Shown here: positions 1 to 64,000 of the stretch, in pieces
Numbering within the stretch: the stretch's first letter is position 1
Layout: every line of letters begins with the position of its first letter
NCBI GenBank assembly: GCA_951406725.2
Contig: OX597832.1
Span: 372,001-436,000, forward strand
Origin: Octopus vulgaris
Lineage: Eukaryota
Direction of reading: 5' to 3'
Length of the DNA stretch: 64,000 nucleotides
Made by a program: the position numbers and the translations under genes
The notes under the pieces: generated by a model
What the model saw: only the letters and a program-made list of their open reading frames with translations
Told to the model about the DNA's origin: nothing
Databases searched by the model: none

Positions 1-146
1 ATTATCTTCCAAAATTCACGTTAATATATTGATAAATAAAAAAGTTATTGTTGTTTAATGAAACCAGACTAAATTTATGATTACGTTAGAAATTAATTGA
101 AACACATAAGGGGTGTATTTTGGTCAGAAATATAGTAACGAAAGGG
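1..146. mobile_element. Right end of piggyBac-type MITE (cut by window edge)
   Basis: Ends GTAACGAAAGGG followed by TTAA (147-150), the same TIR type as the element at 30080-30290. Confidence 0.6.
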
Positions 147-258
147 TTAAGAAAAACCAAAAAATATTTTATTCTTTATAAATGTTGTATTCAAAATAAC
201 ATTTTCTTTTAAGAATGTGTATATAACAAAGTATGTGTATATAACTACGTGACTTATA

Positions 259-653
259 TCTTTATATATAAGAGTGAAGTTGTGTGTCTGTCTCCTACGA
301 TTTAGATTCCTAACTACTCCCACATTTTGCGGTGCAGTTTAACCAAAACCGGGTATCTTATAGTCGTGAGTCATATCGAGCCCTTCTGGGTATTAGCGCG
401 CGTCTACGATGAGTCTACGATTTAAAAAAATTTACCATCATATTTTTCCATTTTAATGCATTTTTTTCGCTATTATATAAGGGAAGTAACTCTCTAAAAA
501 TATCTACGATGTGTCAACGATTTAAAAAGAAATTTACCTAATTTTTTTTCCATTTTTAATGCATTTTTTTCCTATTTTTTGGCTATAACTCTCTAAAAAT
601 GCTTATATAGTTATTTCCCTTACAAACCCGAGCAACGCCGGGCGATACTGCTA

Positions 654-654
<1 letters not shown>
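259..654 (+). mobile_element. Non-autonomous Helitron
   Basis: Starts TC after an A and ends CTAG before a T. Subterminal GC hairpin CCCG-AGCAACGC-CGGG, no TSD, internal imperfect direct repeats. Confidence 0.8.

Positions 655-708
<54 letters not shown>
655..708. repeat. (TA)n(GA)n compound microsatellite
   Basis: Direct reading of sequence. Confidence 0.95.
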
Positions 709-1692
709 TGTAATCAATAGAATCATGGATAGAAGTTGTAGCAATTAAAACCTTTTATTATCTAATTACCTTGGTTATTGACTTTTGTAAGTTATATGAC
801 AGCAGTAAGATAAGTCTTGTAAGGGGAGTTCATTAATCATTTCTTACATATTGTTGGTCTTAGTTGTATGATGAGATGTGTGTGTGGATTGTCAACTAAC
901 AATGTTTTGAAAAACACTAAATATTTTTTAATGGGGAAATTAAAATAGGTTGAACATCATAACATTATTTTTGCAATTCATTTAGATAATCAATCAAATA
1001 TACAAGTGATTTGGCAGTATTTAGAACAAGTCACTGTTCTAGTTCTTAAACTAATGCTCAGTTAATAGTTATATGAAATAAGTACCAGAGGATGGCTTGC
1101 TAAATATTTTGTTGTTATTCAGTATGTATGAAAGCATACCGTCATACAGGTCTTGTTCACAATGGAAGCAGATAAAGTTGAATATCTTAATTGTAACTCC
1201 TTATTACAAATGTAAATTTAGTTTCAAAATGGAAACAAAAATATTTTTGCTTGGTTTGGTAAAAATGTGATCTTACAGTTGAATATTTTTTTACATGAAA
1301 GAAAATAAAAAGTTAAGGAGAGAAAATATTTTAAAGTTTAGTTAACAGGCCTTCCTGTAAGTTTTGTAGGTTAAAAAATAACAAATTAAAGAACTGATTG
1401 TGAAATAAATAAAAACAAGAGGTAGATATTGAATACCAGAAAAATATATTTATTTTAACCCCCATTTTCTTTTTAAATGACATGCATTCTTCCCCAAAAT
1501 TTCATGAACCAATGTAAAGCAAATTTAAAAGATGGCTAACAGCCTGAGTTAATTACATATCTCCTGTATCCCACCAGTTGAAAGGAAGCACTTGTTATAA
1601 AGGTTGGCAGAATATCTAAGATGATAGAATGATGAAGTTGGTTGATAGAGAACGATAACCATTATTTTTGTAATAATGATAATAACGCGTGA

Positions 1693-1843
1693 CAGCAACA
1701 ACAACAACAGCAGCAGCAGCAATAATAATGATAATAATAATAATAATAATAATAATACAAAAAAGCAACAAGGATGTAGTGAACTGGTTTTAACCAGTGT
1801 TTTGTTTTGATATGAAATGTTCTCATGTGCGTATGGTGTGCAA

Positions 1844-1885
<42 letters not shown>
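1693..1885. repeat. (CAA/CAG)n, (AAT)n and (TA)n microsatellite cluster
   Basis: Direct reading; explains the low-complexity ORFs at 1549-2178. Confidence 0.9.
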
Positions 1886-1888
<3 letters not shown>

Positions 1889-4800
1889 CATACAGTAAAT
1901 AAACACCTGAAAATATATATTTTTTCATTGAAGATGTTACAGAGATATATGCAAGTATACTTCATTAAAATAGGGACAAACAACATAAAATTGGGAGAAA
2001 AAATCATTTGTGAAACTGCTTTAAAAAGTGTAGTGCAGCATGTATAGGAGAAACAAAGTACTACAGTTATTTTATCTTGGAAGGCTACCTTTAAAATAGA
2101 GGCAAACATGGACATAGTTGGAGCTTTCTTCAATCCTTTAACAAGACAGAGGAGGATTTGGTAAATTTCTTTTACCAAATAACATACAAAAATATTTCCT
2201 GAAGTATTCTTTAAAATTCATGCAACTGTGTGTGTGTGTGTTTTGTGTGTGCATGCGCGTGCGCACGCTTGCACAAGTAAGTGTGAGTATATATACCCTT
2301 TGACGGTTGGTTGGTTGTCTGCAAATCACAATGAAAAAAAAATTTGAAAGTAAGTTTGTACATGAAGGGTAAATGGCAAAATAGAAGTGTATAAAATAAA
2401 AATATATTTAGAACCATGAAGCATAGGCACTTGGTATTTTATGGTTTTAAAACTTTGTTATTTTCTGATTTGGTTTCTGTAAAATAGTAAGACTGAGGAA
2501 ACACAGCTGCTAATGTCTAAATTGTTTGACACAACCTATGAGAGACAACAGCTTAGCTGTTGGTCAGACATCATAAGCAACTAATAATAGAGTTAAGATA
2601 AGTGGACAGACATTTTAAAACTTGATGGCAAAATTTGGACAGTAGAAATCTTTTAGATTTCAAAACACAATTTGACAGCCAGAATGAAAAAGTATTAATG
2701 AGAATTTCAAAAGAATTTGAAATAAAGTGCTTAAATTGAATATTGGCAATTAGCCGTTATTAGATGCAGACACCTATTACACATCTAATATAACATTCAA
2801 TAAAAACAGTCTTGATTTGCATATTTCAAATTTTAACAATCTTTAGTTCATAATTTTGTGAAATTAGGATTTGTTATAATATAAATTACATTTCAATAAT
2901 TTATTTTTCCCCAACACTTTTCATTCCACTGTTTACTAATTTTCTTGATAGACTTCAATATTTAACAAGGTGATACAGACTTTAAAAAATCTTTGATCCA
3001 ATAAACCTTGGTAAAGAATGATATGGAATATAGATAGTTTTAGTTACCATACTTTAAAGGACGCAGACATTTATTAAAGATATTATTCAACCAATTTGTT
3101 TTGCATATTATTTTTGTAATGAAGAGAGTAATATTGTCAATCATTAACTAGATATTTTATGACTCCTTTTCAACTGGAAACCAGAAAAATATTTAACCAA
3201 AACCTGGAGAGAAAGACAGAGAAAAAATCCATGACTTTGCCCATACATTGTTTTATTTATAGTCTTCGGAATGAATATCAACAAAGTAAATTGATTTATA
3301 TACATATATCATTATGTATTGAATGTATGGGCTGATTTGGGAGCCATCTTATGCATATAACAGCATGCCATAAAATATCAAAATATCAACCTTTCAACCA
3401 TGAATAATAAAATATTTTATGAAGAAAATAAATGGACATATTTGATGATACAAGATAAAAAGACATTCATAAATATAGTTTAATGATATCATTTTCTGTG
3501 ATATGGATGGAGAACAAGTGTGGGTTGATTACATGATAGAATGATGGGCCACAGTAGAGAGATTTGTTTTAATTTTATAACAGTGATTATTATGAAGGTA
3601 CAATTTTCAGATTTAAGAGAGCGTGCCTGCATATGTTTGTAAAAATATACATATATCTATATATCTTTAATATTCATTTGATATTTTAACAATATTATAG
3701 GAAAACACACAGACAACAAATGTGTGTTTTTATTACCAACACAATATCATGAACATAACATTTTGAACCAGTAAGATTCTTCTGTAGAATTCTCTCACAT
3801 AACAAGAGTGATGCTGCTAGTTTGGCAGCCTTTTAAAAATAATTTTACTTTTAGTTAATCTTTTTTTGTCAATTATTTATAGTCATTAAAAATATTTACT
3901 TTACATACATAAAAAATTCCACTGTTTGTGTTTTTGTTCCAAAACATTTTGTGAAAATAATTTACAAGAAAAAGTAAGTTTCTACTTTTAGTATCTATTA
4001 GCTTCTATTGCACAAATATACATATCAAATTCATTGAATTTTATATAATTTTGATAACCTGGAAATACTAAAAAAATATTCAATAATAATATTTGAAATA
4101 TAACAGATTTTACTTGTAAAATCATCCAGAGCATAAAAGGCCTCAAGTATTACTATACTAGAGAATATAAGTAGGCCCTAGGGAATTAAAGTCCCCAAGA
4201 TAGTAGACATGAAAAAGAAAATTGGCAAGTTCTATGTAATCAACAAGAGGAATGAGATGGATCTTTGGTTACTATTTAACTTTTATGTAGAATTTTTACT
4301 TTTTTAATTGAAATTATTAAGCAATGTTATGTTTTGCCTGTAGAGGAAGAGAGATCTAATTTTTAAGATGATAAATGTATGTAATGGGAGGTGCTTGCAC
4401 TGCACTTATGTGGTCCCTGGATTTAAAACAAAAATTAAATAATGCAGATTACTGCAACATTAAATCAGCTTCAAAGGTGAAAGCTCTATTTCCACTCTAC
4501 CTAACCCCACTGGCACAACTGTGGAAGGCAAGAAAAATTGTAAAATTGGAGAGACACATTAAATAGCAGCTAGAGAAAAAGATCTGTTCAGTTATTGGGA
4601 AATTCAACCAGACTGTTTATGGCAAGCAAGCTATAGACAACAGTCAGAATGAAAACAGACTTAATAAATATTCCCTACCTTGTATTATACATAGAGTTTA
4701 GATGACCCAACAAAACAAGATTTTAATAGCTAAATCGACCAATTCATTTCTACAATATTTTAATTAGTAACTACAACAGCAGTAAACATATTTTTCACCC

Positions 4801-5222
4801 CATACATATGCATTCCTCAAACATAAATGAAGGTGTAAAGAAGCAATGATGAAAAATACACACCTTACTTCTTTCACATGTTAGTTCTGCCAAAAGATTT
4901 GCAAAGAATCTTTCAACAAGAAATGCTGTAAACTATGTATTGCGATGTTGACATTATATTTATGCCACAGGGTATTCTGTATAACCAGTTATCACATGAA
5001 TATGAGAGAAGAGGAAAAGGAGGAGGGGGGAAGAATACAATATTGAAAAGAAAGATAAAGAAATCTAGTATCTTGAATGACAACCTCCAGTTTATGTAAT
5101 AAAGTCTTAGAGAAAAACCCAAAGAAGAAAAGAAAAATAATTATAAATCTTTGTTAACTGTCCATATTAAGGGCTTTTCAATTTTAGCAGTAGTGTTACC
5201 AGATGCCAAAATTAGTAAATTT

Positions 5223-5515
5223 TCAGCAGAAGTTGTGATATCCAGTTGCAGCTTGTTTGTTGTGGAAATTATCTTGTAGGGCAATTGAAAATGGTAATTC
5301 CAATCTGGAGCTATTGGTCAGGGGAAAGTTGACAATATATGGCACCTTGAAAGATAACAGTTGCCACATTATTGGCTTTGTTCCCATATGGCTTTTATTG
5401 GCCTTTAGAGGAAAGTCAGCATGGTGGTCTGCTGTATTCTTCATTGGAACATTGGGACCAAACAAACCATCGTATTCAAGCTCATCTCTAACAGACAACA
5501 GTACACGTGATTTCA
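5223..5515 (-). CDS. CREB3L1: CREB3L-like terminal coding exon: luminal domain with S1P-type site
   Basis: TTTTGTTATAG acceptor; the phase 1 join gives [21 protein letters not shown]...GYHNFC*. RVLL fits the RxxL site-1 protease motif; NKS and NSS are N-glycosylation sequons. Confidence 0.8.
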
Positions 5516-8500
5516 CTATAACAAAATAAATGGCAAAAATTATAACAGTCAATTTCACACAAATGCAAAAGACAATATTCAAAATATATCAAGACTTATA
5601 TCATCAGAAATGTTAAAAAGTTTTATTTAAAGTAAAAAAAATGCTAGCTCTATATCACAGCTACACTGGCGAAAATAAATTTAAGACCAATGATAAAAGT
5701 TCTATTTCTTACAAAATATTTTGTTACTAACACCATACAAATTATTTTTATCTTTTACACCTTATGCAGAATTTATTTCTCTTTCGAATGATGCAGACAA
5801 TAACTATTTTTATACAACTTGAAGAATTCTAATGCTAAATTAATATAAACATTTCAAATTTACTGGTAAAATTAGTTTAAGACCGTATCATTATAATTTT
5901 ATTTAAAGCTTAAGATTGTAGCAAAAATGATCAACAAGAACGAAATACATATTAGTACTTTGTGCTGTAGCCTTTATTCTTAACAACGGCTGAACAAAGC
6001 CTCGGCATTGAATTCGCTAAGTGATTACAAAATTCTATGGGAATGTTTTGCCATATTTCATTGTTATAATCGAATAATAGGTTTAGATTAGATGGTTTTT
6101 TAGCATGAACATTTTTGGAAACATAATTCCACAAGTTCTCGATCAGATTCAGATCCAGGCTCTGGGGAGACTATTCAATTACGTCAATATTATGGTGATC
6201 AAAAAATTCTATAATGTTTTTGGCTTTGTGCACAGGACTATTGTCCTGCTGATAAATAGCCCCAGGAGGCATTTGGTGATCAAATATGGCACAACATTAT
6301 CCTTTAGTAGATTCATATAACCTACATTATTTAGCTTTCCATCAACTTTAACTAGAGGGCCAACACCAAAGCTACAAAATGCCGCCCACACCATCACACC
6401 CCGACACCCCGCTCGCGCCATTTTTTTCACGCATTTCGGATGGAATTCCTCAGTTGAGCGACATCTGATGTATGTTTTACCATCTGATCCAAATATACAG
6501 AAGTGTGACTCGTCACTCCAAAGGACCCTGCACCAATCTTCAGCAGTCCATTGAGCATGGCTTTTTGTGAAATTAAGGCGTTTGAGTCGATTTCTTTTGG
6601 ATATTATTGGCTTTTTCCTAGCAAGTTGTCCATGTAGTCCAAATTCTCTCAAACGGTTGTGGACAGTTTGTGGTGTAAAAATAACACCATTCCCGTTGGA
6701 CAATTGTTTACAAATGTCAATGGCTGTCAGCATTCAGTTGCCTTCTGAAAGTCGGTGGATTCGACGGTCCAACTGTGCCGTTGTTTTTCCTGGGGCTCCA
6801 GTCCTTTGCCGATCTTTATATTGACCAGACCAGTCTCTGAGTATAACTTCCCCGCTTGCACACAAGCCATTTTACTGCACTTTAGTTGCTTGCAGATGTT
6901 TTGCTGGTGGAGTAATATAATTTTTGCTCTCGTGACTGAACTGAGGCTACCTTGCTTTCCCATTATTAATCAATTGTATATTAACGTTAAATTAGGCTAG
7001 TTGTGTGACCACCTAATTTGGCAAAAAAAATTGCATACATATTACATGCTCTTAAACTAATTTTGCCGGTAAATTTGAAACATTTATATTAATTTAGCAT
7101 TAGAATTCTTCAAGTTGTATAAAAATAGTTATTGTCTGCATTGTGAAAGAGAAAGAAATTCTGCATAAGGTGTAAATGATAGAAATAATTTGTATGGTGT
7201 TAGTAACAAAATATTTTGTAAGAAATAGAACTTTTATCATTGGTCTTAAATTTATTTTCGCCAGTGTATATCTCAACTCTACCATTATATAAAGTATAGA
7301 TGTTCCTTACATTATATAAAGTATAGATATTCCTTACTTTCTGCAACAGTATCAGCATTTGGTCAATAATAAATTAATAATATTTGATAGTAGTTACAGT
7401 GAAAATGAGAAAACCTTCTCAATAGAAATATGATGAGTTTTATTGACTTTTAGCAATAAAACAGACTATTCGGTTTTAATGAACATTTCGTGTTTCCATA
7501 ACTTCAATCTGCTTTTATTAGCTACAAAGTTTTAGCAATTGTCATACATCAAGTTGGCCGAACATGTTAACTACAAACATTTTGACTTGACATTCAACTA
7601 TATCAGTGTTATATACATACAACTTACTACACCAGTTCTCTCACCTAGTTATGGCATTTCATTGATACTTTCAAAAGCAAGCAAACTTGAAGCCCTATAA
7701 CTAGTTGGGCTGAGTTCAACCAGTTTAGTTCATTTTCAATTCTTGATACATCACAGTTATCATACATCTCCATCAGGCAGCAACTTAACTGGCCTTACTG
7801 TGTGAATGAATTGCGCAAGAAAGTCAAGAGAAGTTACTTTTCGTAAGTTTGTAAAAATGAACATTAGTTAACAATGTGATTGTTCTAACATGCAGGTGAA
7901 ACATTATAGAGTAAGTAGTAAAATTGTCTGAGATGTAAGAGGAAACTTCACCTCACTATCACTCTAATATATACTCAGTTTTTAGATAGAAGTACATCTT
8001 TTATAGAGTTTCATTGAATACATGGCTCAAAAGTAGATATATGAGAATATGGTGACATTGTCAATAGTTATATTGACAATGAGACTACACATGTTGATTA
8101 TTTGTCATAAATATATGAGATCTTCATAGGAACAGGAAGTTTGTCATGTATTCAATGAGACCTGAAATATTGATATGCTGAACCAACATTTACAACTAAA
8201 TTTTCTCTCAAGGACTGAATCTTCAAAAGTAACCTTACAACACAAATCACTCCAAAATCATTTTCAGAAATTTTCCAACCTATTCTTGATTCAGAAAGTA
8301 AAATTTAGTAAAAAATTGAAAAGAATATTAAAAAAAAAGGTACACTGGTAGCTTTCTTTAGTAGATTTGTATCACTTGAAGTCATGGCTAACTGAGAAAC
8401 CAAGAATTATAAAAAGATCTAGAAAAAAACTAACCAGTAAATTAGTTTTTTGGTAAAGTGAAATAGTTGTCTACAGTTACAACTGTTGAGTGACATATCC

Positions 8501-11500
8501 TGCAATATACTGTTTCATGAATTGGTTAAACATTTTAAGATTAGAATGTCTTGAGATAAAATCATGCTTAGTTTTTCCAACTATTTAATGACTAATATCT
8601 CCCCCTTAGTTCACTTTAATCTCTGAGCAGGGTAACTATTGGATAATGCTTGTGTTAGAAACTGAAAAGACTCAATTTATCTCTACATCAAGTACTTAAT
8701 CAATTCCAAGGTAATCACTTCAGAGATTCAAATTAAAGCCTACTAATTAATTCTGTTTGTGCTGGATAGCTATCAGTGTCATCAAAGAATAGTTTGGTAA
8801 ATAAAATATTAATAATAACAAAGATAATGATAAGAGGAGCATTCAAGCCCATAACCACCAAAAATATTTTGAAGCAAGCAGGATTTTCACTTGGGTAAAA
8901 AATAAAATGTTTCACAAATACAGTGGTACCTTGACTTACGAGTTTAATTCATTCCGTGATGGAGCTCATAACTCAAATTTCCCCATTGAAATGAATTGAA
9001 ATACCATTAATCCATTCCAGGCCCCACTAAATACACTGCAATTTTTTTCCTTACATGTTTTTAAATAAGAAAAATGTACTTACAAATAACGAATATTGTA
9101 TAAAAAAAAACAATACAATAGAATGTACTGCAATAAACTGGTTTTATTAAGTAATATGTACAGCATTTACCTTGGAAATCAAAAAACTTGAGCATGTTGA
9201 CGGAGGTGGAGGAGAAAGGCCAAACTGAATAACTGAATCTTATTTGTTGAATTTTTGCCCTTTTCTCCACACTTTCCTCACTTTCATCTCCAGGAGTTTT
9301 TGATAAAAACCTGTCCAATAAGGTGTGTTTCATCCTCACTTTCAGTGTAGTTTTGAAATGAGTCAGGCAAGTGTCATTAAATAGCGCTGTCACTTGCCCA
9401 GTTGCAACTTTTTCTGGGGTTTCTTTTGAATAAAGTCTGAAAGTTTCTCCCACATTCCCAACATTTCCTTTATCGCACTTGTAGAGATAACCTCATCCAT
9501 CTCCTCCACATCACCCGTTTCCTACAAAACTTCCATGTGCTGCTGTGTCTGTAGTTCATTGATGTCTCCTTCATCCATGTCCAGGCTCATGGACCTGTTG
9601 GGGGATACAATCTCCTCCACCACTGCTGCTTCAGGTTCAAGTCTTTCAAAGTCTGTTTCAGACACAACCTCAGGCCATAGCTTCTTCCACACAGAGGTCA
9701 AGGTCCTCTTTGTAACATCCTATCAGGCCATATCAATAATTCTGAGGCATATCACAATATTATAGTGGTCCTTCAAGAACTCTTGAATGGTGAGGTTTGT
9801 GCTCTCTGTTACCTCAGAGCAGCAGTGGAGCAAGTGCTTGGTGAAGAGCTTTTTGAAATTAAAAATCTCCTGCTATAGGATAGGGGTGGTGTTGGGTGGA
9901 AGGTATAGAACCTTTATAAACTTGAACCCTTCAAGGATATCTTCGAAGTTAGGTGAGTGAGCAGGTGCATTGTCCAGGATGAGAAGGATGAGAAAGGCAG
10001 ATTTTCTTTCAGAATCTTATGTGACTTAAAGGCTCTGGGGTTTTCTGAGCAATAAATGAGCAGTGGTTTAATCTTGCAGTTGCCACTCACATTGGCACAC
10101 AGTGCGAGGGTTAGCCTATTTTCATGGGTTTGTGGCCTGGCATCCTCTTCTCTTCTGTCATTTTATAAGTCTTCCTTGGAATCTTCTTCCAAAAACGACC
10201 TGTCTCATCACAGTTGAAGACTTGCTGGGGGATGTATCCTTCAGCTGCTGTAATTCTGGCAAAAGCTTTGAGGTAATCCTCAGCTGCCTTTATATCTGCT
10301 CTCACTGCCTCACTATGCCTGACAAAGGGGTGAATGCCGGTCCTCCCTTTAAAATTCTTAAACCAACCCCAACTAGCTTTAAATGGTTCACCCAATGCCC
10401 TGTCCATACAAATGTCTGGAGTCTGCTGTAGCAAATCAGCATAAATAGTTCATGCATTCTCAGATTATAGCCTTCGTCACAGTATCTCCTATCAGCTACT
10501 TCTCTGTCAACCACATCATCAGCAGCTTCTCCATATTTTCATGAATAGATGTTCACTGTCTAGAAATTATTTTAACACCCTTGGCTGGCATTATAACCTT
10601 TATCAACTCCTTCTGCTTCAGTATGGTGCAGATCGTAGAAGTACTACCCTCGGTACTGCTTCACCAAGTCAACTACATGCACACTTTGGCAATGTTTTTC
10701 GAAAATTTCTTTTTTTAATTCTTCTTCTGTAGCCTGCAACAACTAAGTAAGTATTTTAACACCCGTCCAGCTAACGATCCACTAATGATCTTTGCACTTA
10801 CTAATTCGTATGTCTGTCTAGCTATCGATCTACTAATGATTTTCGCACTTGCTAACGTGCATATCTATCCAGCTATTGAGTGAGACATGGAATGCTGGGT
10901 GGATGTTATGGTGTTCACTATGGCATTCACTATGCCAACAAGCAGTGGGGTATCTGAACCTGGCTTGTAACCCGAATTTTAGGTAACAACTCAAAGCAAA
11001 AAATTGGCCAAAAGACAATTCCTATCTCAAAAAAAAAAGAAAAAACTTACAAGCTGGGACACTTGTAAGTCAAGGTACCACTGTATTTGATTACAAGCTG
11101 TTCACTACATCATAGAATGTTTGTTTTATGACTTGTTTTATGATTTGAAGGTTTTAATAAACTTAGAAAATAGTTTAATGAAAAAACTCCTAAATAATTG
11201 ATTCTATCACATTTGAATAAAATCAAAGGTTTATTGTGAAGAAAATAATAAAAATTACACAGATATCACTAATAACAATGTTCAAACAGATTTATATATT
11301 AAAAATCCAATTTTCATGGTCACAAATACAATTCAAACACTCCTACATAGCAATGGTACCGAAAATGTAGTCTGTTTATTCTTCAGACTTACTTTACAAT
11401 AATACTCGACTCATCTTATTGTAATAAACTTCGCATATTTGTTTTCTCCAAATTTCACAAATTGTTCTTCCTCTGTTTTTAAAATATTAAAAACTTTTGG

Positions 11501-14500
11501 CTTATAATAATTTCGAATTATAAACAATGTTGATGGCAAACATCAATATTTTTGGAATTACTTTGATTATTCTCTCAGAAACAGCACTAAACTAAGATAC
11601 AAGCTCTTTAAGAAATACAAATAATTATGAAGACAACCAAAATATGAAACCTCACTTTAAAAGAAGAAAATGCTACACCAATTTCTAAGAAAATTTTAAA
11701 CAGCTTTAACTAGCAGGTTTCTGACTGTTGTGCCATGTGAACAAATGATAGAGAAACTACTGAAACTATGAAAAGGAGAGAATGGTATTTACTGCTACGT
11801 GATGGATAGTCAGCCACTCGGACATTCTGCAACTGTGGCCCCATTGAAGGCGATGGATGCATAGGGCGTGGATTAGAATAGAAGATATCAGGTTGATTCG
11901 ATGGAGATGAGTAACCAATGTTCAGAGATGTTGGTGCCCAACTGCCGAGGAAGACAGCAAAACTCAGCACGACAACCTGAATAGCAAAGTAACAATCTAA
12001 GATTACTAGGAATTCAATTCTCATCAAACAATCAGATGTAGCCTGGAGCTGCCATTCCAGACCTCTACACCAAACATCATCAGCAGTTCTATATTATGAT
12101 GAAAATTTTACATATTCTAAGAGAGATATTACTTTGTATTCATTTGCATATATAGATTCTGAAAATATGCACACTAACAATATTTTCATATTCTGATATA
12201 TTTTTAACTTGAAAAACAATTTTCAACAGAAATTTTGACGAAAATTAAAGGTAGCAACTATTAATGATAAAAATTAACAAAGCTAGCAGCAGTTAATAGC
12301 AAAAACTATAATATTAGCAGTTAGTTTAGGTTAGGGAAATTTAGAATGTTAAAAGATATTAAAGAGAATTAAAATAGTTTCTAAATGATTAATTCTGTTA
12401 ATTATATAGGGAGTTAATTGATTATTTCAGCAGAGGAATGATATAAAGAAATAGATTGGTATATTTCAAGAAAAGAGAATGTCACTTACCATGAGAACAG
12501 TCCCAGTCTGTGTGGAAGAGGCTGAACTGGATCGTGGGATTTTCCCACACTGAGCTTGAAGTTTCTGTAACTGACCAATGAGTGACCTACAGAGAAGAGT
12601 AACTTTTTTAAGTAATAATAGTCTAAAAGTATTAAAGTTGTTGAATTTCTTGTTAGTTGAGAAGAGGAGGAAGGAAAGTGTAGGGCAAGCCATAGCCTTT
12701 TAACTTCTTAGATTGGATATATATAGATTACTGACTTGACGATATAATAAATTGTTAGAGAGGACATAAGGGTAAAGTTGTGGATAAGAAAATACAGTAG
12801 CAATGGGAGTGAGGAAGAAACAATAGTGGTGGGAATGAGAAAACAATAGTGACAGGAATGAAAAAGCACAATAGTGGCGGGAGGCACTATTGAGATGAAA
12901 GGAGGATAAGAGACATCCTCATCATCATATAACATCTGCCTTCCATGACGGAATGGGTGAGACTAATGGGAATAATGTATGTTGAAGATGTAGTAGACAA
13001 AAGCAGTTGAAGGGACAGACAATATTTGTGAGTGAGGGTTTATGTATGAATATTTGTGCTTTGAAAAGAATCATTAAATATAGGATAACAGGAAGAGATG
13101 ATTGAAAAAAGCCTTGGAGGTAATGGATGAGGTAGTGAAAGATATGTTTCATAAATACAAAGCATTCTTTACGTAACAGTGAGTTTCATTTAGGAATGTT
13201 CCAATGTAGTGCAACTTTGAACTTAGGCTTCTTTAGAAACTAAATGAGATAAACAAGCACATCAGATATGAGGACAACACATGACAGATGCTGTTGAAAG
13301 CTTAATTGCTGTGAAAGGCAACAACTTTACTTTCATAAAATTCTGTTGTACTGAAGCCAAGTGTGTCATGTTGGAGCAATTCCACTGAACTCAGTTTTTT
13401 AGAAACTTTACTGAGAAAATATTCCCTGGTGTGGCAGGGAGTTGATGTTTACTACATTGTAACTGAGTGTAGCGATATTGATATCCTCACTCTTTGAGAG
13501 ACACAATAAGAATGATCTGGTTTGAGATTACAACCATCTTTGGATATTTTGACCCTGTTGTGTCCACTGCTCTGATTGGTTGGCATTTGGTGCGATTCAT
13601 CTCTGTACTTATTTCGTGCCAGGGTGTGAAGCCAACCAATCACGGCCTTCGGATAAGGCCTACTTTAGATGCCCTTCTTTGAGCCAGTTTAACTCCTTAA
13701 ATAAGCTTGTTTTCACTATTCTTGGTCTTTCGGCTCCAGACCTTTTAAAGTCTAGTCACTGACCACAGAACTACTCAGCTATGTTCCAGTTCCAGCGACA
13801 GACGATCAACCTGCCAGCCATGCTCCTGCTTCAGCTATGACGACGCTAATGTACACCCGCAACAGAACGTTCTCCAATCTCCACCACCATCATCAATATC
13901 GTCGTCTCCATCTCCGTCGACTTCAACAACATGTACACATCAACACCGACCAAGTTTAACTCATGCTGTTAGTGAATCTTTCACCGAGGAAAACAGTTGC
14001 AGTATATCTGAAAGAAATATCTATATCAAGAGACTCGGCTCAGCATTGAGGCTCCAACCACTGCATATACGCTCAACTGGCCTCTGCCTCAAGACCCCCA
14101 ACATCTTGTTATAGAACTTACTATTGTGTACCTCATGAACTGGTAAACTAAATCTATCTTAACTCAATATGCTGAGAACTTATCTTATGCTCTGTATTCT
14201 GTATTTCTGTAATACACATTCACCTTATTTGTATCTGTCGCACACACGAACACACAGACACAAACACTTGTAGCATGCGCACATACATTACACATCGCTA
14301 GCACTCACACACATTCTCTTTGTACACATTGTGAATAAAGTCTTCTTCTCTCTCAAACAATAGAACAGTTTGTTGTCCCTCATTTATTCCTTTGGCACTG
14401 TATGTTATATTATGTATATGGCTTCTCTTATTATGTAAGGAACGACCGTGTGGCGTATAAAAGGAGACATTTGTCACCAACTCCTTACGTACAGTCGTAT

Positions 14501-17500
14501 AAAACCCTACATGAGAGTGATAGAGTGGTAACTAAAAACTGGGATAGCACAGGTACACTTGGCCTGAGAGCCAAGTGGGTCTAGGGCCCAATGCTAATTT
14601 ATGTATGCTGCAGATGTATATGTAGAGGCTTCAGTGCATTGTTTTGTCCAGGGGCCAATTATGTGATTAAGATGGTCCTGATCCATGATACACAGTCATT
14701 TCCTTCCTTGTCTTGGTATCAATTGAGGGAGAGGAGAGGAAGAGAGAGACTGATGAATTTAGTGAAGACAGAATGGAGCTAATTCTGGAGAGCAATATTA
14801 GAGGGTGAAAGAATGGGTACTATTGGGACTGGTTACTTTGTAGGGTTGATAGGATTAGGTAAGTTTTATATTTGATAACTGTGTGTACATAGTAATGGTG
14901 GTAAAACAGCTGGTGTGAAGGAAGATTTAAAAGTTATGTTGTGTATGTGTGTGTGTGAGAGAGAAAGAGAGAGAGAGCAAGAGAGATGAACTCACAAAGG
15001 CAGCTTATGTAGTTGTTTTATGCACAAAGTGTTGCTTATGGGGCCATTTTGGTTGAGGAGTATATTTAAATACAATCAACAACCTGAAGATTATTCAGGT
15101 TTCACTTTATGACATACCTGTTGTTAGTCTCTAAAGAATCAACTTTTTTTTTCAGGTCCACATTTTCTTGAGTGAATGCTTCAACTCTGCAATAGAAGCG
15201 ATTAAAACCTTTTATTTGTCACTTTAATCAATAATTGAGTAAATCTATCATATACAAGTTTAGCTAAAGATACTCAGAACCTGGTTGGATGTCTGCAAAC
15301 AAAGCCATAATTTTATAGAATGGGTGGCAAAAAATTAATTTTGAAAAACTCAGTGCTGGAAAAAGAGAATCTATTTGAACAGTAAATTGTAAAAATGATA
15401 AAGTGTAGAACATTAATATGAAGGTAACAAGGCATTGGAATCAATGCTAGTTGAGAAAGTGATAAATGGAGGAGAGATAACTTTGTTTTATTAGAGAAAG
15501 ATTAAGGCTTTGCATTTCAAATAATGAATCACCTACAGTTTACAGAAAAGCGCTGTTTCGGGACATTGCATCAATGATATTTTCATGACAACAACATCAA
15601 GCAAAATTTTTCATGTTAAACTTATATTTGGAAAGTTGAAATAGAAAGTAAAAGATAAATAAAAGGTCTGTCTTGAAAGCATGACAACAGGGAAGAATTT
15701 ATAGACAAATGAATATTGCATCTTATATGGAAGATTAGAGACAATTTAGAGATATAACTTACTGTTTCTCTAGAGTTTCTAGATATTCTTTCTTCTTCCT
15801 TCGACTTTCTTGAGCAGATATCTGAGAGTCAAAACCAAAAATAACCTTAGATGAGCATTACATTGGTTGAATGTAAATAATATATTGTATATATAATTTA
15901 GCTAAGTATTGTCTTTTGATTTATTTTTTATCCTCATTGTTTAACATCCACTTTTCCATGCTTACATGGGTTGGATGAAGTTTACTGAGGCAGATTTCCT
16001 TCAGCTAGATGTCCTTCCTGTTACAAACACTCACCTGTTTCCAAGCAAGGTAATAATTCCCTATGACAGGACATGTTTTTGTAGAATTTTGGAAATGAAT
16101 GGCACTGCTTATATGGCAATAATACTCGTTTACACCTATCATGCAATATCAAGATAAGGAGACAAAGATGTACACACACAAAAAAAAAAAAACTTCTTTC
16201 AAATTTGACTACTAAATCCAGTTACAAGGCTTTGATCAGCCTAGGACCATGCAGTGAGAGTAAACCCAAAATCATGTGGATGGAAAGAAAATTTCTTAAT
16301 CACACAGTGACAGCTGCACCTAAACAGTCTGATAGAAATATAGTTTTAAGATTATTTACATGATGCATTAACTGTACTACAACTGATCAAAATAATAAAA
16401 AATCTGTCAAATAGACACTAACACATAAACATGTAGAAGAAATGGTAATGGGTTATAAGACATAGTAGCTAATCTCTAATTACTGAAATTTCAAAAAGCT
16501 CAGTCACAAGAATCTGGATAGTCACCTATCAAAGAGACAGGGAAATTTTATTGAATAATGAAATAAGAACCTTATTCTTTATTTTCCGGCGAATTTTCTT
16601 TAAATTTTTTTCTTCTTGCTTGGTTAGTGGCAACTTCCCTGGGATAGGGTAACCTTCAGCAATTAATGTCCTCTTCTCTTCTTCACTTAATATAAGATAG
16701 CCAGACTGAGGGATCTAAACAATACAAAAAATACATTGTTGGCTCAAACATAAAAAGTATGAAAAAAGAGGGTGGGGAAGATTTGATGAAGCTTCCATTT
16801 TGTTTTCGTCAGTTGAATTGTAACTATAGCAAACTATGTGGTGTGTGTGTGTGTGTGTGTATACAAAGTGTTCAGGGTAAATTTTATGATATTTTGTTTC
16901 CTTTTTTCAGGAACAGCTTCATGTATTGGTGAACAGTTGATGGTTTTGGGTTAAGGTTAGGATTGAATAAATCTATCATATACAAGTTTAGCTAAAGATA
17001 TGGGTCACAAAAATTAATTTTGAAAAACTCACTGCTGGAAAAAGAGAATCTATTTGGACAGTGAATTGTAAAAATGATAAAATGTAGAACATTAATATGA
17101 AGGTAACAAGGCATTGGAATCAATACTAGTTGACAAAGTGATAAATGGAGGAGAGATAACTTTGTTTTATTAGAGGAAGACTAGCTTAAGGTGACCCACT
17201 CTACATGCGGGTGAGTGTGTGGTTGTTACTTTCTGTAGCTTTCTTTCTGTTTCTTATCGCCATGTTCTCCCTCTTTGTTTCTCTCTCCTTTCTCTCTCAC
17301 TTTCCCACTCTCTTACGTAAAATCACAAAAATAATTCAAAATTACTTAAAATTTAGTGAAATTTGATACTTTTTTCTGGTATATTTTGACGGTTCATGAT
17401 GCAAATGAAAGCTAAAATTTTGGCCTTTAACACAATGCCATTTTAACCCATGTCAACCATATAATGCAAACAGAAAAAAATAAAATCTAAAAATAGGGCA

Positions 17501-20500
17501 AAAATGTACTCTTTTTAAAAGTTGAAAAATTTTACCCCCCTTTCCAAAATCCCCCAAATTTTTACACCCACAGTTTTTGAGATAGGGGGTTTCTAACCAA
17601 GTCCAGTCGCTTCCTCACCTCTTTTTACATGTCCCTGTAAATTTTGGAGCCAATCCGACCCCATCTACCGGCCCTTAAACCGTTCCCACCCCAAAATGAG
17701 ACAAACAAATTTTTCGCATTTCAGCTATGGATATTGATTAAAGTAGCAGTTGATAAAAAGTTAGCTGACATGGAGGACTGGAAGCCATCTAAATATTGGA
17801 AAAGTGCTACCTGTATCATGCTGATTCAGCCAAGTATCAAAATGTTGACTCAGCCAAGTATCAAAATGTTGACTCATGCAGCTCAATGCTCTGTCAACCC
17901 TGTAAAGGCTTTATGATGTGACATGAACTGCTGCAATGGAGACTATGGAGTCATAGCCAGCATGAAGGGACACAGTGGGTGTTCTGCAAGTCAGAATTTA
18001 TTCAACAATTGATGAAAAGGGCTAAACTCAATTCAGACAGCTATGTGAAGCTGCTGGAGACTAGTCAAACCTTCACTGAAGTGGGTTGTTGCTGGAAGGC
18101 TATTTGTGTGGCAACAGGATTTGGATCTTTGTCATACCTCTGAAAAGTGTCTGGTTGTCAGAGAATTTCTATGACTCCATCAGCACCAATTTCTGGCCTC
18201 CTAATTCTCCCAATTGCAATTCCATGGATTATTGTGTGAAGCACAGTTGAGAAAGACATTAATTGCTCTGCCTGTAAAACCAAGGCTGAGCTGGTGACCA
18301 AGATCAAGGTGTTCAAAATTTTTTTCCCTGGGACACAGTGAGGAATGCATGTGCCAGATTTCAAAATCATCTTGAGGCTATGGTGGAAGCTGAGGGCAAC
18401 TATTTTGAGTAAACTGTTATTTCCCAGCCAAAATCTAGTTGATATTTTTTGACTTCTAAAATACTTTAGTTTTGGATGAGATATTGTGTTTTGTTTTCCT
18501 TATATGCAAGCTGTCAAATTTAGCCTGAACATCCCGTATATACACACAAATATCAAACATCCCATATATATATACACAAATATCAAAAATCCCGTATATA
18601 TACACAAATATCAATGAAGCTGTAGCAATATTGTTTTCTTCATTGCTATCTTCACTGTTTGAGAAAAATATTAAGAATGATCTCGTTTGAGATTACAAAC
18701 ATCTTTGGCTAGTTTAACCGTGTTGTGTCCACTATTTTGATTGGTTAGCATCTAAGCGCGGTCTGTCTCTATACTTCGTGCCAGTGTGTAAACTGACCAA
18801 TCACGGCTTTCGGATAGGACTTTTTATTTGAGCCATCTTAACTCTTTAAATAGGCTGATCATATCACGATTCATGTCTTTTGGTTTAAGACCTTCTAAGG
18901 TCTTGGTCGGAGACCACACAACACAGAGCTTACTCAACCATGTTCCAGTTCAAAAGGCAGACGAGAGCCAAGCCAAACCTAATATGAAGACGCTATAGTA
19001 AACCAAGCGACAGACATAACGTCATCACCAACATCGTCTCCATCTGCGAAGATTTAACTTGTACACAAGATAAATACAGATTCAACTCATGCTGTTAGTG
19101 TGAAAATCTCACCACGGAAAAACAGTTGCAGTATATATATCTGAAAGAATATCTATATCAAGAGAAAAATATGCACAACAAGTGACTTAACTAATCTCAG
19201 CTCCGAGACTCAAATCTTGTATAGAACTCATTATCGTGTACTACATGAACTGGTAAAATAACTCTAAAGTAACTTCATTTAAACTCAAAATGTTGAGATT
19301 TCTTTTATGCTGTGTTGTATTTGCATAAACCTTATTTCTGTACTTTTGTTGCACACACAAACACACAGACACAAATATATTAAGCATGCATCTAAGACAC
19401 AATACTACACTAATAACAACAAATCACTTTGTACACTGTGAATAAAATCTAACTTCTCTTTATAATAGTAGAACGGTTTTTGGCATTCCTTTATATATTT
19501 ACTTTCGCACTGTATATTAAATATGTATTATGGCTTATATAACATTAAGTTATGTTATGTTGGGATGCGGCCGGACGCTGTTGAATAAGAGGAGAAAATA
19601 TGTCACCAAAACTCCCTCTTGTGCGATCATATTCTAACATAAGTGGTGACCCCGACGTGATGTCTGTCGCTTAGTTTACAATAGCGTCTTCATATTAGGT
19701 TTGGCTTGGCTGGCGTCTGCCTTTCAAAATGGAATATGGTTGAGTAAGCTCTGTGTTGTGTGGTCTCCGACCAAAACCTTAGAAGGTCTTAAGCCAAAAG
19801 ACATGAATCGTGATATGATCAACCTATTTAAAGAGTTAAGATGGCTCAAATGAAAAGTCCTATCCGAAAGCCGTGATTGGTCAGTTTACACACTGGCACG
19901 AAGTATAGAGACAGACTGCGCTTAGATGCCAACCAATCAAAATAGTGGACACAACACGGTTAAACTAGCCAAAGATGTTTGTAATCTCAAACGAGATCAT
20001 TCTTAATATTTTTCTCAAACAGTGAAGATAGCAATGAAGAAAACAATATTGCTACAAAGCTAAGTTGTACTGATTGTTTTATTTCTTTAAATATTTAATA
20101 TATTTGCTCAATGTTTGTCACTGCCTCCCATTTTCTCATTCATAATTCATTTGTTGCCAATAGTATAATCTTTTCCTTTTAGAAATATGGCCACATGTAC
20201 ATGCAGTAGTTAAACATATTTATTTTAAGTATAATTTTCAAGTAATATATTCAAGTTTTAAGTATGACCTTCATTAATCTTTTAGAAACTTCTTCAGTAT
20301 TTTTCGCTTCCCTTTCTCCCCTTATTACCCCACCTTTATGTTAGATTTGCATGATATCCCCTTTCTACACAATAACAACCTTTTTATGCTTTCATTTACT
20401 TATTTGACCTTGAATGTTTGTGGGCCTATGGAATTAGTGGTTCAATTGAGTGGTAAAAATATTTGACTGTCTGATTATGCAGCAGAACTATCTGCCTGCA

Positions 20501-23163
20501 AGCAAACATTTCCACAAACTTTCTCTTCAACTAGTGAAAGTTGTCCACCAGCTCTCTACTTGCTCTTCCTGTCAAGTTTACAACTTTAAAGCAGCCCCAA
20601 TCAACATAAGCATAATGAAAGGTTGGTCTGGTGAGATTGGTACAATGCTAGAACAGAGGCATGTAGTAGACATGAGCTGTATGCAAAAGGTATGATAGAG
20701 GAGAGCTTTAACCAGACTCCTCACAGGCAAGGGACATGGGTACAAATTCTTCTGGGTAGATGATAGTGATGCTGTGAAGGAAGTTGGCATACTTTGAACA
20801 AAAAAAAAAATGGATAGATGAACTGATTAAGAAAGAGTGTGTGACAGGATAATTAACCTTAGATTTGTCTTGAAAAATACAACAGCAACATTTATCTCTG
20901 TCTATGTTGCTCAATCAGGATTGGTAGATGAGCAAAAGGACAGCTAGGGAAGTGTGGTTTGTTCAGCAAAAGAAGAGCATAAACCAATAATCTCTCAAGG
21001 TAACCTTCTAAATATGAAATCATCGAAATCAAATCTCTAAGACTAAGTTTAATCTTAATGGCCAGGAAATCCCTCAGTTTTGATCAGTTATTGATCCTCT
21101 GTACAGCATATGTAAGACTCACAACAGAGTACCATTGGTACAATTGACATGTAGTGCTGTGATACCAGTACACAATGGAGTATCAATGATATATCTAGAT
21201 TTGTTACTAGTACACATAAAATGTCCAAACACCAACACACTTAAAATCACTGGCTCGCATATTCTTTTTTCTGTCATTTCTATTAACACCGTAAGTGGCC
21301 TCTGCTCCTTTGAGCTAGAAATATGAACATTCATTCCTCACATTTGTCACTTCTGTTTTCCCCAATCTCACTCAGACTCTGCATTGAATACTTTACCTAG
21401 TTATTTTTTCCCAAAACTGCAACCCTTTGGGATTCCATATGTGTTAATATTTTATGCAGATATTAATCTATGGATGTTCAAATTAACAACTGACTAAAAA
21501 CGTGTAAATATCCATTTCATCCAACAGGGAAGACAAATCTCTGACAGTACGGGACTTGAGTTGTACAAACATGAACATACACATAATATTTTCCCTACAA
21601 ATATATTTATGTAAACCTATCTTATAATAATGCTGTATATTGAAACATTTGTAGAAAATAAAGGATGCACAGTGATAACATTGATAAAGTTGCTAAAATG
21701 TGCTTTGTATTGAGACTAACTGAACTATAGAAGAAAAACCATTGGTAGTTCTGTTTGAAGACAGTAAAAATAGACAGCCGCTCAAAACACAGACTGTTGG
21801 GGCAAAACTAAAGTGATAAAAGTACTAAGAGAAACAGCTTGCTCATGGCTGTTGGGTGCCAAGTGTGTGTGTGAGAGAGAGGGAGAGAGAAAGAGAAAAA
21901 GTCTTGTGTTCTGTTTAAGAAAGCCAAAGGGGCTGGCTGACAAAATTCCAACATTGGTCTAAATAAAATGGATGAGGAAATAATGAAAGTTTAAAACTTC
22001 TCAAGCTACAAGAGGACCAGCATGAGGTCACTCCAGATTTATTTCTCCTGTAAGAAAGAAAGTGTTCCCAAGATTTTCATCTCTGACTGAAACTGGAGTT
22101 TCAGTAGGTAACTAATAATTCCAATGGAACAAAGTAAGTGTAATGAAGTACTCTCAAGAAATACTCACCGGATTAGTAAACAATGGTTGAGAAATATGTT
22201 TAGTATTGTTGGATGGAAGAGACTTTGCTGTTGATACTGGCCGTACTGGACTTGATGGTGCAGAACGCAGAGGGCTGAAGCTACCTTCACTGTCACTGGT
22301 GTTGCTACTGGGAGGGGTGGGTGGAAGATTCATGGATTCATAACCTAAATAACAACAAATTAAGTGTACTAGGTTAGTATTGAGCATGGTGTAATAAGTC
22401 AAAGGAAAATGTCAAAAATAAATAAACCCCACAAAACAAATTATTTAGTTGATTTTAATATGCAGGTACTTTCTCTGGGTTATTTTCCATGAGCCAGTCA
22501 TTAACAATAGTTTATTTAATTAAACTGTAAATAGTTTTGCCACAGTTTCACAGTCTTGTTCAACTGGAAACCGTTTTTGATTTGGTGAAACATAAATCAG
22601 CTTTCATAAGAGAACAATCAAAGCCAGTAGTTTTGAATCCATAAATATTATATTTGGCAATTCTAGCATTAAATTATGTAAGGAATAGGAGTATGAAAAG
22701 AGAGATATACCTGAATGATCTGAACTAGTATCCATAAATTCTGTAGGTTCTGATTTTATTGATATGTTTGGTAAAATTGGGGTCTCTGTTTTCACTGGAC
22801 AGCTGGTTGTTGTGCTAAATATCAGTGTTGGCTGAACATTGGAAGTGGGCAGAGTAGTGCTGTTTGAAAGTGGGCTGTCAATAGAGTTACTGTCATTGAT
22901 GATATTATTGTCATCCTCGCTGATATTTGTGATGTTAGTATTTATAGCACTGATAATGTTATTACAACTGTTGCTATTGTTGCTGATAATGTTAGTAATA
23001 TTTGCAACAGTTGCTGTGTTGGTATTATTGTTAGCTCTGGTACTGTTGGCAATTTTTTCCTTTTCTGATGGTTCCTGTTTTATAATGATCTGTGCTGGAG
23101 AATAGTTCTTTTGAGAAAGATCAAGTGCACCATGGTTGGAGTCAAAAATATCAGTGTCAATAT
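5223..23163 (-). CDS. CREB3L1: CREB3L1/CREB3L2 (OASIS/CrebA-family) ER membrane-tethered bZIP transcription factor, 8 coding exons in window, 5' part not found
   Basis: Manually spliced exons 22711-23163, 22169-22344, 16571-16714, 15763-15821, 15118-15186, 12490-12586, 11793-11976 and 5223-5515 have GT-AG boundaries (last exon ends at the stop) and compatible phases (1475 nt). The translation contains [69 protein letters not shown], a leucine zipper, TQTGTVLM, a TM helix and the RVLL S1P-type site. Orthology to L1 versus L2 cannot be resolved by eye. Confidence 0.93.
5664..7266 (-). mobile_element. Tc1-family (DD34E) DNA transposon, IR/DR type, frameshifted transposase
   Basis: ~215-bp TIRs starting CACTGGCGAAAATAAATTTAAGAC with an inner direct repeat; TA TSDs; transposase fragments 5952-6963 ([36 protein letters not shown]). 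Confidence 0.93.
8921..11083 (-). mobile_element. pogo/Tigger-family DNA transposon, decayed
   Basis: TIR CAGTGGTACCTTGACTTAC at both ends, TA TSD. TIGD1-like fragments [14 protein letters not shown] and [19 protein letters not shown], plus LDNAPAH and LPPNTTP readable in the DNA. Confidence 0.92.
11793..11976 (-). CDS. CREB3L1: CREB3L-like exon: transmembrane helix and luminal start
   Basis: [24 protein letters not shown]...ADYPSRS; CAG acceptor at 11977-78. The donor GTAAAT at 11792 is weaker, so the 3' boundary is less certain. Confidence 0.85.
12490..12586 (-). CDS. CREB3L1: CREB3L-like exon: zipper end and juxtamembrane region
   Basis: 97 nt; [32 protein letters not shown] (compare vertebrate LLQQLQKLQ...TQTGTCLM); GTAAGT donor. 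Confidence 0.94.
13468..14511 (+). mobile_element. Solo LTR (Gypsy-like)
   Basis: TGTAG...CTACA termini and 4-bp TSD TGAG (13464-67, 14512-15). Homologous along its length to the LTR at 18621-19639. Confidence 0.85.
15118..15186 (-). CDS. CREB3L1: CREB3L-like exon: leucine zipper
   Basis: 69 nt, phase 2-2; [22 protein letters not shown]; GCAG acceptor and GTATGT donor. Confidence 0.94.
15763..15821 (-). CDS. CREB3L1: CREB3L-like exon: bZIP basic region
   Basis: 59 nt, CAG acceptor and GTAAGT donor; [19 protein letters not shown]. Confidence 0.96.
15937..16320 (-). mobile_element. tRNA-derived SINE with RTE-like 3' tail, decayed
   Basis: 3' end TTTAACATCCACTTTTCCATGCTTACATGGGTTGGATG resembles the RTE tails at 27841 and 44974; the head resembles the SINE at 49870-50031. 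Confidence 0.65.
16571..16714 (-). CDS. CREB3L1: CREB3L-like exon: ATB (adjacent-to-bZIP) domain and start of basic region
   Basis: 144 nt, phase 0-0: [48 protein letters not shown], closely matching the CREB3L1/2/CrebA motif. Confidence 0.96.
16864..18536 (+). mobile_element. maT/DD37D-like Tc1-mariner transposon, decayed, with captured DNA and nested Helitron
   Basis: Imperfect TIRs (GTGTTCAGGGTAAATTT / AAATTTAGCCTGAACAT), TA flanks; remnant motifs WQQD and [14 protein letters not shown] at ~18110-18235. Confidence 0.75.
17181..17737 (-). mobile_element. Non-autonomous Helitron
   Basis: Minus strand TC...CTAG with a subterminal hairpin, inserted at an A|T site. The empty site is visible in the paralogous segment at ~15495-15506 (GAAAGA|TTAAG). 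Confidence 0.82.
18621..20056 (+). mobile_element. LTR + tRNA-Trp PBS + inverted partial LTR (fold-back LTR-derived insertion)
   Basis: LTR TG..CA at 18621-19639; PBS TGGTGACCCCGACGTGAT at 19644-19661; 19662-20056 is the reverse complement of 18621-19015; TSD AAGC on both sides. Confidence 0.88.
19644..19661 (+). promoter_or_regulatory. Primer-binding site complementary to the tRNA-Trp 3' end
   Basis: The 18-mer is the reverse complement of ATCACGTCGGGGTCACCA (tRNA-Trp 3' end, the same PBS as avian ASLV) and lies 4 nt after the LTR CA. Confidence 0.88.
22169..22344 (-). CDS. CREB3L1: CREB3L-like exon with conserved [14 protein letters not shown] motif
   Basis: AG at 22345-46 and GTGAGT donor at 22168. 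Reads [33 protein letters not shown]...QPLFTNP, phase 1-0. Confidence 0.93.
22711..23163 (-). CDS. CREB3L1: CREB3L-like exon: Asn/Thr/Ser-rich N-terminal (transactivation) region
   Basis: Polypyrimidine+AG acceptor at 23164-65 and GT donor at 22709-10. 453 nt, phase 1-1, reads [31 protein letters not shown]...[16 protein letters not shown] (two IKxE SUMO-like motifs). Confidence 0.85.
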
Positions 23164-23339
23164 CTGAAAAAAAAGAAAATACTATAATTACCTAAGATGA
23201 TTGTGATTGTCACACCTACAAGGAACAGCACAGTGTGACAACTGAAACTAATTAGAAATGGTTCAATTAACTAAATTATTTACAAACAAGTAATAGGATT
23301 TTATCAAGTGTAGTAATAATTGATACAAGAAAATATTAA

Positions 23340-23755
23340 ATCGCTTCCTTTCTCCCTAACATTCACTTTCCCATGCCTGCATGTATCAGACAGAATTTGT
23401 GGATCCAGATCTTTTGTAAGTGGATGCCCTTCCTGTCATCAACCCTCACTGTTTCAAAGCAAAGTAATATTTCCCATGCCAGACATGTTTTGCACAGAAG
23501 AGTGGAAATGAACAACATTGCTTGAATGACAATGATGCTCACTTACAACCATTACATGATGTCAAAACAAGGGTAAATACAAACACACACACACACATAT
23601 ATAAGACAGCTTTCATCAACCAAATCAACTGACAAGGCTTTGGTCAGTTCAGGGCTGTAGCAGAAGACACTTGTCCTAGGTGCTACTTTGTGGGATGGAA
23701 CTCAAGAGCATATGGTTTGGAAGTAAGCTTCTCAAGTAACCATACAGTCATGTCT
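23340..23755 (-). mobile_element. SINE, decayed
   Basis: Same family signature as 15937-16320 (GGATGCCCTTCCTGTC, AGAAGACACTTG, GTGGGATGGAACTC). Confidence 0.6.
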
Positions 23756-25345
23756 TTATATATATATATATATATGATATATAATATATAATGTATATAT
23801 GAGCATACACATATGTAGAGACAAATGTGTATGTGAGAAAGTGTGTGTACACAAATACATAAGACTGATATACACACACACACACATTATATTTAAGATA
23901 ATGACTAAACATAGATTGAGTAGATGAGTGATCAGAGGGAGATTTGGTAAAGATTAGAAAAAATCTTGTAAAAACAAAAGGTATGGAGGGGTTGGTGATT
24001 TACAAAGGTTAAATGAGAAGTAGGAGAAAAGAAGGAAAGGCTTGGGAGCTGTAAGATACTGTTTACTGCTATTGAAATATAAAGTTACAAGGCCACCTAC
24101 TAACAATGGCTCACTTAATCTAACACCATTCATTCTCACAACCCTTTGTTTACTCTGCCCTTGATTTTATAATAATGCACAAATGAAACTTGATGGTTAA
24201 CCAATTCACTACATTCCTACTCCATCTGTGAGAGACAATTATTACAAATAGTTGCACTTCCTGCCCCTCCCCACATTTCACTGCCTTCCATAAGGCTGTA
24301 ATGAGTACTTAAGAAGAATAGATTGGAATATCTCAACTCCCAAGTAATCAGGCTTTGTGTTTATAATCCACCCTTCTACATCCCATGAAGGAAATTGTTG
24401 TTTCTGAGGAGATCCTGCTAGAAAGCCTTATCTTTGCAAAGGTTACCATTTGCCTGAATGTTTTCTGATAAGTAAGGGAAATTTCAAACATTGGAACATG
24501 GATCTCAGAAATACTGATACCCAAAATTAACATGACCAGTGTGTGTGAACTATATATTTATACATATATGATAAAATGCGAAAGTGTTTCCTGTCAGTCA
24601 TATTGTAGAGAAAGAAGAGTAAAACAACATACGGAGTAGGAGTGGGTGACAATGAGAGATGCTAAAGTAGACAAGGCTTTTAAAGGCTTTGCTCTGAAGA
24701 TACTGATAAACTCCAAATTTCTTTGAATTTTTATCGTAAACTGTATTTACTTTATCAGTTTTTCTCTTTCCATCTCTCTCTCACATGCACACACACACAC
24801 ACATGCATGCACACACACACACACACATGCATGCACACACACACACACACAATTATATATCTGATATTAAAAATTAAACACTTTTGTTTTCAAAATATTA
24901 TCATTCACATAACATATATATAAATGCTATGTGGACAATATAGTTTCACTTTTTCCTTTCATTTTAGTCCTTTTTCTTTGCTTGCACTTGCTATTACAGA
25001 CTCTTATTTCCTTTTCCAAGTATAGGATAACACATTATGCACATGCACAGATGTACAAAAATATGCATGTGTATGAGAGTATGTATGTATACATATATAT
25101 ATATATATATATATGTATGTATACATATATATATATATATATATATGTATGTATACATATATATATATAAGACTCGAAACTTCTTGAGTGTTAAACTAAT
25201 ACATCTGTTTGTTGTTTACACACCCGTCTTCATCTTTTGTTTTTTTGTAAATTCTCACTATATATGTACTCGTACATATCATAGAGAGAGTGAGGAGAGA
25301 GATGTCTGTAAAATAAATGCATATATATATATATATATATATATA

Positions 25346-26517
25346 CTGGGCTTTGCAAAAGTCTGGTTACATCACTCTCAACAAAAGACAACAATAGTTT
25401 TGATGCAGTTAAATCTCTGTTTAAATATTAATATTAGTTAATGTGGTCACCCTTGGTGGCAAGCATGCACTCCAGGCAAGACCTGAAGGCTGCACACACA
25501 TTGTGGACAAAGTCCTTCCTCATGCTGCCCCACATGCAGTTGACAGCGAACTTCAGTTCACTGACATTGCTGTGGCAGGCCTTGCCCTCAACATGTGCCT
25601 ACACGCTGTAGTCTAGGGGGTTGAGGTTGGGTGACTACAGTGACCAGAATTCATGTTCAACCCCAACCACTCTATCATGACCTTGGCAGTGTGGGCTGGG
25701 GCACCATCCTGCTGAAAGATGTAGCCCACCTTCTTTATGATCTTTCTCACTCAGAACAGGACTTTCATTGGCAAGATATCCCTGTAGTTGGCTGCAAACC
25801 ACACTGACATCATCTTCTTGCCATTCAAAGCCATGATGCCAAGCATCATCACAAAGGCTGGGTACTTGGTTATAGATATGTAGCAGACCGCGGAGATGTC
25901 CTGGCTGAAGTTGACTATGCAGTCATCCTGCTTGTTGACAACCAGATCGAGCATTAAGGTTTTTCATCAGAAAAATGAGAATTCAATTGCCATGACACAT
26001 CAAATCATTGAGAAGGTAATGACAACACTCCTGACGTTGTTCTCACATACAGTGGGTGAACAAAGGCCTTTCCATGCACCTCAAGCTCTTGCCATCTTCC
26101 TCCTTGATGGATCCAGACATGGTGGCCACCAAAATGTTGTTGCTATTTTTTTGAGAGCACAATCATTTTGAGCTTTGGATCACTTTCAAAGGCTTTTCTC
26201 ACTGTCAAACAGTTGACAACTTGAGGTTTGCCTAATTGAGGTCGACCTTTGAGGTCTTTCTCATTCTTGTGGACAGTCATCCGACTGACATTGAGCTGCT
26301 TGGCGATGTCATACTTGTTGTGGCCCATACACAAGAGAGCAGAGATCATGATTCTTTACACTGCCATCTTGATACAACTGCACACAATGGAAAAGATGTT
26401 TTGATAATACATGAAGGAAAAGTAGTTCTTTATGTTTCATGACCCTTTTTTTTATCACACGTGTAAACTTCTTGAAAGACCCAAGACTGAGTGTAACAGG
26501 ACTATTGCAAAGCCTGG
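25346..26517 (-). mobile_element. maT/DD37D Tc1-mariner transposon, decayed
   Basis: TIRs CTGGGCTTTGCAAAAGTCTGGTTACA / TGTAACAGGACTATTGCAAAGCCTGG with TA flanks. HTH fragment (YDIAKQLNVSRMTVHK), FSDEKT, FQQDGAPAHTA and SPNLNPLDYSV. Confidence 0.88.
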
Positions 26518-26524
26518 TACATAT

Positions 26525-27749
26525 GTAAATAATGCAATTTTTTCAGTTGCATGAACTAAAAGTCAGAGGGAGATGAGATAGATGACATGCATGAACTTGC
26601 AATAAAAGCAGGTAGTAATTTTACCTTGTATTTATTCTTAGTGCAAGTTTTAAAGAGTGCAGTTTGATTTTAACAGTTATTTTTTCAAAGCTATAATGGA
26701 AGGGACAAAGGAACATATTCAGCATATTTTGTTTTATGAATTCAATAAGGGCAACAATGCAATGGAAGGTGTGAGGAATATTAATGCAGTATATGGGGAT
26801 CGGATAATAAGCGTAAGCCAGTGCCAACAGTGGTTCCAGAAATTCCAAGCTGGAAACTACAGCCTAGAAGATGAGCCTTGTCCTGGAAGATCAGTAGAGC
26901 TCGACAAAGATGTCCTGCAAACCCTGGTGGAACAAAATCTTAACTATTGAGGAACTAGCAGAGAAGCTTGGATTTGGTCATTCAATCATTCATCAACACC
27001 TGCGTGCCATCGGAAAAGTCAGAAAATTGAGTCAGTGGCTTCCTCACAAACTTTTCGAGTCTAATCATGTACAGAGAGGGAATGTGTGCTCTTCTTTGCT
27101 GTTACATCTCATGAATGAACCCTTTTTAGACCGAATAGTGACTGGTGACAAGAAATGGGTTCTCTATAAAAATGTCAAGTGCCAAAGACAGTGAATAGAG
27201 ACAGGAGAAACATCAGCAACCCAGGCTAAAGAAGGTCTTCACCTATGTAAGGTGTTGTTATCTGTTTGGTGGGATATGAATGGTTTGGTCCACTTTGAAC
27301 TTTTAGACCCAAACCAAATGATAACAAAGGAGATCTACTGTGAGCAGCCCGAGTGGCTTAAGTGAGTGCAAGAAGAAAAACGACCATCTTTGGTTTCAAG
27401 ACAAAAGGTTTTCTTCCATCAGTATAATGCTTGGCTACATACAGCAAGGATAACATTCCAAATGCTGGACATTGCCCCATCTGATTATCATTTATTCTGC
27501 AGTCTTCAAAATCACTTGGACGGAAAAAATATGAATTCTGTAAACGAGGTCAGAACAGAACTGGAGGAATATTTTTCATTATAGACAAGTGCATTTTGAA
27601 AGAAGAGCCTTGCAAGCCTATCAGATAGATGGAATAGCATTGTAGAAAATGAAGGAGAGTATATTTCAGATTAAAAAAGAACTTCGTTTATCTTAAATCT
27701 GAAAAATAAAAGAAGTATTAAAAACCATATTATGTATGGGATGACCCAA
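26525..27749 (+). mobile_element. mariner (DD34D) transposon, frameshifted, left TIR truncated
   Basis: Transposase ~26696-27674: MEGTKEHIQHILFYEF, WFQKF..EDEPCPGRS, WLPHKL, RIVTGDKKWVLY, IAPSDYHLF. Right TIR ...TATGGGATGACCCAA followed by TA. Confidence 0.9.
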
Positions 27750-27773
27750 TACTTATCTATCTATATATATTTT

Positions 27774-27825
<52 letters not shown>

Positions 27826-27828
<3 letters not shown>

Positions 27829-29442
27829 TCATCATCATCATTTAGCGTCCGCCTTCCATGCTAGCATGGGTTGGACAGTTCAACTGGGGTCTGTGAAGCC
27901 AGAAGGCGAGGCTGGCAACAGCCACGATCGGATGGTGCTTTTTACATGCCTCCGGCACGGGGGCAAGGCGAGGCTGGCAACGGCCACGAATGGATGGTGC
28001 TTTTACGTGCCACCGGCACGGGGTCCAGGCAAGGCTGACAACGGCCACGAATGGATGGTGCTACGTGCCACCGGCATGGGTGCCAGGTGAGGCTAGCAAT
28101 GGACACAAACGGATGGTGCTTTTACGTGCCACCGGCACGGAGGCCAGTCGGGGTGGCGCTGGCAACGGCCATGATCGGATGGTTCGCTTACTTGTCATCG
28201 GCACTGGTACCACAGCTGCAATTTCCATTGATGTTGATCGAGTTCGATTTTGGTTCTGCTTTCTGATATCGGGTTTGATTTTGATTTTGATTTTCACTTG
28301 CCTCAACGGGTCTTCACAAGTGGAGTTTTGTGTCCCAAGAAGGAAAGGTATGTAGGCCACAGGTTATGTTCTCACTAGTCTTGCCGGGTCTTCTCAACGC
28401 ACAGCATACTTCTATAGGTCTCGGTCTCTAGTCATTTCCTTGGTGAGACCTAAAGTTTGAAGATCGTGCTTCACCACCTCATCCCAGGTCTTCCTCTTCC
28501 ACAGGTTCCCTCAACTGCTAGGGTGTGGCACTTTTGCACACAACTATCTTCAGCCATGCTCGTCACATGACCATACCAGCGCAAACGTCTCTCTTGCACA
28601 CCACAACTGATGCTTCTTAGGTCCAACTTTTCTCCCAAGGTACTTACACTCTGTCGAGTATGAACACTGACATTACACATCCATCGGAGCATACTGGCCT
28701 CATTTCTTGCGAGCTTACGCATATCCTCAGCAGTCACAGCCCATGTTTCACTACCATGTAGCATGGCTGTACGTACACATGCATCATACAGTCTGCCTTT
28801 TACTCTGAGTGAGAGGCCTTTTGTCACCAGCAGGGGTAAGAGCTCTCTGAACTTTGCGCAGGCTATTCTTACTCTAGCAGTTACACTTTCAGCACACCCA
28901 CCCTCGCTACTGACTTGGTCACCTAGGTAGCGGAAGCTATCAACTACTTCTAGTTTTTCTCCCTGGAACGTGGTAGAAGTTGGTCTCTGCACATTTTCAG
29001 TGTTTATTGCTCCTGAGCATCTGCCACAGATAAAAACTATTTTCCTAGTTAGCCTTCCTTTGACATTGCTACATCTCTTATGTGTCCATAGCTTACACTT
29101 GGTGCACCTTATAGGAGTCTCTACCTACGCCTATTTTACAGATTGAACAGGGCCATCTACCAGAAGGCGTTTGTGATTGGTCTACCTTCCTACTTATTAG
29201 GACTTTGGTTTTGGCTAGGTTGATTCTAAGGCCCTTCGATTCTAAACCTTGCTTCCACACCTGAAACTTCTCCTCCAGTTCTGATAGTGACTCAGCAATT
29301 AGAGCAAGGTCATCAGCATAGAGGGGCATCCTGTCTTGAATTCCTCCATTATTGCCTGGAGGACTATGATAAATAGGAGGGGACTGAGGACTGAACCTTG
29401 GTGGACCCCAACCTCTACCCGGAATTCTTCACTGTACTCGTT
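27826..29442 (-). mobile_element. RTE-clade LINE, 5'-truncated
   Basis: GVHQGSVLSPLLF, LYADDLALIA, FRYLGD, LHGSETW, LRWYGHV, RGRP; tandem 3'UTR repeats and a (GAT)n tail; flanked by (TA)n. Confidence 0.93.
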
Positions 29443-29639
29443 ATATATATATATATATCTATACACACACACACTCCATGGTGGTGTATATATGTACATA
29501 TGAGGGGTTTAGTTCGCTGATGATCAATACCAATAGGTATGCTGCTTAAGTGCTATAATTAGTCATCCATTAGGTTCTAAGTTCACAGCTGAGGCTGGAG
29601 CTAGGGATCTGTATAAGGCTTCCAAGTCAGGAGGTATAT

Positions 29640-30400
29640 ATTAAAGGAAAAGGAAAGCAAAACCAAGGCAGGACATGTGTCTCAGGTCATTTAGAATATT
29701 TAATTAGAATAAGGTGAATCAAAAATGGAGAAGTAGAATGTTTCTGGGATATCCGTCATCAGAAAGGTGTGTATGCAGGAAAGTTCCAGACAGAGAATTC
29801 ACAGTATTTAAAAGAATAAAACAGTAGATAGGAGAATAAAGTTCACAATTCATCTTGTTCCAGAGGGTATGGAAGTTAGTCCATGGAAATATGGACTAAC
29901 CTCCATACCTTTATTCTCCTGTCTTTATTCTTCTATCTACTGTTTTATTATTTTATATACTGTGAATTCTCTGTCTTGAACATTCCTGCATACACACATT
30001 TTTGATGACGGAATAAACCAATGTATGGACATATTGACCCATAACCTGGGATATCCTGAAAATAGCTGTAAGACATTAACCCTTTTGTTACTATATTTAT
30101 TTTGAGATGTTCGGTGTTTCTTTCAATTACTTTAAATATATAAAAGAATTTGATAAAATAACTTAGTTATCATTCAGCTAGTGTTAGGAACATAAAAGGT
30201 TTGGTGGAAAATTTTAATTCAAAACTTATGAAAACAAGACAATTGTACTCAGAGCCAGAGCTGGTTTCAGCCGGGTTGGTAACAAAAGGGTTAATTACTT
30301 CTACTTCTCCACTTTTGATTCACTTTACTCTAATTAAATATTCTAACTGACCAGAAATACACGTCCTGCTTTGGTTTTTTTTTTCCTTATCCTTTAATGT
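29640..30400. repeat. Long imperfect palindrome of a Penelope-type 3' tail, centre ~29885
   Basis: 29640-29860 is the reverse complement of 29905-30075 plus 30295-30400. The central hairpin is GGTATGGAAGTTAGTCCAT/ATGGACTAACCTCCATACC. Confidence 0.8.
30080..30290. mobile_element. piggyBac-type MITE
   Basis: TTAA TSDs (30076-79, 30291-94) and 12-bp TIR CCCTTTTGTTAC/GTAACAAAAGGG; interrupts one arm of the palindrome. Confidence 0.88.
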
Positions 30401-30469
30401 GTGTGTGTGTGCACGCATATGTACATATGTGTTTGTGTGTGTATACACACACACACATAATATAAACAA

Positions 30470-33400
30470 GATTCCGTTGAATAAGATACTTATAGTTAAG
30501 GCGCCTAGTTAGGTCAGAATAAAGCACACACAACAATTTTTAGATGAATACCAACCTTGGTACAGAAGTATTGGCAGAATGAATACCAAGGCTGGTATTC
30601 ATCTAAAAATTGGTTATGCATGCAGTTAATTTGAATCAACTGAGCATATAATCCTTTTAGCTAGGAAAATTATAATCAAATTTGAAGGTAAACTATGGAT
30701 GAGAAGCGATACCCCTGATAATTGTGATATCACCATTGGTTAAAGCGACTTGGCCATTGAGTTGGACCCTACCCTCCTGCACTGTCTTAGTTCCCTGATG
30801 TACTTGGTGGTCTTTATAGGGATGACGTGTTGTTTGTTATACCAAATAATAGTAGGGTTGTCACAAAAGAACATGTAAAAAAATTAGGAAATTTTTTTAG
30901 AAACTTTAACTTGGACCTTACTTTTGAATATGACACCAAAGTAGTACATTTTTCTTAGATGCAACATTAAATCTGAATTCTGGTTTATACTATCCATACA
31001 GAAAACTGGAGAAAGTTACTTGATATGTGAATAGATCTTCAAATGACCCCACTTTTGTTTTAATGTCATTAGCAATGGTAATTTCACAAAGGATTATGCA
31101 ATTATCAGCTAATGTAGGTAAATTCAATTCCTATTCCCATTTTTACAATTCTGCTCTATCCAAGGTGGGACATAAACAAGATATCTTTGAAAACTCTGAC
31201 AATATGAACACCTATGATAACAAATTAGCAAATAGTCAGATCATTAAGACTAAATTGAGTGATAAAATAAACCAAGAATATAGGAATATTGACCATTATA
31301 AAAATCCAACTGAATCCTCTGAACTTGATAGGAATGAACATAGATCTAAGAAAACTAACATATAGATCTAGTAGAGGTGTTCTTTGTAGACCAAATTGAA
31401 TCATTTGCCGGAATTATAGCAATAATAGATCGGATGATAGAGGTAAAATGGCGTCTTATAAGCACACTAAAAGTGAAGAACTGGACGGAAAAAACGAGGT
31501 CAATACTAGCTGTAAATATATTGTAAATATTTATGGTAATAACATAAACAAGCATGTATTGCAAAGGTTGGGAACTAACCAGAGGCCTGGTAAGGGGAAC
31601 TTGCTCAAAAGTAAGAATGCACAGAAGGGTGACATAATCTGGTATACTCCGCGTTTCAATTGTGCAATAACCACTAATCTGTATAGAAAATTTCTGAAAA
31701 TATTAGAGAAAAATTTCCCTCCTTCACATAAATATAGTAGATTATTTTCATGTTGGAATATTAGAGTCTCCTATTCTACCCTGCCTAATCTGGGTACAAT
31801 AAAACTGGCCTGAATAGGAAAAATATGACACTGGCCTGTAGTGATAATATTGATAATAGTAATATTAATATAGGCCCTACTAACACTTTTAATAAACTTA
31901 ATGACATGAATATCAATAGTATTAAATTTCCCTGTAACCCTATAAATAGGGATTTGTTTAATAATTGTAAGTCTAGCAACCCTAATATGAGTACACCTAA
32001 TATGGAGAGTAATATGAATAAGAATAGTAAACAAGATGGGGCTGTGAATAATAAATATAGTGGGAACCAAGCACTTGCACTTGATTGAAATCATGTGCTT
32101 ATAAAAATGCTGCTGATCCAACTTCAGTTAGTAGTAGTTGGAACCAGATGAATGGGTAAAGGGATGCCAGTGGACCACCAGTGGTACCCTCTTCATCCTA
32201 CATGCAATCTGTATATGTTGATTACATAACCCCTAACAATACTAACCATAACTTGTGGGGTAATAGGCCTAATATTAACCAAAGTAGTGTAGACATAACC
32301 TCTGATACTAACTCTATGGACATTAGTAGTATCCCTGATGATGATTCTATGATTGAAAGTAATATAAAAGTGAAATCTAGTGCTAAAAACAGCAAATGTA
32401 ATTGTAAGGACAGGTTCCCATTGTCCACTATTAAATTGATGCTTAGCAAAGAGTGTAATATATAGATATACAGTTATGACATATAACTTTATTAATATCA
32501 GGTGCTCAGTAGATATAAAAAACGATTGCATAACCATTTTTCATCTTTTAAACTTAGGCATAAAGCCAATAGCATGTCATTAACTATGAAGATCTGGGAA
32601 CTCAAGGATAATAATATTAAATTCAGCATAAAGTGGGATATAATGCATAGTTAATCAAGTGTTCTTTAATATGTTTTATATATAGTCCTTTCTCGAGATT
32701 TGATGCTTTATAACTTATATGAAACTAATTATTCTTTGTTTGTAGAGTATTATTCTATAATAGGAAATTTACTTGTTCTATTTATTCTTCATTTACTTAG
32801 TATTTTATCATAACTATAGTTTACTTATTAAACTTGTACTTCTTCAAGAGAGAAACACAACTAAATACTAGATTTTAATAGCTGCTGGATGACTGGTGGA
32901 GATTCATGAGGATCACATTTATCTCCTCTTTCCCTTTTATACTATGAATCCTTATAACCTATACCAAAATATTACATCTCTAATATTACTGTAATACGAT
33001 TTACTTTCTGTTACCCCTAAGTATATCTGAATATATATTTATGATCAAAAGATCTGTATACATTTATGCATATAATTCTCACTAGGTATCAAACTGTTTA
33101 ATAAGACAATCTTTTTTACACTTTATCTATCCAGTGGATTATGTTTTACATTTTCCACCCCTTTCTATGATATATTTTGTGTATAACATCTACTTATTAT
33201 TTATTTATTAGTATTAACATTATTTTTCATACTATAACTTTATCCTCCCATAATTACAGTGTACAATTTCAAAATCTTTTTAATTTTGCTTTTTAAAATA
33301 TTTAAAAATATTTTTAGTATCTTTATATTTCTTATTGTTATGATATCATAGTTTTGCTACTTTATATGATATTTCTTTATTCCCATTCAATGATTTCCAA

Positions 33401-34060
33401 AGTCATGTTTTAGGGCCTTTCTACCCCTTTACCACTAAAACCCTGTCTTCTCTATTCTTTTATTCTTCTAAATTCTTTTCTATATTAGTATAATGGTAAT
33501 TAGTAAAATGTTAAGATTGGCTGCTTTCTTATTTTCATTTATCTTCTCCTTTTCACTCTCCTCTTCTTTGTTTGGTAGCAGTGATTAAGTCTGATATTTT
33601 GGCTCCATCACAAATGACCTTAATAATTAAGTAGGTTGGTATGATCATGAATCATTGATTCTTACTCCTTTTCAGTGGACAATAAACCTCTTCTTAGATA
33701 AATGGAGCCACTTCTTCCTCTGTTGTTGAGAATGGAGACAATTAGGTCACTGGAAGTCACTCCTTCCCCCTCGATAACAAGCCAACTAACCCCTATATTT
33801 TTTGAAATCCCACCCCTCGCTGAACTGATTGAATGTACATTGTTTTGGTAAACTCATTTGCAACTGAACTAGTGGCAGAATCATTGAATATGTATGTTGC
33901 TGTAGATTTTAAATTATTTAAAATTATGTTAAATGTCCTTGATTGTAAAATTCATGTATTCATCTGAAGAAAATGGTTTTTTATAATGATATAATGTACT
34001 CATTAATCAATTAAAAAATTCATTAGAAATGGCTGTAATGAATTGACACCTGTCCTTCAA
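30470..34060 (+). mobile_element. Penelope-like retroelement, decayed (RT + GIY-YIG)
   Basis: GLYRDD at ~30809-30826, FLDATLNL, YHPYRK, IIWYTPRFN...NFPPSHKYSRLF...VSYSTLPNL, and a GIY-YIG remnant (KKRLHNHFSSFKLRHK..KIWELKD). Hammerhead-like motif at the 3' end. Boundaries are approximate. Confidence 0.82.
33958..34043 (+). ncRNA. Degenerate type I hammerhead ribozyme (Penelope-associated)
   Basis: Stem I ATTCAT/ATGAAT, core CTGAAGA, weak stem II, then GAAA-TGGCT-GTA. Confidence 0.55.
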
Positions 34061-34759
34061 TTGTTACTTTATATATATATATACACATACATACATATGC
34101 ATATATGAGTACAGGACGTCACCAACATAAACAACATGAAATAAGAAAACAAAGCAAGTTACATACGCAAACAATGAGAAAAAATGGAAAACAGGTAAAC
34201 AGAGAATGAATCTTCATCAGTTGTCGGCTGTCTATCTACTCCTCATTTCAAGCATTCAATGACAATATGAGTCTTCAAAGACAGTTGCTCCCATAAATTT
34301 CAAAATAAAATTTAAGATTTATAGAGGGTTGTTAAACCAGAATGAGAGGAAAATAGTGAATGCTGGGAGAAATATTTTCTTTGTAGAGGAAAGAGAGAAG
34401 AGAGAGAAAAAGAAAATGTCCAGTCCTTTGAACGTCCTTGCAGGAAAAGAAAGATGGACGATGATCATGTGTGAGCAATGAGAGAGAGAAAAAGAGAAAG
34501 AGTGAAAGAGAGATAGAAAATGGTGAAAGGGAAGAAAAAGGGAATCAGAGAAGGATGAGAGAAGAAAACAGTATAGAGTAGAGTTGCATCAGAAAGGTTA
34601 AGATAGACTTACTTGGAAATGGATGCGTGGCTTTCAATTAAATAATAATATAAATAATATATATAAATATATATATTATTTATATTATTATTTATATATA
34701 TTATTTACATATATTATTTATATATATATATATATATATTATTTATATTATTATATATA

Positions 34760-34798
<39 letters not shown>

Positions 34799-34887
34799 AT
34801 TATTGTCTAATTGAAAGCCACGCATCTATTTCCAAGGAAGTCTACAAGGTTATTGTATCTGAAGTCAATTCCAATAGAATTAAGTTT

Positions 34888-35277
34888 ATGTCAAGTAACT
34901 CTAAGATTAAAAATTCTATATACCAGTGTATAATCAGTACTCGTAATAAAGTACGATTTTACATTGGAAGCACATCGTTAGAGTTATCTAAAAGAATTTC
35001 TATCCATTACTCAACATTTAGGGATAGAAATAAACATAATAGTACCGGTCTCAGCAAACTGATTTGGGATTTAAAAGACCACAATGAACAATTTCATTTA
35101 GAATGGTTGATTCTCTCAATTTCGATACCATATGACAAAGGCAAGAAATTCTGTCTTCTCTGCAATTCTGAGCAATTTTTCGTTATTTTTTCTAAAAATA
35201 CTCTAGTAAACACGGTTATAGAACGAGCATACAGATGTAAGCATTGGCAAAAATATACATTTAGTGCATATAAGTAG
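34888..35277 (+). mobile_element. Penelope GIY-YIG endonuclease domain ORF (5'-truncated PLE)
   Basis: IYQCII...FYIGST...KRISIHYSTF...TGLSKLIWDLK...W.I....PY....CLLC.SE...CKH matches the PLE GIY-YIG pattern. Confidence 0.88.
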
Positions 35278-35480
35278 TCTCTATCATTATATATAATTTA
35301 AACTTTAATTTCCTTTATATTTAACATTCACTATTGGTATCCCTATTCTTTCTGTTAGCTACTTATGACGTTATATCATATAATGTTTTTTTTAAACAAT
35401 ATTAATAGCGTTCTGTCTATCGCTAATACAAATCCATCATTTTTTGCTAAAATGTCTTATTGACGAGTTTCGCTTTTTTC

Positions 35481-35566
35481 ACTTTCATGAGGAGAAGATT
35501 GCATTGTTTATACTATTTATTCTTTTGAATAGTATCAGTGGAATTTTCGAAACATGTGTCGAAAGT
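35481..35566 (+). ncRNA. Type I hammerhead ribozyme-like motif (C3A core change) in Penelope 3' tail
   Basis: Stem I ACTTTC/GAAAGT; core aTGAGGA; long stem II GAAGATTGCATTG/CAGTGGAATTTTC with inner ATACTATT/AATAGTAT; GAAAC-ATGT-GTC. Confidence 0.65.
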
Positions 35567-35784
35567 AAAAATATTTGATTACACCTGCGTTAAACTCCAT
35601 TTATTTATTCATATATTATTCAAATTATTCAACGTAAACACGAAGTTTCTACCTTTATAAACAAGGAGTTACAACATCTTTACTTGTGAGACTTTTGCTA
35701 CCCTGGTAACTATTTATTTATTTTTTCCGTGTTAAATATACACTCATCTATTTATAATATATATATATATGCATGTATATATTT

Positions 35785-35835
<51 letters not shown>

Positions 35836-36099
35836 CATACACACAAACGTACATTATGTGGGTGATATTTTTATCCGAAATGTTACTAATCATATCTGAT
35901 TCTTCAAGTGTTTCAGTTCTGTGTATGTGCATATATTTACTAGATTACTGACATTAATGGGCTGACATTAACGGGTTTTCCCCATTGTATTGATGTGCCA
36001 TTTTCTATCATTAATAAGACTGACAGAATTTTTGATGACATGGGTATACTAGTATAAATATGCTTTTTTATCAGGCTTTCTTAATCCTTATGTTCTTTT

Positions 36100-36560
36100 T
36101 TGATGTCTATTGTGGGATCTGGTTAAAGATCCTGGAAGCAGTAGATGCGTTTCAATGCATCCAGCTCATTATGGCGGTTCTGGCTAAGTGCCTTCTTAAT
36201 GATGTGTACCTCTGTGATCCTGACATTAACTGCATCTATCCCCCTTGCCAGTATCTGGGTGAAGAAACCTGCACCACAGTGTTGGTGGTTGGAACATAGC
36301 ACAGAGTGGTGTGGCCTTGTGGAGGTGTTCCTTTACTCTAAGGTGAAGTTATCTTCTGGTTGATCCTATGTATCTCCACAAGAGAATTTGGTACACTGTG
36401 TTGGATTTAAAACACAGCCAGACACTCTTTATTGGTTGTATTGTTTTGATAGAAGATTGGTAGTGTCTGAGTGCGTGGTCCCAACTTATGATTCTGACAG
36501 GGAGGCCAGATCTCTTGATGTTGTTTCTTAACTTGTCTCTACTGCCTCTCCATAGTATAG
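36100..36560 (-). mobile_element. Decayed Penelope (Poseidon-like) GIY-YIG fragment
   Basis: With frameshifts the minus strand reads YQI..GDT.IGSTRR*LHLRVKEHL...FTQILARG.DAVNVRITE. Confidence 0.55.
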
Positions 36561-37065
36561 TAGATTAATGTAGATTCAGTGTTTACTCTTCTCCCTTTTC
36601 ATTCTTCTGTTGGCCTGCTCTCTTTCATTCTTCCACTCCTTTGGTCATTTATGGTTCCAGTCTGGTTACTGTTGCTTTTGATGTTGTAGTTGTTGATTTG
36701 AAAGTGCTAATGAGATATAGCTAAAACACACAACAACAAGGCTCTCAAAAGGTCACACACCACATGTATGATAATCTTTCTATTTATCAATCTATCTGCC
36801 TATATATATTTATCAACCTGCCAGTCTATTTATTTATCTACCTATCTACTTTTATACCCTTAAAACTTTTACATTCATGAACGTTTAAAACTTTTGTATA
36901 CATAAATCTATTATGGAAAATTACACCTCCTCATACCTCTTTGTACTCTACAACTTTTTATTGAATTTATATCTTGTCTTATTTTATTTCCCTCTCTTTC
37001 AGTACCTTCCTAACCTCTTCTAGTAATGGTGGTTCCCTGTTATTTTACTATATACATATATATGT

Positions 37066-37343
37066 GAAGGCACATGTTCAGTGGTTACAGCATCAGACTC
37101 ACAATCATGAAGTAATGAGACTGGGCTGTGTATTGTGTTCTCGAGCAAGACACTTTATTTCATGTTGCTCCAGTTCACTCAGCTGTAGAAATGAGATCAC
37201 TGGTGCCAAGTTGTATCAGACTTTGCCTCTCCATCAGATAACATTGGTGGCATGGAAAAGGGAGGCCGGTATGCATGGGCTGCTGGTCTTCCATACACAA
37301 ACTTGCCCTTACTTGTGCCATGGAAAGAAACTTTCTAGGAGCA

Positions 37344-37345
<2 letters not shown>
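37066..37345 (+). mobile_element. tRNA-derived SINE, decayed
   Basis: A-box-like GTTCAGTGGTTA head and CTCGAGCAAGACACTTTATTTCA core; ends at (TA)n. Confidence 0.55.
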
Positions 37346-37387
<42 letters not shown>

Positions 37388-38059
37388 TATACATACGTGT
37401 GTGTATGTATGTATGTATGTATGTGACAGGATACTCAATAGGATGTCAAAATACCTCCATACATAAACCTATGATAACATGTTATGATATATAAATGAAT
37501 AGAGAACAAAAACACCAACAATGACTTTAACTTTCTAAGCCCTATTGAATTTAGTTTCTGCAGCCCTACTGAAAACCTTAACAATTTGTCAAAACTTTAA
37601 TGTCTGTTATATTATATTGTCATAGGATGGATATCAATGTTTATAATTAATTGCTTCAAGGCTTCATAGGCTTATTGCAACCTCAGTTTCCTATATAATT
37701 CAATATACTTTTTCACTCAGCATATGTAATTTATTCCTTTGCATATCCATGTAGGCATATTGTGGTCATTATCTTTGGTGCTTTTGATTTCAATTCTCAG
37801 CTTATTTTCATAAAATATTTTTTCCTCTTTAATTTATCCAGCTGTTGCTCCTAATCATAACATTGTTTACATTTATTGAGCATATTTCACTGTGATAGGT
37901 CATCATCGTACTTTTGACTAGTCTCAAAATATCTTTCTTCATACAGAAAGAGAAACTTTTGTCTCAAACAAGTTGCAGCTTTCATGGTAACTGTTATATA
38001 ATCAATAGCATACATTATTATGTTTATGTATCTGTTTTGCAAGATTCGTGATGTGAAAT

Positions 38060-38440
38060 CACGTGTTGAAATAGTTATATTTTGGGACAGTCATTTTTTT
38101 CTTTTGTCAAATAAACACATGCACTATACACTTGTTCTTCACTTCTGCTTTATTATTGTTCTTATTTTATTGTCCTTTGTTTGAAATCTTTCATCACACA
38201 TCTTGTGACCTCTTCAGCGATTCTGCACCCCATGTGTCTCCTTCAGGACGGAAGGAGACATGTGGGATGGAGAATCACCGAAGAGGTCACAGGATGTGGG
38301 ACAAAAGATTTCAAACAAAAGACAATAAAATAAAAGAACAATAACAAAGCAGAAGTGAAGGATGAGTATGCAGTGCATGTGTTTATATGGTAAAAGTAAA
38401 AAGAAAAAAAATGACCATCCCAAAATATAACAATAACATA
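38060..38440. repeat. ~380-bp imperfect palindrome, centre ~38245
   Basis: The arms are reverse complements; the centre is CCCATGTGTCTCCTTC/GAAGGAGACATGTGGG. Confidence 0.85.
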
Positions 38441-40589
38441 CATTATATTACTCAGCTAAGAAAACTCATTAGCTCTGGTATATTATCTATGTTCATATTT
38501 TTAACTACTCCAGCTCAGTTTCAGTTCTTTGAATTTACATCTAAGAAATTAGTATAATGTTTCTACTGATTAAATAAACACTGACTCCTGGCAGTCTTCA
38601 ACAAAATTTACCAATACCATTGGTACACACAGCAAAAATTGTAATGAAGTAAGTAGCCTGGTATTCAAAATCAATATTTGCTCTTAACAGTTCCTGATTG
38701 TTTACTAGGCCCAAAAGATCTTCGATAAAAATACAGTTTCTATCTATTGATGAATTAAAATATAGTATTAGTATTTTGACCATACCATAGTAAAATACCA
38801 ACCATCTAATTAATTTTCAAATAATCTAAAGTCAATAAAGAAATACACCATCACTTTACCTGCTAGAATAACAAATTTTCTTCAAATTCACCTTAACTTT
38901 ATAATCTGTAAGCTTTTGCACCATATTAAGCCAAGATTTTTTTTCATCTTTTTCATTATCTTCACTTCATTGTTGATTACTCACTAACTCCAGACTTCAG
39001 TGTTTCCATGCTGTGTTTTCTGTCTATTTTAAATCATCTGCTTGATTTCACACTTCCTTCCTAATAAAAAAATTTCTTTTATCTTCCAACCAATAAAGCT
39101 ATGATAATTTCTTAAGCTTCAAAAAGGTCAATAACCCAACAGCCAGTTTCTTTCTCACAAAACCAATACTTTTTACACTCAGACCAACACATCATTTACT
39201 ACAATGATTATTGATGCCATTTCTTCCCTTTACAGGAAATAACACTTTGACAAAAAAAAACAAAAAAAAAAAACCTCAGTTCAAATGTTAGAGTATTTGA
39301 ACTTTTAATAGAATTGGGAGAAGAGAATAACATTAAAAAAAAATGGTTGCAAAAGATAAACAATTTATTGTTTAATATTTCATTGTTGAATCTGGAAGTA
39401 TATTTCTGAGGGTGTCAGTATTAGCATTTTGACAAGTGAAAAGTTTGATATTATGAATTTTTCCATAAAACATTCAGGACAAAATAGACAGATGATGTCT
39501 GTGATAAACTCTTTATTTATAAGAAGCGACAAGTGTGTGAGTTGTATATAGTTGAAGACTACATTTTAACTGAATTGTTTTGGTGAATTTATGTTTCTGA
39601 AAGCAATAAAAAATTAAAAAAACTAAACTGAAGTGTAATTAAAACAAACATGCACACATGGTGAAGTTTTAATGGGTGAGGGAGAAGGAATAGTAAGTTG
39701 CTGACTACTGCAAAAATAATGATACAAATTTGGTGGGAGAGGGGAAGAAAGAGAGGGACACACAGACAAAAAGGGAATGTTAACCAATGATAAATGTGAA
39801 AGTCAGTTGCTGAAACAGTCAGCCAAGTGGTTTTATAGGAAAGATAGTATTTCAGTGAAACTTTATCCAACATATTTGCATTGATTCCAAAAAGACAGAA
39901 AGTCAGAGTCAAAGTATATGAAAACTAACTTTATTAAAAATAGAAAAATGGAAAAAGAATTTTTAAAAGTAAAAGCAGTTAAATTTTCAGAAAAGCATTT
40001 AATGTTATTCCGTCTCTCTTACATTCATGTGCATATCTGTTGCACACTTTGTCTCATATATAGATGCTGCACACATTCACTCTCATATATGGATGTACAC
40101 ATTTCTTCTGCTGCACTTCTCTTCATGAACTTCAAGAATCAATCTGGCATTCTCTAAACCAAGTACATGAATTATTCTTACTTCTTTTAACAATGTCTTC
40201 ATTCTCTACATGTACCCTAAAGTAGTTTATAAAGAGAAAAAAACCGAGCTCTCTTTGCATCTAAAGATGATGAGACTAGTTTTGTTGTTCAGAAAGAAAA
40301 CAGATGTAATTAAAACTTAAATCATGTTATTTGCATGGATTTTCTGTTGCTACATTAAATTAATATGGTAACATTTGATGTATAAATATGTTATTAAAAC
40401 ATCATTGCTAGCTTTTTCAACAACATTGCTCCTTCTTAGTTGACTAATCCTAAACAACATCAACAGTGTTTTAACACAGCAAACAAAATGTATTCTGTAG
40501 TCAGTATGAATAACTTGGTTTGATGAAAACAGTTATCTAATTAAAATGTTTTATCTGTTGTTAGTTATTAAATGACATTAAGAACAGAA

Positions 40590-40935
40590 TTAACTTAAAT
40601 GAGATGCAGTTTGAATTTGTACCAGGAAGAGACATTATTGAAGCAATCTTCTTAGTGAAACAGGTGCAGACACTTTGCTAAAAATAAGTCCCTATACCAC
40701 ATTCATCATTTTAATAGCAGTTCCACACCTTGTTATCTGGTGATTGCTAAGAAGGTAAAGGCTAAATAAATGGTTTGTGAGAACAGTACAAATAACATGG
40801 CTGAAGAAGTTGCTTCCCAACCACATGGTTCAAGATTCAGTCCCATTATGTGACAACTTGGGCAAATGTCTTCTCTAGTTTAGGCTGATCAAAGCCTTGT
40901 GAGTGGATTTGGTAGAAAGAAGCCCATTCTGTATG
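40590..40935 (+). mobile_element. Decayed RTE RT fragment followed by SINE head
   Basis: NEMQFEFVPGRDIIEAIFLVKQVQ, then a SINE with B-box-like GATTCAGTCCC at ~40835. Confidence 0.5.
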
Positions 40936-40938
40936 CGT

Positions 40939-40988
<50 letters not shown>

Positions 40989-41013
40989 ACACATACAGAA
41001 TGGGCTTATCTGC

Positions 41014-42500
41014 TCATATATATATATATGAGCAGATAATATTTAAAGAAGAGATGCTTGTAAAGAAAACAAAAAGGGAGATAACCATTGTTACAACTGT
41101 TTGATGTTCAGCAGACATAAACCATCTGGGGAAGGCTTGAGTCGTCCATTGCTTATTGATATATGACTTAGCATTAGGAGGACAAGAGGTGTGTCTGTTA
41201 AAGATTTTGTTGTATCTATGGGTTCTAGGGAAGTGGATATCTACTAAGTGCAAGAATCTTCTATCTACATTTGTCCTAACATTAAGGAAGAAAGTAGGGT
41301 GACACAAACCATAAAATTTTCCAAGGCCTATTTTTACCACTAGATGATAGAGAAAGTTGGAGTTTATAGAAAATTTTAAGAGTGAATCTGCTATCCTGTA
41401 GGGCCTTATTATGAGGTGGCATCAAAAAGTTTGCAGACTAATTTTCTAGCACACTAACAGATGGCAGCACATGCTTGTGTGTACAGTGAAAGCAAGCAGT
41501 GACCTTCATGAGGCAGTGTGTCAAGTGACGTTGCTGTGTTTACTTCACAAGTTGTGAAATTTGTGTTTTCATGATCATGTGTATGCTAGAGTCTGCAATT
41601 TTTGTCATGGACAGGAAGTTGGAACAAAGTGCCAATGTGAAATTTTGCATTAAACTTCGGAAGTCTGCTACAGAGACATTGAGCATGCTTTGACAAGCTT
41701 ATAGTGACAAGGCAATGGGTTATATGCGATGTTTCGAATGGCATAGGTGCATGACAGAGTCACAGCTCAATCAAGAGCATGCTCATCATTTCTTTTGATA
41801 TCCACAATATTGTACATGAAGAATTCATTGCCCAGGGCCAGACCATCATTAGAGAGGTCTACTTCAATGTTTCAAAGTGTTTGATGGAGGACAATCATGG
41901 AAAGTGACCATATCTGTGGAGTGCAAAGAATTGGATTCTTTATGATGACAATGCACCCTGTCATTGAGCTCTCCTTACTCATGAATTTCTTGTCAAAAAC
42001 AACATGGCATCGCTTCCACACCCACCCTATTCACTAGATTTAGAACCTGCAGACTTCCATCTTTTCCCCAAGAAGAAAATGCAGTTCAAAGTTTGCTGTT
42101 TTAACACCATTGCCAAGATCCAGGACAAGTCCCAGAAGGTCCTTGGCTCACTTACGGAAAACAACTTCTAAGACAGGTAACAAAAGTAGCAGGAATACTG
42201 GGACTGGTGTATTGCTGTGTAAGGTGACTATTTCAAAGGAGACGATGTTAAAACTTAGGTAAATGAGTTATTTTTTATTAAACATAGCTAATCTGGAAAC
42301 TTTTTGATAACATGGGGCAACATTTTTGAATATTTCTTTAGAAGAAGAAAGGAATGTGATCCTATGGCTAATATTTGGAATTAAGTTTTTAAATACAATA
42401 GGTGGGTGACAGGAATGTCTTTTAATATATTTAAGGTTCTCATTAGGTTTGTGGAAGGGCATATATGAATTAGTTTTAAGATTTAAGGAAACGTCTAAAA
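41014..42500 (-). mobile_element. Penelope-like RT/linker fragment split by a mariner
   Basis: PFHKPNENLKYIKRHSCHPPIVFKNL...VAPCY (42268-42462) continues past the mariner as NKALQDS...VRTNVDRRFLHLVDIHFPRTHRYNKIFNRHT. Confidence 0.75.
41412..42313 (+). mobile_element. Internally deleted mariner transposon
   Basis: TIR ATCAAAAAGTTTGCAGACTA / TAATCTGGAAACTTTTTGATA; MDRKLEQSANVKFCIKL, DNAPCH, HPPYSLDLEPADFHLFPK. Confidence 0.85.
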
Positions 42501-42609
42501 AGTTTTAATTAGGTTGGTATTGATAGTCTTTAGGACTTAATATATCTATTGATACCAACTTGGCTAAAATGACCTTTTGGATATTTCCTTAGATCTTAAA
42601 ACTAATTAA

Positions 42610-42781
42610 TTTAAGCCCTTCTACAAACCTAATGAGAACCTTGAATATATTAATAAACATTCCTGTCACTCACCTATTGTATTTAAAATCTCAATTCTAA
42701 ATATTAGCCATCGGATCACATGCCTTCCTTCTAAAGAAATATTTGAAAAAGTAGCCTCAAATTATAAGGACCTTCAGGATA
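42610..42781 (+). repeat. Inverted duplicate of Penelope segment 42310-42465
   Basis: CCCTTCTACAAACCTAATGAGAACCTTGAATATAT... is the diverged reverse complement of 42310-42465. Confidence 0.75.
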
Positions 42782-44081
42782 ATCTTCTACAATCCCCCAC
42801 CTCCTCTATCATCTGGTCGTAAGAATAAGTCTCAGAATGTTTTAGATTCAGGAAGATGTAGAACAAAGTGGTGAGAAAAGATCTTCAGATGCTGGACCTC
42901 ACTGAGGAAATCACAAGGAAATCACTGAGAGCTGTGATGATTTGCTGTACTTGAAAAGATGCATCAAGCTAAGTAAAATCGTTGTCTTCCATACATAGAG
43001 GCTTGTCCTTTGCAAGTGTCAGTGCCTCATAAAATGCACCCATGCCTGTGTTATGGCTGTCAACCTGTCAGCCTGTGTTCTGGTCCTTGTTTGTTAAGGA
43101 CCAAATCTGTAGAAGATTTAGAGGGGAAATTCTAGACATAGAAGCAAAAACCTAGACTTCAAAGATCTCAAAGTAAACTTAAAAAAGACTGAGGTTTTAG
43201 TGATTAGGAAAGACAAAACTCGCCTATCTTCAGGGAAATTGCCATGCTAGATATGCAGTGAAGGAGTAAGTAGGAATTCCATTAGGTGTACCCAACTCTA
43301 CACTTTGGATGCAAATGAGGTGCATTTTGAATATTCTGTGAAAACATGTCTGGCTATGAGGAAATATTACCTTGCTTGGAAACAAGTAAGGATTGGTAAC
43401 AAGAGGTGTATCCAACCATAGAAAACTCTACCTGACCATGAATAGTGAACATTAAAACAACAATGATGATGTATGGTGGGATGATTATAGACACACTAAT
43501 AGATGCATGTGTTGCAGATGCATGAGGGCAATAAGCACTTAAAGCACACAGGAAATAGATTCTCTATATTAATTAAGGGGATTTAGAAGAACTTTTTATG
43601 AGAATATTCTTAGTAAATAAATTGGCACACACATCAAAAACTTAAAAATATAATGGAAGGGAGGCAACCAAGATGAAAGTTCTTAGAATTAGGAATATTT
43701 AAATTTAGTATTTAAGAATGAAGTGTGGGTTTTATGGGGCATAATCATTTGGGGTAGTTAGAGGTAATATTTATTTTAAAAAAAAGGAAAGAAAAGAAGA
43801 ATTAGGTGTAGTAGGATTCTTGCAGAAATAGATATGGAAATTACCAATTCTTTAAAACTTTTTGTAGATTAGGTATACAACTTAATAATTTTATTAGATA
43901 TATATAGTATTTATGTAATAGTTATAGAAATTTTAAAAGATTTTATTCCACTTCATTTAATTTATTTATGTTACTAAATTTCTTAATAACTAATATTGAT
44001 TAAATAAAAACTAGTAGGGTACATTATTTCCTTATTTGAGTTTAAAACATTTAGATTCAAACTTTAGGAATAACTAGAATG

Positions 44082-44503
44082 CTATTCTTTAAAATATTTA
44101 AAGGTACAGGTAGTACAGTGTATGCAAGATGCCCCTAGATCAAAACGGTTATTTAATAAGTTTACATTATTCCTATGTTTCAAAATTTCATATATCTCCA
44201 TAGAACAAAGTTCACATTCATCTCTACTATTTTTATAAGGCTGTGCCTTTCTTATTATGTCCATTTAAGGTTAAATCCGATACTATTTCCTTTCAACTCC
44301 CAAATTTTACTAGACAGCGTTGTGCAACCTGCCTTATGTTTAAGTCTAAAACTAGAAAAATGATTGTTTATACGTTTCTTCAGGTCTATAGAACAACCGA
44401 AATAAATATAGCTATTATTTGAAGTCATTACTGTACATTTAGAACTTACGTTTTGAACCAGACACCGATCAGATACTGGACATTTCTGTCTGTATAAGAG
44501 CAT
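44082..44503 (-). mobile_element. Penelope GIY-YIG endonuclease fragment (frameshifted)
   Basis: CPV...CL..NV...YIYFGCSIDLKKRINNHFSSF...LSSKIWELK / DIIRKAQPY....CELC..E; related to 32400-32650. Confidence 0.82.
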
Positions 44504-44519
44504 TTTTAAGGTAATCCTT

Positions 44520-44815
44520 AAACCTTAGTTTAGGCTTTTGCACTGATCTGCCATCTTCCAGTTCACCATACAATAGCTGCTTGGGCAGTCGCTCATCACT
44601 CATCCTTACCAAATGTCCCCACCCCACAACCTCAAACGTCTTTGCAAAATCATTGATTCTATATTTCTACTGCCACTCCTCTCAAGCACCTCCACAATAC
44701 TAATGTCCATTTTCCAGCTTATCCCCAAAATTTTTCTCAGACAGTATTGATGAAATCATTCCAATTGCCTTACCTGCCTACAGTAAACAACCCATGCCTC
44801 ACTTCCATATAGCAA
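44520..44815 (-). mobile_element. Old RTE (BovB-like) LINE fragment
   Basis: The minus strand reads GHLVRMSDERLPKQLLYGEL. Confidence 0.6.
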
Positions 44816-44951
44816 AGATAGGATGATGCATGTGTTATATACCTTAACTTAAATTCGTAAAGATATATTATGTTGTTTCCACAGACGCCTATCAAGCTTA
44901 CCAAAAGCACTACTATATATATATATATTTATATAGCATATATATATAAAT

Positions 44952-46140
44952 ATCATCATCATCATCATCATCATTTAACGTCCGCTTTCCATGCTAGCAT
45001 GGGTTGGACGGTTCAACTGGGGTCTGGGGAGCCCGAAGGCTGCACCAGGCCAGTCAGATCTGGCAGTGTTTCTACAGATGGATGCCCTTCCTAACGCCAA
45101 CCACTCCGAGAGTGTAGTGGGTGATTTTATGTGCCACCGACACAGGTGCCAGACGAGGCTGGCGAACGACCACGCTTGGATGGTGTTTTTTATGTGCCAC
45201 CGACACAGGTGCCAGACAAGGCTGGCAGACGGCCACGCTCGGATGGTGTTTGTATGTGCCACCGACACAGGTGCCAGATGAGGCTGGCGAACGGCCACGA
45301 TCGAATGGTGTTTGTTACGTGCCCACAGCACGGAGGCCAGTCGATGCGGTACTGGCTACGGCCACGTTCGGATGGTTTTCTTGTGTGTCACCGGCACTGG
45401 TACCACAGAGATACAAATTCCATTGATGTTCATCTATTTTGATTTGTTTTGATTTTCACTTGCCTCAACAGGTCTTCACAAGTGTCACAAGAAGGAAGGT
45501 ATGCACAGGTGGACTGACTATGTCCCAGGTAGGGGCCACAGGTTATGGCCTGACTAGTCTTGCCAGGTCTTCGGATGGTGTTTTTATGTGCCACCGACAC
45601 AGGTGCCACATGAGGCTGGCGAACGGCCATGATCGGATGGTGTTTGTTACGTGCCCACAGCACGGAGGCCAGTCGATGCGGTACTGGCTACGGCCACGTT
45701 CGGATGGTTTTCTTGTGTGCTACCGGCACTGGTACCACAAAGATACAAATTCCATTGATGTTCATCAATTTTGATTTGTTTTGATTTGATTTTCACTTGC
45801 CTCAACAGGTCTTCACAAGTGTCACAAGAAGGAAGGTATGCACAGGTGGACTGACTACGTCCCAGATAGGGGCCACGGGTTATGGCCTGACTAGTCTTGC
45901 CGGGTCTTTGGATGGTGTTTTTATGTGTCACCGACACAGGTGCCAGATGAGGCTGGCGAACGGCCACAATCGGATGGTGTTTGTTATGTGCCAACAGCAC
46001 GGAGGCCAGTCGATGCGGTACTGGCTACGGCCACGTCCGGATGGTTTTCTTGTGTGCCACTGGCACTGGTACCACAAAGATACAAATTCCATTGATGTTC
46101 ATCTATTTTGATTTGTTTTGATTTGATTTTCACTTGCCTC
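44952..46140 (-). mobile_element. RTE LINE 3' end with tandem triplication
   Basis: (GAT)n tail at 44952-44974; a ~330-340 bp 3'UTR unit is repeated about three times (45243-, 45570-, 45909-). Confidence 0.88.
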
Positions 46141-46175
46141 TTAGATTTATATATATATATATATATATTTATATA

Positions 46176-46224
<49 letters not shown>

Positions 46225-46226
46225 GC

Positions 46227-46258
<32 letters not shown>

Positions 46259-46265
46259 TTATATA

Positions 46266-46310
<45 letters not shown>

Positions 46311-46312
46311 GC

Positions 46313-46344
<32 letters not shown>

Positions 46345-46353
46345 TTATATAGC

Positions 46354-46399
<46 letters not shown>

Positions 46400-46510
46400 A
46401 TATATATATATAGTATATATGTATATATATTTATATATGTATATACTATATAAATATATATATATATATATATATAGTATATATGTATATATATTTATAT
46501 ATGTATATAC

Positions 46511-46542
<32 letters not shown>

Positions 46543-46780
46543 GTATATATGTATATATATTTATATATGTATATACTATATATGTATATATATTTATATA
46601 TGTATATACTATATAATATATATATATATATATATAGTATATATGTATATATATTTATATATGTATATACTATATATGTATATATATTTATATATGTATA
46701 TACTATATAAATATATATATATTTATATAGCATATATATATATATAGTATATATGTATATATATTTGTATATGTATATAC

Positions 46781-46956
<176 letters not shown>

Positions 46957-47161
46957 GTATATACTATATATATATTTATATATGTATATATATATTTATA
47001 TATGTATATATATATATATTTATATATATATATATATATTTATATATGTATATATATATATATTTATATATGTATATATATATTTATATATGTATATATA
47101 TATTATATATATATATTTATATATGTATATATATTTATATATGTATAAATATATATATTTA

Positions 47162-47306
<145 letters not shown>

Positions 47307-47309
47307 TTA

Positions 47310-49254
<1,945 letters not shown>

Positions 49255-49284
49255 ATATTTATATATGTATATATATATATATAT

Positions 49285-49679
49285 ATAATAGAAATATTAA
49301 AATTACTAAGTCTCTCTAAAAGAGAACAACGGCAGCGTTCCGGAAAATAATAGTTATCGCCATACTAATATGGCATTCTTATAAAAATAAGAATAAAGCT
49401 GTCCGCTTATTAGCTCCATGAGGCCATCGCCTTAAGTTAGCTATTTGATACACAAACTGTATCCATATAACCTTCGAACAAGGGAGGTCAGTCGCTCCAC
49501 ACTACTTGACCGGCAGCTACAGACTCGTTTCGGGGTATTGCCCCTTTTCAATGCAGCGTAGCCAGACCAGTAGGTGTCGCTTCTGACAATATCTGTTCGA
49601 AGGTTTTATTTACCTAGCTTCGGTGGAATACATCCACTTGTTTTCAATAATAGAAATATTAAAATTACTAAGTCTCTCT
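49285..49679 (-). mobile_element. Candidate non-LTR retrozyme (362-bp monomer plus 33-bp terminal redundancy)
   Basis: The direct repeat ATAATAGAAATATTAAAATTACTAAGTCTCTCT occurs at 49285-49317 and 49647-49679. It contains an internal hammerhead and no credible ORF. Confidence 0.65.
49512..49563 (-). ncRNA. Type I hammerhead ribozyme, U3-A8 core variant
   Basis: Minus strand: GGC-TAC-GCTGCA TTGAAAA GGGG-CAATA-CCCC GAAA C-GA-GTC TGTAGC-T-GCC. Stem I GCUGCA/UGUAGC, 4-bp GC stem II, minimal stem III, GUC cleavage triplet. Confidence 0.75.
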
Positions 49680-50031
49680 GACTTGTTTCAGTCATTTGAC
49701 TGCAGCCATGCTGGAGCACCGCCTTTAGTCGAGCAAATCGACCCCGGGACTTATTCTTTTGCCGAACCGCTAAGTGACGGGGACGTAAACACACCAGCAT
49801 CGGTTGTCAAGCAATGCTAGGGGGACAAACACAGGCACACAAACACACACACATACACACATATATATATACATATATACGACAGGCTTCTTTCAGTTTC
49901 CATCTACCAAATCCACTCACAAGGTATTGGTCGGCCTGGGGCTATAGCAGAAGACACTTGCCCAAGGTGCTACGCAGTGGAACTGAACCCAGAACCATGT
50001 GGTTGGTTAGCAAGCTACTTACCACACAGCC
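49680..50031 (-). mobile_element. tRNA-derived SINE with CR1/L2-type LINE-like tail
   Basis: Head GGCTGTGTGGTAAG...GGTTCAGTTCC (A/B boxes). The tail (+ strand GTTTCAGTCATTTGACTGCAGCCATGCTGGAGCACCGCC) matches the LINE 3' end at ~62650-62690. Confidence 0.75.
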
Positions 50032-50035
50032 AGAC

Positions 50036-50676
50036 ATCATCATCATCATCATTTAGCGTCCGCTTTCCATGCTAGCATGGGTTGGACGGTTCAACTGGGG
50101 TCTGTGAAGCCAGAAGGCTGCATCAGGCCCAGTCTGATCTGGCAGTGTTTCTACGGCTGGATGCCCTTCCTAACGCCAACCACTCCGTGAGTGTAGTGGG
50201 TGCTTTTTACGTGCCACCCGCACAGGTGCCAGACAGAGCTGGCAAACGGCCACGGACGGATGGTGCTTTTTACGTGCCACCGGCACGGGGGCCAGGCAAG
50301 GCTGGCAACGGCCACAATCGGATGGTGCTTTTTACATGCTATTGGCACGGGGGCCAGGCGAGGCTGACAACGGCTTCGAACGGATGGTGCTTTTTACGTG
50401 CCACTGGCACGGAGGGGAGTCGGGGCGGCGCTGGCAACGGCTACGATAGGATGGTTCGCTTACTTGTCACCAGCACTGGTATCACAGCTGCAATTTCCAT
50501 AGATGTTGATTGACTTCGATTTTGGTTCTGCTTTCTGATATCTGATTTGGTTTGATTTTTTGATTTTTATGATTTTCACTTGCCTGAACAGGTCTTCACA
50601 ATTGGAGTTTTGTGTCCCAAGAAGGAAAGGTATGTATAAGTCGACTGACTACATACCAGGTAGAGGCCACGGGTTA
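50036..50676 (-). mobile_element. RTE LINE 3' UTR fragment
   Basis: (GAT)n tail and 3'UTR repeats closely similar to 27826-28370. Confidence 0.88.
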
Positions 50677-50723
50677 TACATATATATATATATATATATA
50701 TTTATATATGTATAGATAAACAC

Positions 50724-50786
<63 letters not shown>

Positions 50787-50902
50787 CATATATATATTTA
50801 TATATATATATGTATATATATACATATATATATTTATATATGTATAGATATACATATATATATATTTATATATGTATAGATATACATATATATATATTTA
50901 TA

Positions 50903-50952
<50 letters not shown>

Positions 50953-51000
50953 TATATTTATATATGTATAGATATACATATATATATATTTATATATATG

Positions 51001-51042
<42 letters not shown>

Positions 51043-51101
51043 TATATTTATATATGTATAGATATACATATATATATATTTATATATATGTATATATATA
51101 C

Positions 51102-51134
<33 letters not shown>

Positions 51135-51206
51135 TATATTTATATATGTATATATATACATATATATATTTATATATGTATAGATATACATATATATATA
51201 TTTATA

Positions 51207-51239
<33 letters not shown>

Positions 51240-51327
51240 GTATATATATACATATATATATTTATATATGTATAGATATACATATATATATTTATATATG
51301 TATAGATATACATATATATATATTATA

Positions 51328-51375
<48 letters not shown>

Positions 51376-51812
51376 CATATATATATTTATATATGTATAG
51401 ATATACATATATATATTTATATATGTATAGATATACATATATATATATTTATATATGTATAGATATACATATATATATATTTATATATGTATAGATATAC
51501 ATATATATATATATATATCTATATGTATATATACATATATATATATATGTATATATACATATATATATATACATCTATATATACATATATATATATACAT
51601 ATATATATATACATATATATATACATATATATATACATATAGATATATACATATATATACATATATATATACATATATATATACATATATATATACATAT
51701 ATATATATACATATATATATACATATATATATACATATATATACATATATATACATATATATATATACATATATATACACATATATATATACATATATAT
51801 ACATATATATAT

Positions 51813-51884
<72 letters not shown>

Positions 51885-51909
51885 ATATGTATATATATAT
51901 ATATATATC

Positions 51910-51971
<62 letters not shown>

Positions 51972-52006
51972 GTATATATATACATATAGATATATATATA
52001 TCTATC

Positions 52007-52114
<108 letters not shown>

Positions 52115-52148
52115 GATATATATATACATATAGATATATATATATCTA

Positions 52149-52193
<45 letters not shown>

Positions 52194-52194
52194 A

Positions 52195-52247
<53 letters not shown>

Positions 52248-52312
52248 ATATGTATATATATCTATATGTATATATATATATATATATATATCTATCTATA
52301 TGTATATATCTA

Positions 52313-53263
<951 letters not shown>

Positions 53264-53289
53264 GATATATATATATATATATATATCTA

Positions 53290-53374
<85 letters not shown>

Positions 53375-53391
53375 CTATATCTATATGTATA

Positions 53392-53428
<37 letters not shown>

Positions 53429-53513
53429 ATATCTATATGTATATCTATATATCTATATGTATATATATATATATATATATCTATATCTATATCTATATGT
53501 ATATCTATATATC

Positions 53514-53546
<33 letters not shown>

Positions 53547-53745
53547 CTATATCTATATGTATATCTATATATCTATATGTATATATATATATATATATCT
53601 ATATCTATATGTATATCTATATATCTATATGTATATATATATATATCTATATCTATATGTATATCTATATATCTATATGTATATATATATATATATCTAT
53701 ATCTATATATCTATATGTATATATATATATATATATCTATATATC

Positions 53746-53898
<153 letters not shown>

Positions 53899-53927
53899 CT
53901 ATATGTATATATATATATATCTATATG

Positions 53928-54222
<295 letters not shown>

Positions 54223-54247
54223 ATATATATATTTATGTATATATACG

Positions 54248-54279
<32 letters not shown>

Positions 54280-54463
54280 CGTATATATATATATATATTA
54301 TATATATATAAGTATATATATCTATATATATTTATATATATACGTATATATATATATATCTATATACGTATATATATACATATATATACATATATACATA
54401 TACATATATATACATATATACATATATATATATACATATATATATACATATATACATATATAT

Positions 54464-54508
<45 letters not shown>

Positions 54509-54521
54509 CATATATATATAT

Positions 54522-54612
<91 letters not shown>

Positions 54613-54637
54613 CATATATACATATATATATATATAC

Positions 54638-54774
<137 letters not shown>

Positions 54775-54775
54775 C

Positions 54776-54820
<45 letters not shown>

Positions 54821-54843
54821 CATATACATATATATATATATAC

Positions 54844-55058
<215 letters not shown>

Positions 55059-55070
55059 ATATAGTGTGTA

Positions 55071-55666
<596 letters not shown>

Positions 55667-55672
55667 GTGTGT

Positions 55673-56211
<539 letters not shown>

Positions 56212-56213
56212 AT

Positions 56214-56372
<159 letters not shown>

Positions 56373-56379
56373 TATATAC

Positions 56380-57060
<681 letters not shown>

Positions 57061-57075
57061 TATATACATATATAT

Positions 57076-57217
<142 letters not shown>

Positions 57218-57220
57218 TAC

Positions 57221-57303
<83 letters not shown>

Positions 57304-57690
57304 TATAATATATAATATATATATATATATTTATATATGAAAATGACCAATATATGTAGATCTCTTAGTTTTCTTGGCAGTTTTTGAAATATATACATAT
57401 ATACATATATGCTCCTTATATATATGCAGTACTGTAATTATATATCCAGGATTGTATATGTATATACATCTTCTCTGTTGTACAAATTGAGTTCCCTATA
57501 TATATATATATGGTTAGTTTATATATGACCATATATATACATATATAGTGTATATATGTCCGGAATATATATATATACATGTATATATATATATATCACT
57601 CATATATCCCCAGGTCCCGTATATATATATATCCCTCCTTATATATGTATATATACATATATATATATACCACATATTTGTATATATATC

Positions 57691-57864
<174 letters not shown>

Positions 57865-57872
57865 ATATATAC

Positions 57873-58009
<137 letters not shown>

Positions 58010-58012
58010 CAT

Positions 58013-58059
<47 letters not shown>

Positions 58060-58120
58060 CATATATATATATACATATATACATATATACATATATATAC
58101 ATATATACATATATATATAT

Positions 58121-58171
<51 letters not shown>

Positions 58172-58196
58172 CATACATATATACATATATATATAC

Positions 58197-58263
<67 letters not shown>

Positions 58264-58267
58264 TATA

Positions 58268-58317
<50 letters not shown>

Positions 58318-58956
58318 CATATATACATATATATATACATATATATATATATATACATATATATACATATCACCTATACATATATATACATATACATATA
58401 TATATATACATACATACATATATACATATATATATACATATACATACATATATACATATACATATACATATATATATATATACATATATATATACATACA
58501 TATATATATATACATACATATATACATATACCTATACATATATATATATATACATATATATATATACATACATATATATATATATATATACATACATATA
58601 CATATATATATATATACACATATATACATATATATATCATATACATATACATATATACATATATATATATACATATACATATATAATATATATATATATA
58701 TCATACATATATGACATATATATACATACATATATACATATATATATATACAACACATATATATATATATATACATACATATATACATATATATACGAAC
58801 ATATATATATATACATATACATATATATATATTTGATATATATATATACATATATACATATATACACATGATATATATACATATATATATGCACATATAT
58901 ACATATACATATATACATATATATATATATATACATACATATATACATATATATAC

Positions 58957-59005
<49 letters not shown>

Positions 59006-59026
59006 TATATACATATATATATATAC

Positions 59027-59065
<39 letters not shown>

Positions 59066-59066
59066 C

Positions 59067-59281
<215 letters not shown>

Positions 59282-59283
59282 CA

Positions 59284-59396
<113 letters not shown>

Positions 59397-59497
59397 GTAT
59401 ATACATGTAATGTGACATTTACACAATACAATAATATACGCAACACAATTCATAATAATATATTTGTTTTATCCTTTTCTGCCAAATTTTCCCAAAT

Positions 59498-59727
59498 AAT
59501 GTGACAATTATGTATAAAAAAACATTTTTGAATTCATAATATCCAATGTGACAATTATGTAAAAAACATTTTTGAATTCATAATATCCAATGTGACAATT
59601 ATGTAAAAAACTTTTTTTGAACCCATAATATCCAATGTGACAATTATGTAAAAAACTTTTTTGAATGCATAATATTCAATGTGACAATTATGTAAAAAAA
59701 TTTTTTTGAACCCATATTATTCAATGT
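59498..59727. repeat. Minisatellite, ~5 copies of a ~44-47-bp unit
   Basis: AATGTGACAATTATGTAAAAAA(C/T)TTTTTGAA..CATAATAT(C/T)C repeated in tandem. Confidence 0.9.
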
Positions 59728-59820
59728 TTCCTTAAATGTAACTTTTGACAATCTTTTACCAAAGAGTGAAACCGGTTAAGTAAATAAACATCGTTTAAAT
59801 TGCATTTTCAAACCTTTTTT

Positions 59821-60072
<252 letters not shown>

Positions 60073-60093
60073 CATATATATATACATATATAT

Positions 60094-60409
<316 letters not shown>

Positions 60410-60441
60410 CCTATCAAATATATCAAAGTATCAAAGTATAC

Positions 60442-60806
<365 letters not shown>

Positions 60807-60861
60807 TGATGAAACAATCAAAAAAAAGTTAATAAATAAACATCGTTTAAATTGCATTATA

Positions 60862-61130
<269 letters not shown>

Positions 61131-61131
61131 C

Positions 61132-61232
<101 letters not shown>

Positions 61233-61273
61233 CATATATACATACATATATATATATATATATACATATATAC

Positions 61274-61612
<339 letters not shown>

Positions 61613-61620
61613 TTATATTA

Positions 61621-61670
<50 letters not shown>

Positions 61671-61673
61671 TAC

Positions 61674-64000
<2,327 letters not shown>

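Follow-up and report, generated by a model that had tools for sequence, protein, structure and literature searches.

Erroneous priming during reverse transcription is known from Ty1 and HIV. According to the accessible text of a study in yeast, Ty1 intermediates that ended in a tRNA copy and were erroneously primed gave rise to integrated composite elements (PMC2939329). In retroviruses, the available part of one review terms self-primed minus-strand strong-stop DNA a dead end that was undetected in endogenous HIV-1 reactions (PMC6088434), and for HIV-1 proviruses with asymmetric LTRs an aberrant strand transfer has been proposed, as stated in the accessible sections of that paper (PMC9278108). 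Among LTR retrotransposons, the combination of a tRNA-Trp primer-binding site (PBS), a 4-bp target-site duplication and a CHCC gag motif is given, in the portion at hand, as the marks of the CsRn1 clade of Ty3/Gypsy elements (PMC2582038).

The window analysed here, a stretch of 64,000 nucleotides of Octopus vulgaris DNA, carries a single-copy insertion of 1,436 bp that lies between 4-bp duplications. It is built from the following parts.

18617 to 18620, plus strand: left target-site duplication AAGC; the contig of run X12 that shows the empty site has AAGC just once; the duplication is 4 bp in 32 of 42 family copies.
18621 to 19641, plus strand: full LTR, from the U3 start TGTAGC to the U5 end AACATA; the family has up to 984 candidate places, of which 40 were scored, at 87-94% identity.
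19239 to 19367, plus strand: segment of the LTR (nt 619-747) that resembles the leader of loci L198 and L260, at 71-76% identity.
19642 to 19643, plus strand: AG spacer of 2 nt between the LTR end and the PBS, also present in L012, L031, L050 and L134.
19644 to 19661, plus strand: exact 18-nt complement of the tRNA-Trp 3′ end (PBS), a putative copy of the primer.
19662 to 20056, minus strand: inverted copy of LTR nt 1-395, leading to a second U3 end, as given by the arm alignment.
20057 to 20060, plus strand: right copy of the duplication AAGC, seen in the sequence and in the X12 empty-site contig.

Both outer ends, TGTAGC and GCTACA, are U3 ends, and a canonical LTR retrotransposon or a solo LTR was rejected on this ground. 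An internal polypurine tract and a sense PBS-internal region are both absent from the insertion. The left and the inverted arm form a 395-bp stem in the computed fold, and the inversion begins at LTR nt 395/396, adjoining ATAACGTC. This layout of arms, PBS and AAGC had been described in an earlier, sequence-only reading of the locus, and it agrees with the sequence, in which the arms align without gaps. That reading ended the LTR at 19639 and let the PBS follow directly; the LTR is indeed full, but four bases, TAAG, separate 19639 from the PBS. Since a CATA end precedes the duplication in 7 of 42 family copies, the LTR of the window most likely ends at 19641 and is followed by the AG spacer. 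A full LTR, a spacer and exactly 18 nt complementary to the primer tRNA are what plus-strand strong-stop DNA consists of, and the proposed strong-stop origin of the insertion is supported in this respect.

The PBS at 19644-19661 exactly matches the complement of the last 15 nt of the tRNA-Trp genes of the genome plus CCA. In the genome searched (2.8 Gb in 227 contigs), the 3′ pattern of tRNA-Trp genes gave 36 matches and no control matches, and ARAGORN called tRNA-Trp at three of six loci tested; within the 64-kb window no tRNA gene was found. The copy stops exactly 18 nt into the tRNA (nt 59-76, counted from the T-loop), and we take its stop point to be the modified base A58, from the T-loop and from what is generally held of retroviruses. 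In all three same-family copies that keep an internal region (L031, L050 and L134), the family's own PBS is imperfect: the predicted duplexes with the tRNA copy reach -18.3, -18.3 and -14.8 kcal/mol, compared with -25.5 kcal/mol for an exact one, and the last 3 nt of the tRNA copy are predicted to stay unpaired. We infer that the PBS of the window was copied from the tRNA primer rather than from element RNA; the three closest relatives of the window copy are solo LTRs, so the PBS of its source copy is not readable from these. A loose pattern search for an LTR end followed by a PBS was discarded as mostly chance, with 54 matches compared to 46 in the control.

Sequencing runs were compared with the locus as contigs from four runs, X1, X3, X12 and X20, of which X12 was the sole run used with a small word share. 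In X12, which carries another organism label, a contig joins the left flank to position 20057 with a single AAGC after the last 17 flank letters of the window, and the LTR interior is almost uncovered in this run. The empty site, seen in this one contig of one run, supplies the single AAGC that had been put forward as a check. In X3, a 129-nt contig over 19596-19724 spans the LTR end, the PBS and the arm with 2 differences and no gap. Contigs of X1, X3 and X20 run into the flank from 29 nt inside the right arm, where the rule of the tool is 31 nt, and no listed contig of the four runs spans the junction between the left LTR and its flank. At 18000-18540, the left flank consists of a high-copy repeat found in each of the four runs; next to it comes a short tandem array, whose length is reduced in X12. 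Elsewhere in the window, positions 46500-62700 hold very AT-rich tandem arrays with GC down to 7%, near the start of contig C19. TG...CA ends, a duplication of the family length of 4 bp and a single target at the empty site (one contig) are what an integrase-type insertion leaves, and the 4-bp duplication and the empty site thus uphold the claim that a two-U3-ended product was inserted in this way.

The LTR belongs to a family of about 1 kb, whose members were mostly solo LTRs among the copies examined. Of 42 copies, 25 end in CA and 7 in CATA immediately ahead of 4 bp that repeat the left flank exactly, while 8 have no exact repeat at that point and 2 lack the end; because the exact repeat is found in 32 of 42 copies, the duplication length of the family is 4 bp. 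The CATA-ended solo copies (L007, L008, L014, L015, L021, L027 and L032) have a non-canonical U5 end, yet integrated. Copies that keep the internal region consist of PBS, about 170 bp, a purine tract and the LTR. Since this internal region holds only these parts, the parent family is, judging from its sequence, non-autonomous and non-coding. The internal region of L105-L107 and L134 opens with a decayed read-through copy of tRNA-Trp, and for this reason the non-autonomous family may itself stem from a faulty second transfer.

RT, RNase H and integrase domains were found in coding elements with the same PBS, and the CHCC gag motif occurred in L248 and L213 only, among the loci examined; L248 also has RT and RNase H. 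The stretch that positions 19239-19367 match in L198 and L260 (E 3e-8 and 1e-7; nine loci) lies 500-640 nt downstream of the PBS, and these two loci have the U5 end in common with the CHCC-gag element L248. Two CsRn1 traits, the tRNA-Trp PBS and the 4-bp duplication, are both present in the parent family. Because the PBS is common and LTR nt 619-747 resembles the L198/L260 leader, a CsRn1-like Gypsy group of the L248 type is the likely helper of the family of the window.

The inverted arm starts where the LTR contains a short match to the tRNA, and the LTR holds other matches at which related insertions land.

19016 to 19023, plus strand: landing site used by the window insertion, at LTR nt 396, with a 7/8 match and weaker pairing to 19030.
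18800 to 18807, plus strand: landing site used by L233, at LTR nt 180, with a 7/8 match to tRNA nt 59-66.
18858 to 18877, plus strand: cluster of landing sites of L180, L199, L259 and L262, at LTR nt 238, 243 and 250, with 6/8 matches.

Seven sites in the window LTR match the tRNA at 6/8 or better, and all six family landings (window, L180, L199, L233, L259 and L262) fall on these, where the site list was taken from the window copy and the landings were read by eye. The exact 8-mer of the tRNA was present at the nt 396 site in none of 50 family copies. The sequence-only reading had emphasized an extended 15-nt tRNA mimic at 19016-19030. The 7/8 match at the 3′ end of the primer stands, but the full mimic is at chance level, since 269 LTRs in a set of 2000 shuffled ones scored as high. 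For the same reason we discarded the idea of an evolved landing site. Mis-priming at a cryptic site of the LTR is itself supported by the 7/8 match and by its recurrence at other loci.

This recurrence was assessed through exact copies of the 18-nt PBS (PBS18), of which there are 138 in the genome and none in the control. We examined 117 of the 138: the 100 listed copies, a further 16 that precede bases other than TC, and the copy in the window; the remaining 21 all precede TC. In the first 100 loci, 55 lead into normal internal sequence of one family. PBS18 followed by an inverted LTR start and a 4-bp duplication was found in 8 of 117 copies, window included, with 7 exact duplications; among the other seven, the duplication is exact in L180, L199, L233, L262, L265 and L216 and has one mismatch in L235. 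Five apparent cases of this junction type (L203, L259, L188, L166 and L257), with ends and duplications not settled, were left out of the count of 8. These loci show that the pathway recurs, but the junction of the window itself, for which the earlier reading had proposed a search, was found only at its own locus among the candidates scored.

Six of the seven other products (L180, L199, L233, L235, L262 and L265) open with an inverted U5 hairpin, the form to be expected if minus-strand strong-stop DNA primes itself and then continues by copying the tRNA. They share only the last step with the window insertion, whose start is a full LTR, and this is a point against the account favored below. 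In L216, as in the window insertion, both sides end in U3; its left LTR remnant is 41 nt long and lacks the landing site, and its right end reads CT. L262 is a 520-bp chimera (about 1750-2270, oriented on the PBS) of a U5 hairpin, PBS18 and an inverted U3, with the duplication CTAG. Its U5 hairpin and PBS are from one family and its inverted U3 from the family of the window; because the parts derive from two LTR families, its priming needs two molecules. L233 is a 103-bp mini-insertion with the duplication CTAT, and its right end is an internal TTTACA of U3, not the LTR start, which suggests a cryptic integrase end. Outside the census, L031 runs from an LTR through AG and 4 PBS nucleotides into an inverted U3 of 80 bp, and its left end is other than TG; paralogues of its flank carry one ATAT and L031 two (2/7 exact).

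At another five loci (L012, L178, L187, L201 and L207), a 4-bp duplication encloses a full LTR together with a tRNA copy and a U5 end that was made anew. Since plain recombination between LTRs should leave no internal tRNA copy, we infer direct integration of LTR-length DNA at these loci. Read-through of the tRNA by 17-32 nt past the usual 18, stopping around the anticodon loop, was observed at the PBS in 12 of the first 100 loci (L154, L187, L192, L207, L214, L218, L219, L220, L236, L237, L238 and L243). The base opposite A58 in these copies is T in 7, A in 3 and C in 2. It is possible that they are a DNA record of tRNA modification, with the modified base misread as expected, and some may have been inherited from one ancestor rather than being independent. 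In L157 and L239, a microsatellite of the (TTA)n or (AT)n type begins directly after PBS18. L108/L254-L255, L110/L181, L173 and L253 hold PBS units in tandem, separated by short spacers that resemble U5, which suggests repeated re-priming.

The arms, 18621-19015 and 19662-20056, differ at 14 of 395 sites (3.5%) in a gapless alignment. The rare letter is in arm 1 at 5 of the 14 sites and in arm 2 at 9, and the frequency of such a letter never exceeds 6 of 51 copies. A 5-bp insertion and two substitutions that just 3-4 of 51 copies carry are common to both arms, and because of these rare markers we regard the arms as coming from one source lineage, and therefore as having drifted apart afterwards. 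The 8 of 14 differences that cluster within 63 nt on the junction side (scan p 0.012) have no explanation and count against this simple picture. Arm divergence, which had been recommended for dating, is 3.5% and dates the insertion only roughly, as the flank differs from X12 to a similar degree, at 19 letters in about 640. Divergence among copies is no clean clock, since family members stand 6-13% apart in spite of the scant cover of the LTR in X12.

We consider it highly probable that the core common to the readings of the window insertion, mis-priming followed by insertion by integrase, is correct. For the way in which this happened, we favor an account in which strong-stop DNA primed synthesis at a cryptic site carried by another plus-sense copy, and integrase likely inserted the product by way of two U3 ends. 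A non-autonomous, Trp-primed element would be copied by a Ty3/Gypsy (CsRn1-like) partner, and plus-strand synthesis would copy the LTR and 18 nt of the tRNA primer. The family's own PBS would leave the last 3 nt of this copy unpaired, so that the normal second transfer would stall. A co-packaged molecule of plus sense, either a second RNA or a second strong-stop DNA, would then offer LTR nt 396-403 to the 3′ end, which would pair there and be extended to the U3 start. The other strand would be completed from a polypurine-tract primer, or two such strands would pair, in either case giving two U3 ends, and integrase would insert this product, whose arms would drift afterwards. Completion of the second strand and of both ends as integrase substrates is presumed from the structure of the product.

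Priming between molecules, rather than on the same molecule, is the choice we lean towards, since a single hairpin offers just one end, the chimera L262 requires two molecules, and the left part of L216 has no landing site. The window locus by itself cannot decide between the two. Under strict self-priming, which we judge a possible but distinctly less likely course, displaced single-stranded strong-stop DNA would fold onto its own nt 396 site, and, at the same modest likelihood, two hairpins or a hairpin and a copied strand would supply the two U3 ends. Run-off at the 5′ end of the DNA would then yield the exact U3 terminus without trimming, and Ty1 intermediates that end in a tRNA copy do accumulate, according to the accessible text of the yeast study (PMC2939329). 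The letters at LTR nt 151 and 159 are common to both arms (each in 6 of 50 copies) and absent from the three nearest relatives, as one molecule would predict; transcripts of one locus would equally have both in common. At arm nt 384, a single and weak site, the letter of the three nearest relatives is found in the inverted arm but not in the left one, which speaks against one molecule. Additionally, one hairpin gives one end, whereas the 4-bp duplication implies two. The mis-primed strong-stop DNA of the self-priming account first given for this locus thus stands, while its restriction to the same molecule is unproven, and L262 shows the step taking place between families.

Rearrangement after integration, in which a two-LTR element or neighboring copies were inverted and deleted at a microhomology, seems to us unlikely, and equally so a variant in which a longer aberrant product recombined down to the present form. 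Solo LTRs predominate in the family, so that recombination is efficient in it, and a longer two-U3-ended precursor could collapse to the same structure with its duplication kept. A plain inversion, however, must break exactly at the LTR end and retain AAGC, an imperfect PBS would not become an exact 18-nt tRNA copy, and the landings on predicted sites at other loci would be left without a cause.

A mobile non-autonomous element with terminal inverted repeats (TIRs), as the sequence-only reading had envisaged, would fit the long inverted ends and a possible convergent promoter pair, but it is very improbable, because the window junction is single-copy (absent elsewhere among 40 scored of 177 candidates and all 12 exact PBS copies preceding G) and the internal polypurine tract and sense PBS-internal region are missing. 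An assembly fold-back artefact, conceivable because the inverted repeats lie close to a contig end full of tandem repeats, and already thought unlikely in the earlier reading, has a negligible chance given the 14 arm differences and the matched duplication with its empty site in X12, and is refuted by the independent X3 junction contig unless X3 is the assembly's own sample, which is possible.

In our judgement the window insertion is real, of integrase type, and belongs to a class of failed strand-transfer products that recurs in this genome. Strong-stop "dead ends" of this class are recorded in the germline, bearing clean integrase signatures and located where an 8-nt match predicts, and the class can be found in any genome through exact 18-nt PBS copies. 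It bears on the origin of non-autonomous LTR families and chimeric LTRs, on solo-LTR counts as a measure of recombination alone, and on the ends that Gypsy integrase accepts in vivo. We tentatively raise a wider idea, which we hold to be plausible rather than probable, that the integrase of Trp-primed Gypsy elements routinely inserts LTR-length strong-stop DNAs directly, by any two ends, with the tRNA copy acting as a portable primer. If so, usable ends would include U3-U3, U5-U3, a re-made U5 and even an internal cryptic end; the portable primer would give rise to LTR chimeras and to novel non-autonomous families; some share of the "solo LTRs" would have an origin other than recombination; and U3-U3 fold-backs such as the one described here would serve as loci ready to make hairpin RNA against the family they come from.

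No germline LTR-PBS-inverted-U3 insertion is described in the full-text literature searched, which leaves out most subscription papers and repeat databases. The two-U3 architecture and a genomic record at predictable landing sites appear undescribed, and older retrovirology may describe such forms, unintegrated or integrated. The underlying chemistry of erroneous priming is already known from Ty1 and HIV. TRIM-type LTR elements are miniature and non-autonomous, and the parent copies resemble them in having PBS, about 170 bp of internal sequence, purine tract and LTR, although the parent LTRs are about 1 kb. The inverted ends of MITE and foldback elements are transposase TIRs; the window insertion has similarly long inverted ends, but it is single-copy and its ends are integrase U3 ends. 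The strand-transfer deletions of Pulsinelli and Temin (1991) reportedly also belong with integrated products of aberrant strand transfer.

Compared with the CsRn1 clade, as characterized in the accessible part of its description, the family of the window is alike in the tRNA-Trp PBS and the 4-bp duplication and differs in encoding nothing, its link to the family of L248 being the PBS and a similarity of 74-113 nt (PMC2582038). Retroviral self-priming, in the part of the review at hand, involves fold-back extension as in the U5 hairpins of the six loci above; its products are dead ends there, whereas the octopus counterparts integrated, and the window insertion starts from a full plus-strand LTR (PMC6088434). 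The asymmetric HIV-1 proviruses are likewise integrated products of aberrant transfer between co-packaged genomes, but, in the accessible sections, they have direct orientation, U3 and U5 ends and an internal region, with no inverted arm primed by a tRNA copy (PMC9278108). In the Ty1 composite elements, as far as the available text describes them, an intermediate that ended in a tRNA-complementary PBS copy likewise became linked to other DNA, through erroneous priming or a template switch, and entered the genome; those were laboratory events with transformed DNA in yeast, whereas the window insertion is a germline event in which the element's own LTR is inverted and both ends are U3 (PMC2939329).
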